Virus record (IMG/VR): IMGVR_UViG_3300025012_000029
Location: 32,001 to 96,000 of that record
Length of the DNA stretch: 64,000 bases
Strand: one strand, 5' to 3'
Source: a virus
Taxonomy: Duplodnaviria; Caudoviricetes
Shown here: positions 1-64,000 of the stretch, one piece after another
How the letters are laid out: the number at the start of each line of letters is the position of its first letter
Position numbering within the stretch: position 1 is the first letter of the stretch
Notes under the pieces: model-generated
Databases searched by the model: none
The model's input: the letters and a program-made list of their open reading frames with translations, nothing else
Told to the model about the DNA's origin: nothing
Translations under genes and position numbers: made by a program

Positions 1-71
1 TCACCATCAAATAGTTGAGCAATTTGTGCATGCCCAATCGAAAATATTTTAGGATAAGAACCTATTGTCAT
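1..71 (-). CDS. 5' part of a gene running off the window, possibly an Rnl2-like RNA ligase
   Basis: ATG at 71 with GGAGGTGA SD; reads MTIGSYPKIFSIGHAQIAQLFDG, resembling the segment before the EKxDG motif in phage Rnl2-like ligases (recall only). Confidence 0.3.
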   Translation of the reverse strand, partial: MTIGSYPKIFSIGHAQIAQLFDG

Positions 72-81
72 CGATCACCTC

Positions 82-372
82 CTAGAATCCCTTAGATGAA
101 ATTCTAGCATTAATAGAAAGAGCTTCCTCACAGTCTTTCGGACGCACCGAAACAACTACCTGCCATGCTACATTACCTTCACGAAGAATGTCAAGTTTTA
201 TTTCATATCTTTCCTTTTCATAATCGAGACGACTAATAGTCGTCTCAAGCATTAATTTTGCTCTACTAATATTTTCAAACAATACCATTTTGTCTATATC
301 TTTTGATATAACATTAAGAATATTTCTTCGAATATATTCTTTTTCTGATTCATCCATAAACTCTCTAATCAT
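82..372 (-). CDS. hypothetical protein (96 aa)
   Basis: ORF fills the gap between neighbours on the coding strand; GAAAGGA SD upstream. Confidence 0.6.
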   Translation of the reverse strand: MIREFMDESEKEYIRRNILNVISKDIDKMVLFENISRAKLMLETTISRLDYEKERYEIKLDILREGNVAWQVVVSVRPKDCEEALSINARISSKGF

Positions 373-420
373 ATAATATTCCTTTCATTTTAACTCATTT
401 GTGTCTCTTATTCATATAAT

Positions 421-3400
421 TTAAGATCCACATGAACCTCCTTTATTCATAGCGCATGCGTCTCCATATTCTAAATATGTTTCTCCAACATGCTTCATAG
501 CAAGAGAATATTTTACTGGGGTAAGAGGCTGTCCACCACGAGCACCATCTGGGTAACAGGTAATTCCTCTCAATTTTGGAAGATAATTTATTAAAATATC
601 TCCAAATTTTCTAACAGTATCTTCATTGTTATCAGCAGAACCCCATGGAGGAAGGTTGATAGTGGAACTGATCCCATGGTCAACAAATCGTTGTACCCAA
701 GCTTGGAATTCTATTCTTCGTTCAACGTTCTTTGCTAAATCATACGCATCTTCTATTGAATCTGGATCGAGGTTATTTTTTTCTATTAGACGTTTTGCAG
801 TAGGATCCAACACATATTGATATTCAATCAATTCTGGTCCTTTTTTATAACGTCTTTTATAACTAACGCAGAAAATTGGCTCAATGCCCGTTGTAGTTTC
901 CGACACAATTCCTATAGTTCCATTTGGAGCAATTGCTCTAGTTTTAATCGGACTAGTTAATTCCCACTTTTCAGCATATTCATGAGCAATTTCTGTACTA
1001 GTGCTGTAAATTTTCAAATACTGTTCTAGTTCTGGGTCGGGTCCGTACTTTTTTCCTCTCATAAGCAACCATTCATGAATGCCCATTAATCCGAGTCCTA
1101 GGCGCCTATTCTTCGAACGAACTTGATCTACTTTGGCATAAGGAACGTCTGAATAGACAGTGCCAGCCAACAAAAAACAAGTCCCTAATTCTACTAGGTC
1201 TTTCATTTCTTCTAGCGAAGATACTCTGGCAAGATTAATACTGCCAAGATTGCAAATATCTGAATCATCGCGCGATGTTACCTCAGTGCATTGACCAGTC
1301 AAAACACCATCAAAAACTCCAGTATGATTTTTAGGTTCATTAAAACAATAAACATTTTCTTCTATACCTCCTTCAGAAACTGATACTACAAAAACAAATT
1401 GACTAGCGTCTCTGTTTGGAGATTTGTCAAACGACAAACGTTCACATTTTAAACCCAATTCTTTCAAATTTTGTATTTGTTGCGCGCCGATTAGCAATCT
1501 ATAAAGATCTTTACAATAATATTCTTTTAGTCCTCCTTCCGCATCGGGAAGCATTCTAAATCCAGCTTTGTGTCCTAATGTTACTTTACTATTTATTCCT
1601 ATCGTAGAAAGCATCTTCTGAGCATCTAAAAGAAAATTTTTATCAACGGAGCCTATTTGGCATCCGCCTTCTTTTAATTCAGTTCCATCTCCATCTATCA
1701 ATCCAGCCAACCAATTTAATTTTCCATTCAAGTTCCACTCAAGTGGAACAAAAGATTTCAAATATTTTTCAAAATCTGGTCTAACAGTCGTTTTACTATT
1801 GCTGCTGTGAAAATTTTTATTTTCTTTTATCGAAAGGCGACTCAAACAGCAATATTTTGTGTCGTACACTGAAAAGAAATTGTAATCGTCCATTCCTTCG
1901 GCAGAAAGGAAGCCTTGTGTGTACGCTTCTTTTGCATCAACATCCTCTCCTTCTTTTATTATTGGAAATGTCCCTTTAATCAATTTCATTCCTGGCTGAA
2001 GATTGTAGGCTTCCACTTTTTCAGAAGCTCCATGATAATCTTTTGAAATAATAAATTTATGATATTCAGTGCATCTCAACACCCTTCCGTCACTTAATAC
2101 AACATCAACCATTGGTTGCATTCGTCCAGTTAGTTTTATTTCAACATTTGACCATTCGAACCCGTTCCATACGTCAATTGACTGGTTAACCAATGATGAA
2201 ATTGGTCGATAACCATTTTTAGTTAGAATTTCCGTTTCGCCCGAAACACATGCATTCCTCAGGGTTTCACCGGAATTATCACCAATATCTACTGAAAATC
2301 CTGGCTCACCAGTTTCTAGCATATTTCTGACGACCAACCAATAAATTGCTTGAGAATGGGAATGTTGTGGATGTTTCTCGTCATAGAAGGCTTTAAAAAA
2401 AACATCATCTAATAGAACAGAAATATTCGTCATATCCAATGGAGCGGGAAAATTAAAATCCTTCTTTTTTAAAGATTTGACATCCTCAGTCCAATCTTTG
2501 AGTTTAACAAATTTATATATGTCGGCATGGCTCCAATTTAGTCCAGACCAAATTGCCGAGTTATGCACAAGATATCCATTGCAGAAAAATTGATTTTTGT
2601 TTTCTACTTCAATATCATATGTTTCAACGATTCTTCCTTCCTCGATTCCTAAAATTTTAATAGGGGTAAAATTTAAATCTTTTTTAATAACACGTTCTAT
2701 CATTTCAATACTAACGGCAACATTTTTGTCATGATGAAGATTTCTAGGTCTTTTTTCAAATGATGCATTAATCAAACTGCCATCAAAAGAATAAGAAAAT
2801 TGTTCTTTCGTTCCAGAATTTTCATAAATGTCCCCTTTCAAAATAAAAGATCCAATTAGTTTTTTAAGTTTTAGAAGTTGCTTGGTATTACAAACATTTA
2901 ATTGATATAAAGATTTCCATTTTCCAATTTCTTTTCTTACAAGTTTAATTCTGGAAACAATTCCCAATGACGCCAATAGTGATTGTAATTGATTTAAGAA
3001 TTCTGGATAAATCGACGATGCAATATTTATTGGGCGAGACGATAAACTTCCATCTGAATCAACAATTCCAGCAATGTATGCACACCTAATTTCTGGCCTC
3101 GCACACATTATACATTCTGGTACGTCAATTGAAACATTTGGTTTTTTAAACCACGATTGCAAATAAGTAGCCAACTGCACAGACGAGCATTTAACATTCC
3201 ATAGTTTTCCATCACCTGGTGATGATATAACGTTTACTCCAAATCTTTCCAATTGTTTTATAGCTTTATCTTTAATTTCTGGGTAATCAAAAGAACAAGC
3301 AATACTCACTCGGCCGTGAAGTTTGTTTTGTTTATCTTTGCCCAAATAAGCATAGCCATCTCCGTGAATCAACCCCAACAACCAAGCTATACCAGAGTCT

Positions 3401-4248
3401 AGTTCGGGAATTTTTATATCTATTATAGACGTGCAATGAATTGATTTTTCATACGAAAAATTTGGTAATTTTGTAGGACCGAATTCCAGCAATTTTCCAT
3501 TAAAAATCAATCTATCTTGGTTCGAAAGGTCTTTGGCTTTTTTCCACTCAAATTCTCCGAAACAATTAGTCAACACAGCCACTCTGTGATTTTCAGTGCA
3601 TTCAAAAAATCCAGTTTGAGTTTTAATTTTTATAGTTTTTTGCTGTCCTTGATCAAATATGTTCAACACTTTTTCAAATCCATCAAATGTTTGAACCAAA
3701 TCTTCAGTTGTTATATCTTCTATCTTTTTTAACCCATACAAAGTATGAACTAGAGAGCCTTTCGGGAGACACCTTCTCGATCCTCCCTGCATAACTCCTC
3801 TACCAACTTCATTAATCATCTGCATAAGTGCCGTTGGTCCGGTTGCCTTGCCTCCGGTTTTTCTAATTGGTTTCCCTTCCGGTCTTATTTTTGAATAATC
3901 AACTCCAATTCCTGCCCCTGTCATTAAAGCCATCGACGACTTATGTAATAAATCCGACCAACCTTCACGAGAATCTTCTACACTCAGCATAAGACAATTT
4001 TGAGTTTGGTGATATGGGCGCCCAGAGGCATATAGGTATCGTCCTCCAGGAATGAATTTTCTATCTCTTATTGCTATATGAACTCTTTCAGATAGAGACT
4101 TTGAAGCGTTAACTGACTTCATAACATGTTTTGCCACTCTGTAGGATATGTTATCCCAATTTTCCAAAGTTCCATCTTTTAATGGATGTGCATATCGCTG
4201 CTCTGTTATTGTTTTCGCAAAAACACTCATATCGTTTTCAAAATTCAT
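421..4248 (-). CDS. nrdJ: class II (adenosylcobalamin-dependent) ribonucleotide reductase with two inteins; about 551 aa after splicing
   Basis: PGGR, QGGSRR/SA, NA/CTE (NxCxE), CNLGSINL, GLGLMG, APNGT, GITCYPDGARGGQPL motifs; C-terminal Cys pair; no class Ia YY motif; no ATP cone. Confidence 0.88.
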   Translation of the reverse strand: MNFENDMSVFAKTITEQRYAHPLKDGTLENWDNISYRVAKHVMKSVNASKSLSERVHIAIRDRKFIPGGRYLYASGRPYHQTQNCLMLSVEDSREGWSDLLHKSSMALMTGAGIGVDYSKIRPEGKPIRKTGGKATGPTALMQMINEVGRGVMQGGSRRCLPKGSLVHTLYGLKKIEDITTEDLVQTFDGFEKVLNIFDQGQQKTIKIKTQTGFFECTENHRVAVLTNCFGEFEWKKAKDLSNQDRLIFNGKLLEFGPTKLPNFSYEKSIHCTSIIDIKIPELDSGIAWLLGLIHGDGYAYLGKDKQNKLHGRVSIACSFDYPEIKDKAIKQLERFGVNVISSPGDGKLWNVKCSSVQLATYLQSWFKKPNVSIDVPECIMCARPEIRCAYIAGIVDSDGSLSSRPINIASSIYPEFLNQLQSLLASLGIVSRIKLVRKEIGKWKSLYQLNVCNTKQLLKLKKLIGSFILKGDIYENSGTKEQFSYSFDGSLINASFEKRPRNLHHDKNVAVSIEMIERVIKKDLNFTPIKILGIEEGRIVETYDIEVENKNQFFCNGYLVHNSAIWSGLNWSHADIYKFVKLKDWTEDVKSLKKKDFNFPAPLDMTNISVLLDDVFFKAFYDEKHPQHSHSQAIYWLVVRNMLETGEPGFSVDIGDNSGETLRNACVSGETEILTKNGYRPISSLVNQSIDVWNGFEWSNVEIKLTGRMQPMVDVVLSDGRVLRCTEYHKFIISKDYHGASEKVEAYNLQPGMKLIKGTFPIIKEGEDVDAKEAYTQGFLSAEGMDDYNFFSVYDTKYCCLSRLSIKENKNFHSSNSKTTVRPDFEKYLKSFVPLEWNLNGKLNWLAGLIDGDGTELKEGGCQIGSVDKNFLLDAQKMLSTIGINSKVTLGHKAGFRMLPDAEGGLKEYYCKDLYRLLIGAQQIQNLKELGLKCERLSFDKSPNRDASQFVFVVSVSEGGIEENVYCFNEPKNHTGVFDGVLTGQCTEVTSRDDSDICNLGSINLARVSSLEEMKDLVELGTCFLLAGTVYSDVPYAKVDQVRSKNRRLGLGLMGIHEWLLMRGKKYGPDPELEQYLKIYSTSTEIAHEYAEKWELTSPIKTRAIAPNGTIGIVSETTTGIEPIFCVSYKRRYKKGPELIEYQYVLDPTAKRLIEKNNLDPDSIEDAYDLAKNVERRIEFQAWVQRFVDHGISSTINLPPWGSADNNEDTVRKFGDILINYLPKLRGITCYPDGARGGQPLTPVKYSLAMKHVGETYLEYGDACAMNKGGSCGS
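1291..2250 (-). mobile_element. RNR intein 2 (aa 667-986, 320 aa), LAGLIDADG type, ending in Gln
   Basis: RNA|CVSGETEIL start; QGFLSAEG and LAGLIDGDG motifs; ends GVLTGQ|CTE. Confidence 0.9.
2560..3771 (-). mobile_element. RNR intein 1 (aa 160-563, 404 aa), LAGLIDADG type
   Basis: SRR|CLPKGS start; LGLIHGDG and IAGIVDSDG motifs; ends YLVHN|S. Confidence 0.93.
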
Positions 4249-4709
4249 TAAACAATTCCTCCATTATTTTCTTTATATTTCTTGTATTTTGCTCTCATGC
4301 GGCGTTTTTGCTCTTCCACGTCCACTAACGATGAAATATCTTTACGAGGATCAAAATCTCCCAAAATACGTATATCTACATTTGATGGATCCATAAAAAT
4401 ATTAAATGTCATTCCATCTGGACCATTTCTATTTTTGCAGACAGACAATCTTCCTGTATTTTTGTTTTTATCTTCTTGCGTTCTCGCAAGTCCAAGAGTA
4501 AGGTATGAGCCAAAATTTTTATTTAGTGCTTCTGATGTTTGTTCCATTTGTACGGTATTTGAACTCAAACCTGAATTATGGGAATATATATCATTTGCAA
4601 AAAAATAGTGATGCTTTTCCAAACATATATCGATTGTATCTTCTTCGTCACATTCTTCAATGTTTGTTATTTCCATCAAATCAAAATCGTTTAAATTAAG
4701 TTTATCCAT
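4248..4709 (-). CDS. split-intein C part (45 aa, 4575-4709) fused to the C-terminal fragment of DnaB/gp41-like helicase
   Basis: MDKL...TIDICLEKHHYFFANDIYSHN|SG, followed by helicase motif KNRNGPDG. Confidence 0.92.
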   Translation of the reverse strand: MDKLNLNDFDLMEITNIEECDEEDTIDICLEKHHYFFANDIYSHNSGLSSNTVQMEQTSEALNKNFGSYLTLGLARTQEDKNKNTGRLSVCKNRNGPDGMTFNIFMDPSNVDIRILGDFDPRKDISSLVDVEEQKRRMRAKYKKYKENNGGIV

Positions 4710-5727
4710 TTAAAAACTCTACTATCTTATCAATTGTACCGTAAGGATCTTTTTTGTAATTTTTATCGTTAATCCTTAGTGTTGAAAATCCTCTTTTTGT
4801 TAATATTTCATCTCTTTCCTTATCCTTGTCTTCGTTGTTTTTATGCCAATAATTTCCGTCAAATTCAATAATTTTATTTTCATATAAAAAATCTAATGAA
4901 TAAAACTTAATATATTTTCCATCTTTATATATTTTAATTATTTTTTCCCCGTTACATTCTTTAAAAAATGTCATCTCTTTCTTCAAATCTAACCTTTGCA
5001 CAACGTCCCAAAATAATTTCTGAGAAATTTTCGAAAACCCAACACTATCTCGATTAGATGCTGCCTTCTCAGAAAGAGTACGCATTTTGTCTTTGTACTG
5101 ATCCCATTTTTCCTTTCCTAATGTCTCGCCAAAATCTTTCACAAATTTTTCAAGGGAAAAAGCATATTTTTGTTTTTCTGATTTTTTATTCCATCTAATT
5201 AAAGCTTCTTCTTTGCCGTGCTTTATAAACAAACTTTCATGAGAAAGTCCATTATCCCATTTTCTGTCAAGTTTTCTTTTTTCAATAGAACTTTTCCATT
5301 TTTCTAAATAAGAAGAATGTTTTTCTTTTGCCGCATCCTCTCCTATTCTTTCTGAAAGATTCTGCAAATTGTGCCAATTTTTTTGTTTTATTAAATTTTC
5401 ATAATATTCGATACCGTGTTTTTTAATAATAATTTCTTTATTATTCTTACGCTTGTTTGTCTGCGAATTCAAGATTTCTTCCCATCTGTCGCCATAACGT
5501 ATTTTGTATACTTCTTCTGTCATACAATTTCTTCCAAATTTTCTAGATGCTTCAATTCTCTCTAGCCAATCCCCATCGACATCATATTTTGTAAAATTTA
5601 ATATCAAGAATTTCTTATTTTTAAAATCTTTTCTTGACAAATTTTCATAGATTTTTTTTATTTGAAAAATTTGCTCATCGCTTAATGACAAATCTCGCAA
5701 CCATAAATAATTTTTTATAAAGTTCAT
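4702..5727 (-). CDS. free-standing Vsr/DUF559-like homing endonuclease between the helicase halves
   Basis: C-terminal DFLYENKIIEFDGNYWH...DKERD...GFSTLRI; about five K/R-Y/H-G-x-E helical repeats upstream. Confidence 0.85.
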   Translation of the reverse strand: MNFIKNYLWLRDLSLSDEQIFQIKKIYENLSRKDFKNKKFLILNFTKYDVDGDWLERIEASRKFGRNCMTEEVYKIRYGDRWEEILNSQTNKRKNNKEIIIKKHGIEYYENLIKQKNWHNLQNLSERIGEDAAKEKHSSYLEKWKSSIEKRKLDRKWDNGLSHESLFIKHGKEEALIRWNKKSEKQKYAFSLEKFVKDFGETLGKEKWDQYKDKMRTLSEKAASNRDSVGFSKISQKLFWDVVQRLDLKKEMTFFKECNGEKIIKIYKDGKYIKFYSLDFLYENKIIEFDGNYWHKNNEDKDKERDEILTKRGFSTLRINDKNYKKDPYGTIDKIVEFLNG

Positions 5728-7058
5728 TATTTTTTTATCAAAAATTTATCCCCAATTTTTAATCCAGACTCTAAAGACTTATCCCCACTATCCGTTGGAA
5801 AAATATGTTTTTTAGAAACTTTCACAGACAATCCGTTTTTTAGCGTTATTTTATAGACTTTTTGGCGAGAGGAAAAAATATCAATAATTTTTTCGTAACC
5901 ATAAACAGTTTTTGTCATCATGCCTATCTTAGATTGTCCGATTTCAATTGTATGTTCTTTTTGATCTTCTCCTAATATATAAATAGGAGTATCAACAGAA
6001 AAACACCTATTTGTTTGCGAAGCGGTCCAGCCAACTATTTGATCTTCTTGACAAACTGCTTCAAACTCATCATAAGTTTCACCTATTTCATAACGTAATT
6101 CTTTTCTTATAGAAGAAGATTTGAGGAGATCGAGATAGTCTAGTTCGATCATATCCGGGATAAATCCTTGACTTTTAAGACGAGAAAGATGATTTTTTAC
6201 TGTCATCATCGATGCGCTCTTTTTTGGATACTGTTTGATTATTAATTGACCAGTGATTTTAGTCAACTCTTCTAAAACTTTTTCTTTGTGGTTGCGCAAT
6301 TCATCGATAGGTATTCCAGTCAAACAAGAATCAAATCTAAGTCCAATTACTTCTGCCGATAATTCAAGGGTGTAATAAACAACATTTTGTCCTCGTTTTA
6401 GTGCTTGTACGCCCAAATGAACGAGGCATAAACTTTTACCTGCGCCTGTCGGCGCTAAAATCAAACCATATTCGCCTCGACCTAAGCCACCGCTTGTAAG
6501 TTCATCAAGTCGATCCCACCCCGTCGGAATGGGATTACGAACATTTTCAACGTAACGTTTTTCGAAATCTTTGATAAAATCATGCCCAGTGTCAATTTCT
6601 CCTCCAGCTTTTAGAGCAGTATTGATAACTTTGCTAATTTCGTCAAACGAATTCGTTTTGAGGAGAGAAGCAGATTTAATCATAGCTTCGTGCAACTTTT
6701 GTTTTCTGCAGAAATCTAACGCTTCATTCTGAATGAAATTTCCATCCTCAATATGATCGGAAGCTAACATGCGGGCATAAAAGTCTCTTACTTGTTTTTG
6801 AAGAATTTCATTCTCTTTTTCTAAGGATGTCCGAAGAATTATCTCCATTGTATCTCTACTAGGATGAACTTTATATTGTTTTTTATAATCAAAAATTCTT
6901 GAAACAAATCCTTGGAGATATCTTGATTCAAAATATTCAACATTTAATACTTCAATCATTCTATCGGCAAAGACTCTATCATCCAATATTAAAAAAGCAA
7001 GTCTCTCTTGAAATGAGCGGCCGAAGGTTGAAAAAGTCGGAGCATCAACTATATTCAT
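5727..7058 (-). CDS. DnaB/gp41-like replicative helicase N fragment plus split-intein N part (92 aa, 5730-6005)
   Basis: Walker A APTGAGKS, LDYLDLL, ASQTNR|CFSVDT; block B VSKKHIF; ORF stops with no intein C-terminus. Confidence 0.92.
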   Translation of the reverse strand: MNIVDAPTFSTFGRSFQERLAFLILDDRVFADRMIEVLNVEYFESRYLQGFVSRIFDYKKQYKVHPSRDTMEIILRTSLEKENEILQKQVRDFYARMLASDHIEDGNFIQNEALDFCRKQKLHEAMIKSASLLKTNSFDEISKVINTALKAGGEIDTGHDFIKDFEKRYVENVRNPIPTGWDRLDELTSGGLGRGEYGLILAPTGAGKSLCLVHLGVQALKRGQNVVYYTLELSAEVIGLRFDSCLTGIPIDELRNHKEKVLEELTKITGQLIIKQYPKKSASMMTVKNHLSRLKSQGFIPDMIELDYLDLLKSSSIRKELRYEIGETYDEFEAVCQEDQIVGWTASQTNRCFSVDTPIYILGEDQKEHTIEIGQSKIGMMTKTVYGYEKIIDIFSSRQKVYKITLKNGLSVKVSKKHIFPTDSGDKSLESGLKIGDKFLIKK

Positions 7059-7079
7059 TATTTTCTCGATGGACGTAAA

Positions 7080-7108
7080 ATACTACCCTAAGTGAGAATT
7101 GAAGTCAA
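7080..7108 (-). promoter_or_regulatory. sigma70-type promoter upstream of the helicase
   Basis: TTGACT-N17-TAGTAT in the intergenic gap. Confidence 0.55.
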
Positions 7109-7132
7109 TTATTTACCCTGAGTAGAAAGTAA

Positions 7133-8122
7133 TTAGTTCTCAACTCTTTTGGACTCTGCAACTATAAATCTAAAAGTTTGGAAAAGAGAGTCCCAGTTAT
7201 AATCAGTAAAGCCGTCGATGACCATCTTGTGAGTAATCTGGGTTTGACTAAACATTGGTTCAAAATTTTGTATTGTTTCTTTGATTGCCTTTGAAACAGT
7301 TGGTGACATATTGGGGACATAAAGTTGCATCAATTTATAATTCATTTTAATAATTTCCTTAGACGCAACAATGTCGTTATATATTTTGAGTTCCCCTTTG
7401 TGCTCTTCACAATGAGAAATAACATCGTCAATTGTAAATGATTTACTATCTTGCAGGAATGGAATTCTTTTAGCTATTGTGGCTAAACCTACGCCACGTA
7501 CGCCTTCTAAATTATCTGATTTATCTCCTGCAATGGCTCTTGCTAAAGCAAAATTTTGTGGATGGATGCCATATTCTTTTACAATTCTACTTTCATTTAA
7601 GATTTCTTTCTGAACTGGACGCAATAATATTGTTTCTTTGTTGCACAATTGAATGAAATCTTTATCACTTGAAACTATTATTTTGATATTGTTTTTGAGA
7701 GATTGAAGATTACATATTCGCGCGATAACATCATCAGCCTCTACATTTTCGAAAACAAACTGTATCAGTGGCATTAAGTTCAAATAATCTGCTAAACGAA
7801 CAAATTGATTTATCTTATTTAATTTTTCTTCTTCCTCCGAAAGATTATGAACACTTCTATTCAATTTGATGGGAGCGCGACCTTCTTTATATTCGGAATT
7901 TATTTTTCTCTTTCTTAATGAACCTCCAGATCCATCCCAAACAACAATTATTTTATGAATTGGACCAGACTCTCTGCTAACCTTCTGCAAGGATTTTAAA
8001 AATCCTTTATTGCCGCCACATGGATTCCCATCTGCACAAATACTGGGGTCTGCTACATAATTTCTTATAAATAAATTATAAGCGTCAACAATTAGAATCC
8101 TATTCTTTTTTATAGACATCAA
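7133..8122 (-). CDS. 5'-3' exonuclease/flap endonuclease (T4 RNase H / PolI 5' nuclease family)
   Basis: IVDAYN, VWDG, YKEGR, EADDVIA, SSDKDF, GDKSDN...GVG motifs. Confidence 0.92.
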   Translation of the reverse strand: MMSIKKNRILIVDAYNLFIRNYVADPSICADGNPCGGNKGFLKSLQKVSRESGPIHKIIVVWDGSGGSLRKRKINSEYKEGRAPIKLNRSVHNLSEEEEKLNKINQFVRLADYLNLMPLIQFVFENVEADDVIARICNLQSLKNNIKIIVSSDKDFIQLCNKETILLRPVQKEILNESRIVKEYGIHPQNFALARAIAGDKSDNLEGVRGVGLATIAKRIPFLQDSKSFTIDDVISHCEEHKGELKIYNDIVASKEIIKMNYKLMQLYVPNMSPTVSKAIKETIQNFEPMFSQTQITHKMVIDGFTDYNWDSLFQTFRFIVAESKRVEN

Positions 8123-8128
8123 AACACT

Positions 8129-9253
8129 CTATGAATCTATTGAATAGTGCGCATCGGCATTACCAGTTTTATCATTAAATTTTTGATGTCTATCCACATC
8201 CATCACATTAAGGACAGTTTCCCTAAACATCGGATCCTTCATTTTTTCCATCCAAGAAGTTCCTTGAAACTTCATAATAGTTCCATCTTTAGCAGTAATA
8301 GATTTCCATGCTCCTGCGGTTTGGATTGCTCCTGTTAATTCCAATGCTTCTTGCCAACTTTCTTCATCCCTAATTCCAATTGGATCCTCGCCCCAAACTA
8401 TTTTAAAACCCGCTTCGCGACCCTCAGTTCCAAACCTAGATTTCTTGAGTTTAGCTTTTAACTCGGAACCGATTCTATATCCTTTGTCGTTATTTAAATA
8501 ACTGTCTTTAGCTTTTCGTCCCGTCAGCCAAATGCGTAAACTGTAAGCGTATATAAGGGCCTTCCCACCAGGAGTCATCCAGGGATCTATTTTCATAGAT
8601 GATGGATCACTGGTGTTGAGATTTGTTCTCAATTGATTTAAAACTAAAAATGTAGAATTCGCATTTGCGATTGGAAGAGTGAGTTTCTGCATTGCCAACG
8701 AAGCGATTCGTGCTTTTCGTGCCATAGAAGAACTCGGATCAAAATTAGGATCTTCCATGTCTGCTTTACATGGCGTATTAGCAAAAGAATCTAAAATATA
8801 AAGAACATTCTGTTGAGATAGCAGTGTTTCAATAGTTTCAAATACAAATTCAACAGATTGAGCCTGTACGTATGTAAATGTTCCAGAATCTAAATTTATA
8901 CCCAGTTTTTCAATAAACTCCGGATCAACAGCAGATTCAGAATCGAACCAAACAACGGACATTCCCATTTTCTGAGCGTTAGCGGCAATAAGGGCAGCAA
9001 GATAAGATTTTCCGCTGGCCTCTAAACCAGCAATTTCTACAATTTTACCTACAGGAATTCCAGCGGGCTTGCCTTTACAAATAATAGAATCCAACCATCG
9101 TGATCCAGTTGGAATCCAGGATTTAACTTCAGAAGGGTTTTCATCCTTTAAGGAAAAGGCAATATCAAATCCAGCCTTTTTATTCAAAATGCCTCTAATA
9201 TCTTCGCCAGATAAATGTCCTGTAATTTTTTCTTTTTTTGATTTAGGTATCAT
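8129..9253 (-). CDS. recA: RecA/UvsX-like recombinase
   Basis: IPTG, GLEASGKS P-loop, DSE, ILDS, NQLR, PGGKAL motifs. Confidence 0.9.
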   Translation of the reverse strand: MIPKSKKEKITGHLSGEDIRGILNKKAGFDIAFSLKDENPSEVKSWIPTGSRWLDSIICKGKPAGIPVGKIVEIAGLEASGKSYLAALIAANAQKMGMSVVWFDSESAVDPEFIEKLGINLDSGTFTYVQAQSVEFVFETIETLLSQQNVLYILDSFANTPCKADMEDPNFDPSSSMARKARIASLAMQKLTLPIANANSTFLVLNQLRTNLNTSDPSSMKIDPWMTPGGKALIYAYSLRIWLTGRKAKDSYLNNDKGYRIGSELKAKLKKSRFGTEGREAGFKIVWGEDPIGIRDEESWQEALELTGAIQTAGAWKSITAKDGTIMKFQGTSWMEKMKDPMFRETVLNVMDVDRHQKFNDKTGNADAHYSIDS

Positions 9254-9267
9254 AATTTACTTTCTAT

Positions 9268-9310
9268 AAAAAACAGTAGGAGAGATCCCAACATAGAACC
9301 TCTCCTACTG
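9268..9310 (-). terminator. intrinsic terminator after the SSB gene
   Basis: 11-bp stem CAGTAGGAGAG/CTCTCCTACTG, 15-nt loop, T6 tract on the minus strand. Confidence 0.7.
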
Positions 9311-9328
9311 CTATTCTCATTTTGTTTC

Positions 9329-10117
9329 TTAGTCGTCAGTACCAGTACCATCAATTTCGAGTTCATCGATAGCGGCATCAACATCTTTAATGACAGTGGA
9401 AGACGAACTTTCCTTTGTGGAATTGCTGGAATTGTTACCATACTTTTTTTGTCCATCATTATCGAATGGATCAGCTAAAAAGTGTTCGAGAATTAATGCC
9501 ACTTCTGGAGGCGTCTTTCGCTCGAAGAAAGAATCTACTGGTCTAACCTTGTCGAGAATTTCTTTGATTTCCTTTTTAGTCTTGGCAAGCGGCTTTGTTA
9601 CTGGTTTAACCGTAATATCGGAAGACGGAAATGATGCTCCTCCGCCCTTTTCATACATAAGCTTTACATCGCGCCCATTATCAATATCCGTAATATCGCC
9701 ATAATCTGGGTCAATAACTACCTTGATTAACTTTTTATAAAGTTCTTTACCATACCCGTAAGGTTTAGGACCTTCAGATTCTTTACCTCTAACAACAACA
9801 TTAGAAAAGAATCGTTGACGCGCAAATAAATCCTTTGCCATTTTCTTCCCCTCATCTGTACCTTCTTGCCACAAAGAAGAAGCGTAATCACAAATTGGAC
9901 ACTTCTCTCCAAAGTTTCGCTTCGGACACATAACACTAGTACCTACATTATAGTGGAACCAATATTCCTTGAATGGATCTCCATCGTCGGATGGAAGAAA
10001 ACGAATTTCCTGTTCGCCAATTTCTGGCTTGAAAAAATCATTATTTTTTGAACTCTTTTTTCCTCTGTTATCTATATTCTCTAGTTTTTCTCTCATTTTA
10101 TCTACATTAATAACCAT
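9329..10117 (-). CDS. single-stranded DNA-binding protein (T4 gp32-like)
   Basis: IRFLP, WFHY, CP...CPIC Zn site, acidic tail; strong AAGGAG SD; next to recA. Confidence 0.85.
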   Translation of the reverse strand: MVINVDKMREKLENIDNRGKKSSKNNDFFKPEIGEQEIRFLPSDDGDPFKEYWFHYNVGTSVMCPKRNFGEKCPICDYASSLWQEGTDEGKKMAKDLFARQRFFSNVVVRGKESEGPKPYGYGKELYKKLIKVVIDPDYGDITDIDNGRDVKLMYEKGGGASFPSSDITVKPVTKPLAKTKKEIKEILDKVRPVDSFFERKTPPEVALILEHFLADPFDNDGQKKYGNNSSNSTKESSSSTVIKDVDAAIDELEIDGTGTDD

Positions 10118-10171
10118 TTTATTTCTCCTTTTGGACTATAGTCCTTATAGTTGTATGACAAATCTCTCATA

Positions 10172-11035
10172 CTACTGATCTTTATTGATTTGAATTTCAG
10201 ATGTGTATTTTAGACAATACACGATGTCGTACTCGTAATTAGTTGCGTATATGCCGTACGAAATACGGTTTATTTCACTTGGCATTTTACTCTTAACTAT
10301 ATTCTTTACGCTACTCAAAATACTTGGATCATTCTTCAAACTTTTTTCAGAGTACCCAAAATAATACACGGCATCGGTGCTTCTGTCAAGATCAAAAAAC
10401 ATTTTTTCTTCATTTTCTTTTGGATCAAGAATGCCAAATGTAGCGATGCGCGCTGCAATGGGTGGAACATGAAATGTATTAAAAACTGGCTTAATTTCTT
10501 GTAACTTACATATTGTGTTGAATGTAGATGCGATTGTATCATTAATTTTTTCATTGTAAGAAAGTAATGGCAAACGTCCAAGACACTTATCAATTTCTTC
10601 ATTAGAAGCTAAATACAACATTTCAAATAAACCAGATCTGGCAGATTCTTGAAAAACACCAAACACCGTTCGTTGTTTGATCGCATTAACTCCAACTATC
10701 ATATCTAATGCTGGCTGAATATATAAAACATATATTTTAAAATTGTTTTGAAGTTGACCTAGTAGGTTGAGCGAACAAAAAGAAAGATTACCTCCCCCTG
10801 AAGTTATTAGCAATAAATTTCCTTTGAGTCCTTTGAAATGTTTTTTAACTGATGGGAACTTTTCATCATAATCTTCAAGATGTTCAAATTTAGGAACTTG
10901 AATGTGTTTGAAATTGTCATAGGAACATTTTTCACAGTCTATCGAAAAAAATTTAGATTTCATTTTCAGTAGCGAAAGAAGATGAGCAATGCGATGCCCC
11001 GTGCCTCCAAGTCCTATGGCAACATCAAAAATCAT
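10172..11035 (-). CDS. divergent tubulin/FtsZ-like protein
   Basis: N-terminal AIGLGGTGHRIA loop; TSGGGNLS where GGGTG[ST]G is expected. Confidence 0.6.
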   Translation of the reverse strand: MIFDVAIGLGGTGHRIAHLLSLLKMKSKFFSIDCEKCSYDNFKHIQVPKFEHLEDYDEKFPSVKKHFKGLKGNLLLITSGGGNLSFCSLNLLGQLQNNFKIYVLYIQPALDMIVGVNAIKQRTVFGVFQESARSGLFEMLYLASNEEIDKCLGRLPLLSYNEKINDTIASTFNTICKLQEIKPVFNTFHVPPIAARIATFGILDPKENEEKMFFDLDRSTDAVYYFGYSEKSLKNDPSILSSVKNIVKSKMPSEINRISYGIYATNYEYDIVYCLKYTSEIQINKDQ

Positions 11036-12224
11036 ATTTGATATAATCCTCCATTTCGCCTAAGTTTCTTCCTATTTTACATGTCACTCTAAAGATTCCA
11101 AATTCTGTATTTCCAAACATTTTAGCAATTGTGTTAACCATTTCTTTCTCTGGAGCGTATAAATCAATAATGACGCTATCATGAAGCAAAGCAACAATTT
11201 TAGATTTATACTTATTGCGGGACATAAACTGATCAATTTCTATGACTTTCCGCGAAAATATATCCCATGTGGTGCTCTGAATTAAATAACTCAAAGCATG
11301 TCGTTCGTCACTTTCAATTTCTCTTCCATATGGATTATGAATTTTATGTCCATCCCAATATTCTGATAAAACATTCTTTTTATTGTATGCTACATCTATT
11401 TTTGGAACTCCAGAAGAAAGATTATTGTCTCCATTATAAAACCACGCAAAAAATTTCTTCTTGACATCTTCTCTACTCAATCCTTGTTCAAAAAATGTCG
11501 AATGCCAATCATGTAAATCAATTTCAGGCTGCTCTTGTTTATTCAAACTAAGGAATGTACGAACTTCGGCTGCGTTGTAATCTATTTCAACAAATAAATG
11601 ATTATTTGGAACCAAATATTTACGCATTTTCTTATCGAGAGTCAGAATAGGAAAAGAATTCTTTTTAGTGGAAAGCCTGCCCGTGATTGTACCAAAATTT
11701 TTGTATTTAATTGTTTTTAAACCATTTTTGAGTTTATTCCTAAATCTTCTAACTCTGTCGTCAAATATATTTTTATCCATTTCAACAAAATCAACATTAA
11801 CAGTTTGTTTAGCTATTTTGGCAATTAATGTCTCCAAATCAACCAGATAATCATAATTTTTTGGACGCTCATAGGAAGAAATAACGTGAGATGTTATTTC
11901 GTTTTTAACGTTGAAGAAATTATGAATAAAATATTCCGGAAGTAAATTATAAAAATTATCTCCTATGTCGGACATTTTTGCTTCTTTGAAAGATTTCTGA
12001 AATGAATGATGTAATTTCTTCAGTCCAATCCATTTGGAATTCAAAAATTCTGGGCAAATATCATCTAATGTTTTACCGCCACAATATAATTGTGCGTACT
12101 CAATATTCAATCCATCAAGCATTGGATTATATGCCCAAGTATGAGTAAGCAAAGAACCATTGGCAGTAGGTTTCAATTGTCCGTCAATGTAAATATTTTT
12201 ACCACCAGCAACTTGAAATAACAT
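11025..12224 (-). CDS. compact family A DNA polymerase-like protein
   Basis: TGRLS, motif A DYNAAEVR, motif B R..K...F...Y, IQST, motif C HDS; only 399 aa. Confidence 0.8.
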   Translation of the reverse strand: MLFQVAGGKNIYIDGQLKPTANGSLLTHTWAYNPMLDGLNIEYAQLYCGGKTLDDICPEFLNSKWIGLKKLHHSFQKSFKEAKMSDIGDNFYNLLPEYFIHNFFNVKNEITSHVISSYERPKNYDYLVDLETLIAKIAKQTVNVDFVEMDKNIFDDRVRRFRNKLKNGLKTIKYKNFGTITGRLSTKKNSFPILTLDKKMRKYLVPNNHLFVEIDYNAAEVRTFLSLNKQEQPEIDLHDWHSTFFEQGLSREDVKKKFFAWFYNGDNNLSSGVPKIDVAYNKKNVLSEYWDGHKIHNPYGREIESDERHALSYLIQSTTWDIFSRKVIEIDQFMSRNKYKSKIVALLHDSVIIDLYAPEKEMVNTIAKMFGNTEFGIFRVTCKIGRNLGEMEDYIKYDF

Positions 12225-12232
12225 TCAAACCC

Positions 12233-13438
12233 CTAGAATGAAAAATCAGTATGTTTTGATATAGTACCAGATATCTTTTCGCGTGAAAATTCTATTTTTT
12301 CATCAACGCTAAAAAGATGGGATTTGTTCAGATGTCTTTCAACATATTCTAATGCTTTTACTTTGTCAAGATTTTTTAAGATTTCTTGCGCATTTAACAC
12401 TAATCTATCAAAATTTCCTTGAGACAAAGACGTTCCGGTTTCACGACATCTAATATAACAATGCAGTTTTATCCAAAATAAATCATCAAATTGATCAGGC
12501 TTGATTGTTTTTCTTTCTAATCGTTCTGTTATTATTCTAGTTGTGGCAGATTGTTTAGTAATTTCAACAAATGGTTCTGCCGATACGAAAGAATTATAAA
12601 ACTCCGAAACATAGACTTTCAAAACATCAAGTTCTGTTCTTTGGGATTCATAATAAAAATTTCCAAACAAGTTCTTTGCAGAAATGCCATATTTTTCCAT
12701 ATAAGGAACCATGGCAGGCGATGCGATATCAGCAACTAATCTCCATGGAGCGTTTTTATCTATCATAAAGCCGTGTTGTCTAGCAACCTTTGTATAGAAT
12801 TCAAAATTCTTATCTAATATGAAATTTTCATATTTCTTTTGATCAATCGCGTGATTAGTATTCCGTAACTGTATCACTAATCCGGTGCTTTCCATAGAAC
12901 AAAATTTTGTAGTAATAAATGCCGTTCTAGTGAACGGATAGGCAGGATTTAAAATATCGATATATTCTAAAAAGACTTTGAGAAAACTATTGAAATCTAA
13001 TATCTTTATATCTCTACTAAATTCTTTAACAAAAGTATCTCTAAAAACTTCAAAAAGAACTGCGACGTGAGATTGATAAATGGAATGAACGCTTTCCCAG
13101 GCCACTTTTGGTTCCACATCTTCAAATTCGCTTTCATTAACATCTATTTTTGCTTGTTTTTTTGATCTTTCGAAAAAAGTTCTAAAATCACTAAAGGCAT
13201 CAACAACAAAATTTAATGCCATTAATATCTTTTTTTCTTTTACTTTTATTTGTTTTAGAGCAGCTTCTGATACAAATACAGCTCTATCAAGAGAGTTGAG
13301 TTTCCCATACAAAGGTTTCCCATACCACAGATCTATTGGAATCGGTAATGAATCGGGATATATTTTATCTTTGTATAAGGTTCGTTGTGTAAAGATGCCC
13401 AAGGAGTTGAGGACATTGTTTCCTCTTGGAATTGACAT
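12233..13438 (-). CDS. hypothetical protein (401 aa), probably virion/baseplate
   Basis: Long ORF at the end of the baseplate cluster; no motif recognised. Confidence 0.5.
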   Translation of the reverse strand: MSIPRGNNVLNSLGIFTQRTLYKDKIYPDSLPIPIDLWYGKPLYGKLNSLDRAVFVSEAALKQIKVKEKKILMALNFVVDAFSDFRTFFERSKKQAKIDVNESEFEDVEPKVAWESVHSIYQSHVAVLFEVFRDTFVKEFSRDIKILDFNSFLKVFLEYIDILNPAYPFTRTAFITTKFCSMESTGLVIQLRNTNHAIDQKKYENFILDKNFEFYTKVARQHGFMIDKNAPWRLVADIASPAMVPYMEKYGISAKNLFGNFYYESQRTELDVLKVYVSEFYNSFVSAEPFVEITKQSATTRIITERLERKTIKPDQFDDLFWIKLHCYIRCRETGTSLSQGNFDRLVLNAQEILKNLDKVKALEYVERHLNKSHLFSVDEKIEFSREKISGTISKHTDFSF

Positions 13439-13448
13439 ATTCTAACTA

Positions 13449-15914
13449 TCATGGTAAAACATTATTAGAGTCTATTGGCACTGACTCGTCTGGGGATGTT
13501 CCTGCTACAGTTGTATGTCCGGACGTATCCAATTCAGCATCTCCAAATGCCTCAAAATTAGCATCTACATTTGTTTCAAATTTTCCTGCCTCTATCTTTG
13601 AAAAAACTTTAGTGATAGTATAGTATCCTCCAATTGGAATTGCTTCCCTCTTCGGAATTCCTTCAGGGAATCCAACCGAAGCAGGATCAACATATATCAT
13701 CATTCCCGGTTTAAAATGAGGAGTTCCTATTAAATTCAACTTAGCATTATACGGTTCACTAAAAAACGCATCACCCTTCTTAACTTGATCTGAATTTACA
13801 ATTCTACTTTCCGCAATATACTGCATATTGACTTTTTCAAACTCTATATTTTTTACCAATCCTCTATCGGCACCAATATAAAAATGAGGAATACCATAAT
13901 TCTTTAGATCATCTTCTCTATTCCCTCTTAGCCGACGAGAAGGAAGTCCACTAATATACAGCATCAAATACTGAAACGTGTTTTCTGGTTTAATATGGAA
14001 TGACTTTAAATTGTTCTGTTCGATTTTTTCAATATCTACTCTATTGTTACCTCTTATTTCCTGTGATCTATGAAGAGGATTGGCTCCATCTTTTCTCAAA
14101 CTAAAAACGGAGAAACTTACTTTATTACGTTTTGCTTTAGAAAATGTTCCCATTCCGGAAGGAGATAGGGCTTTAACAATTAACTCCGAACATATATCAC
14201 GAAGAAAATCTCTTAGGAGATATTTTTCCTTTGCCGGTTCTATAACTTTTTTGAGAAACCATATATTAAATAAATTAAGAGAAATTGGAATATCACATAA
14301 AGAAACTGTAGCAGGTTCATCTTTATCAAAATCGTGTATTTCTGCTGTTCCAAGTAAAAATCTAAAATTCTCAATACTAGCTCTTTTATATGCTGTAATT
14401 GCGGGATCGATATTGTGTTGTGGTTCGTCAACTAATCTATAAAGAGACTGTAAAGCAGCATCCACTAAATCTCCAAAATAAACAAAATTTATTCTATGTG
14501 TCTTAGATGACTGAGGTACTGATGCTTCAGAAAATTTCTTTTTCGGTTCTTCCAAAGCTTTGGCATTATCTTCCTTACTTTTTCCAACAACACCACCCGC
14601 AATATCATCAGATTTAAGAAAAGCTGAATCAATTGTGCTCTGGTTTGCGCCAAGTGCAGACGCTTTAACGGCTTTAAATTGTTGCCTATAGTTTTTGTAT
14701 GTTTCAATTTTTTCTCTTTGAAGTTCGGCTGGTTCCAGATCTGGATCAAATTCTTTACTTTTCAACTCATTAAATCTTTGAACATCTGCTTCATCAACAT
14801 CAATAGCAAATAATCTAGAACGACTTTGAATGAGTCGTAATAAATTACTGTAGCTTTGAAGTTTATTTTCTCTTACGATAGAATCTCTCGATTCGGTATC
14901 TTCAGCAACCTGTTTTTCAACTCTTTCTTGTTGTTCTTGTAATTCTTTAACGTCGTGTGAGTCAGTCAATCGATTTTTTTGTTCACGTTCCAAGCGATTT
15001 TTTGTGTATTTGAGTAATGATTTCTTTCTTTTTAGTGAATTTTTGATATTATTTAATCGAGTTTCAAAATCACTACCAACATACAAAATGTCAGTTTCTG
15101 GTGAAAGCATTTTACCCTCAATAGCGCCAATGTAGTTAGCAGTAATAACAACCGTACCTTCCTGGCTTATTTTGATATTATGGCTAACTAACGTAAGCGA
15201 AAGAGTAATGAATGAATTTTCTAATGCTTCTAGCATTTCTTTATTTATAATAGGATTGCTTCCATTTTCTTTTGGCACCTGCCATCCTATCTGCGCTTTT
15301 ATTCTAAAAGAAGCATCATTAAATAAAGTTTGAATACTTCCATTTGAGGCATTATCTTCTCGACTGCTTGGAGAAAATCTGATTAAATCAGCATACGATG
15401 CGTCTGGATCAAATTTTCTGTAAATATCTCTTATTGAAGCAAACACCATTACTAAAGTTGTTGAAAAAGCCTTGCCAGTTTCGCCGGGGTTTTGTCCAGT
15501 ATCCTCCCACTCACAACTTTTTAAACCAATTCCAGCACCTTTTCCTTTGTTGGATTTAAGAACATTTTCAAGCTCCCTATTATCTAATGTTTCATTGAAA
15601 GGAATTTCAACATCAGTTTCTTTCCCGCTTTTATTTATAATTGTCTTAAACAATCTCAATCTGGGATGTAATAAAGAAAGTTGCGCAGGAGTTATAGAAA
15701 AAAAAGCATCAACTCCGGTCCCTAAGAGCTTACTCAATAAGATGGAAGGATGTCCAATTAGCTGGACAAAGTTTTTATAATTCTTATTTAAGTTGGATTT
15801 AATGAGTGATTCATGTTGATAAAGAAGATATGCTTGCTCATTAAATTTTTCTTCCGTAACAGCATCTTTATTGGAGCTTTCAACTGTCGCATTATCATTC
15901 TTTGTGTCAGACAT
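13449..15914 (-). CDS. baseplate hub-like protein (gp27/gpD-type C-terminus)
   Basis: C-terminal LNLIGTPHFKPGMMIYVD...GGYYTITKV; follows TMP and LysM-type genes. Confidence 0.6.
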   Translation of the reverse strand: MSDTKNDNATVESSNKDAVTEEKFNEQAYLLYQHESLIKSNLNKNYKNFVQLIGHPSILLSKLLGTGVDAFFSITPAQLSLLHPRLRLFKTIINKSGKETDVEIPFNETLDNRELENVLKSNKGKGAGIGLKSCEWEDTGQNPGETGKAFSTTLVMVFASIRDIYRKFDPDASYADLIRFSPSSREDNASNGSIQTLFNDASFRIKAQIGWQVPKENGSNPIINKEMLEALENSFITLSLTLVSHNIKISQEGTVVITANYIGAIEGKMLSPETDILYVGSDFETRLNNIKNSLKRKKSLLKYTKNRLEREQKNRLTDSHDVKELQEQQERVEKQVAEDTESRDSIVRENKLQSYSNLLRLIQSRSRLFAIDVDEADVQRFNELKSKEFDPDLEPAELQREKIETYKNYRQQFKAVKASALGANQSTIDSAFLKSDDIAGGVVGKSKEDNAKALEEPKKKFSEASVPQSSKTHRINFVYFGDLVDAALQSLYRLVDEPQHNIDPAITAYKRASIENFRFLLGTAEIHDFDKDEPATVSLCDIPISLNLFNIWFLKKVIEPAKEKYLLRDFLRDICSELIVKALSPSGMGTFSKAKRNKVSFSVFSLRKDGANPLHRSQEIRGNNRVDIEKIEQNNLKSFHIKPENTFQYLMLYISGLPSRRLRGNREDDLKNYGIPHFYIGADRGLVKNIEFEKVNMQYIAESRIVNSDQVKKGDAFFSEPYNAKLNLIGTPHFKPGMMIYVDPASVGFPEGIPKREAIPIGGYYTITKVFSKIEAGKFETNVDANFEAFGDAELDTSGHTTVAGTSPDESVPIDSNNVLP

Positions 15915-15917
15915 ATA

Positions 15918-16256
15918 TTAAATGTTTAGAAATTTTAGAACCAGTTCCAAAGGCAAGGGAATATCTATTACATTTCCTATTTCCAGATGCGCATCGGTTG
16001 GCTTTTGATTATAGTGGGCAATTATCCACCAGAGTTTTGAATCATTATAGTATCGACTTGCCAATTTAAAATATCTATCACCAACTCTCCATTCGTGTCG
16101 TATTATTTGAAGCTGCGCAATTTCCTCATTTGTTGGATGTCTCAAATTTGGTGTGAAATATTGTCGTATTTGCTTAATAGCGCGAGCGTCAAACAGCTCT
16201 TCGTACTGAGTTGTTTGATTAATGCCAATTTTTCTGCCATCATATCGAGAAACCAT
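15918..16256 (-). CDS. LysM/gpX-like baseplate protein
   Basis: GDRYFKLASRYYNDSKLWWIIAHYN...GNVIDIP pattern. Confidence 0.75.
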   Translation of the reverse strand: MVSRYDGRKIGINQTTQYEELFDARAIKQIRQYFTPNLRHPTNEEIAQLQIIRHEWRVGDRYFKLASRYYNDSKLWWIIAHYNQKPTDAHLEIGNVIDIPLPLELVLKFLNI

Positions 16257-16268
16257 TTATTAACTTCC

Positions 16269-17069
16269 TTATATCAAAGTACCTTTGTTTTTTAGTATCA
16301 CATTTTCAATTGACTTACTTGTTCGTTCTTCAGGCATGGACGAATCCGTAATTGCGTCATTTTCAGAAATATTTCTTCTAGTCTGAATAACTGTTGGTGC
16401 AGGTGTAGGAATTTCTGTGTTAACGTCCGTCGAATATGGAAATTTATTAAAATCCGTTCTATGATTTCCATCTTCATCCCATCCCAAAGCATTTTGATGA
16501 AGCACTTTAAAATTACAAGAGAATTTAACAAGCTTAGGAAACAATGCCAGAGGACTAGCAACATCAAAAACACCCACTTCAAAGTCAGGCTCATAATTAA
16601 ATCCATCAACATATCCCAATAAACCCGAATCTGCTGCCAGTGAACCAGCGCTTATATGGTTAGCTGCTAAATTCATAAATTTCATCTTAAAAACAGGTGC
16701 TGAGTTGATTAAATTAACATTTGTACCAACACCAATACTTTTATATGATGGATAAAGCATAGACATTAATAAAGAACTTTTTCTCAAATTTTCTTGAGCT
16801 TCTTCAAATGATGCCGCTGGAACATCCCACGCAATCGCAATCGTTCTTCTGGTTCGCTTGAATGTTGGAATTGGATCCATACGTCCATACGCATCCTCTT
16901 CGTTCCACTCAGATTGATATCCGTCAGAAAATTTAGTTATGAATGCTTTAAATAAAACAGATTTGCCAGAAGGAAGATGAAAAAATTCCAAATGTTGAAC
17001 ATTGGCTAGTCCATCAGTATAGTCACTAATGCCGCCATACCTGAATTGATTTTCTGTCTCTCTTGGCAT
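16269..17069 (-). CDS. baseplate/tube-initiator-like protein
   Basis: YGRMDPI...RTIAIAW pattern; lies directly downstream of TMP. Confidence 0.6.
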   Translation of the reverse strand: MPRETENQFRYGGISDYTDGLANVQHLEFFHLPSGKSVLFKAFITKFSDGYQSEWNEEDAYGRMDPIPTFKRTRRTIAIAWDVPAASFEEAQENLRKSSLLMSMLYPSYKSIGVGTNVNLINSAPVFKMKFMNLAANHISAGSLAADSGLLGYVDGFNYEPDFEVGVFDVASPLALFPKLVKFSCNFKVLHQNALGWDEDGNHRTDFNKFPYSTDVNTEIPTPAPTVIQTRRNISENDAITDSSMPEERTSKSIENVILKNKGTLI

Positions 17070-17073
17070 AAAT

Positions 17074-17169
17074 CTATATCCCTACCCAAATTTTATTTCT
17101 TATTATGGCACTAATATTTACTTGGCACACTCCATACATATTAGCCAATTCTGTTTGTGTAATGTTCAT
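17074..17169 (-). pseudogene. 31-codon HTH remnant of a homing endonuclease
   Basis: MNITQTELANMYGVCQVNISAIIRNKIWVGI resembles the C-terminal HTH of HNH/GIY-YIG enzymes. Confidence 0.6.
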
Positions 17170-17174
17170 GTCAT

Positions 17175-20132
17175 TTAAACCATATTCAATTTCATGTTTC
17201 TGTCAAAAACATTAATTACGGCACGACCAAATTCTCTACCATCTATTTGTAATATGACTGGAACCTGTGAAAAGGAGCCTTGTTTATTGCTACCAACCAT
17301 TTCAGATTGTTTTGTTTCAGAAATCTTTTTAACTATCTCTTCTTGTCTTGATAAATGTTCTACTCTGGCAGTTTGCAAACCAGATGCTGTTGCAGCAAGA
17401 CTACGAGCTGGCTCATTGACCATTGCAGCACCAATTGGTGCAGCAAGACTACGAGCTGGCTCATTGACCATTGCAGCACCAACTGCAGTTGTTTTTTGGA
17501 TGACATTTATTGTCTTATCTATTTCTTCATTTGAAAGAGCACCAATAGATTTTATAGAAGCACCTAGAGTTTTAAATGCTTCTGCAACACTCAAAATATT
17601 ATCTCCATTCATTCTTTCTATTGATGCTGTCATGCTAGCCAATGCTTGCAAGTCTGATGTTTTTACCAAAAGCAGAGCACCACTTAAAGCAAGAATTCCG
17701 AGCGTAAGAGCACCAAATGCCATTGCAATAAATGGAAATCCAATTGAAGACATAGCAAGTGCACCCATAGCAAACGATAGACTCGTTATTCCCAAAGCAA
17801 CGGAAGGAATTGCATCAATGTTATCAACAATTGTCTGGATGAGAAAAGTAAATGCTTTTACAAACAAAGCCATTCCACTTGCTGCAAGTGCCACACCAGC
17901 ACCAATCATTAAAAATGATAAACCAAATGCTAGCAACGGAATAGCTGCTGCTGCACCAGCACTTACCATAATTGCAGCTAGTGCTATTAATGTTAATGAA
18001 AATACACCCAACGCAGCAACTACACCCCAGATTTGTTCTGGTTTGAGTTCAACGAAAGCACCAACAAATTGTGCCATACCTAATGCTGCAATTGCAATAC
18101 CAGCCCCAACCATAAGAAACGCAAAACCAAATGCTAAAATAACTGGAACTGCAGCTTTACCTTTTTTACCTATATCTGCTAAAGCATTTGCTATTCCACC
18201 AGAACTTTTTGCTGATGTTGCTGCAGCTACAGAATGTGCTTTTTCAGCAGCGGCTAGTGAATTTGTTGCAACCGTTTCTGCTACTTTTTTCCCTGTCACA
18301 AAAGTTGTTATGGCAGCATATGCAGCCTTGAGATTTGTGCCGGCTGCCATAATTACATTCCATGCAAGTTTAGCTTTGGATAAAGCATATATTGCTCCAG
18401 TAATTCCAATCAGCGCGGGTCCTAAAACACCACGAGCCATATCATTTAATTTTAGAAACTTTTCTATTACCCATGTTATCGCATTTAATAGCGGCATAGC
18501 AGCTCCAGACAAACTTTCTATTATTTTTGTTAGTTTTTCTTGAGCACTTGTCGCGCTTTGAGCATATTTTGTAATTGTTTGAGTAGACAAAGCATAAGCG
18601 TCAGCAGATTCTTTAGCTTCTTCAAAAGATTCAGCCGAAGTTCCGAAAAGTCTGCTAGCTTCGTCCATATCTTTGATACCGGCAGCAGAAGCAATTGCCA
18701 TTCTTTCAAATTTGCCCAACTCATTAAAATTTCTTCCAGAAAGAGAGATTGAGTCCCTGAGCATATCAATTCTTTCAGACTCTGATGCGCTCAATAAATC
18801 TACAGAGTTCAATAAATTTCCACCTAGCATGGCATTTAATTTTCCAGCGGCAGTGGCGGCGCCTTCAAAAGTGTCAAATTGTTGAGAAATTCCTATTAAG
18901 CTTTGAACAGAAATGCCTGTAGCTTTAGATTGAGCTGCCAATTCTTTGAATATTTGAATAGATTGTTTTCCATATTGCGCTAATTGAGGTATTGAAGACG
19001 TAAATTGATCCGCCAACATACCAGGGCTCAATCCCAATTCAGTGGCAGTAGCAGCAATTTCTTTTTGAGCATTAACAGCTTCATCAATATTCATTCCTAA
19101 TGATTTTGTGGATATATCTAAATTTTTTGCTGTGCTTTGTGACGATATACCCATTCGGTCTAACATTGCTGTTGTTTTTGAAAGTTCAATTTGAGATTCT
19201 TTGCTCATTTGGTTGAAGCTTGATAGATTCGTAAATAATGCTTCAACTGCTTCTGCTGATTCTTGAAGTCCAACGCCAGCAGACAATGAACCAAAGCGAA
19301 CATCATCTATGACATCATTAAATTTACCACCTGCCCCTGTAGTCTTGTTGAATGAAGCTAAAGTTGAATCCATTTGAAAAGCTACATCACGAGTAGCAGT
19401 CCAAACATGATCGAAAGCATTAGAAAACAAATTTGTTGGATTAACAAAATCTTTAATTGTTTTTCCAACATTTGAAAGAGTTAAACCTATGCTTTGAAAA
19501 GATGATAAAGTCTGTTCTGCTTGGCCAAGCCAGGTTTCATTTTTATCTGCTGTTAATCCTAGAGATTGAATTATTCCTTTAAAAGAATCTAACTGAAGAT
19601 CAGTTATATTGGCTTCTTTTTCTCTTGTCTCTAGTTCTTCTTCACGAGCAACAGATATTTCTTCAGTTAATTTTAAAAGTCTAGTAAGGTTGCCATGTTC
19701 CCTTGCGTCTAAAACTTCCTGCTTTTCAAGTTCCTTAATTCTATCTTTGATAGAATCTCTTAATTTTAAAGCACTTTTTAATTCAGCAGCCGATTGTTCA
19801 ACAAGGGCTTTTTTTTTAACTCTTTGCTCTTCTGTAGCGGTTGCACTTAATCTTTCAAATTTAGCTGTTTTTTTCTGTATATCTTCTAAGTCTTCTTCAA
19901 TAGCTATTTGATCACGCAGTTCCTTAGTTTTACCTCTAAGTGATTCTAAGTGTTCTTTGGCATTTTTAACTTGAGACTCGCCAAAGTCAACGGCTTTTTC
20001 TCCTAAATCATTTGTTTCTTTTAAATGTTGCTTAATGAGTTTGAGAATTTCTTCTCTGGCTTGTTCATCGGATAAAACCTGTTTGAGAATATTTTGATAT
20101 TCTTTTAATTGTTCTGGAGTTAAATTAGCCAT
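17175..20132 (-). CDS. tape measure protein
   Basis: 985 aa; coiled-coil N-terminus, Ala/Gly-rich hydrophobic repeats, C-terminal LQIDGREFG; follows tube and chaperone genes. Confidence 0.9.
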   Translation of the reverse strand: MANLTPEQLKEYQNILKQVLSDEQAREEILKLIKQHLKETNDLGEKAVDFGESQVKNAKEHLESLRGKTKELRDQIAIEEDLEDIQKKTAKFERLSATATEEQRVKKKALVEQSAAELKSALKLRDSIKDRIKELEKQEVLDAREHGNLTRLLKLTEEISVAREEELETREKEANITDLQLDSFKGIIQSLGLTADKNETWLGQAEQTLSSFQSIGLTLSNVGKTIKDFVNPTNLFSNAFDHVWTATRDVAFQMDSTLASFNKTTGAGGKFNDVIDDVRFGSLSAGVGLQESAEAVEALFTNLSSFNQMSKESQIELSKTTAMLDRMGISSQSTAKNLDISTKSLGMNIDEAVNAQKEIAATATELGLSPGMLADQFTSSIPQLAQYGKQSIQIFKELAAQSKATGISVQSLIGISQQFDTFEGAATAAGKLNAMLGGNLLNSVDLLSASESERIDMLRDSISLSGRNFNELGKFERMAIASAAGIKDMDEASRLFGTSAESFEEAKESADAYALSTQTITKYAQSATSAQEKLTKIIESLSGAAMPLLNAITWVIEKFLKLNDMARGVLGPALIGITGAIYALSKAKLAWNVIMAAGTNLKAAYAAITTFVTGKKVAETVATNSLAAAEKAHSVAAATSAKSSGGIANALADIGKKGKAAVPVILAFGFAFLMVGAGIAIAALGMAQFVGAFVELKPEQIWGVVAALGVFSLTLIALAAIMVSAGAAAAIPLLAFGLSFLMIGAGVALAASGMALFVKAFTFLIQTIVDNIDAIPSVALGITSLSFAMGALAMSSIGFPFIAMAFGALTLGILALSGALLLVKTSDLQALASMTASIERMNGDNILSVAEAFKTLGASIKSIGALSNEEIDKTINVIQKTTAVGAAMVNEPARSLAAPIGAAMVNEPARSLAATASGLQTARVEHLSRQEEIVKKISETKQSEMVGSNKQGSFSQVPVILQIDGREFGRAVINVFDRNMKLNMV
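17391..17482. repeat. perfect 44-bp direct repeat with 48-nt period inside TMP
   Basis: TGCAGCAAGACTACGAGCTGGCTCATTGACCATTGCAGCACCAA at 17391 and 17439; GAAMVNEPARSLAA appears twice. Confidence 0.95.
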
Positions 20133-20136
20133 TCAA

Positions 20137-20463
20137 TTACCTCAGTGGCCACTTTATACCTGTTGCTCTCTCGAATTCTGAAATAGATTTATTTAGTTTT
20201 AATTTATTTCTATATGTTGATGGGTTATTTAACCCTAATTCTCTAAAAGAGTCCATATATCGCTTTTCTTTGCCAAGAACATCAGCAAAAGATGCTATTT
20301 GACTTTTATTTCCTTTGACAGAAAGGGGAATATTATAATTTCCAAACATTGCTTTTAGAATGCTTTGAATATAATTTCCAAACATTCTATACCAAAAAAC
20401 TTCATTCAGAGTTTTTTTTTGAGAAGATAAATCAATTACAATAGACTTTTCCATTAGACACAT
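20137..20463 (-). CDS. hypothetical protein between chaperone and TMP
   Basis: GAGGG SD; ACTACTTA motif upstream. Confidence 0.65.
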   Translation of the reverse strand: MCLMEKSIVIDLSSQKKTLNEVFWYRMFGNYIQSILKAMFGNYNIPLSVKGNKSQIASFADVLGKEKRYMDSFRELGLNNPSTYRNKLKLNKSISEFERATGIKWPLR

Positions 20464-20475
20464 GCCCTCTGTGAA

Positions 20476-20483
20476 TAAGTAGT
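20476..20483 (-). promoter_or_regulatory. putative late promoter ACTACTTA
   Basis: Member of the intergenic ACTAnTTA family. Confidence 0.5.
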
Positions 20484-20494
20484 GTTTTTATGAA

Positions 20495-20749
20495 TTACTT
20501 TCTGTTTTTGCTTTTAGCTTTTTCCATTGCCTCTTTTTCTTTTTCAAGCTTCTTTACAACTTCCCCAGTCCAATAGTTGCGAAGCCCAATGGGCAAATTC
20601 CAGCTTTCAAAAACAGAAAAACCGGCATGATACTTCAAATCTAAAACTTGATCGTATACTGATTTTATATATTTGTCATTGAGGCCAAAAAAACTCGGCT
20701 CTAAAGGGAATCGCAACGCGAGAAAACGTGCCGCAAGCTTCACACTCAA
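20495..20749 (-). CDS. tail assembly chaperone C-terminal extension (GT-like frame, probably reached by frameshift)
   Basis: No ATG until codon 75; only a TTG start inside the upstream gene; shares a T7 run with the upstream frame. Confidence 0.65.
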   Translation of the reverse strand: MSVKLAARFLALRFPLEPSFFGLNDKYIKSVYDQVLDLKYHAGFSVFESWNLPIGLRNYWTGEVVKKLEKEKEAMEKAKSKNRK

Positions 20750-21524
20750 AATCTTGTCTTAAATCAAGATTCGGTATTATTCTTGCGTATTCCTCCCTAA
20801 CGAATTTTGAATGCTTTGCCAGCATCTCTTTATCAACATATTTTTCTATTGTTTCTCTATTTTTATCACCATCGATAGAGACAATGATAGCCTTGAGCTG
20901 ATCCCTCAAGGGAGATTCTGGTAAATTATGTTTTTTCTTATTCTCTGCTCTCATCTGAAGAGAGCGTTCGTCATTGCCAGTAAGCATTTTCAATTCGAGT
21001 TTAATGTCAGTATTTGGTAAAGTTATTTCAAATGTTCCATCACCTGAAATTAAAATATCTTCAGCTACCTCTTTTGGCTTAACTTCTCTGAGATCAAATT
21101 CGTGAGGTGCTCTTGTTCCGCACGCAGGACAGACTACATTTGTTTTATAAATTGGATCATATCCAATCATTCTAGCTGACATGACGACGGCATTTTTATC
21201 GCCAACAAACATTTCATCTACTTTAATTCTTTTATCAATAAGAAGACCTTGAATCATTCGTTCTAAAGCAATGCCCTTTTGAAGCAACGTTTTTGATGTT
21301 AAAATTTCCTCATCAGCGGCCGTCATGTGGCGAATTTCAACAAATTCAATATTATGAAGAGGATGATCTAATGAGTAAAATTTACCTTTCGTCGGCAGAT
21401 CTACTGCTTCTATGGGACTTGGAAATGATAAATTTGAGTTTATTTTTGGATCAATTTCTGGATCTGAAATTATTTTTTTGTTTTCATTTAATTCTTGACC
21501 CATACGATCAGTGTTACGTGACAT
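20676..21524 (-). CDS. tail/baseplate assembly chaperone (T4 gp26-like)
   Basis: LPTKG, MTAADEEIL, GDKNAV, two CxxC motifs, ends FFWPQ; between tube and TMP. Confidence 0.75.
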   Translation of the reverse strand: MSRNTDRMGQELNENKKIISDPEIDPKINSNLSFPSPIEAVDLPTKGKFYSLDHPLHNIEFVEIRHMTAADEEILTSKTLLQKGIALERMIQGLLIDKRIKVDEMFVGDKNAVVMSARMIGYDPIYKTNVVCPACGTRAPHEFDLREVKPKEVAEDILISGDGTFEITLPNTDIKLELKMLTGNDERSLQMRAENKKKHNLPESPLRDQLKAIIVSIDGDKNRETIEKYVDKEMLAKHSKFVREEYARIIPNLDLRQDFECEACGTFSRVAIPFRAEFFWPQ

Positions 21525-21580
21525 TCAATATACCTCTTTTGGTATTGTAGAACAAAAGAAGAAAATTTTTAAGAAAAAAA

Positions 21581-22174
21581 TTAAATGTTGCCTTCTGGCA
21601 AGGTTACGCCACCTTCTTGTTTAAAGGTACAGTCAGCAAAATCATATACCAAAGTAACATCCAATGCCATCATATCTTCGGAATCATAATCAAGTTCACC
21701 GAATTCTATATCTTTTATCCAGCATCCATGTAATCGCCATGTTTCTACTGAATCTCCATTATGATCGAGTTGATGAATTCTAGGTGTTCCCAATGCTCTA
21801 ACAGACGCACTTTTTGACATTGTTCGTGCTGTTCCATCCGATGAATCGATTGGACCAGTTGGCAACTGATATCCACTTTCTTGTAAGATCTTCAAGAAAA
21901 TGTTTGTAGTGTTGGGAGAAATAACATCTGCTACAGAAAAAGTAACTTCCTTCCATTTAATTTTTCCTGGGTAACTGAAAGTATGGTTTAAAAACTTATG
22001 CTCGGTCACCGACACTTCAAATCCTGGCTTTTTGACTTTTTTGATGAGATATTCTTGTATATCGAGAGCGGCCGTTTCGTCATCATTATCGACTTCTCCA
22101 CCAATAGAGAGAATAAATGTAAATTTCCTCTTGGGTTCCAACCCACCTTCTGAATAGTCTGACCAAAAAGCCAT
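21581..22174 (-). CDS. tail tube protein (gp19-like)
   Basis: EPKRKF, WKEVTF, WRLHGCWIKDIEFGELDY...LVYD; follows sheath. Confidence 0.88.
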   Translation of the reverse strand: MAFWSDYSEGGLEPKRKFTFILSIGGEVDNDDETAALDIQEYLIKKVKKPGFEVSVTEHKFLNHTFSYPGKIKWKEVTFSVADVISPNTTNIFLKILQESGYQLPTGPIDSSDGTARTMSKSASVRALGTPRIHQLDHNGDSVETWRLHGCWIKDIEFGELDYDSEDMMALDVTLVYDFADCTFKQEGGVTLPEGNI

Positions 22175-22194
22175 AATTGTTATCTCCTATAATT

Positions 22195-22202
22195 TAGATA
22201 GT
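22195..22202 (-). promoter_or_regulatory. putative late promoter ACTATCTA (variant)
   Basis: 20 nt upstream of the tube ATG, before the AGGAGA SD. Confidence 0.45.
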
Positions 22203-22217
22203 TACTAACTGTATTTT

Positions 22218-25067
22218 CTAGTCCTCAAAAGCACTTCCAGCACTAGTAATTACAAAATCCATCGCAATAAACTCAATTGCTCTAGCAGGCTTCAAATAAA
22301 TCTTGGCATACAAAATATTTCTATCTCTCAAATCTGCTGTAGTCGTAGTCTCATCAAGTATCACTTTATACTCTTCTAATCCAAATCGTGCCTTGACTCC
22401 ATCAAGGAACGGCTCAACTCGATTCAAGAATCTATCCCAAGTCGACTGAACATTTTGATCAAACAAAATAGTTGCTGCCATCCTAGAAATTTCAACCTTC
22501 AAATGGTTCATCAATAAACGAACATTAATCCTGTCTACTGCTGATGGAACAACTTGAAGTGTCTTTTGTCCAAATACAACAATTCCTTCTGCTGGGAAAG
22601 CAGCAATTGGATTAATATTAACTTCATAAAGTTTATCTCTCTCGCGAGAAGAAAGACGTTGCTTAATTCCTGTAACTGAAATTCCAGCAGCTCCCTGAGT
22701 TAGACCGCCACGAGTGAATCCAGCCGGAGCAAACCATAATTCTGATTTATTTTCAGTATTTGAAAGAACACCAAGGGCAATGACTGAAGGTGGCACCCAA
22801 ATACCAGCACCTGTTTCAGTATCTCTAATTTGAACCCATGGATAATAAGCAGAACCATAGCTATTATTTATAGCCCTATTTTTGAGATTAGATACCGTTG
22901 TATCAACATCTCCACGATTTGCTGTTGAGGCATCGCCACTGATATTCTCTGTTGTTGGAACATACCCGCCTTCAAGATCAATGATAGCCATAGCATCTCT
23001 ACGGTTTTCAGCGACGTTGAGAATGTGATCTGTAATCCCCGTATTTGTAATTCCAGGAGCAACAATCTTATTACATTCTACAACCTCTGGATCTGCTACT
23101 GTATCGATAGCGCGTTTTACGCTATTGAACTCATAGCTGGTTGTCTGTGTTTGTCCGGACATAACTCTATTATTGAATGGTTCTTTTTCAACAACATCAA
23201 CGCCATCAAAACCTCCAACAAGAGGCATTGTAAATCTATCAAATCCAGCGTCGAGCACAGCAACATAAGAACCAGTTTCAGCCGTGAATGATGTTCCAGC
23301 TCCACGGGAACCGGATGTCCATTGCGCATCTACAGTTCCAAGACGTTTTACATCATCAAGAGTAAAAACAAATGCGTGTTCTAGGCTTGAATTGGAATCT
23401 GGATCGTCTTCGAGTCCTTCTGGTAATTTACGAAGCACATCTCCATAACTATTTTCAAATCTAATGCTATTCTTTCGTCCTGAATCAATTCCGAAATACG
23501 CTTCTCTCGGAGTTGAAACTGTTCCTTCTCTCGTTGTAGAGCGAAGGGGAAGGGTTGGAAATACGAACGAACCAGTGAATGGAACACTGCCAACATTCAT
23601 AAATACAGAGGCATTGGCTTTTGAATTTACAACATCAGCATTTCCTGCCGCAAAGACACCAGTGAAATCATTTCCAGAAGTGGTTGAACCAAATGTTTGA
23701 GCTTCGGAAGCACCAGATACAATTGTATATCCTTTAAAACGAACTGGTCCCAAGAAACCAAATGGAAGAAGTTCTTTATGTGTTGCGCCAGCATTTACAT
23801 CTGGATTTACATCAACATAAACATATCGAGATTGATTTGGATAATCTCCAAATTCTCTAAATCTTCTTTCTACATCATCCCACTGCATAAATTTATCGCC
23901 AATCTTTTTGGCAATATATCCCGGAGAGAATGGATTGAGATTACATCCTGTAAACCTCTCAACAACTTGAGGAGCATTATCATTATCTTTAGCTGTTCTA
24001 ATGACAACTGTAAACGTTCCATATGGATCTTCTTGATTCAAAGAAGATTTAATGTCTGCGATAGAAATCTTTAGATTTTTATGTTCCCACTCTCCTGAAT
24101 CGTGCGATTTGAGTCGAAAGAGTTTGGTCATATTCAGAGGATTAAAAGAAGGTCCTGCGGCATTCAAATCTTGAGAAATAACCCAACCAGTTTTGGCAGG
24201 AGACATATCCATCTCTTGATCATTTTGATTTATTGTTCCACTTTGAAGTGAAAGAATCACACCATATTGTCCGCCCGAAGAACTTCCAGATATAAGATCG
24301 GCAATTGAACGATCAAATGTTTCGCCCAAGAAATATTTCTTTCTTTGACTTGTTTGTGTAATAGATGAGTTGAGAAGTGTTGGATTTGTATTAAACACGC
24401 TTCTAATATATTTCTTTGAACTTGTATTGAAGTTAAAAGAAACTGTATCAGTTGTTGTGCCAGAAGAATTTTTAACCAATGCCTTGAGTTCTTTATCTGT
24501 TCCTTGGCTCGCAATCAAAACGGCTGTCCCTGTTACAGCTTGATTATTGCGATTACTTCCTGAAAGTTCAATTGAACCTTCAGAAAGATAAAAAATAGCA
24601 GCTAATGAACCAGTATTGGCAGACGTAGCAGATCCAGAATCAATTAAGAATAAACCAAATGCGCCACCTGTCCCAAGCGTAGCGTCATGAGATGAACCAA
24701 CTGCCCAACCAGCAGCACCAGCGGCAGTGGCATCAGGATGTTCAGCACCTAACAAACGGATAAATGTTAAAACATTGCTATTTTTCAAATGTGCTTGTGC
24801 AGCATATGCAGCATAAGTTGGAGCTAAACGATTTCCATCTCTCCATACATCTCCACCATTACCACCAGCAATAGGATTACCAAATATTTCAACAAATTCT
24901 GAAAATGAACCCACCGTTACTGGTCGAAGCGCTGGTCCTCTTTCAGTACGTCCAATGACAACAGGTCCTATACCTTTTCGGACACCTGGAAGGCGCGAAT
25001 TGTCTACTTCTGCTATTTGAATTCCTGGTGAAACGAATTTAAACTTTGTAAAGTTGCTGCCGGCCAT
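22218..25067 (-). CDS. tail sheath protein (gp18-like)
   Basis: SPG, YYPWV, VPPS, WFAPAGFTRG, INPI, FGQKTLQ, DRINVR motifs. Confidence 0.95.
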   Translation of the reverse strand: MAGSNFTKFKFVSPGIQIAEVDNSRLPGVRKGIGPVVIGRTERGPALRPVTVGSFSEFVEIFGNPIAGGNGGDVWRDGNRLAPTYAAYAAQAHLKNSNVLTFIRLLGAEHPDATAAGAAGWAVGSSHDATLGTGGAFGLFLIDSGSATSANTGSLAAIFYLSEGSIELSGSNRNNQAVTGTAVLIASQGTDKELKALVKNSSGTTTDTVSFNFNTSSKKYIRSVFNTNPTLLNSSITQTSQRKKYFLGETFDRSIADLISGSSSGGQYGVILSLQSGTINQNDQEMDMSPAKTGWVISQDLNAAGPSFNPLNMTKLFRLKSHDSGEWEHKNLKISIADIKSSLNQEDPYGTFTVVIRTAKDNDNAPQVVERFTGCNLNPFSPGYIAKKIGDKFMQWDDVERRFREFGDYPNQSRYVYVDVNPDVNAGATHKELLPFGFLGPVRFKGYTIVSGASEAQTFGSTTSGNDFTGVFAAGNADVVNSKANASVFMNVGSVPFTGSFVFPTLPLRSTTREGTVSTPREAYFGIDSGRKNSIRFENSYGDVLRKLPEGLEDDPDSNSSLEHAFVFTLDDVKRLGTVDAQWTSGSRGAGTSFTAETGSYVAVLDAGFDRFTMPLVGGFDGVDVVEKEPFNNRVMSGQTQTTSYEFNSVKRAIDTVADPEVVECNKIVAPGITNTGITDHILNVAENRRDAMAIIDLEGGYVPTTENISGDASTANRGDVDTTVSNLKNRAINNSYGSAYYPWVQIRDTETGAGIWVPPSVIALGVLSNTENKSELWFAPAGFTRGGLTQGAAGISVTGIKQRLSSRERDKLYEVNINPIAAFPAEGIVVFGQKTLQVVPSAVDRINVRLLMNHLKVEISRMAATILFDQNVQSTWDRFLNRVEPFLDGVKARFGLEEYKVILDETTTTADLRDRNILYAKIYLKPARAIEFIAMDFVITSAGSAFED

Positions 25068-25123
25068 TGTTGAATTCTCCTTCAGTAAGATAAAATAATG
25101 CTAATTATTAAAATCTTCTTATT

Positions 25124-25131
25124 TAAATAGT
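25124..25131 (-). promoter_or_regulatory. putative late promoter ACTATTTA
   Basis: Intergenic, upstream of sheath. Confidence 0.55.
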
Positions 25132-25198
25132 ACAAAAAACAACGAACGGAACGCTTTCTATTAAAATAGACCTAATGGTATGTTATGATTAAAAAATA

Positions 25199-25362
25199 AT
25201 GAAAAAATGCTCTAAATGTAAAGTTGAAAAAATCTGAATGAATTCCACAACAGAAACGATAGAAAAAGTGGCAAATGTTCAAAATGCAAAAAATGTGCTT
25301 TGAAATATAGAAAAGAGTATTACAGTAAACCCGAAAAAAGAAAACATAAGAAAGGGCAATAG
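25199..25362 (+). pseudogene. frameshifted, truncated Zn-finger N-terminus of an HNH/EndoVII-type endonuclease
   Basis: Restoring one A in the A6 run (25227-25232) gives MKKCSKCKVEKNLNEFHNRNDRKSGKCSKCKKC...; stop at 25360-25362. Confidence 0.65.
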
Positions 25363-25367
25363 GATAA

Positions 25368-26195
25368 TCACGGTTTATATTTTCCATAACCTGGAAAAAT
25401 AGGATTATCTCCCAATATTACTTTTTCTCTTGGAAATTTTATTTCTACAGCATTTTCTCTTACTGTTACATATGGATATTTTTCATTATCCCCAGCAGAT
25501 ATTAAATAACCAAAAACTTTAATCGAAATAGTCGTTTCAAATTTTCGTGACTCTTCAGTCATATCATCTAAATTATTTTCTTGTTTAAATTCTTCCTGAA
25601 TAAATGCTTCGTATTTATGTCCGTCTCTTTCCAACATAACTCTATGAACAGAACCAGGCATAGTGATAAATGGCTGTAAAATAGTATTCATTTGTTGTTG
25701 ATATTCTGTTATTATTTTAACTTCATACATAATTTCGTTGTATACTGGCTGTGGAATGCTATAAATTTCGTAAACTATTTTTTCATTTTTCTTCGAAGAC
25801 GGAAAGTTTATTTTCCCCACTTTTCTGAACGCGTCAGCATTCGCAAAATTAGCTGTTTTATCCTGCTTGATTCTTTTGGCAATTGTTATAGAACCACCTT
25901 TGTAGTCGTTGATTTTGGGAATATTGGCAAAAAATTTGCCCTTACTTTCGTTATTCTTTGTAATAGATTCTCGTTTGATACTAATAATTGGATATAATAA
26001 AGTTCCTGCTAGATCACGCTCAGTTGCGTTATCTTTGGATTGCTTATATCTCTCATTTCCTGCCCAAACAACAGGAACCTTTTCCCATCCTTTATGAGTT
26101 TCACAAAAAGAATTCATTTTATCATTTATGAAATCATAAACAGAGAAATCTATAGTTTCTAATGTAGATGGCAGTATTTGTATACGTTTTTCCAT
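25368..26195 (-). CDS. tail terminator/neck protein (gp15-like)
   Basis: ETIDFS, YPIISI, PQPV..Y pattern; between neck genes and sheath. Confidence 0.6.
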   Translation of the reverse strand: MEKRIQILPSTLETIDFSVYDFINDKMNSFCETHKGWEKVPVVWAGNERYKQSKDNATERDLAGTLLYPIISIKRESITKNNESKGKFFANIPKINDYKGGSITIAKRIKQDKTANFANADAFRKVGKINFPSSKKNEKIVYEIYSIPQPVYNEIMYEVKIITEYQQQMNTILQPFITMPGSVHRVMLERDGHKYEAFIQEEFKQENNLDDMTEESRKFETTISIKVFGYLISAGDNEKYPYVTVRENAVEIKFPREKVILGDNPIFPGYGKYKP

Positions 26196-26198
26196 TTA

Positions 26199-26915
26199 TT
26201 ATACAAACTCCGCATTGTGCATCTGATCAAATAGATGTCCACTTACTTTTGTCAAAAACTGTTCAAAATCTGCTCTCCCGTCAAATCCTGCTTGTAATGT
26301 TTTATCTTCTATTGCCGCTGATAAATCTTTATGATTTTTTGTAAGTTTTTCCATCAATGATTTCATCTTGCTAATTTCATCTGGGTTTAAATAATATGCT
26401 TTATTTATTGTATTTTTACTTACATAACAATCATCTTCTTCTGGTGGTGTTTTTGGACTCCCAATATCGTCAAAATCTTTAGACGTTGCTGGCAATCTGT
26501 CATATACTTTTTGTGCTAATTTACTTGTTCCGCCTCTATCTCCTGTCGTAGGTTGTGGAGCAGAATATGCCATTATCATTTTATAAAGTAGAGTTCCATA
26601 TCCTTTATTTCGATACATTTTATTTACTGCTGAAAGTCCTATCTCTTTTGCTCCATAGCAATTACCTTTGTCTGAAAAAATAGGTTCACTCTTTATCATT
26701 CCAATGGCAATACCTTCATTAACAAAGTGGTATACTGTATTTTGAACAGATTTGGTTATATACTCATCTATGCTATCAACAAGCATTTTTCCATCATACA
26801 ATAGAAAATAAACATATTTTCCGTCACCTTTAGCTCTAATTTGTAAACACCAACCCTGTGACTCAGATATGTCTTCTTTCAGATACTTTCGGAAGTTTTC
26901 GAATAATAGATACAT
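26199..26915 (-). CDS. GNAT-like protein with N-terminal MYLLFENFRKYLKE peptide
   Basis: SAVNKMYRNKGYGTLLY matches GNAT motif A (R/QxxGxG). Confidence 0.55.
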   Translation of the reverse strand: MYLLFENFRKYLKEDISESQGWCLQIRAKGDGKYVYFLLYDGKMLVDSIDEYITKSVQNTVYHFVNEGIAIGMIKSEPIFSDKGNCYGAKEIGLSAVNKMYRNKGYGTLLYKMIMAYSAPQPTTGDRGGTSKLAQKVYDRLPATSKDFDDIGSPKTPPEEDDCYVSKNTINKAYYLNPDEISKMKSLMEKLTKNHKDLSAAIEDKTLQAGFDGRADFEQFLTKVSGHLFDQMHNAEFV

Positions 26916-26995
26916 TATTGTTCACTCCAAGATTCGCCTCTGATAATTCTATAAATTAGGTTAGTTATTTTATATATTCCGCTTTTATTGTCCAT
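26915..26995 (-). pseudogene. 26-aa GIY-YIG scar (N- and C-termini fused)
   Basis: MDNKSGIYKITNLI+YRIIRGESWSEQ; ATG overlaps the upstream gene end, TAATG overlap with the downstream gene. Confidence 0.7.
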
Positions 26996-27473
26996 TGAAA
27001 ATATCCTTCCTAGCTTGCAAACACTTCGCTGAAATCTCTACTTTATTATTTACTTGTCCAAACATTTCTCTTGGTTCTATGAGGTTCAAAATTTCATAAT
27101 AGTTACATCCATAGGCAATGAAGTCTCCTTCTCTCACAAAAAGATTTTGGTCCTCTGTCAATCTTCTTTTATGAAAATGAACAATGAGATTTGCTAAATG
27201 GTCTACTCCATAGTTTGTAGTTGTAGATGGATTATCTTTCCACTCAATTAGAACATGAACATGAACAGGAGGAAGAAATGTTTTTTTGATCGATTCTCCA
27301 TAGAGAGAATGATAATTTGTGTGTTCTAAAGAAATTGGATAATATAAGATTTGTTGTCCTATAATTTTCTCTAATAATTCATCATTGACTTGCTTTACGA
27401 AGTCTCTTTCTTTCTGTCCCACATAGAGAGGTGAAGGAGGAGCATCTAATACATCCCATTTATTTTCAGACAT
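26985..27473 (-). CDS. neck/head-closure protein (gp14-like)
   Basis: YGESIKK, VREGDF, YYEI pattern; position in neck cluster. Confidence 0.6.
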   Translation of the reverse strand: MSENKWDVLDAPPSPLYVGQKERDFVKQVNDELLEKIIGQQILYYPISLEHTNYHSLYGESIKKTFLPPVHVHVLIEWKDNPSTTTNYGVDHLANLIVHFHKRRLTEDQNLFVREGDFIAYGCNYYEILNLIEPREMFGQVNNKVEISAKCLQARKDIFNGQ

Positions 27474-27476
27474 AAG

Positions 27477-28196
27477 TTATTCTTCCTTAACATCCGAAGT
27501 GGATAATTTTTCTAAATATCTGGATATAATCTTTATTCCGTCTTTCGATAACGATACTTTATTTCCGGTAGATAGTTGTCCTAAATAATACATTTTAACC
27601 GGCTGCACTGACCATAATTCTTGTGTTTCTTTGGCATCTGGAACACATCCATAAAATTGATTTCTCCATTTAGGTGGAAGCAGTGATGGCGCGATGAAAT
27701 TATAATCGAAACTCCTAGCTAGGCTGGGTGGTTGTTCTTCTAACCAATCTCTAATATTAAAATTCCCTCCATATGGAGAAGCATTTGTTCGAGGGCATTT
27801 TTTAATGTGCGCTTTCAAAGAAATTGTTGGAATATCGTCATCTGATATCTCAACAAAATCTACTGCATAAACATACAATATGGTTTTTTGATGTGACGAC
27901 AACTGTAAAGCTTCTAGTGCTTTTTCTACAGAAGGAGCTAATGAAACTCTATTTGTAAAATCATCTTCAATAACATTTCCCTCAGCATCGGAATACGGAA
28001 TAGCAGGTGTCCTTGGAGTGAATCTAAAAGGTTTATTTCCGTTTAAACGCTCTGAAGATAAATGAAAATACTTAAAAATCTTTTTTAATGTCATAGAAGA
28101 GATAGTATTATCGCTTTTAGCGTCTTTTTTGATAACTGCTTCCATCAGTGGCTTGTCAAGATAGTTCCTAAAATTTTCAAATAATATATAAAGCAT
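27477..28196 (-). CDS. possible ADP-ribosyltransferase-fold protein with N-terminal MLYILFENFRNYL peptide
   Basis: FHLSS, FTPRTP, ED...RVSLAPS, ELWS resemble ART core strands; ATG at 28196 preferred over TTG at 28211. Confidence 0.4.
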   Translation of the reverse strand: MLYILFENFRNYLDKPLMEAVIKKDAKSDNTISSMTLKKIFKYFHLSSERLNGNKPFRFTPRTPAIPYSDAEGNVIEDDFTNRVSLAPSVEKALEALQLSSHQKTILYVYAVDFVEISDDDIPTISLKAHIKKCPRTNASPYGGNFNIRDWLEEQPPSLARSFDYNFIAPSLLPPKWRNQFYGCVPDAKETQELWSVQPVKMYYLGQLSTGNKVSLSKDGIKIISRYLEKLSTSDVKEE

Positions 28197-28201
28197 ATTT
28201 C

Positions 28202-28246
28202 TTATATCCAAATTTTATTGATTATTTTATAAATTCCACTTTTCAT
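28202..28246 (-). pseudogene. 14-aa GIY-YIG scar
   Basis: ATG AAA AGT GGA ATT TAT AAA ATA ATC AAT AAA ATT TGG ATA TAA = MKSGIYKIINKIWI. Confidence 0.65.
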
Positions 28247-28254
28247 ATCATTTC

Positions 28255-29556
28255 TTAACCAACAAATATTGAACGTGGGACATAAGTTTGAACTCTACCA
28301 GCCTGCTCAACAATGTTCGCTTCCTTTTCTGCCAACTTATCATAAGTTGTCTCTTCCAACTGAAGTTTTAATTCTTCTCTCAACGCTTCCATTTCTTCTT
28401 TTGCTTGTGCAGCAAGTTCGGCATAATTCAATGTTATATCATTTCCTGGAATTGGAATTGTTGTCATTTTTCCTCTGGCATGAGAAAGCATCTCTTTAGC
28501 AATTGCCAAAGAAAATCTCCTTATCCACTGTTTGCCCATGCTGTTAATAGAATCATATGGAATGTTTTCAAATGGAAGATTATTGAGATTATTGACTCCT
28601 CCGATGCCAGCACTACCTCCAAGAGAATTTCCCATTGAATCCACATACTCGGTTAATGGATTTGGATCAATTGAAAAATCAAACCAAATCTTTTTTGGAG
28701 ACAACCCGGACGGAACTGGGAAAAGTCTCAATTTGTTATTTTTGAGTTCATAAGTATAATGAGAAGCTCTTGTATAAAGATTCATTTCGTATGTCATTGC
28801 TTGTAGTTTATTTTGCCAAGCAGGAACAACATCAAATGTTGAATCATCGGCATATTGTCCGTATGTGTTGAGATTTCCTACGACTGTCAAACCACCATAA
28901 TATCCAAAGAATCTCCACATAGCGTGTGGCGATTTATACCAAACTTTATTTATTCTTATCCTTGCTCCATTGGCACTATTGACATAAGAAGTATAATCAA
29001 CGCTTCCTATTGCTGCCGATGATGATACAATAGCTTGTAAATCATAATCTTGTATTCCATCAATAATATCAATTGAAGCAGAAAAATAAGGAACAGTTCC
29101 TCCAATACCAGCTTCATAAGCTAATTCATCTCCAACCCTTCTAGCATATGCCACTGTAAATCGTGGAAATTTTAGAGCAGCATTTGAACCGCTCATTGCA
29201 GAACCAGAAACTATTTGTCCATCTGAGTTAAATGAGCCCGTGGGAGAACCCAAAAAGCTTGATAAAGAGCTTTTAGCTTGGTATAAATTAATAATATATG
29301 AATATTCTAATACAGCGCGCTCATAAGCAGCATAAATATTACAGTCCGTTAATTCTATATCAAGAATATCGCCAGCAAGCATCTTGAATGTGAAAGATAC
29401 TTGGTCGTAAGCTCCGGAAATGAAGTTGGAAGAATTAGCATAAATTCCAATTGGAAGGGAGTCTACGATATTATCATATGATCCGGTTCTTGGAAGTGTA
29501 ATCCTAGACGTTATTGAACGTGGAGTTAAATCTGGTGGAGTTTGACAAGTTGACAT
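28255..29556 (-). CDS. neck/head-tail adaptor (gp13-like)
   Basis: DIELTD, WIRRFSLA, GNDITLN pattern; first gene after MCP; ATG at 29556. Confidence 0.7.
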   Translation of the reverse strand: MSTCQTPPDLTPRSITSRITLPRTGSYDNIVDSLPIGIYANSSNFISGAYDQVSFTFKMLAGDILDIELTDCNIYAAYERAVLEYSYIINLYQAKSSLSSFLGSPTGSFNSDGQIVSGSAMSGSNAALKFPRFTVAYARRVGDELAYEAGIGGTVPYFSASIDIIDGIQDYDLQAIVSSSAAIGSVDYTSYVNSANGARIRINKVWYKSPHAMWRFFGYYGGLTVVGNLNTYGQYADDSTFDVVPAWQNKLQAMTYEMNLYTRASHYTYELKNNKLRLFPVPSGLSPKKIWFDFSIDPNPLTEYVDSMGNSLGGSAGIGGVNNLNNLPFENIPYDSINSMGKQWIRRFSLAIAKEMLSHARGKMTTIPIPGNDITLNYAELAAQAKEEMEALREELKLQLEETTYDKLAEKEANIVEQAGRVQTYVPRSIFVG

Positions 29557-29562
29557 CAATAA

Positions 29563-29570
29563 TAAATAGT
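29563..29570 (-). promoter_or_regulatory. putative late promoter ACTATTTA, 6 nt before ATG
   Basis: ACTATTTA-TTATTG-ATG with no SD. Confidence 0.55.
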
Positions 29571-29624
29571 TTAAGTTATCTTATTGTGCTTTTTCTCATT
29601 GTCTTCTACTAATACAAAGGCAAT

Positions 29625-29656
29625 AAAAAAGGGATGGTAGGCCGCCCTACCATCCC
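29625..29656 (-). terminator. intrinsic terminator after major capsid gene
   Basis: 11-bp stem GGGATGGTAGG/CCTACCATCCC, 4-nt loop, T6 tract. Confidence 0.88.
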
Positions 29657-29681
29657 AATTAATTGAAAATTAAATTAACGA

Positions 29682-31367
29682 TCAGCCTACAAGGTCTTGT
29701 ACAACTACAAGGCCAAAGAAATCTGGTCTCACCATTTTGCGTCCAAATCGAGTCATGACAATCTTCCTTGGCACACCATCTTCTTGTCCGAACATGGTTG
29801 GTGTAACTTGAAGTGGAACATACGGAGCGAACACATACCCACTTTCTAAGAAACTATTACCATTTCTTCCCAAAAGAATCAAATTCCTAATGAAATATGG
29901 ATCCACGTAGATATCCCATTTCTTGTTTATAGTACCAAGCTTGACTGTTCCAGCTTCACCACGATCTTCATCATGGGTTACGCTAGCACGGAATCCAGCC
30001 GTAGCCTCAAGGATGTTGGCAACTTCTGGTCCACAAACCATAAAGTTGGCACCACCACGTAGAGTCTTGCGATGAATTTGTGCCGAAATTTCATTGACTG
30101 TTTCCATCAAGCTTTCATACCACTCAGAGATATTGCCAGTAAAGTCAGCACCAAGTAAATTCTCGTTGCTGCCATTGGTAATCGGAAGACCAGTGTATCG
30201 GTCAACAAATTTACCAGGGCGTCTGCTCCAGTATCCAACTCCACCTGTAGCACCCTTAATCAAATCTTCAAGAATTTCTTGATCGATTTCAAGAGCGATG
30301 TGCTCAGAAAGAAGTGAAGTCAATTCAACTTCGGCATCCAAGTTTTGATAAGCTTGAATGTCTTGTTGAAGTTCTGGAGTCCACTTTGCCTTGAGTTTCT
30401 TTGTTTCTGCTGTAATATTAATGGAATTAACTTTAATATCAATTTCAGGAATATTTGGATTATTCTCAAATCCCCAAACCGTAGTTCCAACAATCGAACC
30501 CAAAGCTCCACCAGCAACACGGTTGTCAGTGATTGGGAATGTTGTTGTAATTGCTGGTGCCCATGCTCCACCAAGAGCAACTGTTGATTCGGAAGCAGTT
30601 GCTGCCAAAACAAACATTAGATTTCCTGGATTGGTTGGATCAACAACTGTCAAACGTCGATGAACCCGCCCCGGTGCAGGAGTTGGAACTGCTGCAACAA
30701 GATTCTTCATGTCAATTTGAGTCAACGCAGAAATTGGCGTAGTTGCGATTGCGACGTTCGATCCAGAAAGATCGGCATCGTAACGAACAAGTCTGTCACC
30801 AAGCGTTGTATAAGCTGCTGTACCAGTGTAAAGTCCTGATCCGGCAGTTCCAGATGCTACAAGTGTAAATGTTGCTGAAACAGAACCTGTTGGAGACGAA
30901 TAGCCATTTGAAAGATTATAGAAACCTTTTTCAATGCTAGCTCCAGTAAGGCTAACGCCACCAGTCAATTGATTGGCAACAACGCCACCACCATAAACTG
31001 ATTCATTGGCAACATGTCCAAGTCGGGTTCTGTCGTGTTCAAAATCGAGGAAGAAGATAAGTCCTGTTGGTAGGTTCATTGGTTGAACCGAAACAAGATC
31101 GTTAGCAATCAATCCACCGAAAACACGTCGAACTAGTGGAAATGCTACAGCGGCAAAGCCTTCGACATCTCCACCTGACATTGTGGAAGCTTCTTTAAGA
31201 AGTTCCTTTGCTTGATTTTCAAGCAATAAAGCAATATTATTTACAGTGCGATCAGACTTGAGTCCTTCCAAAAGTCCTGTTTCGCGCCATTTGGCAACCA
31301 TCGCAGCACCTTCTTTTTGAAGATCACGTTGCGCGACGCCCTCTGTTAATCTTTGTACGATACTCAT
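29682..31367 (-). CDS. major capsid protein (T4 gp23-like)
   Basis: VSVQPMNLPTGLIFFLD, KKLKAKWTPELQQD, EIDQEIL, APYVPL motifs. Confidence 0.95.
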   Translation of the reverse strand: MSIVQRLTEGVAQRDLQKEGAAMVAKWRETGLLEGLKSDRTVNNIALLLENQAKELLKEASTMSGGDVEGFAAVAFPLVRRVFGGLIANDLVSVQPMNLPTGLIFFLDFEHDRTRLGHVANESVYGGGVVANQLTGGVSLTGASIEKGFYNLSNGYSSPTGSVSATFTLVASGTAGSGLYTGTAAYTTLGDRLVRYDADLSGSNVAIATTPISALTQIDMKNLVAAVPTPAPGRVHRRLTVVDPTNPGNLMFVLAATASESTVALGGAWAPAITTTFPITDNRVAGGALGSIVGTTVWGFENNPNIPEIDIKVNSINITAETKKLKAKWTPELQQDIQAYQNLDAEVELTSLLSEHIALEIDQEILEDLIKGATGGVGYWSRRPGKFVDRYTGLPITNGSNENLLGADFTGNISEWYESLMETVNEISAQIHRKTLRGGANFMVCGPEVANILEATAGFRASVTHDEDRGEAGTVKLGTINKKWDIYVDPYFIRNLILLGRNGNSFLESGYVFAPYVPLQVTPTMFGQEDGVPRKIVMTRFGRKMVRPDFFGLVVVQDLVG

Positions 31368-31388
31368 AAAATTATTCTCCTTGAATAG

Positions 31389-32726
31389 TTATTGTTTTTT
31401 TGAAATTCCAGCTAATATCTGCATTCTTTCCTTTTGTGGATTAATGCTTTCTGTAAGTGATTCCCTCGGTCTAATAGAATTGAAATTATTTTTACTAATT
31501 GCTTCATTTAGTGTTTTAGGCAATGGACGACCATCAACCTTAGACGTAAATGATTTAAACAATGTTTCAAAAACAACTTTCACTTCGTTAACAGAGTTAA
31601 TCTTTGAAATAGCTTCGACAATTTTTTGTTTTTGTCGCTCATTCAAGGAGACGCTTTCCAAAACACGATTTTTATACATTAATTGTGCATTTTGTATATT
31701 GAGTTCTTCGAGTTTCTTCGAAGCACCCATAGCAATACCTTTAATCTTATTATATTCAAGAATAATGGATTTTACTTGCTTTTTAAGAGATTGGTTTTGT
31801 TCCTGTAATGCCTCAACAGCTTTTTTTAGTTCGGCATTTTCTTCTGCAACTTCTGTATCTTGAACGTGAGCCAATTCAATTTCTCCAGATTGAATTCTTT
31901 CTGCATCAGTTGCGTGTCCTGGATGTCCATGAGGAACTGTATGAACATCTACTTGTAGCATTTCCATTAAATCATTTAATGATTCTTCTGAAAGTTCTTC
32001 CATATCGCTATCAACTTCTTCAGCTAAACCGGCCGTGGGTTGTTCAATTGGATTTTCATCTTCGGGACTAGCTGTATCTTCAGTTCCAGCAGAACTTTGT
32101 AATTGAGAAATAAGAGATTCTAGTTCCTGTTTTTCTTCAGGAACATTAATCTTTCCTACTGTTGATTCTAGTTGATTAATTGCGCTATCCAATAGACTTC
32201 TTGGCACAGGTTTTCCGGCATATGCCAATGAACCAACTTTATAAACTGGATCTCCCATTCCCATATGATACATATGTAATTCAGGTCCCAATTGAGCTGG
32301 AATCTCTACTCCATCGGAATCTTCTTCCATAAACATTCCATCTTCTTCCATTGTAGGAGCAAGAGGATCGCCCATTTGTCCAGGGAGTCCACCTAATTCG
32401 TCTCCACCCGAACTCATTTGAGAGAGTTCGTCGAAATCAATTTCAATTTCTTCTTCGTCTTCTGGACATGGGCAAGTAGATTCCCCATCAGTGGCAGCCA
32501 ATGTTAAATCTTTTGCCAGAGGATCTTCTGTTGGCGGCATGCCCATAGAGTCTCCACCAAGCGGATCTGCTAATGCTAAATCTTCATCATCCTGCTCTAA
32601 CAAAGATTCTACTGCTTCCTTAATTTGAGGAGCATACCTTTCAAGAACCATTAGTTCAGCATTTTTAAGTGCTGCCTCTTTTAAAGCCACTGCATCTAGG
32701 ATTGCCTGATCGAGCATAGAACTCAT
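31389..32726 (-). CDS. prohead scaffolding/core protein (gp22-like)
   Basis: Acidic; C-terminal coiled coil ending RMQILAGI; directly upstream of MCP. Confidence 0.8.
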   Translation of the reverse strand: MSSMLDQAILDAVALKEAALKNAELMVLERYAPQIKEAVESLLEQDDEDLALADPLGGDSMGMPPTEDPLAKDLTLAATDGESTCPCPEDEEEIEIDFDELSQMSSGGDELGGLPGQMGDPLAPTMEEDGMFMEEDSDGVEIPAQLGPELHMYHMGMGDPVYKVGSLAYAGKPVPRSLLDSAINQLESTVGKINVPEEKQELESLISQLQSSAGTEDTASPEDENPIEQPTAGLAEEVDSDMEELSEESLNDLMEMLQVDVHTVPHGHPGHATDAERIQSGEIELAHVQDTEVAEENAELKKAVEALQEQNQSLKKQVKSIILEYNKIKGIAMGASKKLEELNIQNAQLMYKNRVLESVSLNERQKQKIVEAISKINSVNEVKVVFETLFKSFTSKVDGRPLPKTLNEAISKNNFNSIRPRESLTESINPQKERMQILAGISKKQ

Positions 32727-32770
32727 TGTAATAAACTCCTAACGTAAAAACGTATAGATATAATCATAGT

Positions 32771-32778
32771 TAAATAGT
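32771..32778 (-). promoter_or_regulatory. putative late promoter ACTATTTA
   Basis: Intergenic, upstream of scaffold-MCP. Confidence 0.6.
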
Positions 32779-32808
32779 ATGTTTTATTACAAAAAGGAAA
32801 ATTTTAGG

Positions 32809-33087
32809 TCAAACCTTTCGAAAACACCATTGGTTAATGTCCAAACCATACTTTTCTGGTCCATTTATATTTAATCCATGAGTGTTGGCTATATAATTGA
32901 CTCTTTCTAAAAATAATTGTCGTCCTTTTTTGAAGTCTTCTATTAATCTGTCCTTTTCAATATTTGCTTGTGATAATTGAATTTCTAGATCAGCTAATCT
33001 AACTTTTAGTGCCAAAAGATTTCCATCTATTTCCGTTAATTGAGATACCTCTTCTTCATTTAAAAGGATTTGTTCTTCTAATTCCAT
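32809..33087 (-). CDS. small coiled-coil protein
   Basis: GAGG SD; heptad pattern; follows a fibre gene. Confidence 0.6.
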   Translation of the reverse strand: MELEEQILLNEEEVSQLTEIDGNLLALKVRLADLEIQLSQANIEKDRLIEDFKKGRQLFLERVNYIANTHGLNINGPEKYGLDINQWCFRKV

Positions 33088-33100
33088 ATTGACCTCTTTC

Positions 33101-33337
33101 TTATACTATTCCTTCTTGTGTATTAATTGCTGCTTCAACCGCTTCCCACATCTGTTCTATTGTGTCTGCAGCTTGAACAGTTATACGTAAAGCACCATAT
33201 TTCACGAATGAGGGTTCGTCAATTGATGAAACTCCATATGAAACATCTACAGTGGCAGGAAAATCCAAAGGAAGTGCTTCTGTCAGATTCATACTAATTG
33301 TAATAGAACCAGATATAATTTGTTTTGTAATTGCCAT
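33101..33337 (-). CDS. small hypothetical protein
   Basis: GAGGA SD; tight packing. Confidence 0.6.
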   Translation of the reverse strand: MAITKQIISGSITISMNLTEALPLDFPATVDVSYGVSSIDEPSFVKYGALRITVQAADTIEQMWEAVEAAINTQEGIV

Positions 33338-33355
33338 ATGTTTATCCTCTCATAT

Positions 33356-35101
33356 TCAAGTAGATTTTATTTCCAATCCTCCAAGCCCTTCCCAATGTTT
33401 TATTGCGTCTGGATCTTTCCTGGTTCCAACAACTAGCACATTGTATTTTCCAACAGAATCCGCCTGAATAATTAAGCTTGTATAGTCATCGTTTATTTTA
33501 CCAAATGCTTTTCCAAAATGTCCGTCTGCATTAACCCATACCTGTACATTTTCATTTAAATACTTAAAATAATCTGGCAATTCGACAACCGTCATCAAAT
33601 AATCTTTTACTATAGCTGAAAATCTATAAAGATTGTCTCCTCTCGTTGGAGACTCTACGAAACTATGACGAAGTTTTGTTCCACTTTTTTCTGGAACGGG
33701 GTTATTTATTAAAAAAGAACCAGCGGTTTTGCTTAGAGAACCTGAAACATGTAAATTAGTCCTAAACATGCTTCCGCTGGCAGCCAATTCGAGCGCACTA
33801 GTCAATGCATTCAAGGAAGCGCCAGAAGAACCAGACGGAGATACTTGGAAATGTATATTTCCTTGTCCTGTGCCAGTTGATTTTCCAGAAGCAATTATCA
33901 TTTTCCCGCCATCAACATTAGAACCAGAAGCATTGGTGGCGTGATATATTACCGTTCCAGGAGAAGCTGCAATTTCTCCCTGTCCAATGTAAACATCCGT
34001 TATCGTTGACGTAGAACTTCCAACAATAAATTGTGAAGAAGAAACAGAAGTTGCCTGATTTCCTAAAACAATAGAATTCGACGCCGAGACGTTTGTAAAT
34101 GCTCCAATAACGATACTGTTCGAGCCAGATAGCTGACCAGTTCTGCCAATCAGAATAGCACGGTCTCCATCAATAGTAGAGGTTGCTCCAATTGTGATGG
34201 AACCGCTTCCGCCACCTTTGTGTAAAGCAGTTTGTCCAATTGTAATTCCTGCCAAGCCTCCAATACAAGCCGCGGAATGTCCAAAAACTATATTAGTTCC
34301 GCCGCCGCCAACAGTTGTTACGGCAAAATGTCCTATGGCAATATCGTTTGCTCTAACTGTAGCTGACGAATTTCCGATGGAAATACACGTTGATCCTTGT
34401 GCCTGAGCAAAATCTCCAATCGCAATACAACTCGCCGCAACTGCACGTGCTCCTTCGCCGACGGCAACGTTTCCAAGAGAAGTCGCTTCCGAAGACTCTC
34501 CTATGGCAACAGTATTCGTAGCCGAACCAGTAGCTAGCTTACCAATAACAGTACTATCGACGCCAGACGCAAGAGCATTTCTGCCTATACAAACAGAACC
34601 AATTCCAATTGTCCCATGTGACCCAGAACCTAACAAAGTTGACGTTTCGTCTGCTTTTAAGATTATGTTGCCATCAGAACCAGAAAACGTAATCGAACCA
34701 GAACTAGATATCGTTATAATTGGTTGCAATTTTATAACAACTGGATCAGGATAGGTCCCAGACAAGTCTCCACCAGCAGGACCCGACGGGGCTCCACCGC
34801 TACCAGTTGCAGCAGTAATCGTTACTGTTCCATTTGAACCAGTCGCAAGAGTTATGTTTGTTCCAGCAATGAGGTAATCAGAGCCATCAAAAACTTTTTG
34901 TATAGAGCCTGTTAAACCACTGCCAGCAATAAAATTTCCAGTTATGGCAGTTGTTCCAGATATCTGAATATTTGATCCACTTATGATTATTCTATTAGAT
35001 GTTTCCCAATACGGTTCCGATGATGAACTGTTGGCAATAATGGTATATCCATGAGAGCCAGACTCGGTAGATAATTGTTTTAACCTAGTTTTGCCAGTCA
35101 T
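33356..35101 (-). CDS. tail fibre/adhesin with YadA-head-like repeats and C-terminal chaperone-like domain
   Basis: About 14-aa AIG/VIG repeats; C-terminal LRHSFVESP...VWVN. Confidence 0.75.
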   Translation of the reverse strand: MTGKTRLKQLSTESGSHGYTIIANSSSSEPYWETSNRIIISGSNIQISGTTAITGNFIAGSGLTGSIQKVFDGSDYLIAGTNITLATGSNGTVTITAATGSGGAPSGPAGGDLSGTYPDPVVIKLQPIITISSSGSITFSGSDGNIILKADETSTLLGSGSHGTIGIGSVCIGRNALASGVDSTVIGKLATGSATNTVAIGESSEATSLGNVAVGEGARAVAASCIAIGDFAQAQGSTCISIGNSSATVRANDIAIGHFAVTTVGGGGTNIVFGHSAACIGGLAGITIGQTALHKGGGSGSITIGATSTIDGDRAILIGRTGQLSGSNSIVIGAFTNVSASNSIVLGNQATSVSSSQFIVGSSTSTITDVYIGQGEIAASPGTVIYHATNASGSNVDGGKMIIASGKSTGTGQGNIHFQVSPSGSSGASLNALTSALELAASGSMFRTNLHVSGSLSKTAGSFLINNPVPEKSGTKLRHSFVESPTRGDNLYRFSAIVKDYLMTVVELPDYFKYLNENVQVWVNADGHFGKAFGKINDDYTSLIIQADSVGKYNVLVVGTRKDPDAIKHWEGLGGLEIKST

Positions 35102-35133
35102 TATGAAAAATTCCTAAATTATAATTAGGCAAA

Positions 35134-35691
35134 TTAGACTTTTATTTCAAGCCACGCTCCGTATATGAGAACCGCGTGTTTATTTTTTTTCATTATGTCT
35201 ATTGTTACTCTGAACAGTTCATTTCTCAATAAAAGAGATTCGTCCAATGTAAAATATGCTCTTTCTTTTTTTCCTGTCCTACCAACAATCTCAGATGTTT
35301 TTCCTAAATGAAGTTCTGACGGATCACCACAACCATAATTGACGCGAAAATCAAATTTGGCATTCTTATCTGCCTCGTATTCGATAACGACATTAAATTG
35401 TTTCTCTCCCCATGATCTTGGAATTGGCACTGGAAGATATTTTACATAACAATGTCCAAATCCTTCTTCATCAACATTTCTTTTTCCTGCTATTTTAATC
35501 CCACCCAAAAGAATATCATCGTAACTCCACCAAGAAGCGCCATCGCATAACTGAATTGGCATTAATAAAGCTGTTGCCGGATCTTCAACTCCTTGAAGTT
35601 GTTTTGCTGCAATTTTTCTTTTAGTAGGAAAAGACGAAGGGGGGATTGCCCCCCCTTCTGTTATTTGTAAAACCGCCTGAAATTCGCCCAT
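35134..35691 (-). CDS. hypothetical virion-associated protein
   Basis: Beta-rich ORF between fibre genes. Confidence 0.5.
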   Translation of the reverse strand: MGEFQAVLQITEGGAIPPSSFPTKRKIAAKQLQGVEDPATALLMPIQLCDGASWWSYDDILLGGIKIAGKRNVDEEGFGHCYVKYLPVPIPRSWGEKQFNVVIEYEADKNAKFDFRVNYGCGDPSELHLGKTSEIVGRTGKKERAYFTLDESLLLRNELFRVTIDIMKKNKHAVLIYGAWLEIKV

Positions 35692-35714
35692 ACACTATAT
35701 AGGCGCATCATTCA

Positions 35715-36902
35715 TTAAGTTGCGCTGAAGTAATAAACTAGCAATTCATCGTTGGTAGCAAGATCAACTGCGGTTCCTGTTCCAGCAAGCCATGTAATGG
35801 TCGCTCCAGAAATCGTGTAATCAAATCCTGAACCTTGACGTTGTAGCAAACCATTCAAATAAACATGAAGATTGCTCGAAGTAATTGGTGTTCCGGCAAA
35901 AGATGGCAAACCAGAGTCAGCAGTTACTGAGGCAGTAATTGCTACATTTTCATAACGAGCAAGATCGCGAACGTGAGTATGATCTGCACGAGCAAGTGCA
36001 TTGGATGAACCTTCCGCATTTGCTGAAGCAAGTCCTACTGCTGTTGCTGTAAATACCGCATGAACGTGATCACCGCGAGATGCCGAAGGTGAAGTTCCAA
36101 GTGAAGCGGCAACACCAGCACTTACTGCTGATACTGAACCAGAGAAATAAGAAACTTCTACATTGTCGGCAAGAACAATAATACCTGGTCCGGCACCAAC
36201 ATCAAGTATGTTTCCAGTCTTTGTGAGACCTTGACCAGCCGTGATAGCTCCCGTTCCAGTGAATTGCGTAAATGTAAGAGAAGTTGTTCCAAGTGTAATT
36301 GGATTATCTGTATTTAGAACCCAACCTTGATCTCCATTTGTTGTTCCTTCTTCAACAAACATTGCCATACCGGCAGTAACTTCAACATCAGCATCAGCAT
36401 CCGTTGCTCTAGTCCACGCACCAGCAGCAATAACATAGATACCATTTTGAGATCCCGATGTTTGATTCTTTACAAGAACGCGATCTCCTATGGATGCTGA
36501 AACGCTGTCAATTTGTTGAGAACCAGTAAGAGCAATTGAGCTTGTAGTTGCTAAACGAACACTATTTTTCCAATCAAGACCATTAGCTAGTGAATCTACA
36601 TATGATTTTGAAGTCGCATCTCCAGCTAAAGTGGGAGTACCCAAATTGGTAAGCTTAAATCCGCCGATCGATTGATCGGCAGTGAATGCTTGTCCACCAT
36701 CAGCTTGAATAACCGCTTCTTCGAGTTTGGTTAGTGCTATCGAAGCAGTTGTAAATTTTGTGCCTACAGTTGTAAAATTAAAATAGTCAGTTTGAATTTT
36801 CGCACGGCCGGCGGAATCTGCACTAAGAACGTTATCGGTTAAATTCGCGGTAGCGACACCATCTGATCCGGTTGCTATCTGTTTTCCTTTCAAAAAACTC
36901 AT
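35715..36902 (-). CDS. fibre/decoration protein
   Basis: GLDWKNSVRLATT...GDRVLVKNQ...NGIY domain; SASRGDHVH-type repeats; C-terminal VYLNG module. Confidence 0.75.
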   Translation of the reverse strand: MSFLKGKQIATGSDGVATANLTDNVLSADSAGRAKIQTDYFNFTTVGTKFTTASIALTKLEEAVIQADGGQAFTADQSIGGFKLTNLGTPTLAGDATSKSYVDSLANGLDWKNSVRLATTSSIALTGSQQIDSVSASIGDRVLVKNQTSGSQNGIYVIAAGAWTRATDADADVEVTAGMAMFVEEGTTNGDQGWVLNTDNPITLGTTSLTFTQFTGTGAITAGQGLTKTGNILDVGAGPGIIVLADNVEVSYFSGSVSAVSAGVAASLGTSPSASRGDHVHAVFTATAVGLASANAEGSSNALARADHTHVRDLARYENVAITASVTADSGLPSFAGTPITSSNLHVYLNGLLQRQGSGFDYTISGATITWLAGTGTAVDLATNDELLVYYFSAT

Positions 36903-36973
36903 ATATATATTCTCCTTATGCTAAAGCAAATTATTTTTATAATAAACTTTAGCATACCTGCTAAAGCTATTGA

Positions 36974-36981
36974 TAAGTAGT
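36974..36981 (-). promoter_or_regulatory. putative late promoter ACTACTTA
   Basis: Intergenic; followed by a structured leader. Confidence 0.5.
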
Positions 36982-36999
36982 TTTATTGTTATAAAAAAG

Positions 37000-37500
37000 C
37001 TACTTTAATCTTATAAAATTTTTTCCTAACCTGCAGCGCTCAATTAAATCCTGTGGAGTTGTTCTTTCTGGATCTAAGTCCATCCATTCTTCAATCAATT
37101 TCTCGTGATCGACATGGCAAACGAACTCACTACAAACTAATGCTATTGGAGACGCTAAAGGATTTTTCATTTTTTTCCTAAACCATCTCCACATAATAAG
37201 TATTATTGCATATCCTAGCAAACCGACATAATCATATCTTTCACCTAAATGTTCGCAGGCATGTTTTATCCCATCGGACATGTTGGGAACAAATTCATAT
37301 TCTTCGACAACATAATTATTTGTCATCCATTTATCTCTTGGACTAATTTGTACACCACCCATCGTAGAATGTATTAATACTGGCACTCCATATATCTCCA
37401 GTCCAATGGCAACATGACTTGATTCGCTCTTTGTAAACTTCTTTATTAGCCACGAAACTAAAGACCATGTTTTACCTGTAGTAAAAACTAAAGTAATCAT
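37000..37500 (-). CDS. permuted papain-like NlpC/P60 (YiiX/YebB-like) enzyme
   Basis: SHVAI (His) precedes RYDY and VCSEFV (Cys). Confidence 0.75.
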   Translation of the reverse strand: MITLVFTTGKTWSLVSWLIKKFTKSESSHVAIGLEIYGVPVLIHSTMGGVQISPRDKWMTNNYVVEEYEFVPNMSDGIKHACEHLGERYDYVGLLGYAIILIMWRWFRKKMKNPLASPIALVCSEFVCHVDHEKLIEEWMDLDPERTTPQDLIERCRLGKNFIRLK

Positions 37501-38222
37501 ATCGATGTATCCCTCCTAAAACAAAGCAACCATGCTGCTACATCTCCCGCTCCATCGCTTTGTTTATCAATTTTCATTACCATTTTCCAATTTGGATGTA
37601 TCCATTCAACTTTATATACATCAATATCTAGTACTCCCGTTTGATGCCCAAGAGGAATTTTCATAAGGAAGGCTACTTTTATTTCCGCAGTTATCAAGTT
37701 CCATCTAGCAGAACCTGGAGAAGCTGACATGGAAATGACTCCAGTATTATGATTTACGTCCCAATAGCCAGTTGAATCGTCAGATGGAACTGGGACGGCT
37801 TTTGCCAAATCTACGTCGTGCGCTCCAGAAATTGCTGGAATTATTATGTTAAACCCTTGTCCTGTGTCGATTGAATTGCAATTGCCCTCGCCAGAATCGT
37901 TTACACTCACATACGTAGATGACAAAACGGCATAAAAAGTAACAGAGTCGTCAAAACTCCAATTGTCAACTGGTTTAAATATTACTTGTCCGTCATGAAT
38001 TTCTGTTGGCGAATTAAATGAAAATTCTACAGTTTTTTCTCCTCTTGAATCTCCAGCAGACCAAGATAAATGAAACTTATTGCCAGCGCCTTTTATAGAA
38101 CCAGAATCACCAACGCCAGTGAACCAAGTTTTAAAACCATCCGTGGAGGGAGAAGTAACAACAAGTTGTTTACCGTCCTCTTCAAGAGCAGGTAGCAAAA
38201 TTCCAGGCATTATTGAAGTCAT
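37497..38222 (-). CDS. hypothetical virion protein
   Basis: 241-aa ORF overlapping its neighbour by 4 nt. Confidence 0.55.
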   Translation of the reverse strand: MTSIMPGILLPALEEDGKQLVVTSPSTDGFKTWFTGVGDSGSIKGAGNKFHLSWSAGDSRGEKTVEFSFNSPTEIHDGQVIFKPVDNWSFDDSVTFYAVLSSTYVSVNDSGEGNCNSIDTGQGFNIIIPAISGAHDVDLAKAVPVPSDDSTGYWDVNHNTGVISMSASPGSARWNLITAEIKVAFLMKIPLGHQTGVLDIDVYKVEWIHPNWKMVMKIDKQSDGAGDVAAWLLCFRRDTSI

Positions 38223-38223
38223 A

Positions 38224-38730
38224 CTAAGTTCCCTCTCTTCTTATTTTAACTCTTATATTGTTAGATGTTTTCTGTGTAGAATAGTTGTAAGTTGCTGTGT
38301 CTTCTACCGAACCAGAAGCGTTGTAAGTATCCACTTTTTTGTTTAAAAGTATTCCGCTACTGTTGTAGGTGTAAGATGTTTTTTTTCTGATGTCTGCAAA
38401 GTTTTCGTCTGCCCCTTTTGAGGCATATTCAGATAAATTCAATAGCCTTCCTTGGGAATTGTATTCTTCTTCGACGTATTTTGGTTCGAAGACGACACCA
38501 GAACTGCCTGTTGTCTGAGTTATATATTCGTCTTTTCTGTGAAAAGAAAGCCTTCTGGTTTTCATAAATTCATCTAAAGAATGTTTTTCGACAGATGTTA
38601 GGTCGTCGTTAAAGATGATGGCCACTTCTGGAACCCACGCACTTTTTATAAAACTTGGCGATAGACCAGTGGACCCTGATATTTTTGTTTCAAGATCTTG
38701 AATTTCGCTTCTGTAAATAAACAACCACAT
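38224..38730 (-). CDS. hypothetical protein
   Basis: ACTATTTA motif 9 nt upstream; C-terminal YD-like strands. Confidence 0.55.
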   Translation of the reverse strand: MWLFIYRSEIQDLETKISGSTGLSPSFIKSAWVPEVAIIFNDDLTSVEKHSLDEFMKTRRLSFHRKDEYITQTTGSSGVVFEPKYVEEEYNSQGRLLNLSEYASKGADENFADIRKKTSYTYNSSGILLNKKVDTYNASGSVEDTATYNYSTQKTSNNIRVKIRREGT

Positions 38731-38739
38731 ATTAATTAA

Positions 38740-38747
38740 TAAATAGT
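38740..38747 (-). promoter_or_regulatory. putative late promoter ACTATTTA, 9 nt before ATG
   Basis: ACTATTTA-TTAATTAAT-ATG with no SD. Confidence 0.5.
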
Positions 38748-40213
38748 TAAAAATTCTTTAATCTTATCAGAGGAACAACATCTAAAATACTAGCTGTAGT
38801 TTGTGTTGTTGGGTAAAAAACACTTCCAGTCGTATTAGCTAGAATCGTCGTTGTAAAACATGTTGGATGCAAACCATTAGGGACTTCTACATTGACCAAA
38901 TCTAATGTTTGAACTGTGTAAGTCCTAAGTGTTGCCGAACCAGTAGCGGAATTTCGTCCCCACAAACAATAAAATACTCCTTGTTGAATCCACGTTTCCC
39001 CTTCTTGAATTGGAAATTCGTAAATCGCTGCTCCATTTGGCAAACTAGCAGAAAAAACAGTAGCAATTCGATGAGCAACGCCATGTGCGCTTCCATTTGC
39101 CGTTTGAAATATTTGAAATGTCATTGTTGGATTTGATGTAACGGCAGTAAATTTAGCCACAATTTTAGAGATTTCCATCGATGACAATGCCAAAAATGAA
39201 GCTCCCTCTAAAACTGTTTGAGCAACCCTAGTAGAATTTCCAGCAACTCGTGTTTCTGGAATTGGTAGATATTCTGTATGTTCTAACCCAAACGACTTGG
39301 CAAAATACATATCATCAATTCCAACCATCGGAAAAGTTGCACTAGGCATGGAATGTAAAATATAAATGGAATGTTCTTGAGAAAAGCCGTCAGCAACATG
39401 GACTGTCAGTCCATGTTGTATCAACGAACCGCTATCAAAATCTGACGACCGCGTCCACGACCCTGTTGAGGCGAGATATATGCCATTAACAACTTTGTTG
39501 GATTGATTTTTTACTAAAATTCTATCCCCAAAAGATGGAGAACCATATGTTCCGCTTATATCATCGTCAATTGGATATAACCCAGACAATATTAACGAAG
39601 CCGTGGAAGCAAATCTAACCGTGTCTCTGAAAAGAGAAAATGGTGTTGTAGAGGCTGAAACGACAATAGTATTATTCGAACCTGATTGAACAGAAATCAC
39701 CTGACTTCCTGATAAACTTCTAAATCGTAAATCAACTCCAACTTTGTTAACAAAAATTCCCTCTCCCGAGCCTAGATTCGATGCCGTATTTGCTTCCCCA
39801 GTTCCAGAGCCAGAAGCGGCCGAACTAGAAATTATTATTGTTCCATTCGAACTTGAAACAACAACGCCTCCGCTACCAGAAATACTCTTAAAAATAAAGT
39901 TTGTTCCTTGTTTGTCAAAAAACGTTCCAACACCAGAGCCAGTATTTGATGCTGATAAAATAGCAGAGCTGGAAACGTTATTCAATAATGCCAAGGAAGA
40001 CGATAAATTTAATATTCCTTCTCCAACATCAAATACGACAGAGCCGCTTTGAACATATGCTAATAGTTGTTCATCAGACTGTATTTGGTATACTTTATTA
40101 AAATCAGTCAATACCGTACTTCCACTTCCTGAAGCTGGCAATATTCTGTTTGGAACAGATAAATCATCAAGCGATAAAGAACTAGTAGTTTGATTATATG
40201 CTATTATTCCCAT
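38747..40213 (-). CDS. fibre-like virion protein
   Basis: Two ASNxGSGxG repeats shared with the 1103-aa gene; GDRILVKNQ...NGIY domain. Confidence 0.7.
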   Translation of the reverse strand: MGIIAYNQTTSSLSLDDLSVPNRILPASGSGSTVLTDFNKVYQIQSDEQLLAYVQSGSVVFDVGEGILNLSSSLALLNNVSSSAILSASNTGSGVGTFFDKQGTNFIFKSISGSGGVVVSSSNGTIIISSSAASGSGTGEANTASNLGSGEGIFVNKVGVDLRFRSLSGSQVISVQSGSNNTIVVSASTTPFSLFRDTVRFASTASLILSGLYPIDDDISGTYGSPSFGDRILVKNQSNKVVNGIYLASTGSWTRSSDFDSGSLIQHGLTVHVADGFSQEHSIYILHSMPSATFPMVGIDDMYFAKSFGLEHTEYLPIPETRVAGNSTRVAQTVLEGASFLALSSMEISKIVAKFTAVTSNPTMTFQIFQTANGSAHGVAHRIATVFSASLPNGAAIYEFPIQEGETWIQQGVFYCLWGRNSATGSATLRTYTVQTLDLVNVEVPNGLHPTCFTTTILANTTGSVFYPTTQTTASILDVVPLIRLKNF

Positions 40214-40219
40214 AATATA

Positions 40220-43200
40220 TTATCTTCTCCATCTAACTCTGAACCAACCCTGCACGTCTGTAGCTGTATTGCCACCAGATTGATTCCTTACAGAAATAGT
40301 TTGACTAGCACTAAAATTAGAATTAATTGTATAATCCGCTCCAGACGTTACACTGGAAGATATAAAAGTAATTTGTGTTCCATTGGATAAAAATTCAAAT
40401 ACGGCTGCGTCAGAGTCGTCTCTGGCGTATCCGACCGCGACAATGGTTCCACTAAACGGCATTGTATAACCATTTGTAGAAGTAAAAATCACATCAGAGC
40501 CTTTAAAAAATACTCCTTGAGCCGTCGTACCAGCGCGACCATAAGACATCATAACAGATTCATTAGAAAGCCACTTGCTCCTATATCCATCATAAACCAT
40601 CTCTAAATGCATATCAGTATTGTAATATCTATCGCCGTCAGAAGGCGTTGGAGAAGAAGGGTCAACCCCAGATTTGTTGTAAAATCTTATTCCATTATAT
40701 TTTTCTTGATTATTGTCAAGAGCGCCAGAAATATCAATTGTGACCAAAGAATTTTGTATTAATTTTCCAGACGTACCATCGTAAATTGTTACTGCCCTGT
40801 CAGTTGCAGACGAAGGTCCAAAAACATCACCACCAACAGAAGCGGAAATTGTGATTGCGTTCGAGCCAGAAATTAGCGATATCGATCCAGTTGCAAGAAG
40901 CGTTCGAAAGCGTAAATCTACTCCAACTTTATTGGCAAAGACACCTTCGCCAGAGCCAGTATTTGACGCTGTATTCGTTTCGCCAATAGCCGACCCAGAA
41001 ATTGTTATTTCGTTTGAGCCAGAAATTAGTGATATCGATCCCGTCGCAAGAAGCGTTCTAAACTGTAGATCAACGCCGATTTTATTTGCGAACACTCCTT
41101 GTCCAGTTCCAACATTAGAAGCAGTGTTAGATTCTCCTGACGTAGAAACACCACCAATAGCACTTCCAAATTTTCCAGCAGCAATAAATTTTGCTCTTGC
41201 TGGATTTGTTAAATCTGTCGTATCAGATCTGAGAATTAACCATCCCCTAAATGTCGCTCTTGCAAAATTTGGTTCAATTTCTACTGGATTATCTCTGCCA
41301 ACGTCAGCATCTCCCATAGTTGGGTAAGTTGCTTGGCCAGGCTGGACATAGGTATCGTTGTCGGAAGCAAAGAAAAATATTAATTGAATTGTAAACCGAC
41401 CACCAGGAACGGTTGCTAAAATTCCAGTACCGTCGTCATACAGTCCTGGCTCAATATCTGTTACGTCAGTTGGGTTTACCCAACTTCCAGAACCATCACG
41501 GTATCTATAACTAAATGGTAATGCCGATCCAGAAGCGCTCAATATTATATTTGGATCTTTAGCAGAATTTTTATAGTTTGCTCCTAGATCAAATGTTCTT
41601 CCTCCGCTCTTGTTTAATTTTAAATTTGCTCCATTAGCGTTATATTCATTTCCAGTTATATTCATAGGACCAAAATTATGAATAAAATCATAAGCATTTA
41701 AAACGCTATTATAGACTAAATGTGCATGATTTCTTATGGCATCAATCCACAAATGATTTGTATGAACAATTCTACCAACCAACAACAAATCTCTCATTTG
41801 TTCTGTGTCAAAGTCTGTCGTTTGTTGAACAACGCCACCAGTTAAATTGAGAGCAATATTCGTTGTAATATTTGTCGACAAATATGAAGCTGAAATAGCT
41901 GTTTGAGTCGGCCAAGTTACAGTTGTGATTGAAGCACTAAGTGGGTTGGTATGATTATCGACAACATAACCAGTTCCAGATGAAATATCAAATGACGCAC
42001 TATTTCCAGTATTGATTGACAGAATGCCACCACTTACAATACCAGTAAACTTAAACAAATCAGATGATAATTTGTCGCCAGAAGACATAAAACCAGCAGA
42101 ACTAGTAGTCGCTAATGCATGCAAACTTCCTCCACCAAGGTTGCCGTGAGAAGAAGATATATTAATCGTATTAGAGCCAGAAATTATAGAAACAGAACCA
42201 GAAGCGGTTAAACTTCTAAAGCGTAAATCAACACCAACCTTATTTGCAAATACACCTTCGCCAGAGCCAATATTTGATGCTGTATTTGTTTCGCCACTTC
42301 CAGAAACCGCAGAAGAAGAAATTGTTATCTCGTTTGTTCCAGAGATAATAGAAATATTTCCAGCGCCCAAAATACTTCTGAAATTGAAAGTGACACCTGT
42401 TTTATTTCTAAAAACTCCTTCTCCTGATCCAACATTTGCAACAAGATTTGTTTCCCCTGGAGAAAGAGAACTAGAAATACTATAAGTAATTTTAACATCA
42501 TCAGTGTTGGATAATGTAAACGGTACATCCAGCCAAGTTACAGTAGTGCCGGAGACGGTGAAATGTTCTCCAACGTCATAAGCAAAACCATTGACATATA
42601 ATATTACATCACTTGGGTCAACTGGAGATTGGTCAAGTGTAAAAACTGTTTGGAAGTTGGTAGCAACCTGATCTTGAACATATTCTTCAAATAATGTTCC
42701 ACCACCTGGATTACTAAAAATTGTAATCGTATTAGAACCAGATATAATAGAAACAGAACCAGACCCAACTATACTTCTAAATTGGAATGTTGAGCCCGAT
42801 AAAGTAGAAAATATTCCTTCACCTGCTCCAATGTTTTGTGCAGATGTAACGGTGCCGCCCCCACCACTACTCGAAAATAAAATATCAATTTCATCATTAA
42901 CGATATCCTGTGAGGCACTTATGAAGATGTTGCTACCTGTTATGAAATTTAGTCTTGGACGAGATCCAACATTAATTCCGTCATTTACTCTGATTGTGAC
43001 TTTTTGTGGATCTGCCAATTCTCCTAAAAGGTTGCTTACAATAATTTCATCGATGCCAGCGTCTTGATGTTGTGTGGCATGTAGAGATGGAGCAGCGCTT
43101 CCAGAAATTGTTATTGTGTCGCTACCAGAAATTAAAGTAATAGAACCTGTTGCCAATAGGGTTCTAAAGTTGAGAAATGTTCCACTTTTTGTTTGAAAAA

Positions 43201-43531
43201 TACCTTGACCAGTGCCAACATTGGCAGCGTTGGTTATATCTCCAACTCCAGCACCACCAGAAGCAGAAGAAGAAATAAATATTTCAGTAGCGCTAGACGA
43301 TATAGAAACAGAGCCGATTCCAACAAGACTCTTAAATTGTAAATCAACTCCAACTTTTTGCGCAAATACACCAGTCCCAGTACCAATATTGGAAGCTGTT
43401 TCTGCAGAACCAGAAAAGCTTGAACTTCCAAGAACAATTATGCTCCCGGAAATAACTATATCACCATCAATTACTACATTTCCGCCAATATTATTTGGTG
43501 ACGGACGGAAACGAGAACTGGCAAACGACAT
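40220..43531 (-). CDS. long modular fibre protein with seven approximately 48-aa repeats
   Basis: Repeat T-A-S-N-x-G-x-G-x-G-V-F-x-x-K-x-G-V-D-L-x-F-R-x-L...I-S-G-S-N-x-I-T-I-S. Confidence 0.8.
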   Translation of the reverse strand: MSFASSRFRPSPNNIGGNVVIDGDIVISGSIIVLGSSSFSGSAETASNIGTGTGVFAQKVGVDLQFKSLVGIGSVSISSSATEIFISSSASGGAGVGDITNAANVGTGQGIFQTKSGTFLNFRTLLATGSITLISGSDTITISGSAAPSLHATQHQDAGIDEIIVSNLLGELADPQKVTIRVNDGINVGSRPRLNFITGSNIFISASQDIVNDEIDILFSSSGGGGTVTSAQNIGAGEGIFSTLSGSTFQFRSIVGSGSVSIISGSNTITIFSNPGGGTLFEEYVQDQVATNFQTVFTLDQSPVDPSDVILYVNGFAYDVGEHFTVSGTTVTWLDVPFTLSNTDDVKITYSISSSLSPGETNLVANVGSGEGVFRNKTGVTFNFRSILGAGNISIISGTNEITISSSAVSGSGETNTASNIGSGEGVFANKVGVDLRFRSLTASGSVSIISGSNTINISSSHGNLGGGSLHALATTSSAGFMSSGDKLSSDLFKFTGIVSGGILSINTGNSASFDISSGTGYVVDNHTNPLSASITTVTWPTQTAISASYLSTNITTNIALNLTGGVVQQTTDFDTEQMRDLLLVGRIVHTNHLWIDAIRNHAHLVYNSVLNAYDFIHNFGPMNITGNEYNANGANLKLNKSGGRTFDLGANYKNSAKDPNIILSASGSALPFSYRYRDGSGSWVNPTDVTDIEPGLYDDGTGILATVPGGRFTIQLIFFFASDNDTYVQPGQATYPTMGDADVGRDNPVEIEPNFARATFRGWLILRSDTTDLTNPARAKFIAAGKFGSAIGGVSTSGESNTASNVGTGQGVFANKIGVDLQFRTLLATGSISLISGSNEITISGSAIGETNTASNTGSGEGVFANKVGVDLRFRTLLATGSISLISGSNAITISASVGGDVFGPSSATDRAVTIYDGTSGKLIQNSLVTIDISGALDNNQEKYNGIRFYNKSGVDPSSPTPSDGDRYYNTDMHLEMVYDGYRSKWLSNESVMMSYGRAGTTAQGVFFKGSDVIFTSTNGYTMPFSGTIVAVGYARDDSDAAVFEFLSNGTQITFISSSVTSGADYTINSNFSASQTISVRNQSGGNTATDVQGWFRVRWRR

Positions 43532-43600
43532 TCGTTATTTACCTCTTACCATTGATGTAATTTTATCAAGCAAACAAATGCACTTATACACCAACAACAA

Positions 43601-43608
43601 TAACTAGT
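43601..43608 (-). promoter_or_regulatory. putative late promoter ACTAGTTA
   Basis: Intergenic, upstream of the 1103-aa fibre gene. Confidence 0.45.
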
Positions 43609-43631
43609 TGTTTGGGATAAGTTAAGAATTT

Positions 43632-43876
43632 TTAATTTGATGACGGAAAAGTGGGAGGAGAAAGTTTTTCTTTGTCCTGGACTTCTTCTATCACTTCGAA
43701 TAGAAAATTTTCTTTTCCGTATATATTATAAGAATTTTGAAGATGGTCGTTGTCGTGTTTTTGGTTTTTAAATAACGAAAATGATAACTTTTTCTGCTAC
43801 TTAAACAGGAAGCGCTTCCAATGTAAACTTTTCCATTGGCCAAATTGCGAATTTGATATATTCCATGTTTAGGCAT
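43632..43876 (-). pseudogene. frameshifted, truncated GIY-YIG endonuclease
   Basis: GIYQIRNLANGKVYIGSA; homology continues in the -1 frame (NQKHDNDHLQNSYNIYGKENFLFEVIEE) and then ends at 43632. Confidence 0.85.
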
Positions 43877-43890
43877 ATTGTACTAACAAT

Positions 43891-44316
43891 CTAGATCGTG
43901 AGCCCGCTACCTGTGAGCGAAAACATTTCTGTCACAGGGATGTTAGTTAATTCTCCGAATAACTCGAACTCACCGTTCGCGGACCCAGTCGCTAATGAAA
44001 TGTAAAGTTCTTTAGTTTTCACTGAAAAAGTTATGCTATCCTTCGACTCGCTGAGTGTAATATAATGGTGGTTTGCCTCAACGTTGCCGTCCGAAAGAGA
44101 ATTAAAATGTAACCGTATGTCGGTTGCTGATCTGTTTATCACCGTTACTGAGCGCGTAATATACGGAAATTCTATTTTAACTTGTGCATTTAATGTTGAA
44201 AAGCTAGACGACAATAAAACCGCCCCCGTAACGTACGGTATTCCTGAGCTCAAATATGAGTTCGTATTCCAAATTCCTGGCCCTATTGGTTGAAAAACGT
44301 TGGGTGTTCTAGCCAT
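43891..44316 (-). CDS. small virion-type protein
   Basis: AGGAG SD; YLSSGIPYVTG motif; beta-rich. Confidence 0.6.
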   Translation of the reverse strand: MARTPNVFQPIGPGIWNTNSYLSSGIPYVTGAVLLSSSFSTLNAQVKIEFPYITRSVTVINRSATDIRLHFNSLSDGNVEANHHYITLSESKDSITFSVKTKELYISLATGSANGEFELFGELTNIPVTEMFSLTGSGLTI

Positions 44317-44335
44317 TATATTCTCCTGCCTTCAC

Positions 44336-44343
44336 TAATTAGT
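44336..44343 (-). promoter_or_regulatory. putative late promoter ACTAATTA
   Basis: 19 nt upstream of ATG; lies within palindrome CACTAATTAGTG. Confidence 0.45.
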
Positions 44344-44344
44344 G

Positions 44345-44602
44345 CTAATCATCCATTTCCAACTCTAGCATTTCTTTTCTCTTCATTCTTTCCAGAACAA
44401 GAATTCTTCTAAATTTAGCTTCTCGTCGTTTGGTTGTAGGTTTTTTAAAATGCTTTCTTTCCAAAATTTCTTCAATCAATCTGTCTTTCTTTAATTTCTT
44501 GAGATGTCTTTTTATCAAAGACTCCACTGATTCTTCTTTTCTCAAACGAACTGTGAAATTACCACCATCATATTGGTTATTCTTTTCTCTTTTTTCAAAC
44601 AT
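44345..44602 (-). CDS. rpsU: ribosomal protein bS21 homolog
   Basis: TVRLRKEESVESLIKRHLKK...IEEILERKHFKKPTTKRRE follows the bS21 pattern; small and basic. Confidence 0.75.
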   Translation of the reverse strand: MFEKREKNNQYDGGNFTVRLRKEESVESLIKRHLKKLKKDRLIEEILERKHFKKPTTKRREAKFRRILVLERMKRKEMLELEMDD

Positions 44603-44619
44603 ATTTGCCTTTCTTATTT

Positions 44620-45174
44620 TTATAATACTTTAGCCCAACGGTGTCCAGCTACATTAAGGATTCCCTTTATGTTAACGCCAGGATCACGAGGATCGATATT
44701 TCTCAACGCTGTTCCTTGAGATTCCATCTTTGATTCTTCTGGAGCTGCCGTTGGAGATTTTTCAATCATTGCTTCTTGAATTAATGGAGCAGTTTCTATT
44801 CCTTTAAATATATCGATACCCATTCCAGCGGCATCAGTAACCTTTTTGAATCTTTCATTTAGTTCCATTGATCTTTGTTTTTCCATAGCTGCAGCTCTAA
44901 CAGCATTTTTTGCTTTTGATACTTTTTCAGACATTTCTTGTGGAATTTCTCTTTTTCTACTAGCAACCATAGGTTCGTATGCTAGCTCTGTAGTCGAAGG
45001 AATATGTTCCCTTATTATCTCTTTAATAACAACTTTATTGGTGTTGTTGAGTCCAGTAGCAACTTCTGTTATTAATTGTGATAAAACTCCAGATTCGAAC
45101 ATAACTTCTTTCACTGCCTCAAGTATTAATGGCTTGAGAATTTTTTGAAGTTCTGCTTTATTCATTCCAAACAA
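44620..45174 (-). CDS. probable prohead core/internal head protein
   Basis: MNKAELQKILKPLILEAVKEVMFE N-terminus; directly downstream of protease. Confidence 0.5.
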   Translation of the reverse strand: MFGMNKAELQKILKPLILEAVKEVMFESGVLSQLITEVATGLNNTNKVVIKEIIREHIPSTTELAYEPMVASRKREIPQEMSEKVSKAKNAVRAAAMEKQRSMELNERFKKVTDAAGMGIDIFKGIETAPLIQEAMIEKSPTAAPEESKMESQGTALRNIDPRDPGVNIKGILNVAGHRWAKVL

Positions 45175-45213
45175 CTCCTATAGATAAAAGAATTTCCATA
45201 TGTCTTTTCATTA

Positions 45214-45816
45214 TTATTTCCTCAACACTTCATTCAAAGCATTTAAGATGCGATCTGATTTTCCTAATATTACATGATTTTTTACTTCTGTTAAGTGCAT
45301 AAATGCTCCTTGTGTTGATGGCTCAGAAACGACATCAAAACAGATCAATTGGAAATCATCTTCAACCATTAATCCGCCTTGAATTTCCTTCACAGAACCT
45401 AAACCCCTAGAAGAAAGTCCTATAGCAACGCCATCATTTACAAGCGAGCGCAATTGTTGTCCTGGGGTTCCTGATAAGACTTTTAATTTTATCATTACAT
45501 CTTTGCCTTCCATCCATATATCAGTAATTACATGAGACACTTTTTCAAGCTCTACTACAGTAGAATCAGGATGATCTAATTGTCCTAATGATCGTTTTTC
45601 TGTAACTACTCTCTTATAATTCTCCACTTCACGACGCAATACATGTTCTGGATAAATTCTGCCATTTCCATTTTTGTGGTCGGCTCTCTGAGCTATTCCC
45701 GTTAAAATTATGGCTCCATTTTTTACTTCTAACTTCTCTGATTCTGAGAGTAAGTCGGTACATGTACCGCCGTCGCATAATTTATAAAATTCACGTAGTA
45801 AAAATCGTTTAGTCAT
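45214..45816 (-). CDS. prohead maturation protease (T4 gp21-like)
   Basis: NGNGRIYP, GQLDHP, GLSSRGLGS, FDVVSEPS motifs. Confidence 0.93.
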   Translation of the reverse strand: MTKRFLLREFYKLCDGGTCTDLLSESEKLEVKNGAIILTGIAQRADHKNGNGRIYPEHVLRREVENYKRVVTEKRSLGQLDHPDSTVVELEKVSHVITDIWMEGKDVMIKLKVLSGTPGQQLRSLVNDGVAIGLSSRGLGSVKEIQGGLMVEDDFQLICFDVVSEPSTQGAFMHLTEVKNHVILGKSDRILNALNEVLRK

Positions 45817-45877
45817 TGTTTTTCTCTCTAAAAAATCTCTTTCAATAATATTTCCGCTCTTCTCATCACAAGAAGAG

Positions 45878-45952
45878 CTAGTTACACGAACCCCGGCAGC
45901 ATCTCCTGACAGGCTGCAGGATCCATTTCTTAGTCCATGCGTTTTCGAACAT
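45878..45952 (-). CDS. unannotated 24-aa Cys-rich micropeptide
   Basis: GAGGG SD 8 nt before ATG; MFENAWTKKWILQPVRRCCRGSCN*. Confidence 0.6.
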   Translation of the reverse strand: MFENAWTKKWILQPVRRCCRGSCN

Positions 45953-46265
45953 AATTAATTCCCTCATCTCCAAACGTGGTACATAAAATATAGCTAGTTC
46001 CACTAGAAAGACACGCTAACAAAAATCCAGTTATTAGCGAATTGTCAAATGTAAATAGTTGAGTATAATCTTTTAATAACCACAGAAACCAGCCAATCCA
46101 CCAAGCCGCACACTGGGGGCACTTGAATAATTTCCAATTTGGTCTTATTTTGTTAAAAATGACTCCGTAAACTATTATGGAAGTCAAACCATACGAAATT
46201 AAAATAAAATAAACTAAATTTAACAAAAGCTTAACACGCCTTCTTAAGCGCCTGGGGCATACCAA
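45930..46265 (-). CDS. small membrane protein with CxxC (DUF1360-like)
   Basis: Three hydrophobic segments; LFKCPQCAAWW. Confidence 0.6.
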   Translation of the reverse strand: MVCPRRLRRRVKLLLNLVYFILISYGLTSIIVYGVIFNKIRPNWKLFKCPQCAAWWIGWFLWLLKDYTQLFTFDNSLITGFLLACLSSGTSYILCTTFGDEGINYVRKRMD

Positions 46266-46786
46266 CGTCTGGTTTTATACATATTCGCGTCTTTTGGCAA
46301 ACTTCCCTTGATCGCCCTTTGCGGCACTTCGCCAAGCTCTGTGCTCTCGTCTCCCTCTGGCTCTGTCAATCTTTCTTCAAATTCATCCTGGATATATTCA
46401 TCCATGTCCATGTGTGGTTTTTCTTCTTCAATAAATTTTCCTATTGTAAAAACACTTATTTGAATTGGATTGATTCCGGCAACGGGTTCAGGAATTTCAG
46501 CCTCCATACTTCCGTATACATTACCAGACCGCACACTCTCTCTTTTAATAACGCCTTTTGTTCCTAGATAATTGAAAAGACGATCTTGAGTAGAATAAAC
46601 GCTGTCTTGAAGACTTTTTTTGGGAAAAGCAATTATTTTTTTCTTTTCTGGTAAAACAACAATATCAATATCATTATGGTCCATTATGAGGATATTGCCA
46701 TCAATCGATTTACGCGCAACAAGAGACATTTTTGTCTCTGTTTTTTGTACTGTATCTCCTACTTTAATTTTGATTGGTTGTGTCAT
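46244..46786 (-). CDS. hypothetical head-module protein
   Basis: ORF overlapping both neighbours; PEGDESTELGEVPQ motif. Confidence 0.6.
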   Translation of the reverse strand: MTQPIKIKVGDTVQKTETKMSLVARKSIDGNILIMDHNDIDIVVLPEKKKIIAFPKKSLQDSVYSTQDRLFNYLGTKGVIKRESVRSGNVYGSMEAEIPEPVAGINPIQISVFTIGKFIEEEKPHMDMDEYIQDEFEERLTEPEGDESTELGEVPQRAIKGSLPKDANMYKTRRWYAPGA

Positions 46787-47606
46787 TTATTTTAATCTCT
46801 CTAACCAAATTCTGAATCTTTATGACCTGCTCAATCATTATATTGCTGATTTCCTGTTTGGCATATCCCTCTAACATCATTAGAACTTCTTTTATCATTG
46901 AAGACATTTGTAAATTGGACTTTATTTCATCTAATTCAGTGGATTTTTTTACTTCATCTTTGAGACGGCTTATTTCTTCATTCAAGAACGTTTTGAGTTC
47001 AAGTCCATTATCGCTAAATGAAATAATATATTTTCCTAAAAGAGATTTCTGTTCTTCATGAAGATTGGAATATTGATCATTGAATTTCTTCACAAACGTT
47101 TTCAAAACTAAATTATCAATTGGAACCATTTGAGATTCAGTTAAAATTGATTTATTTGTCATAGTAGCGAGAATTTCTTTTTCTAATAATATTCTCGACT
47201 TAATGGATACGTCACGGTTGAATATTTGCGAAAGAGAGGCAAGATTTTTATAATTTGGAACAAAATTACTAAATACTGAATCGCCAAGATACTTTTTTAT
47301 CTTAAACATCAACTTACTTTGCTCTCTAAACAATTGATCTTTATCTAGGGAATCATATTCGCGCTTTATCTCCTGTAAAACTTTTTCAGCAGAAATGGCA
47401 TCATCTGGACTGTCATTAATACTCTTATAAAGTTTCAATTCTTTATTCAAAAGAGTGCTCTTCTTCCCAAAATGCTCTTTTATTATCGTTTTAATAACAT
47501 TTTGTCGTTCAGAATTATTTGAAACGACAGATTTTATGAGTTCTATTATAAGAACTTCATACAGAAAGGCTACATTCCTCTTTTTATTATGTTTATATTT
47601 ATTCAT
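46764..47606 (-). CDS. hypothetical head-module protein
   Basis: KHNKKRNVAFLYE start; helical; coupled to portal. Confidence 0.6.
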   Translation of the reverse strand: MNKYKHNKKRNVAFLYEVLIIELIKSVVSNNSERQNVIKTIIKEHFGKKSTLLNKELKLYKSINDSPDDAISAEKVLQEIKREYDSLDKDQLFREQSKLMFKIKKYLGDSVFSNFVPNYKNLASLSQIFNRDVSIKSRILLEKEILATMTNKSILTESQMVPIDNLVLKTFVKKFNDQYSNLHEEQKSLLGKYIISFSDNGLELKTFLNEEISRLKDEVKKSTELDEIKSNLQMSSMIKEVLMMLEGYAKQEISNIMIEQVIKIQNLVREIKINDTTNQN

Positions 47607-50600
47607 CTGGTTTATTGCCTATTTTACTGCTTTTAATCTTTTCTTTCCACGAATCATCCTTTTCTAACGATTCAATCATTAGTTTTATGCTACTGGCATT
47701 ATCAGTTAATTGTTGAGTCTCTTCTATAGAAGACTCTGAACACTCTGCTTCAATAGCAATAAAATTATCTTCTTTATTGTTTTCATCCGTCATCGTTTGT
47801 TTATAATTATGTTCATACTCCTCAAATATACCTTTTGATAGAGTCCTCATTTCACTTCCACCCTTAAAAACATTTCTAAATGTATTTCTACCCATTTCAT
47901 CGGAGTATTTGCCCCTCATGCTTCTTCGTCGAGCACCACCAGAACGCTGATCGGATACAACAGGAGTATATACTTTTCCTTTTGAACCAGCAGTAATGTG
48001 TCCTTTGGTTCTCAATTGTGGCATCATAGAATTAAAATCATGTCTTTTTCCGGGAGGAATTTCAGGTTCTTTACCGGGAGCTGCCAATAAAGTTTCATCT
48101 TCTGGCGATTCTTCTTCTCCACCAAGATCTCCACCCAAATCACCTAAATCTCCTCCACCCTCTGCAGCCATTTCACCAGCACTAGCTATAGCTTCTAATT
48201 GTGCTGCCAATTGAGCATCAAAAAACATTTCTCTAGTGTTGCGCAAAAATTCCTCATCAGACATTCCAAGAATCTTTTTAGCTATTGTCCGTCTGCTGTA
48301 ATAACCTTCAGTAGCAGCACCAGCAACATCAAATTTTGTTTTCAAATGTTCTAGCTCTTGTAGTTCGGCAATCTTGGATGGGTTTGGAAGTTCCAACTTG
48401 AAAGATATTAAATCCTTTCCCCTGTATCCAAGAACAAACAAATGAATATATCCTATTTTTTCTAACTCAGAAACCACGCTCCTCTGAATTCTTTGAATTG
48501 TTTTTGCGAAAAGAATGTCTTTTTGTGAAAGAGTTGTTTTATCTTCCATGGAGCCTTCAGTCGCTACAATATATGAGTGAGGTATCTTTAATCCCGACAT
48601 CATCTTGTCACGAAGGTATTTAACGTCATCAATATCTCCGGTATATGATCCACCTGGAAGGGATTCTATTCTAGTTCCTCCGGTGTTGCCTATTACCGGG
48701 ATAAAATAATCCTCTTCGATCGACATCGGATTGAATCTTTTATCGGCTTGCCCACTATCCGGATCCACGATGGTATTTCTTTTCATGGTTGTCATGATTT
48801 TTTCCATGTGTTGTTCAACGTCTTTTTCGTTAATTCCACCAACATCAACATAAAAAACTCTACGCTCGGGCGAATTATGAACTATAACACCATCTGATAT
48901 AAAATTATGATTATCATTATCAACTCGAATGTCATATACATTGTCGAATATTTCTGTTGAACTTACCTCAACAATATTTTCAAATAAATCAGATTCTTTT
49001 TTAGAAACACATGGCATTACAAACATATGTTTATTTGGGATCAATTTATCAACTGAAACATATTCAATAATATTTGTGTCTTTATCTTTCACAAGAATAG
49101 GGTGATTAAAGTTAGTCCTAATCGTTCTATGTTTAGATTTTATTTCCCATATTTGTTGAATGCCATTCTCAACCCAATCTAAAACATTTGACAATACCAA
49201 CTTATCATTATCATATGAATATACTTTATCGCCAACTTTAATGTCTTTTATCTCTTTATATCCATCTTCTGTCCAAATCTTCGAAGACCCATGTAAACAG
49301 CGGACGATTCTATATGCCATCATAGCTTGCTCTTGTAAATCGAGCTGACGCCATATTCTTCTAACTGGATCTAATATAGAATTTCCGTAGGGCGCGAATT
49401 TATCATTGCCTAAAATTCTAAAATGTGCGACTTGCCAATTTTCAAATGTCATCCCGGCAGAATTCCACTGAAATTGAACATAATTTGGGTTGGTTTTATC
49501 TTCGCCCTCAATGCGTTCAATTTCCATTAATGGCAAACCCACGAAATTGGTAATACCGTGTTCTTCATCGATGTCGAGATAAAGAATCTTATCGCCATAC
49601 TTACATGTGTCGCGACACCAACCAAATAAATTAAATTCTAGGTTGAGAACATTGTAATAAAGATTTTCGAGAACACTTTTTATTTCTTCGTTTGGACATT
49701 TGATTGTCAATAGTTTTTGAATTGGAGAAGAAGTTGTCATTTCGTCAGCATATATGTCAAGACTTGAATTCGAAACTATAATACCGCTCTCTAGACAAAA
49801 ATTCTCAAAATGATCAACAGTTAAATCATAAACATCGCATATTTTTCCTGTCCATTCTATATGTTCAACCTTATGATTTGAATATTTATAGTTTGTTTTA
49901 TAATCTTCCCAACTTTTAAAACCACAACTTCTTAATCTTCTTTGCAAAAATTGAACTTTTCCATTATAATGTTTAAATGTTTTGGTATCAAAATTAAAAC
50001 CATCTGCAAATTCTTTCAAAGTTTTATAGTTTAAACCTTCCAAAAGAACCATTTCATTTGTTACAGATTTTTCAAATCTTCCGTTTTCACTTCTTATATG
50101 TTTGATTCTATCTTTATATGAAGGATCATTTGCAAATTTTAATTTCAATGTCTCGGAATGATGGTTTCTCTTCCATAATGCCCAATCTTCATTTTCCCAA
50201 AGAGATCTAGCGTGATTTGAAAATATTTGAGTCATTTTTGATACGTACAATAAATCATTTTTCCATCTTTCTTTATTCAAGAAAGAAGCATGATCAGACA
50301 TAAACTTTTTACCTTCTAACGAAGATTGCCACCGTGTAAATCCAGAAATTCTTTCTTTTTTTTCATCATCGTTGAGATCATTCCAATGTTGCCGACAAGA
50401 TTTAGATATTTTTTCAGTTGTTATTGTTGATTTACCGTGTAAACGAGCATGATCAAGAGCATTCAATAATTCAAGATTATCTGTTCTGTTGTCGTACTTT
50501 CGATGATTTTTGTGATGTACGTTAATTGAATTAATTTGTCGCTCAAACACATCTTCGAAGATATATCGATGTGCTGATTTATATTTTCCATTAGGTTTTC

Positions 50601-51213
50601 TGATACGTAAATATTCTCTCTTCTGAAATTCAAAGGGCATCACTGCATCTAAATTATTTAATTGTTGAGCTTCTTTGTATGTTCCATCAATCATTAAAAT
50701 TCGATGTTCTGGAGTACACTCTAAAAAATTACCATTATCGAACCATACTTTTATAACCTCTTTTGTGCCTGTTTTTCTTGGATTATGTGCTTGTCCGATT
50801 GTGTATTTATTTTTTTCATTATCCCAAGCCCAAATTTCAAATGTTTCGTTATTTTTATATTTATCGCATAATTCAGAAATAGTAAAAATACCTTCAAGAC
50901 ACATTATGCGTGTGTTGCCCTCTAAACATGCGATTTCAGCGCAAAATTCCATCTGATCAAAATCTATATAACGTTCTGCCCTATTGACATTGCCTCTGGA
51001 ATTGGCATATATTTGTGCCAATGGCGATGAAACTGCTTTTTTGAATGGCTGGTTTGAAGCAGATTTGAATTTGAATTTATCTAATTGAAGTCTTTTTAGT
51101 TGACGAGGATTTTGTCTTCTATAGTTTGTTATGGGTCCAGATAAAAGGCGCGTTAAACCTCTAAACAAAAATGATTCTGCGTTTTTTGGATTTCTTTTAT
51201 AAAATTTTGCCAT
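47599..51213 (-). CDS. portal protein (T4 gp20-like) with two inteins; about 675 aa after splicing
   Basis: S-S-LDIYADE, YRIVR/SPERRVFYVDVG, EEDYFIP, IDDVKYL, LKIP motifs. Confidence 0.92.
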   Translation of the reverse strand: MAKFYKRNPKNAESFLFRGLTRLLSGPITNYRRQNPRQLKRLQLDKFKFKSASNQPFKKAVSSPLAQIYANSRGNVNRAERYIDFDQMEFCAEIACLEGNTRIMCLEGIFTISELCDKYKNNETFEIWAWDNEKNKYTIGQAHNPRKTGTKEVIKVWFDNGNFLECTPEHRILMIDGTYKEAQQLNNLDAVMPFEFQKREYLRIRKPNGKYKSAHRYIFEDVFERQINSINVHHKNHRKYDNRTDNLELLNALDHARLHGKSTITTEKISKSCRQHWNDLNDDEKKERISGFTRWQSSLEGKKFMSDHASFLNKERWKNDLLYVSKMTQIFSNHARSLWENEDWALWKRNHHSETLKLKFANDPSYKDRIKHIRSENGRFEKSVTNEMVLLEGLNYKTLKEFADGFNFDTKTFKHYNGKVQFLQRRLRSCGFKSWEDYKTNYKYSNHKVEHIEWTGKICDVYDLTVDHFENFCLESGIIVSNSSLDIYADEMTTSSPIQKLLTIKCPNEEIKSVLENLYYNVLNLEFNLFGWCRDTCKYGDKILYLDIDEEHGITNFVGLPLMEIERIEGEDKTNPNYVQFQWNSAGMTFENWQVAHFRILGNDKFAPYGNSILDPVRRIWRQLDLQEQAMMAYRIVRCLHGSSKIWTEDGYKEIKDIKVGDKVYSYDNDKLVLSNVLDWVENGIQQIWEIKSKHRTIRTNFNHPILVKDKDTNIIEYVSVDKLIPNKHMFVMPCVSKKESDLFENIVEVSSTEIFDNVYDIRVDNDNHNFISDGVIVHNSPERRVFYVDVGGINEKDVEQHMEKIMTTMKRNTIVDPDSGQADKRFNPMSIEEDYFIPVIGNTGGTRIESLPGGSYTGDIDDVKYLRDKMMSGLKIPHSYIVATEGSMEDKTTLSQKDILFAKTIQRIQRSVVSELEKIGYIHLFVLGYRGKDLISFKLELPNPSKIAELQELEHLKTKFDVAGAATEGYYSRRTIAKKILGMSDEEFLRNTREMFFDAQLAAQLEAIASAGEMAAEGGGDLGDLGGDLGGEEESPEDETLLAAPGKEPEIPPGKRHDFNSMMPQLRTKGHITAGSKGKVYTPVVSDQRSGGARRRSMRGKYSDEMGRNTFRNVFKGGSEMRTLSKGIFEEYEHNYKQTMTDENNKEDNFIAIEAECSESSIEETQQLTDNASSIKLMIESLEKDDSWKEKIKSSKIGNKPDE
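48874..49299 (-). mobile_element. portal intein 2, mini-intein (aa 639-780, 142 aa)
   Basis: IVR|CLHGSSKI...TNFNHPI...GVIVHN|SPE; no endonuclease. Confidence 0.92.
49768..50928 (-). mobile_element. portal intein 1 (aa 96-482, 387 aa) with HNH endonuclease
   Basis: EIA|CLEGNT, CTPEHR, VHHKNHRKYDNRTDNL HNH motif, ends IIVSN|S. Confidence 0.9.
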
Positions 51214-51216
51214 TCA

Positions 51217-52803
51217 CTATCCCTTCAAAAGACCGATATATGCTCTTTGTTCGTCTGTAATTTTTGGTTTAAACACAGATGTTCTTGAGTTATATCCAAT
51301 TTGTCCTGGAATTGTTGTATTAAAATTACTCTTCTTAACTATCATTGATTTTAAGAAAGTTTTTTTATATTCTAATCCTCTACTGCTTTCTTTTAAAGCG
51401 GTTTCTCTCACCCAACAAGCTATTGCCAATGGAATTATTAAATCATCATTATGTCCTTTCATAGCTTCAGCCTTTCCATTGTTCCATATAAAAGTTGTAA
51501 ATTCATTATATGTTCTTTCTGAATTAATGATTAGAAATGAATTTCTAATGTATTCGTCGAGCTTATTAATAATCCACGGACGAGTTTTAGAAGAAGTCGT
51601 AAATCCAGGAATAACATTTTCTCTTCTAATTGCTTCATATGCTGGAACATATTCGTGAGAACCTTTTTCTGAGAAAAAAACATTTGGATATTTCATTTCT
51701 ACCATTTTTTTAGCCACTTCGAAACCCAACATGTTATTTTCCACAACAGCCATTGCATTTCCATATTCTACTCCAACATCAAATAATAGTTTTGAAAAAA
51801 GATCATATTCAATTTTGCCTTTATATTCTAAGACTTGTTCAAACGTTTCTAAATTAATAACATGAATAGCTGAATAATCAGTGCCATCGCCACGAGCCAC
51901 ATCGGCTGTGACAAGATAGCTGTATATGCCATTGTATCGTTCCCAAATCCACATATTGCCATCTATTCCACCTTTGACAATAGGGTCTTTAATGCCTTTA
52001 AAAATTTTTTCAAGATAAGAAGACTCTATTACGGTGTCTCCAGATGCCAAAAAACTAAGTTCATACTCTTGAGCAAATTGTCTAGTAGAATATTTCTTTC
52101 TCTCTTCTATTTCCCACTTTTTATCTCTTTCAGGATGGACATACCATGGAAGCTTAGTTAATTTAAATTCATTCTCTTTTACTTCTGCCTTCATACACTT
52201 ATTATAGAACCAAGATCCGATGCCGCGAGGCGTCGATATCGAAATACAACGCCCTCCTCCTGACATTGCTGGACCAGCAGCTACCCACATTTCATCAAGA
52301 TTTTCTATATGTGCTGCTTCGTCAATAACAAGTAAAGAAAGAGCTTCAGAACGTCCAATATCTACTGCTTTCGAACCGGCAATAATTTCAGAACCATTTG
52401 TAAGAGAAAATGTTTGTTTATTGTCATCTTTTATTTTTGATAATTTAGTAAAAAACTCAGGAAGATTTTTAACAATGGATTTAACTTTTCTAACTAGGTT
52501 AACAGCAACCTTGAGTTTGATCCCAACTACCATGATTGATTTTTCACGATGAAACAACATCAACCAAGCACAATAGGCAGCGGTTAATGTAGAAACTCCG
52601 AGTTGTCTACCTTTTAATATTATATTAAATGGATGATCGCGATAATCTTGTATGAGTTTTTTTTGAAAATCCCAAGTTTTAAAAGAAATTAAACCATGGA
52701 CTTTGTGCGTAATTTTACAATAAGTGTCAATGAAATATACTGGATCTTTGCCACATCTGAGAAACTCTCTAGTGATGTCTTGTCTGGAAAGTAACTGAGA
52801 CAT
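51217..52803 (-). CDS. terL: terminase large subunit
   Basis: KGRQLGVST, LVIDEAAH, STPRG, ADVARGDG, HNDDL motifs. Confidence 0.95.
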   Translation of the reverse strand: MSQLLSRQDITREFLRCGKDPVYFIDTYCKITHKVHGLISFKTWDFQKKLIQDYRDHPFNIILKGRQLGVSTLTAAYCAWLMLFHREKSIMVVGIKLKVAVNLVRKVKSIVKNLPEFFTKLSKIKDDNKQTFSLTNGSEIIAGSKAVDIGRSEALSLLVIDEAAHIENLDEMWVAAGPAMSGGGRCISISTPRGIGSWFYNKCMKAEVKENEFKLTKLPWYVHPERDKKWEIEERKKYSTRQFAQEYELSFLASGDTVIESSYLEKIFKGIKDPIVKGGIDGNMWIWERYNGIYSYLVTADVARGDGTDYSAIHVINLETFEQVLEYKGKIEYDLFSKLLFDVGVEYGNAMAVVENNMLGFEVAKKMVEMKYPNVFFSEKGSHEYVPAYEAIRRENVIPGFTTSSKTRPWIINKLDEYIRNSFLIINSERTYNEFTTFIWNNGKAEAMKGHNDDLIIPLAIACWVRETALKESSRGLEYKKTFLKSMIVKKSNFNTTIPGQIGYNSRTSVFKPKITDEQRAYIGLLKG

Positions 52804-52804
52804 A

Positions 52805-53689
52805 TCATGTTATCTTATGATACTTAGACTTCTTTTCTTCGAGAGTATCTTCTTGTTTTTTACTATGTTGTAGTAGTCTGTTGGCAGTTTCTTGAGGAGT
52901 ATCATTTGTTTGAAAATAATAAAATTGAGGACCAACTTTGCCAAACATTCCGTTGGGCGATTCCATTCGCATAAAATCTTCCATTGATAAATTTGGCATC
53001 TGCTGTTTGACTAATTCATGTGTTTGCCTTATAAATTCTTGTCGTCCTGGGCGATTCTGTTTTCCAGTTGCTAATACTTTGGATTCTTCCATTTTTACTT
53101 GATAAAGTTTGGCAAGTTGTTCTAAAACTTCCCTTAAATGATTTGGATTCATTATTCTAAGAAATTCACTCATAAATTTCTCGACGCCTAAATGTTGTGT
53201 AAGAGTTTTATACATTAATTGTAAATCCGTTGTCATCTTTTTTTTAGGAGGCACAATAGGCGTTCCTTTTACGATAGGAGAGCCTTTTACAATTGGAACA
53301 GTTCCAGCTTCACCCAATTCTTCAGCAATATACGAGTATGAAGGTTCCTCAACATCTGTTTCTTCTGGCATGTGAGGTTCGTCTTGGTTAGGATCTTGAC
53401 TAACCTGCTGTAATACTTCTTTACTTGTAAGTTTAGTGTCTAAAATATAGCCTTTCTTAGTCCACTCTACAGCTTCTTCAACCGCATCTTCTATATCAAC
53501 AGTTTTAAGCTCTGCCACTGGCGTATTACCGTCTGGAGAATTAGCAATGACATAATATTGATACTCCATCTCTGGCGTGGAATATTCTTCATGTTCGTCG
53601 TTTTCTTTTAATGATTCATCAATAAAATACCTCTTGATTTCATCAATTACGATTTCTTTTAATTCAGAACCTTTGAAAGAATACTTCAT
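52805..53689 (-). CDS. probable internal head protein
   Basis: N-terminal ELKEIVIDEIKRYF; acidic, low-complexity. Confidence 0.45.
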   Translation of the reverse strand: MKYSFKGSELKEIVIDEIKRYFIDESLKENDEHEEYSTPEMEYQYYVIANSPDGNTPVAELKTVDIEDAVEEAVEWTKKGYILDTKLTSKEVLQQVSQDPNQDEPHMPEETDVEEPSYSYIAEELGEAGTVPIVKGSPIVKGTPIVPPKKKMTTDLQLMYKTLTQHLGVEKFMSEFLRIMNPNHLREVLEQLAKLYQVKMEESKVLATGKQNRPGRQEFIRQTHELVKQQMPNLSMEDFMRMESPNGMFGKVGPQFYYFQTNDTPQETANRLLQHSKKQEDTLEEKKSKYHKIT

Positions 53690-53690
53690 A

Positions 53691-54386
53691 TTATTTTCCT
53701 TTATTATATGATGACCAGGACACTGCCCATGGATTGCTTTCTTTTCTTTTACCTGTTTTTGGATCTGTATATGTTTTTGGAAGTTCTTTTTTCAATCTCT
53801 TTACTTGTTTTTCTCTTCCTGGAGGAGCTTCTTCTTTCAATCTTTCGAAAGATTTTATTACCTCAGATAATATATCAACAATTTCATTGTACGACATTCG
53901 CCTAAGAACATGATCGGCAAACATTTGATCAAAAGCAACTTCTGAAACACCAGCAGATTTAATTGCTCTAGTGTAGATTTCTTCTATCTTTTGTTGCTGA
54001 TCGTTAGATTCTTGAAATTTTAATTTCTCTTTGCCTATTTTTTGTTCTCTCTGTGACAATTTTTGTGGCGGAAGTTTTGGTTTATTATAAATCCTTCTTT
54101 CTGGGAATGGCATATTTTTTGGCGCATACATAGACCATAATTCTTTAGATTCTTCTGGTGGGAGTTTGCTAAGTAAACCAATAATAATAGACTCTGATTC
54201 GCGTCCTGCTCTGTGATATCTTGAATCGTCAGACCATTCATATGCCCAATCATGTCGTTTCATTTTGTTTCTTAACTCTTGTTTAAATTCGGCTGATTCT
54301 TCCTCAAGGATTACTTCTCTTATCGTATTTAACAAGTATTTCTTTACTAGAACAGACATTACTTGTTGCCCCCTAGAGAAAGCCAC
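53691..54386 (-). CDS. probable internal head protein (likely start 54359)
   Basis: LLNTIREVILEE N-terminus; HDWAYEWSDD and NPWAV motifs. Confidence 0.45.
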   Translation of the reverse strand: MAFSRGQQVMSVLVKKYLLNTIREVILEEESAEFKQELRNKMKRHDWAYEWSDDSRYHRAGRESESIIIGLLSKLPPEESKELWSMYAPKNMPFPERRIYNKPKLPPQKLSQREQKIGKEKLKFQESNDQQQKIEEIYTRAIKSAGVSEVAFDQMFADHVLRRMSYNEIVDILSEVIKSFERLKEEAPPGREKQVKRLKKELPKTYTDPKTGKRKESNPWAVSWSSYNKGK

Positions 54387-54844
54387 TTCTCAAAAGATTT
54401 ATCGATTTCCTTTTCGTTTGTTTCTTGATTAATGCCTTCAATTTCATATATACAGTGCGCTAGCACCCAGCTACGAATTCTATTCATATGTTCAACTCTA
54501 ACGATTGGTTCTCCGATCATCTTAAGTCCCAATGAATTCTTCGTAATAGATTTATATTCTTTCTTGAGAAAGGAGATACAGTCGGACATAATATCTGTAA
54601 TATTTTGTTCAAATTTCTTTCCATGAACTTCTTTGAGCGCAATCTCACTTTGGTACGTAAGTTTGAGCTTATTACCCATTATGTTGACGCCGAATCCATC
54701 CATAATTCTTTTATCGTGGATAGAAGTTGGTTGTTCTCTTCTTAATCCTATTTCAACTGGTTTTCCATCTTCATCAAGGGCGCCGTCATGAGATTTCATC
54801 ATTGCTTGTGAAATACCATTAACTATTTCAATTGTGCTAGCCAT
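54359..54844 (-). CDS. hypothetical protein
   Basis: AGGAGA SD; MASTIEIVNGISQA start. Confidence 0.65.
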   Translation of the reverse strand: MASTIEIVNGISQAMMKSHDGALDEDGKPVEIGLRREQPTSIHDKRIMDGFGVNIMGNKLKLTYQSEIALKEVHGKKFEQNITDIMSDCISFLKKEYKSITKNSLGLKMIGEPIVRVEHMNRIRSWVLAHCIYEIEGINQETNEKEIDKSFEKWLSLGGNK

Positions 54845-54854
54845 TTATCTTCTC

Positions 54855-55523
54855 CTATATAAAGTTCCACAATTCTTTATTAACTATCCTATAAGTATTA
54901 GAAACACTGATTTTGTATCTAGCAGATATCATTTTAACAGATGTTCCATTTTGATGTAAATTTCTAATTTCCAAAATATTGTTTTCGTTAAGTTTTGAAC
55001 TCGGATTTAAAGAACCTTGCTGTTTGGCATTTTTGTATCTTTTTCCTAAATTGTGAGGAATTTTACCTTTTTTTGCATCTGACATTTTTTGTTTGGTTTC
55101 TTCTGAATGTCTCTTTCCATGGCATGGATGCTTAATGCCTTTTATCCCAAAAAAATGATGGTTTTCTCCTGATCTTTTTTTTAATTGCTCTTCTGACCAT
55201 TTATACCCAAGCATACTTACAGCTTTTGGAGATAAGTTGTAACAATTATCTTTACCAAAGTATAAGTCTAAATAAAACTGTTCGCGCTCTAGAATTATAT
55301 TTTTGTCGGCAGAAGTTTCTTCTATTGTCTCAAACAAAAAGCAATATTCTCCATATTTATTCCATGAATTTTGTAAATGTGTTGAAAAATGTATGTTATT
55401 TCTTAACAACGACTTATGTTTACTAAGCCTAGCAGATATATTTATACTACTGCCAACATAAAACTTCCCATCCATTAAATTGGTTATTCTATAAATCCCA
55501 GCTCTTTCAATTTTGTCTTCCAT
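54855..55523 (-). CDS. intact GIY-YIG homing endonuclease (NUMOD3 and HTH)
   Basis: GIYRITN...YVGSS, HLQNSWNKYG, EREQ, HSEETKQKMS, terminal HTH. Confidence 0.92.
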   Translation of the reverse strand: MEDKIERAGIYRITNLMDGKFYVGSSINISARLSKHKSLLRNNIHFSTHLQNSWNKYGEYCFLFETIEETSADKNIILEREQFYLDLYFGKDNCYNLSPKAVSMLGYKWSEEQLKKRSGENHHFFGIKGIKHPCHGKRHSEETKQKMSDAKKGKIPHNLGKRYKNAKQQGSLNPSSKLNENNILEIRNLHQNGTSVKMISARYKISVSNTYRIVNKELWNFI

Positions 55524-55888
55524 TTTTCTTCTCGATATTCAACATGCTCCACATAACACTCAAAACAACACTTAAATTTGTTCATATATAAGTCGTCTTT
55601 TCTATTAAATGAATAAACTTTACAAGATACACAAATCCTATTGTTATCTTTGATAAATAGTTTCTTGGCAATAGAAACACCGCCATTGTTGACCATCTCT
55701 GGTTCTGGTGGAACAATACTATAAATTTCTTTTATTTGCTGAAGATAATTTTGTTCTTTTTCTATATCCCAAGATGCTTTGGGATTGGTTATGGCTTCAA
55801 TGCCATATTTTTCTTTAATAGCTTTTTCGAGATTTGCTAAATATTCCAGAGTTGGTTTAGGCATGTTATCGCAATTGTCCCGCTGCAT
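55484..55888 (-). CDS. hypothetical protein with CxxC/CCxxC
   Basis: CVSC and CCFECY motifs. Confidence 0.6.
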   Translation of the reverse strand: MQRDNCDNMPKPTLEYLANLEKAIKEKYGIEAITNPKASWDIEKEQNYLQQIKEIYSIVPPEPEMVNNGGVSIAKKLFIKDNNRICVSCKVYSFNRKDDLYMNKFKCCFECYVEHVEYREEKWKTKLKELGFIE

Positions 55889-56387
55889 ATACAGATAAAG
55901 CAGTTAATGCTACACCAGCTAAAAAACCGCCACCTATGTATAACCAGGAATAGTCATTTGAATTGAGAGCCATATCGCGAAGCTTTTCTAACTCTTTATC
56001 TTTTTCTTCTATAATGATTTTTGATGTTTCTTCTTGAGTTTTGAGATTGATTTTCAAATTATCAATATCGAGTTTATTTTTTGCTTTTTCTTTTCCCAAT
56101 TCGAGATCAAGCTTGAGCTTAAACTGTTCTTCGAGATTTTCTTGCTCTGTCAATAAAACACCAGTAGCTGTTGGATCAAATAATGTCCCGTCGAATTCAA
56201 CTATATCTCCTTTATTTAGGATAGAAAATACACCAGTAGTAGATGTAGTTGTTTGAGCGTAGGATATGTTAATGCCTGACGATATACACAAAAAACTAGC
56301 GAGTATTGCTATTGGTTTTTTTAACTGGAACATATATAAATCCATACCTTTCTTGAATTTGGGACGCAAGTTTTTCTGGTTCAGCAT
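55866..56387 (-). CDS. signal-peptide, coiled-coil protein with C-terminal TM (spanin-like; likely start about 56342-56336)
   Basis: Hydrophobic N-terminus, FDGTL motif, coiled coil, C-terminal TM. Confidence 0.5.
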   Translation of the reverse strand: MLNQKNLRPKFKKGMDLYMFQLKKPIAILASFLCISSGINISYAQTTTSTTGVFSILNKGDIVEFDGTLFDPTATGVLLTEQENLEEQFKLKLDLELGKEKAKNKLDIDNLKINLKTQEETSKIIIEEKDKELEKLRDMALNSNDYSWLYIGGGFLAGVALTALSVYAAGQLR

Positions 56388-56688
56388 GATATTTGACTAT
56401 CACTTGGATCTTTCTTTTACGTTCTACGTCTAACGCATCAGATTTCTTTTTGTAATCATCTTCTAAGGATTTTACTTTATTCTCAAAATCTTTAATAGCT
56501 TTATCGCGAAATTCTAATTCTTTTTGATGTAGATCGCGAACTTCTGTTATTTGTGTATTGTAAGAATCAACAGTTAATTTTAAAATTTCTTCAGCATTAC
56601 CTAAACGAATGTGAATATAAGTGATAACTGCGCCTATAATTACAAAAACGAGCCAATATTTTTTTAGAAATCCTAGAACTAATTCCAT
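56296..56688 (-). CDS. i-spanin (Rz)-like protein
   Basis: N-terminal TM followed by a long coiled coil; follows holin. Confidence 0.55.
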   Translation of the reverse strand: MELVLGFLKKYWLVFVIIGAVITYIHIRLGNAEEILKLTVDSYNTQITEVRDLHQKELEFRDKAIKDFENKVKSLEDDYKKKSDALDVERKRKIQVIVKYHAEPEKLASQIQERYGFIYVPVKKTNSNTR

Positions 56689-56951
56689 TACGGACCTTTT
56701 TCATTGACTGGGGGCACTGGTTCAACTTTTCCTTTTTTATTAGTGACCGAACCGTGTTTCCATGTAGTAGCGGTATCAACTGTTGCCTGCACACCGAGAT
56801 ATACGATTGCGATCATCTCCCACACATCTTCACTTATTTTTGTATACCAAAGAAGAAAAGTGGCGATCAAAAGAACAAATAATTTCTTAGAGACCCAACG
56901 ATTATATACTATATCGGCAATTTTTTTAACCTGTTCTACTATTTCTTTCAT
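56688..56951 (-). CDS. holin-like protein
   Basis: SKKLFV followed by two TM segments and a charged tail. Confidence 0.65.
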   Translation of the reverse strand: MKEIVEQVKKIADIVYNRWVSKKLFVLLIATFLLWYTKISEDVWEMIAIVYLGVQATVDTATTWKHGSVTNKKGKVEPVPPVNEKGP

Positions 56952-56974
56952 ATCTGTCCTCCAAAGTTAAATCA

Positions 56975-57208
56975 TTACTGCCAATTAGAGCCAGTTGTAA
57001 TGGAAATAATTTCCTCTTGCGTATAAGCCGCAAGTCCAAGACCCTGTAAACTAGGCGGCGCGCCGTTGGCTGTTACAAATTTTAAAATTGCCTGCGAGCC
57101 ATCGTTCGATGTGCGAAGCGTTTCACGAGAAGTCTGCACACAGTCTATGATTTGCTGATCCGTTATATCAGAAGTGTTCATTATTGCATATGTATATCTA
57201 TTTGGCAT
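56975..57208 (-). CDS. small virion-associated protein
   Basis: VQTSRETLRTSNDG motif; follows LamG gene. Confidence 0.55.
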   Translation of the reverse strand: MPNRYTYAIMNTSDITDQQIIDCVQTSRETLRTSNDGSQAILKFVTANGAPPSLQGLGLAAYTQEEIISITTGSNWQ

Positions 57209-57213
57209 ATATT

Positions 57214-58080
57214 TTACGGAGCAGAACCAGTAATATCTCCAGCCTCCATATTTTGCGCAGAACCAGAATTATTGTTTGTTGAATAATCAAAAAACGTTGG
57301 AAACGCATCAACACCGTCTCCCATTCTCCACCATCCAACTAAGTTTGAAGCAGCGGCAACAGACAATAGATTATTCGGCGCTCCCGAATTATATATTTCT
57401 GATCTATCAGATGATGTTAATTCTTTGTTCCAAATCGCCAATTCATCCATATATCCTTTATATAGTTGAGCGGCTTCGGCGTTCTGCGCTATTCGAGTTC
57501 GAACGGTTCCAACGGGAATAGTTGTTGTCGTACCAAGATTATTTAATGTGTAATCCGTCGATAATAATACATTATTACGATAAATTTTCATATTACCTGC
57601 CGCCGCTGTTCCATCAAACGTTGCAAAAACATGTTGCCATGAACCAGTAGTCATCACAGCAACAGAACGCGCAGTTATTTCTTTTGTAGCTGGAATGGCA
57701 AATAATCTAAATCTTAATTGCCCATTAACGTCTAATCCCAAAGACCATCCTACATTGGAATTATGGCGTGACACTATGTTATCTGAAGATTGGAACCCAG
57801 TCGGCTTAAGCCAAACCGAAATACTGAACGGTTGGTTGTAATCAAATGCAAGTTCATTGGCGGACCCACATTCTAAATATTCGTTCACACCATCAAACAA
57901 AAGAGAATAAGTGTTAGAATATGCTGTCACAACAACTTCGGGAGGCAAAGCTATTCTAGTAAGTTGCCCTAGATTATTCGTAATATAATTTTTACCTAAA
58001 TTATCTCTTCTGTTGGCTCGGAAATAACCATCTTGTCTATATCTCAACGTTGTCATTATTGAGCTATCCTGTGAACCCAT
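57214..58080 (-). CDS. LamG/concanavalin A-like virion protein
   Basis: SLLFDG, FSISVW, WQHVFATFDG, MDELAIW, LVGWWRMGD. Confidence 0.85.
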   Translation of the reverse strand: MGSQDSSIMTTLRYRQDGYFRANRRDNLGKNYITNNLGQLTRIALPPEVVVTAYSNTYSLLFDGVNEYLECGSANELAFDYNQPFSISVWLKPTGFQSSDNIVSRHNSNVGWSLGLDVNGQLRFRLFAIPATKEITARSVAVMTTGSWQHVFATFDGTAAAGNMKIYRNNVLLSTDYTLNNLGTTTTIPVGTVRTRIAQNAEAAQLYKGYMDELAIWNKELTSSDRSEIYNSGAPNNLLSVAAASNLVGWWRMGDGVDAFPTFFDYSTNNNSGSAQNMEAGDITGSAP

Positions 58081-58412
58081 CCTGTAATGTTTACGATACT
58101 TCCCGTTGTCGCATGAGCGCGAACAACCGCAGAATTATTTAATACCGCGCCAGGTAAAACCAACGACAATCCTTGCGTACCAGTTAAGGCAAGCTTAATG
58201 TTGTCGTCCGGACTTGTTGTTCCGCCATATTGAATTGTAAGAATTGAATTAGAACCAGTCGTAGCGCAAGCAGCATACAGCCAAATTTCATCAAAGTTAG
58301 TTGTCCCGGCAACAGATGTATGGATTGCGGTTCCCGGAGAGCCCGTCGCTGCCACAAGTATTGGGCGCCCATTTGTGCTTCCCGAAAGTAGTTGTTTTGT
58401 AAACGTTGCCAT
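58056..58412 (-). CDS. small virion protein
   Basis: AGGAGA SD; LSGSTNGRPILV...DEIWLYA. Confidence 0.65.
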   Translation of the reverse strand: MATFTKQLLSGSTNGRPILVAATGSPGTAIHTSVAGTTNFDEIWLYAACATTGSNSILTIQYGGTTSPDDNIKLALTGTQGLSLVLPGAVLNNSAVVRAHATTGSIVNITGWVHRIAQ

Positions 58413-58427
58413 TATAAATCTCCTTGA

Positions 58428-58826
58428 TTAAGAAAAAGTCCTGACTGCGATGATAAAATCTTCTTTATTCACTTGTCCAGTGGCATCCCCAATCGTTCCA
58501 CCGTATTCATATATAAATGTTATTTTATCCCCTGAACTAAGCGAAAATGGTGTATTCAGCCATGTAGCGGCAGAACCTGTTACTGTATAATCTGTTGTTA
58601 GATTATACAGAACTCCATTAACATTCATTCTAACATCTGTATTGTCTTGTGGAGTTTGGGTAAGAGTAAATGCTGTTTGTGACGCAGTTGCCGAAAAAAC
58701 ATCAATCTGTTCTGATGGCATTGAGAGAGTTTGCGGTTCCCACATTGCTGAAGAGGAATTATATGTAACAATTTCGTTATGAGTCGCACCATCTTGATGT
58801 AGTTGTTTTAATTTAAGCAAACTCAT
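58428..58826 (-). CDS. small virion protein with VNG module
   Basis: FTLTQTP...VNGVLY...DYTVTGS module also seen in two fibre genes. Confidence 0.65.
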   Translation of the reverse strand: MSLLKLKQLHQDGATHNEIVTYNSSSAMWEPQTLSMPSEQIDVFSATASQTAFTLTQTPQDNTDVRMNVNGVLYNLTTDYTVTGSAATWLNTPFSLSSGDKITFIYEYGGTIGDATGQVNKEDFIIAVRTFS

Positions 58827-58877
58827 ATATTGTCCTCTCTATTAAAAAATAAAAAATTTTACATTTAATACTCTCTT

Positions 58878-58885
58878 TAATTAGT
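58878..58885 (-). promoter_or_regulatory. putative late promoter ACTAATTA
   Basis: At the boundary between repair genes and structural genes. Confidence 0.5.
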
Positions 58886-58912
58886 TATGATATTTCAATT
58901 TGTCAACTCTAA

Positions 58913-61519
58913 TCAAAAAACAACACTAGCAAATCCATCTTTGTTGTCAATAGAAATAATAGAATCTACAGAATCCTTTAATACATCCAAATGAGATATG
59001 AGAATAACACATTTGAATTGAGATTTAATTACATCAAGCATACGAATAAATCCAGCCATATTGTCTTCATCTAGTGAAGTTCCTGGTTCGTCGAGAATGA
59101 ATATATCAGACTTTGGAAGCGACGATATATTGATGAATGCTAATCGAATTGCCATTGAAGCAATACATTTTTGAGCACCTGAACCCATTTCGATCGGAAG
59201 CGGCTCATTATCGTTAGGTTTTTTCATGTAGATTTCTAATCTATTATCTTCATTTTCAAAATAAACTTGAAACTCCACTATGTTTGAAAGAATTTTGGAT
59301 ATTTCATCATTAATGTTTGGCAAACTCTTCTTGATGATGTCATAAGAAATACCGCTAGGGTGCATACATTTCATAAACAAATCATATGCTTCATAATCGC
59401 TGCGCATCTTATTTAATTCTTCTTTTTCTTGAGATAATTTCTCTATTTTTTGTTCAATGAATCCGGCATTTTTATACATGTCCTTCAATTTGTTTTCACA
59501 TGATACAAAATTAGACTTATAATCCTTTAAATCTTTTTCTTTGCTTTTTCTTTCGTTTAACAAGCTTTCTATTTTATCTATCTTTTCTTTATTTTCTTTA
59601 TACTTTTGTTCTCTAGCTAAAAGATTGAAAATTTCCATTTCAACTACTTTTAAAAGCTGCAACTTAATTTCAACTTGCGGCTTTAAATTTTTTATCTCGC
59701 GAACAAACATTATCTTTTTTTCAAGAAGTAGATTATATTTTGAAATTTGTTCCTCTACTTTGGCAGTATCTAATTTCTTAATTTTATCTTGAACATCATT
59801 TTTTTCTTGCTGCTTTTTTTCAATAAGAATTTTAATAATATTAATTTGTTCTTTAGCTTCGTATGCGCCACGAATGAATTTACAATGTGAATACTCAGAA
59901 CCACATGGAACCTCTTTCAAAATAGAAACCTTTTTCAAATCATGGTCCATATCTTTTTGACTATTATCAATTTCTTTTAAAAGCAACTCTAATGCGCTTT
60001 CATGATTTGAAATTATTTCTTGTTTATCTTTCAAAGATTGAATATCAAAATTTTCAATAAATTCATCAACTCTTTTGAGTTTAGATTCACTTTCAACAAT
60101 TTTATTCTCTATCTCTAAAATTGAGTTTTTAATATTTTGAGATTCATCGTTTTTCTTTTTTAGAGAACTACGGACTACATCGATGTCAATTAGTTCATCC
60201 GGAGAAGACTCAATAATTTGAGTCAAAACAATAATTTCTTTATCAAAAATAGAAATCTTATTTCCTAAATCAGAACAAGCAATTTCACATTCGGCAATTG
60301 AATTTTTGTTTTGAACTAATTGAATTTCTGCTTGAGAAATTTCATTATCAAAATTCTTTCCCTCCAATTTCTTAATTACGGATTTAATATCAGCAGATTC
60401 TTTATTAGCTAATTCAAACTTTTCCGAAAAGAAATCTACATCAAGAAATTTAGCAAGAATTTCTTTTCTTTCTGTTGAACCTTTATCAATATAAGTTAGC
60501 GCACCAAGTTGTGAAGACATTGATGTCAGCAAGAAATCATCAAATGAACCAAAATATTTAGTTATATTCTTATCGGTTTCAATTCTATCAATGCCGTTGA
60601 GAGATTCAATTTCTCCTGTCTTCATATCCTCAACTGAAAAATCGAGATATGTTTTAGCTTCAATTGTTTCCGAGCCATGAAGTTTTTTCACATATTTTTC
60701 TGAATCTCTTTTAATAAGGAATTTCTTATTTCCAGAACGCAACGTTGCCCTTCCTGATCCAGCATTACAATCTTTATTGATTATTTTTGTCTTCTTGCGA
60801 GAGTTCTTTGTAATAGAATTAAATAAAGTATAGAGAAAACTATCTACAATGCTTGATTTTCCAGAAAAATTCTTTCCAAACACTCCTATAGTTCCACTCA
60901 AATGATTAAAATCAATCTTATTACCAGAACCATAATTAAATAAATTATCCCACTCAAAATTCAAAACTTGATAATCAACATTTCTAATCGACGATTGTTT
61001 GGATTCTGCTAACAAATTTAACTTCTTGTTAATATCAAATAATTTTTCATAAAGACATTCATCAATATGATAATCTTTGAGATATTCTCTAATCAATTTT
61101 TCTTGGACGTTGACATTTCTTAAATCTTCTTTTTTTAATATTCCATCAATAGAAACAAAAGAATTTTTGTTATCTGCTTTATTTAAAAATGTAACACTAT
61201 CTGGGTTGAACTTTGTCTTTACTACATCAATAGATTTACGAATCGTATCAATGGGTAAATTAGTTTCAGAAATAACACGTAAACGAGCGCCAATAGGAAT
61301 GTCAATATTGGGATTTAAAGAACCGTCTGGTTCCAACACTATTGAAATAAATGGATTAGGATTTGGAATAGAAATGTGTTTAACTGTAAATGTTGTTTTA
61401 TCTTGAATGTCCCAAATTAAGAAACCTTTACTATTTTCCTCACCATGGTTCTGCTGAATTAATGAACCGGACCAGCGCACTTCGGGTGTTTTACGAAATA
61501 TCTTTATTTTTTTACTCAT
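58913..61519 (-). CDS. C-terminal Mre11/SbcD fragment fused to Rad50/SbcC ATPase
   Basis: Begins WSGSLIQQNHGE...GFLIWD; GKNFSGKS Walker A, CPxC-like hook CGSEYSHC, GSGAQ signature, ILDEP, SH. Confidence 0.9.
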   Translation of the reverse strand: MSKKIKIFRKTPEVRWSGSLIQQNHGEENSKGFLIWDIQDKTTFTVKHISIPNPNPFISIVLEPDGSLNPNIDIPIGARLRVISETNLPIDTIRKSIDVVKTKFNPDSVTFLNKADNKNSFVSIDGILKKEDLRNVNVQEKLIREYLKDYHIDECLYEKLFDINKKLNLLAESKQSSIRNVDYQVLNFEWDNLFNYGSGNKIDFNHLSGTIGVFGKNFSGKSSIVDSFLYTLFNSITKNSRKKTKIINKDCNAGSGRATLRSGNKKFLIKRDSEKYVKKLHGSETIEAKTYLDFSVEDMKTGEIESLNGIDRIETDKNITKYFGSFDDFLLTSMSSQLGALTYIDKGSTERKEILAKFLDVDFFSEKFELANKESADIKSVIKKLEGKNFDNEISQAEIQLVQNKNSIAECEIACSDLGNKISIFDKEIIVLTQIIESSPDELIDIDVVRSSLKKKNDESQNIKNSILEIENKIVESESKLKRVDEFIENFDIQSLKDKQEIISNHESALELLLKEIDNSQKDMDHDLKKVSILKEVPCGSEYSHCKFIRGAYEAKEQINIIKILIEKKQQEKNDVQDKIKKLDTAKVEEQISKYNLLLEKKIMFVREIKNLKPQVEIKLQLLKVVEMEIFNLLAREQKYKENKEKIDKIESLLNERKSKEKDLKDYKSNFVSCENKLKDMYKNAGFIEQKIEKLSQEKEELNKMRSDYEAYDLFMKCMHPSGISYDIIKKSLPNINDEISKILSNIVEFQVYFENEDNRLEIYMKKPNDNEPLPIEMGSGAQKCIASMAIRLAFINISSLPKSDIFILDEPGTSLDEDNMAGFIRMLDVIKSQFKCVILISHLDVLKDSVDSIISIDNKDGFASVVF

Positions 61520-62486
61520 ATTTTTTTATACATTCTAAAAATGATTGTTCAAAATCATTTTTTAATATTTCAGTTTCCCAAAATCTTAATAAGATAAATC
61601 CACCCTTTTGTGCTAAATTATTTTTAAAAACATCATTTTCAGCATTTTTACGTTGAATATCGTTTAATATAAAGAATATATCAGGATTGGCATGCCAATA
61701 ATCTCCATCACATTCTAATAGAATTTTTTTATTAATGAAAAAATCATAAACCTTAAATTTATGACTATCATAATAAACTCTAAATGACTTTGAATAAACA
61801 ACATTATTCTTAATAAGAATATTTTCCAAAATATTTTCAATTTTAGTTGATTTTGTTCTAAACAACTCTTTTTGTCCTATTTCCCAAGAATAATTCCCAT
61901 ATCGTTCTAAACAGGTTATCTCGCATTTTTCTCTTATTTCTTCATTTTGCCAATTATGTTCAACTCCATATCTCCTAAATAAAGTTTGTTTTCTTTTTTG
62001 AATTGAAGCAGGATCCCAACCTGGTGAGTATTCATTATTTTCCTTATATTTTTGTATTCCTTTTTTAATTTTTTCTACATATTCGGCATCTTTCCACGCT
62101 TCTTTCATTATTATAGAATGCCAATCTCTTTCTTCTTTTGGAGCTTTTCTTCCATAAACAGGACTTCCTTTTCCAGAATATAATATTTTTTGATGCTCAT
62201 CCTTACATTTTCTTGAACAATATCTATTCTTTTTTGTTTTTCTTATTCTAAAAATATAACCACATAAAATACACTTCCTATTTTCTCTTTCTATTTTCTC
62301 AATTCCTCTAATATTTTCATGTTGACATTTTTCGCTACAAAAAACTTCATTTTTGGTTTTTATTCCACATATTTTACAAATATTTTTTGGCTCTTTTATA
62401 TAACCAATATTTCTACATTTCAACGAACAATAAGTTTTGTAATTCGTGTCTACTCCGCATATACGACATTTTATCATTTCATTCAC
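61512..62486 (-). CDS. free-standing Vsr-like homing endonuclease with Zn-finger repeats
   Basis: Three CxxC...[YF]CSxxC units, RYGVEH repeat, YDFFINKKILLECDGDYWH. Confidence 0.85.
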   Translation of the reverse strand: MNEMIKCRICGVDTNYKTYCSLKCRNIGYIKEPKNICKICGIKTKNEVFCSEKCQHENIRGIEKIERENRKCILCGYIFRIRKTKKNRYCSRKCKDEHQKILYSGKGSPVYGRKAPKEERDWHSIIMKEAWKDAEYVEKIKKGIQKYKENNEYSPGWDPASIQKRKQTLFRRYGVEHNWQNEEIREKCEITCLERYGNYSWEIGQKELFRTKSTKIENILENILIKNNVVYSKSFRVYYDSHKFKVYDFFINKKILLECDGDYWHANPDIFFILNDIQRKNAENDVFKNNLAQKGGFILLRFWETEILKNDFEQSFLECIKKYE

Positions 62487-62522
62487 CTTATTTTTCTCGC
62501 AAAACTATGGAGAACTATAAGA

Positions 62523-62530
62523 TAAATAGT
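62523..62530 (-). promoter_or_regulatory. putative late promoter ACTATTTA in front of the endonuclease
   Basis: Directly after the triple stop TAA TAA TGA of the Mre11 N fragment. Confidence 0.5.
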
Positions 62531-62535
62531 CATTA

Positions 62536-63189
62536 TTACACAATTTCCCATCCATTTTTCAAATATATTTCAATTTCTTTTTCATCTATTTCTATTTCTT
62601 CATAGTTTTGTTCTGATATTTGTTGATTCGACTTGTGGATGTCGCCCAACATCACATAGTCCATCTTTTTGAATATAGAAACATCATCATCGGCATTTTC
62701 CATAGTCCAACCAATATCTGTCTCACAACCACTAATTGAACCATGATAAAGAGCAATATTAATATTGTTTTCATTTGTAGGATCTATCCAATTATCTCTA
62801 TCAAAAACATTCATTACGTTTAATGTAGTGTTGTCATTAAAAGGATATTCGCCAGATTTTAAGAACAGCTCTAAATTTGGATGATTAATTGCGTTAACAA
62901 CTGGAGAAACAGCATCTAATCTATTATTATTTTTATATACTTTGTCGTGATTTCCAAGAATCAATTTAGTGGGAGCAATATTAGCCAAATTTCTGAGAAA
63001 ATCTGATGCCATTTGGACATACTCTGGTGAGATATTACACTTAGTGTGAGCCAAATCCCCACAAAATACTATCAAATCTGGTTTTTCATCTCTTAAGATA
63101 GAATACAATTTTTCAAATATATAAATGTATTCTTCGTGACGAATTGTATTTCGCAGATGCAAATCACTCAAATGGATAATTTTAACCAT
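62536..63189 (-). CDS. Mre11/SbcD nuclease N fragment
   Basis: SDLH, GDLAH, GNHD, YHG, LGDIH motifs; lacks the following GS-QQ-GE strand. Confidence 0.9.
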   Translation of the reverse strand: MVKIIHLSDLHLRNTIRHEEYIYIFEKLYSILRDEKPDLIVFCGDLAHTKCNISPEYVQMASDFLRNLANIAPTKLILGNHDKVYKNNNRLDAVSPVVNAINHPNLELFLKSGEYPFNDNTTLNVMNVFDRDNWIDPTNENNINIALYHGSISGCETDIGWTMENADDDVSIFKKMDYVMLGDIHKSNQQISEQNYEEIEIDEKEIEIYLKNGWEIV

Positions 63190-63533
63190 TACTTTTTTCT
63201 TTCTAAAGTTCGTCTTTCTCGCAATTCCCTATCTGCTCCACATTTTTTACAACAATCAAATTTATCTGAACAGGAATCACACAACGTTGGCACCGAACGA
63301 CCATATCCTTTATGTAATTCTCCACACCCCCGGCAAGTCCACTCAAATTTACTATCCACTCCCATTCCTGTGCCCCAAATATAATAACAAGCTAAACATT
63401 TGCGAACTTTAATTCTATCGTCCTTCTTTGGATCAAGTTTATAATTTTCTAATGCTTTTATTCTTCTTTCAACATCTTCTTGAGCAACGGAAGTTTGAAA
63501 TCGAAGTTGATACAAATCAAATTTTTTTGTCAT
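63189..63533 (-). CDS. small Zn-finger protein
   Basis: Four CxxC pairs in 114 aa. Confidence 0.6.
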   Translation of the reverse strand: MTKKFDLYQLRFQTSVAQEDVERRIKALENYKLDPKKDDRIKVRKCLACYYIWGTGMGVDSKFEWTCRGCGELHKGYGRSVPTLCDSCSDKFDCCKKCGADRELRERRTLERKK

Positions 63534-63539
63534 ATAAAC

Positions 63540-64000
63540 CTACTCACTTAGTGAATTAATGAGATACTCTAAATCATTATCACTATTAATCTTTAAGGCA
63601 TTTTTCTTTCTTTCGTTGAATTCTTCTTTAAGCATGCTGCCAACGTCCTTAAATAACTTAACATTTATTTTCCAAACTTCTACACCATATGATGCCAAAA
63701 GTAGCATTATTTGTTTTTCTTTTTCTTTGGCATCTGGATCTAAAGCTACAAAAACTTTTGGACAATTAGACACAATTTTCTGAAAAACATATGAATCTTC
63801 GCGCAAAGTTGAACCCAATAAAGGAATTGCGTTTCTTGCCACAATGGCATCAAAGACGCCCTCTACTATTGTAATTGGAGCATCCCAACTTATAAATAAT
63901 TCATTAAAAATAATATCTTTACTCGAAGGCGGATTCAAATATGGAACTTGATGTTCGAGATATGTTCTAGCGACAAAATAATTCACATTTCCATTCATAT
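63540..64000 (-). CDS. DNA primase, C-terminal TOPRIM part (partial)
   Basis: VEGVFDA, LLGS, ALDPD, KDVG motifs. Confidence 0.85.
   Translation of the reverse strand, partial: MNGNVNYFVARTYLEHQVPYLNPPSSKDIIFNELFISWDAPITIVEGVFDAIVARNAIPLLGSTLREDSYVFQKIVSNCPKVFVALDPDAKEKEKQIMLLLASYGVEVWKINVKLFKDVGSMLKEEFNERKKNALKINSDNDLEYLINSLSE

Follow-up and report, generated by a model that had tools for sequence, protein, structure and literature searches.

Both mini-ORFs described here lie between neck genes on the minus strand of a 201-kb groundwater phage genome; positions refer to the window, the 64,000-nucleotide stretch of this genome that was analysed, and every gene given window positions below is also on the minus strand. 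Along the coding strand, the module comprises a gp13-like neck/head-completion gene (28255..29556), the 14-codon mini-ORF (stub 2, 28202..28246), an accessory gene of 239 amino acids (B239, 27477..28196), a conserved 162-aa neck-module gene at the gp14 position (C162, 26985..27473), the 26-codon mini-ORF (stub 1, 26915..26995), an accessory gene of 238 amino acids (D238, 26199..26915), and a conserved 275-aa gene (E275, 25368..26195), which in most relatives is found directly 3' of the 162-aa gene. The gp13-like gene carries PF26809 (Phage_T4_gp13), detected on the identical protein in population contigs, and the PHROG assignment of head-tail adaptor. The stubs are fixed and identical across 18 population contigs from several samples and were also found in a second study, stub 2 being identical in the contig of that groundwater study. 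When compared with 50,697 phage records, the DNA of the locus gave no match.

The 26-codon ORF of the original prediction is present, on the minus strand (the strand had not been given), and encodes MDNKSGIYKITNLIYRIIRGESWSEQ followed by a stop, that is, a head, MDNKSGIYKITNL, joined to a tail, IYRIIRGESWSEQ. Its proposed overlap with both neighbours was confirmed: the ATG (26995-26993) lies 11 nt within the 3' end of C162, whose stop occupies 26987-26985, and the TAA (26917-26915) shares bases with the ATG of D238 (TAATG). It has a good Shine-Dalgarno sequence of its own, AGGAAGGA, 8 nt 5' of its ATG. The 14-codon ORF was likewise found on the minus strand, where it encodes MKSGIYKIINKIWI and a stop, joining MKSGIYKIIN to KIWI; it starts 8 nt past the gp13-like stop, and 5 nt separate its end from the ATG of B239 (28196). 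Both head-to-tail junctions are in frame, as had been proposed.

The reference for heads and tails was an intact 222-aa homing endonuclease gene of the same genome (54855..55523), which the prediction had also taken for comparison; it encodes a GIY-YIG, NUMOD3 and HTH_7 protein, and its stop codon shares bases with the GGAG that belongs to the next gene. Scores were judged against a null made of all six-frame peptides of the 201-kb genome, each reference being represented by its first or last 30 residues, and the heads and tails of the stubs stood far above this null. Under this null, the head of stub 1 matches the intact enzyme at 1.8e-4 and its tail matches TYRIVNKELWNFI at 8.6e-4, the stop falling at an equal offset in both (Trp plus three residues), and the pattern Y[KR]I[IV][NRK][GKN]E.W has only two matches in the six frames of the genome, namely the end of the intact enzyme and stub 1. 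For stub 2, the head is secure (2.2e-4 against the intact enzyme), and the tail INKIWI scored 2.4e-5 against LNKLWI of the endonuclease of relative L058; because this is the best of three references on 4-6 residues only, the putative assignment of this tail is weaker than that of stub 1. Since the tail is so short and the first 34 nt of stub 2 align to the head of the intact gene with a 2-nt gap, stub 2 could also be a head-only stub. A tail derived by duplication of the gp13 3' end (IFVG and IWI, each before a stop) was considered and discarded, as the DNA similarity score of 23 was within the background of 265 upstream regions (up to 32).

The GIY motif of the first beta-hairpin is present directly after the ATG in the two stubs (SGIYKITN and SGIYKIIN), and nothing lies between GIY...N and the HTH end. 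Both lack the YIG motif as well as the catalytic residues (Arg, His/Tyr, Glu and Asn) of the ~90-residue PF01541 core, and neither stub was reported in a six-frame search of the genome for PF01541. What is left of the NUMOD3/HTH_7 DNA-binding module amounts to its last 13 residues in stub 1 and its last 4-6 in stub 2. Judged by their residue content, the stubs are remnants and not enzymes, consisting of putatively endonuclease-derived sequence without the catalytic core at junctions that are empty in relatives, and the comparisons support the view that both mini-ORFs are the remains of selfish GIY-YIG homing-endonuclease genes whose middles were deleted.

The same junctions are empty in other phages, and gp13|gp14 is in some of them full or partly emptied. 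A full 321-aa GIY-YIG gene lies between gp13 and the C162 homologue in L185, a distant relative whose gp13 is 34% identical over a partial alignment; because the full copy occurs in a distant relative only, the same junction could have been invaded independently. L171, the sister of L185, has a 743-nt head-to-tail deletion, out of frame, that kept residues 1-19 and 264-320 and occurred at an imperfect 10-nt repeat (AAtCACAAAc / AAgCACAAAg), and at gp13|gp14 a collapse of 67 aa, in frame, is found in L095. GIY-YIG genes, full copies of which the original prediction had suggested looking for in relatives at both junctions, were thus encountered at gp13|gp14, the full one in the distant relative; no occupied allele of the gp14|D junction was found among the relatives, and close relatives yielded no full endonuclease gene with B239 or D238 as a flanking gene. 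Empty sites are seen in L056 (gaps of 0 nt from gp13 to the B homologue and 8 nt from C162 to the D homologue), L058 (8 nt from gp13 to the B homologue) and L194 (11 nt from C162 to the D homologue), and the passage from gp13 to gp14, and from gp14 to the next gene, is tight in 55 IMG/VR relatives, in L196 and L199, and in Microcystis phage Mel-JY01. Head-only stubs were observed elsewhere, in L167 and L224/L252. Several other short GIY ORFs of the IMG/VR survey were rejected as stubs, some being genes with in-frame stops, probably of stop-recoded phages, and others accidental matches that fall within other genes.

The homology of the ends, together with the empty, full and partial alleles, bears out the proposed loss of several hundred nucleotides from GIY-YIG genes. 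The L171/L185 pair shows directly one deletion at microhomology; at stub 2 the same is plausible, from the similar peptides of the head (IY+I.N) and the tail (Y+I.N). Decay can also be followed within the genome itself, which holds, besides the intact 222-aa gene, a 101-aa in-frame GIY-YIG collapse that overlaps both of its neighbours (genome positions 171223-171528) and a frameshifted, C-terminally truncated pseudogene (43632..43876), in which MPKHGIYQIRNLANGKVYIGS is followed after a frame change by HDNDHLQNSYNIYGKENF.

Two features of the locus had no place in the original prediction. Compared with most relatives, stub and downstream gene form an insertion in each of the two cases, and the two downstream genes have in common an N-terminal LFENFRxYL leader (MLYILFENFRNYL in B239 and MYLLFENFRKYLKE in D238). 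In L194 and L056, homologues of D238 stand in the corresponding slot with no stub before them, and in L056 and L058 homologues of B239 likewise follow gp13 directly; a duplicated module made of stub and downstream leader was rejected, the LFENFR-type leader being a family feature that is also present in stub-free relatives. No relatives of B239 or D238 were retrieved by exact-word search of IMG/VR, and those reported here were found only via a large protein index. Fold searches returned only sub-threshold hints (best Foldseek E-values of 0.018 and 0.1; all VIA-align Z < 3.5), with weak indications of an ADP-ribosyltransferase fold for B239 and weak GNAT-like signals for D238.

The tail of stub 1 contains the canonical ribosome-binding site of D238, a GGAG (26925..26928) made of the Trp-Ser codons of the stub and placed 9 nt 5' of the ATG at 26915, which is the modal spacing in this genome (11/50 GGAG-bearing starts). 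The Shine-Dalgarno sequence of B239 within stub 2 is weak (GGAT), so that the proposed supply of a ribosome-binding site to the downstream gene holds, at the level of sequence, for stub 1 and weakly for stub 2. We consider it probable that GIY-YIG genes collapsed here by interior deletion and that their ends were kept through overlap with the signals of their neighbours. Free-standing GIY-YIG genes would formerly have occupied two adjacent junctions of the neck module, gp13|B239 and gp14-like|D238, and one head-to-tail deletion in each, which probably took place at short imperfect repeats, would then have removed ~600 nt of the interior and left only the first 10-13 and the last 4-13 codons. 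The 5' end would hold the old endonuclease start, inside or beside the upstream stop, and the 3' end what the downstream gene needs for initiation, its ribosome-binding site and start context; a deletion reaching farther would harm a neighbour, and we infer that this is why the extreme ends were retained. Overlap constraints leave ~55 nt in stub 1 and ~30 nt in stub 2 unaccounted for, and the codons between the two signals are probably neutral leftovers in stubs that encode no enzyme.

It is also possible, though we hold it rather unlikely, that the mini-cistrons are kept in frame by selection and that ribosomes translating them pass translational coupling on from the neck gene upstream to the gene that follows. 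Their geometry is that of relay ORFs, with the 11-nt overlap, good Shine-Dalgarno sequence and TAATG end of stub 1 and the 8-nt and 5-nt gaps of stub 2; 115 of the 211 same-strand junctions of the genome, as delimited by a crude ORF-based gene call, overlap or measure at most 15 nt, and the frame is kept in four out of five head-tail collapses, those of stub 1, stub 2, the 101-aa copy and L095, L171 being the exception. However, the two focal stubs were found because they are in frame, and the unbiased cases are two in frame and one out; moreover, in-frame joins are mechanistically expected if the deletion uses the in-frame peptide-coding repeat, IY(K/R)I.N in the head and Y(R)I(V/I)N in the tail. 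Gaps of at least 40 nt separate the genes at 71/211 same-strand junctions, where the downstream genes have their own Shine-Dalgarno sequences, and since this is about one third of such junctions, a relay is not obviously needed. D238 itself has a canonical Shine-Dalgarno sequence, and phages elsewhere tolerate a collapse that is out of frame (L171) or stubs that consist of a head alone (L167, L224/L252). Somewhat more doubtful still is the broader proposal that in tight phage operons free-standing homing endonuclease genes have their extreme ends co-opted by the neighbours as devices for translation initiation and coupling, the in-frame mini-cistron being maintained by selection as a stable end state and never lost completely. 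If this were true, stubs that fall under the thresholds of annotation would show, in phage genomes at large, where endonuclease genes once sat, and they might also hold the homing site split.

A split homing site is the core of another explanation, by which an imprecise deletion, sparing both ends of the insert, would confer resistance to the related endonucleases of co-infecting phages, free of the cost of a nuclease gene. A related intact GIY-YIG gene is indeed abundant in the same aquifer sample (a 353x contig with 32/37 nt in common with the head of stub 1, continuing into ...NGKVYIG), relatives lacking the cassettes co-occur, and clean excision would restore the empty site, as in L056 and L194. 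Nevertheless, resistance to free-standing phage endonucleases usually comes from target polymorphism and not from insertion (PMC2988022), and we regard this explanation as improbable.

Retention as promoters is less probable again. The AT-rich codons of the GIY-K-I stretch (TATAAAATA), with TGGACA or ATGATA upstream, could drive the downstream gene, for there are sigma-70-like matches at homologous positions of the stubs, TGGACA-16-TAAAAT (10/12) and ATGATA-16-TAAAAT (9/12), and embedded promoters favour the retention of the T4 seg genes (PMC2988022). Against this, the 16 promoter-like matches of the region are not above those of shuffled sequences (11.6 +/- 3.4). Mimicry of a T4 late promoter by the GIY codons was rejected, since the motif, TATAAATA, precedes 0/221 genes, and the stubs do not contain the one intergenic motif that is enriched, ACTATTTA. 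A structured RNA was also set aside, with no Rfam match of note and folds not more stable than shuffles (z of +1.58 and -0.22). Least probable of all, and disfavoured, is a chance resemblance of random AT-rich intergenic sequence to GIY-YIG ends: the sequences are short, the genome is AT-rich and some GIYKI matches elsewhere are clearly accidental (e.g., L180, L269, L276), but the joint probability of head and tail is ~1e-7 per site for stub 1, both stubs stand on the coding strand directly after an ATG at junctions 0-11 nt long in relatives, and real endonuclease genes are found in the same junction in L185, L171 and L095.

The decay of endonuclease genes in phages is already well documented, and the original view of an overlooked end state was overstated, as degeneration series have been published (PMC2248197, PMC2988022, PMC10055350); the stub pair is a clear, very small case of this known decay and no new kind of element. 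Free-standing HNH-AP2 endonuclease genes degenerate progressively in the Xanthomonas oryzae phages Xp10, OP1 and Xop411 (Lee et al. 2007, PMC2248197), where, as here, the copies in one phage genome can be ordered from intact genes down to small leftovers, a series which the authors read as gain followed by decay. That nuclease family is different, however, its remnants are N- or C-terminal pieces and not head-to-tail fusions of 14-26 codons, and a link to the translation signals of neighbours was not described there. I-TevIII of T4 was inactivated by a large internal deletion, with a functional ortholog in RB3 (reviewed by Edgell, Gibb and Belfort 2010, PMC2988022), and resembles the stubs in that an internal deletion killed a phage homing endonuclease gene and spared both ends, although it is intron-encoded, of the HNH family, and left a far larger remnant. 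In the ICP1 endonuclease gene gp174, an in-frame 228-bp deletion lies between degenerate internal repeats (Barth et al. 2023, PMC10055350), an imperfect-repeat recombination within an endonuclease gene such as is proposed for stub 2 and, with loss of the frame, was seen in L171; there, the DNA-binding region was shortened and the enzyme is probably active, whereas the present stubs are devoid of the entire catalytic core. Within the T4 seg and mob genes lie promoters of genes downstream that are essential (Edgell et al. 2010, PMC2988022), so that, as may be the case here, the regulatory signals of a neighbour inside a selfish gene make clean deletion costly, but in T4 a promoter and the whole gene are kept, and here a Shine-Dalgarno sequence or start context and the ends only.

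Taken on the reading of collapse with constrained ends, the gp13|gp14 junction offers a compact homing-endonuclease life cycle, with empty, full, out-of-frame collapsed, 67-codon in-frame collapsed and 14-codon stub forms. The overlap of the tail with the ribosome-binding site of the next gene, and of the head with the previous gene, would provide a concrete cause, at the level of sequence, for the persistence of the last traces of such genes. A "spacer" of 40-80 nt between the genes of a phage structural operon can be the fossil of a selfish gene, and since the stubs are too small for gene callers, simple scans for head and tail motifs could map past endonuclease activity.

The source genome, a 201,144-bp virus record of 34% G+C from groundwater metagenomes, encodes a T4-like head and neck module with Gp23, gp13, a sheath protein, and a prohead protease of the gp21 type, and the minus strand carries every gene in this part of the window. 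Translation of this strand yielded exactly the two mini-ORFs of the original prediction: stub 1 (26915-26995, minus), encoding MDNKSGIYKITNLIYRIIRGESWSEQ and a stop codon, and stub 2 (28202-28246, minus), encoding MKSGIYKIINKIWI and a stop codon. Stub 2 starts 8 nt past the stop of the gp13-like gene and ends 5 nt ahead of a gene for 239 aa (B239), and the ATG of stub 1 lies 11 nt inside the 3' end of the conserved 162-aa gene at the gp14 position, its TAA overlapping, as TAATG, the ATG of a gene for 238 aa (D238). The proposed origin of both stubs by interior loss from GIY-YIG endonuclease genes is supported by sequence comparison, through the homology of their ends, empty sites in relatives, and occupied alleles at the gp13|gp14 junction in distant relatives.

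The intact endonuclease used for comparison (54855-55523, minus) combines GIY-YIG, NUMOD3, and HTH_7 in 222 aa. As a null for resemblance, all six-frame peptides of the genome were scored against three endonucleases, using the 30 residues at one or the other end of each. Against the intact enzyme, 1.8e-4 of genome peptides score as well as the N-terminal end (head) of stub 1, 2.2e-4 as well as that of stub 2, and 8.6e-4 as well as the C-terminal end (tail) of stub 1, IYRIIRGESWSEQ, compared with TYRIVNKELWNFI; for the stub 2 tail, INKIWI, compared with LNKLWI of the endonuclease at the related locus L058, the fraction is 2.4e-5. Stub 1 and the intact enzyme share the offset of the stop (Trp plus three residues), and they hold the only two occurrences of the tail pattern in the genome. 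Reading the end of stub 2 as an endonuclease end is likely but not secure, because this tail has only 4-6 residues and an alternative alignment, with a gap of 2 nt, places the stub 2 DNA against the intact gene's head.

A six-frame search of the genome with PF01541 returned three matches, namely the intact gene, a frameshifted pseudogene without the DNA-binding C-terminus (43632-43876, minus) that sits in a 359-nt gap upstream of a 1103-aa gene, and a 101-aa ORF (genome positions 171223-171528, minus), 75 kb past the window end. In the last, the N-terminal half of the catalytic domain is joined in frame to the HTH end, and the ORF overlaps both neighbors, covering the stop of the upstream gene and 11 nt of the downstream 916-aa gene; we read it as an intermediate stage of collapse.

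Among 55 IMG/VR relatives, whose 162-aa proteins are 52-60% identical, the order is gp13, the 162-aa gene, and a 275-aa gene, with gaps of ~10-60 nt, and neither stubs nor the 239-aa or 238-aa genes occur. Closer relatives with the same flanking genes were found in a large protein index. A homolog of B239 follows gp13 at 0 nt in L056 and after an 8-nt gap in L058; two D238 homologs lie 8 nt past the 162-aa gene in L056, and one (43% identical) lies 11 nt past it in L194, which has the closest 162-aa protein (73% identical). The gp13-to-gp14 junction is also tight in L196, L199, and the cultured Microcystis phage Mel-JY01. Since the same flanking genes adjoin directly in these relatives, the stubs are insertions between them.

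The expectation that relatives carry an endonuclease at these sites held for the gp13|gp14 junction. When IMG/VR was scanned for GIYKITN-encoding DNA, 118 stretches were found, and three of these are distant relatives of this neck module. In locus L185, gp13 and the 162-aa gene homolog are separated by a complete GIY-YIG gene of 321 aa. In L171, whose DNA is 68-85% identical to that of L185, a 743-nt deletion leaves residues 1-19 and 264-320 of the L185 gene, out of frame, with an imperfect repeat (AAtCACAAAc versus AAgCACAAAg) at the junction, and in L095 what separates gp13 from the 162-aa homolog is an in-frame head-tail collapse of 67 aa. All three occupied alleles come from distant relatives, none from a close one, and at the gp14|D238 junction no endonuclease-bearing allele was found among the relatives examined. 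The remnant in L171 is directly followed and overlapped by a 318-aa gene (3850-4806, minus) with a region resembling D238 (32% identity over 100 aa); the sister locus L185 lacks this gene and keeps the full endonuclease gene.

Collapses were sought in these 118 stretches and in 111 new KSGIYKI loci. Besides L095 and L171, these two motif-based samples held head-only stubs (L167 and L224/L252) and a head with a decayed remainder (L124). The stub ATGAAAAGTGGAATTTATAAAATA of L224 (~3087-3167 of the reverse complement, minus) and L252 (884-964) has 8 head codons, 24/24 nt identical to the stub 2 head; the major capsid gene with its terminator precedes it, the ATG of the next gene is 10 nt further on, and at the corresponding position after the capsid gene L110 has a full 248-aa GIY-YIG gene. 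Many other short ORFs in both samples were discarded as genes with in-frame stops or chance matches. Several IMG/VR GIY-YIG genes (L175, L179, L154, L159, L137, L104, and L105) have at least one in-frame stop in otherwise continuous frames, and they probably belong to reassigned-stop phages rather than being pseudogenes. Collapses found regardless of frame, the 101-aa copy included, were two in frame and one out; adding stubs 1 and 2, which were noticed because they are in frame, makes 4/5, and with such counts selection and chance cannot be told apart. A bias from the mechanism itself is also plausible: head (IY-K/R-I-x-N) and tail (Y-R-I-V/I-N) encode similar peptides, and recombination between their codons would automatically be in frame and give exactly a product of the stub 2 type.

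Both stubs recur without change in 18 contigs drawn from several samples, as well as in a second study of groundwater, and both cassettes are missing from co-occurring relatives. One sample contains an abundant contig in which the head of an intact-looking GIY-YIG gene agrees with stub 1 at 32/37 nt. ENA scaffold_15499 (L067/L073), in which neck genes and a D238 cut to 226 aa are joined to bacterial nusA, rimP, and lpxD, is most likely a chimeric assembly.

B239 and D238 are the only genes in the genome starting with an LFENFRxYL leader, M(L)Y(L/I)LFENFR(K/N)YL (28155-28196 and 26874-26915, minus). In relatives the form is (L/I/M)(F/I/M)ENWRK(F/Y)L or (L/I/M)ENWRK(F/Y)L(K/N)E, often followed by an L-x-E-like site, and it heads accessory genes at neck-gene junctions of the stub-less L053 (2806-3033), L056 (5001, 6218, and 6929), L058 (5001), and L194 (4501), and occurs elsewhere in L062 (~5000-5760). 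Its presence in relatives without stubs makes it a family feature and dismisses it as part of an endonuclease cassette. Together with the gp21-type protease (45214-45816), the leader resembles the capsid-targeting sequences of T4 internal proteins, and by this analogy may be a capsid-targeting or prohead-protease-processed leader. B239 (27477-28196) is a member of a conserved phage family in which R62, S85, and E193 are invariant, and it has only sub-threshold matches to ADP-ribosyltransferase folds (Arr, LT/CT-A, RES, and ParT); D238 (26199-26915) has a weak GNAT Pfam match (E = 0.0033) and weak MYST/GNAT fold matches. These are only hints of an ADP-ribosyltransferase and a GNAT or MYST acetyltransferase, respectively. 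In the close relatives L194 (1102-2646, two in tandem) and L199 (2033-2674), the capsid gene and gp13 are separated by HNH-type endonuclease-like genes with the C-terminal ...KCWALNNLQPL...; for selfish nuclease genes, the structural module acts as a general landing zone.

As to why the ends persist, the proposal that a stub supplies the downstream ribosome-binding site fits stub 1 at the sequence level, whereas stub 2 offers B239 only a weak GGAT. The modal Shine-Dalgarno arrangement of this genome is GGAG, 9 nt, and ATG; the D238 site is ttGGAGtgaacaataATG, and its GGAG (26928-26925) is made by the Trp-Ser codons of stub 1. In both stubs the Trp codon stands exactly 11 nt ahead of the downstream ATG, the stop codon of the intact endonuclease gene overlaps the GGAG of the next gene, and in empty-site relatives the Shine-Dalgarno of the downstream gene lies in or at the stop of the upstream gene. 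The tail of an inserted endonuclease gene would thus have to supply this signal and a deletion reaching it would carry a cost; the start of stub 1, at its opposite end, lies inside the upstream gene. This would explain the extreme ends and not the ~55 nt (stub 1) and ~30 nt (stub 2) between them, which we regard as neutral remains. Translational relay through the stubs from the upstream to the downstream gene is possible but would not be needed, because gaps of at least 40 nt occur at 71/211 same-strand junctions (crude ORF-based gene call). Neither structured RNA nor an Rfam family occurs in the stub region, promoter-like sites are not in excess there, and this phage makes no use of the T4 late-promoter motif. 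The motif ACTATTTA, a candidate promoter element, is found in 10/72 intergenic regions upstream of minus-strand genes and just 17 times on the minus strand genome-wide (e.g., upstream of 28255-29556 and 31389-32726).

The proposed retention of the stub ends by a neighbor's ribosome-binding site parallels the logic proposed for the T4 seg genes, kept by an embedded promoter (PMC2988022). The stubs had been presented as an overlooked end state, which is too strong, given that phage homing endonuclease genes are known to decay: documented cases are an HNH-AP2 series of Xanthomonas phages (PMC2248197), T4 I-TevIII, whose gene has a deletion (PMC2988022), and an ICP1 endonuclease gene with an in-frame deletion between internal repeats (PMC10055350). 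The stubs are new, unusually small cases of this decay, and with them come a good comparative series and an evident connection with the ribosome-binding site of the neighboring gene.

Follow-up and report, generated by a model that had tools for sequence, protein, structure and literature searches.

Within the window, the 64,000-nucleotide stretch of phage DNA analysed here, the gene for a fused Mre11-Rad50 (SbcD-SbcC) nuclease is divided between two adjacent ORFs on the same strand with a free-standing endonuclease ORF between them (Table 1), the layout of the fractured genes described by Dassa et al. (2009). The break falls in the β-hairpin that lies after motif V (GDIH) of the nuclease and before the GS motif, and this is the single Mre11-Rad50 copy in the genome (CheckV completeness 100%). 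All sequence statements about the split locus in a preliminary description of this DNA proved accurate; the 49 nt of non-coding space that it reported applies to an endonuclease start at GTG 62486, and a start at ATG 62477, the likelier of the two, gives 58 nt. The GC content of the segment from tail to head is 25.4%, compared to 31.6% and 29.0% in the flanking parts of the gene. Nine further loci and ~44 protein clusters have the same tail, endonuclease, and head at this codon position, indicating that the arrangement is no chance event. A blastn search against phage records gave at best a 103-nt match, a back-translated N-part search of IMG/VR gave no match, and the sequencing runs containing this DNA were groundwater metagenomes recorded as DNA, with none recorded as RNA.

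Table 1. Features of the split Mre11-Rad50 locus, in window coordinates.
Feature	Position	Strand	Evidence
N-part of split Mre11/SbcD nuclease, 217 aa	62536..63189	-	ORF, Pfam and PHROG matches, alignment to P0262
Acidic 26-aa tail: strand EEIEI, helix, strand WEIV	62539..62616	-	sequence, conservation, charge
Three consecutive in-frame stops, TAA TAA TGA	62530..62538	-	sequence
RNA hairpin in spacer	62480..62528	-	folding, -17.1 kcal/mol, z = -2.2
Free-standing homing endonuclease ORF, 324 aa from GTG 62486	61512..62486	-	ORF, phrog_3339
Endonuclease zinc-ribbon modules, repeated CxxC...CSxKC	62196..62471	-	sequence and relatives
Endonuclease central module, DUF7487-like	61800..61997	-	E = 5e-8
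Endonuclease nuclease domain, Vsr/DUF559-like; motif ECDGDYWH, later RFWE	61554..61787	-	DUF559 below cut-off, homology to L017 endonuclease
8-nt overlap ATGAGTAA of endonuclease stop and C-part ATG	61512..61519	-	sequence
C-part ORF, 868 aa	58913..61519	-	ORF, PHROG match
Basic head MSKKIKIFRKTPE, predicted last strand of split mini-domain	61481..61519	-	conservation, charge
Remainder of C-part: returning hairpin strand VRWSGSLIQQNHGE, Mre11 capping domain, fused Rad50/SbcC ATPase	58913..61480	-	domain matches, P0262
Putative mobile cassette, ~1136 nt: tail, hairpin, endonuclease, head	61481..62616	-	by analogy with L019/L020

The N-part carries all five metal-ligand motifs (DLH, GDLAH, GNHD, YHG, and GDIH), matches Pfam Metallophos (E = 2e-15) and the SbcD-like phrog_100, and is 57% identical to the intact relative P0262, aligning to P0262 residues 2-192. 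It ends in GDIHKSNQQI, followed by the tail and the three stops. Near-invariant residues in relatives are D9, H11, G44-D45, H48, GNHD 78-81, H148, and GD-H 180-183 (P0141 numbering), and a model of the homologue P0141 matches Mre11/SbcD structure chains with E-values down to 4e-14. Calcineurin-like phosphoesterase motifs I-V in the window, together with the nuclease and capping fold of the P0141 model, place the protein in the Mre11/SbcD family. The C-part begins with MSKKIKIFRK (61490-61519), continues with TPEVRWSGSLIQQNHGE, and matches the SbcC-like phrog_77 over residues 108-866 (E = 1e-42); its AAA_23 and SMC_N matches fall below the Pfam cut-offs. The phrog_77 match and 67% identity to residues 187-1048 of the 1050-aa P0262 assign to the C-part the two halves of an SMC-type ATPase head separated by a coiled coil. 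The C-part start in the window is preceded by no visible Shine-Dalgarno sequence.

The endonuclease matches the phrog_3339 homing endonucleases (E = 7e-11). For its nuclease domain, searches of Pfam, the protein atlas, and PDB sequences gave no family above cut-off, and the Vsr-like label of the preliminary description is weak for the window ORF by itself, which matches DUF559 at E = 0.008, short of the Pfam cut-off. Some backing for the label comes from a homologue at the same site in locus L017, which is 34% identical to the window endonuclease over 235 aa (E = 1e-31) and matches MTES_1575 (E = 1e-6) and Vsr (E = 0.003), both below cut-offs. The zinc-ribbon part, which presumably binds DNA, is common to the endonucleases of the window, L001, L005, L015, and L019; across the zinc-ribbon and central parts, the window endonuclease and the HNH-type endonuclease of L019 share 42% identity. 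Among loci split at the same site, nuclease domains of different kinds are exchanged: Vsr-like, HNH, or TnsA-like. Just upstream of ATG 62477, the spacer hairpin covers the Shine-Dalgarno-like AAGGUG and the GTG codon; hairpins at the same place in L006, L015, L017, and L018 are stronger (z = -3.3 to -5.9). Fractured genes likewise have such a hairpin before the endonuclease, whose 3′ end runs into the downstream part (Dassa et al., 2009).

The preliminary description had proposed that an acidic tail and a basic head are the two pieces of one strand-helix-strand-strand unit. The charges, -7 for the tail and +5 for the head in the window, are opposite in all ten loci compared, at -5 to -11 and +2 to +7, respectively. 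The tail is retained in ~44 split relatives and basic heads are present in the nine further loci read, with the head consensus M-S/K-K-K-I-K-L/I-x-R/K-K-x-P in the loci compared. Mean pairwise identity is 47% for the tail versus 46% for the catalytic core, and different codons are used at 39% of identical tail residues. Alignment with uninterrupted homologues bore out the proposed unit, as the module is present intact, as a contiguous ~40-aa insert, in ~17 clusters. The window tail aligns with the contiguous inserts of P0141, P0178, and P0217, and the break point of the unit is the loop before its last strand. AlphaFold2 predicts the same fold for the contiguous insert (strand, helix, strand, strand), with pLDDT values of 64-78 for P0141 and 93-97 for P0381. 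Confidence in the insert was depressed in model 1 because the MAFFT alignment (A2) scattered tails over C-part columns; a further alignment (A3), restricted to clasp-bearing rows, put C-parts in the wrong place and was excluded from folding. The suggested resemblance to DUF4177 found no backing, as neither the three contiguous inserts nor the window tail had a Pfam match at E ≤ 10. Searches of Pfam, the protein atlas, and PDB sequences for a mini-domain family gave no family, with no usable match from the atlas. With extensions of opposite charge at the break that most uninterrupted homologues lack, the window locus resembles the split found in phage Aeh1. Comparison among relatives supports, rather than proves, a role of tail and head as a clasp.

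A plain hairpin of 14-15 aa is present in 191 of 224 full-length relatives, and the ~17 intact clusters with the contiguous insert include proteins of 1102 aa that form a coherent clade. On the host-gene tree, clasp-bearing alleles occur at scattered positions. A single clade was rejected by the AU test (p = 3.7e-51), and well-supported branches force at least 18 state changes, a raw count inflated by the choice of plain rows as neighbours of split rows, which affects the AU test less. The intact-insert forms are also scattered, with at least 4 changes, a distribution that fits repeated re-fusion as well as ancestry. The cassette has moved between lineages: in L019, a lower-GC cassette of 1014 nt, comprising tail, hairpin, endonuclease, and head, takes the place of 27 nt of L020, and the flanks of the two loci are 94% and 92% identical in nucleotide sequence.

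Other alleles are split and have no endonuclease. In L007, 12 nt separate the last tail codon from the ATG; in L008, the two ORFs overlap; and in L014, the C-terminal ~33 residues of a Vsr-like endonuclease remain encoded in a 115-nt spacer. Where the endonuclease is lost, split alleles persist and both halves stay under purifying selection, with dN/dS values between L014 and L017 of 0.10 for the N core, 0.11 for the tail, and 0.10 for the C-part, and split alleles with 35-57% identity keep open frames. Every split allele seen carries both tail and head, and no clean split lacking them was found among these alleles. A second, clasp-less kind of split had been suspected from N-parts of 191-192 aa, and the two that were checked were not clean splits: P0067 sits on a fragmented contig with 2x coverage, and P0035 (L010) is a broken allele with an in-frame TAA at the hairpin tip. 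P0344 (L021), called as C-part-like, is an allele broken by deletion of motif V and a frameshift.

We consider it probable that an endonuclease cassette split Mre11-Rad50 and that the halves reassemble non-covalently, with the tail/head mini-domain as a clasp. A homing-endonuclease cassette would have entered the tip of the β-hairpin between motif V and the GS motif in the phage's only Mre11-Rad50 gene, exchanging a few hairpin-turn codons for those of the acidic strand-helix-strand tail and then stops. The cassette would continue with the hairpin masking the endonuclease ribosome-binding site and the modular endonuclease (zinc ribbons, DUF7487 module, and Vsr-like nuclease), and would end with a start codon and basic-strand codons overlapping the endonuclease stop. 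Two polypeptides would be made, an N-part with all metal ligands and a C-part with the next core strand, the capping domain, and Rad50. On reassembly without covalent joining, the returning hairpin strand would complete the sheet of the phosphoesterase, and docking of the basic head strand on the acidic tail would restore a small three-stranded mini-domain. The insertion would thereby be neutral for the phage and would destroy the target of the endonuclease. Physical contact of tail and head, and a requirement of the clasp for activity, are what we infer from the comparison; by analogy with Aeh1 NrdA, their role here could differ from clasping, and as the insert is retained in intact proteins, it may serve a separate function. 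The C-part start without a visible Shine-Dalgarno sequence and the masked endonuclease ribosome-binding site count against this explanation, which needs sufficient C-part synthesis. More tentatively, the tail- and head-coding segments may be an integral, co-mobile part of the cassette, which would make non-covalent splinting a third route to harmless insertion beside introns and inteins; such a unit may lose its endonuclease or re-fuse, leaving an insert domain.

A different history would make the mini-domain an older, lineage-specific Mre11 insert with a role of its own, for example as a contact surface. The endonuclease would have landed inside it, co-conversion would drag the insert along, and the halves would rejoin through the large native Mre11 interface, with tail-head contact adding little. 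We regard this history as unlikely. The intact clusters that keep the insert, including the 1102-aa clade, speak for it, but their scatter fits re-fusion equally well. The normal co-conversion of flanking DNA in homing also speaks for it. Against it, tail and head stay conserved and opposite in charge after the endonuclease is lost, and both are present in every split allele seen, L010 and L021 being broken alleles. The tails of Aeh1 NrdA, for their part, are not required for association of its halves (PMC3045599), which favours an insert of lesser importance to reassembly.

It is highly improbable that an unrecognised mechanism unites the halves covalently or in the RNA, whether a split intein of tiny size or atypical form, an intron of unusual type, or ribosomal bypass over a long range. 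Fractured genes with this layout do have split inteins on either side of a Vsr-like endonuclease (PMC2677866), and part of the tails begin with Ser or Cys (window, L001, P0141, and P0178). However, the first tail residue is most often Gln, tail and head have no conserved nucleophile and no His-Asn before the GS motif, and the insert persists unspliced in intact proteins. The preliminary description had reported neither intein nor intron, which the analysis supports: neither part matches an intein family, no split-intein halves were found at the break in the window, and the extras total ~40 aa, far below any intein; the three matches of an Rfam search were below threshold and concerned unrelated small RNAs, none of them an intron, and the non-coding spacer of 49-58 nt does not provide the space for a group I or II ribozyme core. 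Bypass would have to cross three stops and ~1 kb. Least credible is that the split gene is a dead remnant and that the phage manages without Mre11-Rad50. Broken alleles do occur in metagenomes (the in-frame TAA of L010 and the motif V deletion of L021), but here both ORFs are intact with all catalytic motifs, no other Mre11-Rad50 copy exists in the genome, dN/dS is ~0.1 for both halves between two split alleles, and diverged split alleles still have open frames.

Crona et al. proposed from a single case that insertion-derived tails "may represent a general mechanism" neutralising gene fragmentation (PMC3045599). The window locus is part of a large natural series in one gene, comprising plain alleles, alleles split with three endonuclease types, alleles split without endonuclease, and re-fused alleles, and such a series makes that proposal testable by comparison and at the bench. 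The series also suggests how enzymes could gain small domains from selfish elements, and the ~40-aa split unit, with a head of ~10-13 residues, may be worth trying as a compact non-covalent protein-complementation tag.

A split Mre11-Rad50 with tails is a well-supported example of a known trick and is not new in kind. Of earlier work, the preliminary description had cited only the first report on Aeh1 nrdA/mobE; the same SbcD arrangement is described in PMC2677866 and essential tails are described in PMC3045599. Dassa et al. (2009) reported one intein-less SbcD-like fractured gene from the Lake Gatun GOS metagenome, in which a Vsr-like free-standing endonuclease lies between two adjacent ORFs, has a hairpin upstream of it, and overlaps the downstream part, as in the window (PMC2677866). 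Its 25-aa C-terminal and 9-aa N-terminal extras, absent from other SbcD proteins, were a single case and were given no role or structure (PMC2677866). The window matches this layout with its 26-aa tail, 10-13-aa head, hairpin, and 8-nt overlap, the extras being likened by description and not by their letters. Beyond the 2009 report, our alignments and models indicate that the extras are two parts of one domain that moves with the endonuclease, and sequence comparison shows nuclease-domain swaps between loci as well as endonuclease-less and re-fused forms. Fractured genes with split inteins share the layout, the endonuclease family, and charge-complementary added pieces with the window, but rejoin the host protein by trans-splicing (PMC2677866); without an intein in the window, the halves must stay separate.

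In T4 gene 39/mobA/gene 60, as in the window, a DNA enzyme is split in association with an endonuclease. A 50-nt ribosomal bypass operates at that locus as well, and no folded split domain is known from it. Tail-like extensions in this topoisomerase split were noted by Crona et al. (PMC3045599). A close parallel is nrdA-a/mobE/nrdA-b of phage Aeh1, where a free-standing endonuclease likewise splits an essential enzyme between adjacent β-strands of the catalytic fold, mobE overlaps the downstream half (nrdA-b), and RNA structure limits endonuclease expression, as the window hairpin would (PMC3045599). The Aeh1 tails are essential for activity of the split NrdA, being unneeded for association of the halves and needed for later dimerisation of the heterodimers (Crona et al., 2011; PMC3045599). 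They too are opposite in charge and absent from intact homologues (here, from most of them), with the polarity reversed: a basic C-tail and an acidic N-tail in Aeh1, compared to an acidic tail and a basic head in the window (PMC3045599). The host enzymes differ, NrdA in Aeh1 and Mre11-Rad50 here. For the Aeh1 tails there is one case and no fold is known (PMC3045599), whereas the window type has many natural variants and is predicted to form a folded mini-domain.

The Mre11-Rad50 (SbcD-SbcC) region of the window consists of three consecutive ORFs on the minus strand, and the anatomy first described for this split gene, from ORFs and tail to stops and head, was borne out coordinate for coordinate (see table). 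The N-part passes from GDIHKSNQQI into an acidic tail followed by the stops TAA TAA TGA, a 49-nt spacer separates it from the endonuclease ORF, and the endonuclease stop is overlapped over 8 nt by the ATG of the C-part (ATGAGTAA), which begins with a basic head, MSKKIKIFRK-TPEVRWSGSLIQQNHGE, and continues into the SbcC/Rad50 ATPase. When aligned to P0262, an intact relative of 1050 aa, the N-part corresponded to residues 2-192 and the C-part to residues 187-1048. The split gene is the only Mre11-Rad50 copy in the 201-kb source virus record, which is complete by CheckV and of which the window comprises bases 32001-96000. Window DNA is present in groundwater metagenomes, and none of the sequencing runs containing it is recorded as RNA.

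Features of the split Mre11-Rad50 region in the window, and predicted elements of the mini-domain in two related proteins
Feature	Position	Strand	Assignment or value
N-part, 217 aa	62536-63189	-	calcineurin-type phosphoesterase, SbcD/Mre11 kind (Metallophos E = 2e-15; phrog_100)
Acidic tail, 26 aa	62539-62616	-	C-terminal end of N-part
Endonuclease ORF, 324 aa	61512-62486	-	phrog_3339 homing endonuclease, E = 7e-11 (PHROGs)
C-part, 868 aa	58913-61519	-	SbcC/Rad50 ATPase (phrog_77, E = 1e-42)
Spacer hairpin	62480-62528		over SD-like AAGGUG ahead of ATG 62477 (z = -2.2)
Low-GC segment	61481-62616		GC 25.4% vs flanks 31.6% and 29.0%
Cys-rich ORF, 114 aa	63189-63533		separates primase from Mre11-Rad50 gene
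Primase gene	63540-63998	-	DnaG/Toprim-like, upstream of Mre11-Rad50
P0141:1-420, AlphaFold2	strand 195-199, helix 200-208, strand 212-215, strand 226-230, Mre11 strand 235-238		insert pLDDT 64-78, noisy alignment
P0381:1-440, AlphaFold2	strand 215-219, helix 220-234, strand 235-238, strand 246-251, Mre11 strand 256-259		insert pLDDT 93-97, clean alignment

In intact relatives, GDIHKTNQILDxxGRVRYPGSTVQQNHGE comprises motif V, a short beta-hairpin and the GS motif; of 224 full-length relatives, 191 have 14-15 aa separating GDIH from the GS motif. In the window gene this hairpin is divided: its first strand stays with the N-part, which also contains all five metal-ligand motifs, and its returning strand belongs to the C-part, the source of the next core strand, Rad50 and the capping domain. 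A homologue model matched solved Mre11/SbcD nuclease-plus-capping structures with E-values down to 4e-14.

Neither the N-part nor the C-part matched any intein family and intron models gave no match, in agreement with the preliminary description, which had found neither element. Tail and head were rejected as an intein because they are too short, have no conserved nucleophile and are retained in intact proteins; ribosomal bypass is disfavoured by the three stop codons and the distance of ~1 kb.

N-parts that end directly after a similarly patterned tail, ...YEEIEVDExELxxYLKNGWEIV(EE), were found in ~44 protein clusters, and a C-part start of the form M-S/K-K-K-I-K-L/I-x-R/K-K-x-P was read at the DNA level in nine further loci. 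Across ten loci, net charge ranged from -5 to -11 for the tail and from +2 to +7 for the head, as expected from the initial proposal of an acidic and a basic half. Mean pairwise identity across ten loci was 47% for the tail, 46% for the catalytic core and 38% for the start of the C-part, and different codons lay behind 39% of identical tail residues, indicating that the tail is constrained at the protein rather than the DNA level.

Uninterrupted proteins in ~17 clusters (1085-1102 aa, or 1425 aa where an intein is present elsewhere) contain tail-like and head-like segments linked by a 6-9-aa loop, which together form a ~40-aa insert at the hairpin tip. The order strand-helix-strand-strand was identical in AlphaFold2 models of P0141 and P0381, and the break in the split gene falls in the loop preceding the last strand. 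This contiguity and shared order uphold the idea that tail and head are one unit broken before its last strand; the likeness to DUF4177 also proposed for it was not recovered, as the mini-domain matched no Pfam family, DUF4177 included. Judging from the alternating residues, E-I-E-I in the tail and K-I-K-I in the head, the two may be neighbouring strands that share a hydrophobic face and form cross-strand salt bridges. Our analysis adds that tail and head each make up a part of a single predicted folded domain. The same SYLKNGWEI motif is present in an otherwise unrelated phage ORF of 64 aa (L013:220-411, plus strand), which weakly resembles DUF1737 (E = 0.02); this ORF could be distantly related to the mini-domain, or the match could be due to chance.

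On nuclease-core trees built without the insert columns, alleles bearing tail and head were interspersed among plain alleles, which have no insert. Well-supported branches alone forced at least 18 changes; in the second tree, the plain rows had been selected for their proximity to split rows. Constraining all clasp-bearing rows to a single clade cost 1389 log-likelihood units (AU p = 3.7e-51). Near-identical split/plain pairs included P0011/P0116, P0026/P0131, P0008/P0074 and P0081/P0091. Split locus L019 and intact locus L020 are 94% and 92% identical in DNA on two flanks, between which 27 nt of L020 are replaced in L019 by 1014 nt coding for tail, spacer, endonuclease and head; GC of the replaced segment is lower (32.8% vs 37.6%), and GC is likewise low in the equivalent segment of the window, 61481-62616. 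Our analysis also adds that tail and head move from one lineage to another together with the endonuclease. The insert may have come first and been invaded later, or may have been born with the cassette and later re-fused. Synonymous divergence between related loci L014 and L017 was 0.62 for the tail and 0.30 for the head, lower than the 1.2-1.4 of flanking gene parts, which hints, on very small counts, at a more recent sharing of the cassette than of the host gene.

The endonuclease is modular. In the window ORF, CxxC...CSxKC zinc ribbons recur, the centre is DUF7487-like (E = 5e-8) and the C-terminal region is DUF559/Vsr-like (E = 0.008, under the Pfam cut-off). The zinc-ribbon and DUF7487 parts are common to same-site endonucleases, and the nuclease domain varies by locus, being Vsr/DUF559-like in the window and L017, TnsA-like in L001 and HNH in L005, L006, L015, L018 and L019. 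The window and L019 endonucleases are 42% identical in the zinc-ribbon and DUF7487 parts only; identity with L017 (34% over 235 aa) includes the nuclease domain. A further addition of this work is that the nuclease domain is exchanged between loci. A second ORF of this phage genome, ~13 kb before the window start (G000:C1:18904-19461; L004), is similar to the endonuclease in its C-terminal half (33% identity, E = 3.5e-6) and is probably another free-standing member of the same family.

The endonuclease is also dispensable, since three split loci have none. The last tail codon is 12 nt from the ATG in L007; N- and C-part ORFs overlap in L008, with a Shine-Dalgarno sequence within tail codons; and in L014 the final ~33 residues of a Vsr-like endonuclease can still be translated from a 115-nt spacer (L014:8049-8189, minus strand; compare the L017 endonuclease end), a deletion remnant indicating that the split came before the loss of the endonuclease. 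In the comparison of L014 with L017, dN/dS was 0.10 for both the N core and the C-part and 0.11 for the tail, the tail value coming from few sites (7 synonymous and 5 non-synonymous changes). With dN/dS of ~0.1, purifying selection acts on the split enzyme, which is therefore no remnant. Our analysis also adds forms that lack the endonuclease and others that appear to have been re-fused.

Hairpins in the same place as the window spacer hairpin were stronger in four related loci (z = -3.3 to -5.9). No Shine-Dalgarno sequence was visible upstream of the window C-part. Coupling of C-part translation to endonuclease translation via the 8-nt overlap is a guess, and one hard to reconcile with masking of the endonuclease ribosome-binding site.

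Among other alleles, the fused Mre11-Rad50 proteins P0388 and P0395 (1425 aa) have a ~320-aa intein with LAGLIDADG-like motifs inside GNHD motif III and also contain the contiguous mini-domain; thus, two kinds of element have entered this gene family, at two of its catalytic motifs. In one plain allele (L010:149-1690; cluster of 10 member sequences), the very tip of the hairpin carries an in-frame TAA (ILDE*GRVRY) where relatives have a sense codon; this may reflect a nonsense allele, a sequencing variant or a site of read-through. The allele on a TARA contig (L021:1-400) lacks ~30 codons, motif V (GDIH) among them, and is shifted in frame, reflecting either a truly broken gene or an assembly artefact. 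A primase gene lies just upstream of Mre11-Rad50 in distant relatives (L007, L008, L011, L020) as in the window, indicating a conserved neighbourhood.

We lean towards a mechanism in which tail and head act as a clasp in the split Mre11-Rad50. The oppositely charged tails of Aeh1 NrdA-a and NrdA-b, brought with mobE and essential for activity (Crona et al., 2011; PMC3045599), are a direct experimental precedent for this idea; they work at the dimer-of-heterodimers step and not in joining halves, and their authors predicted such tails elsewhere (PMC3045599). The arrangement itself is already known in kind. At one Lake Gatun locus, an intein-less SbcD-like gene is fractured by a Vsr-like endonuclease; 25 residues are extra at the C-terminus and 9 at the N-terminus, and there are a hairpin upstream and a 3' overlap (Dassa et al., 2009; PMC2677866). 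The window is like it in lack of intein, extra residues, hairpin and overlap, and is another instance of that arrangement, to which it adds a further member.
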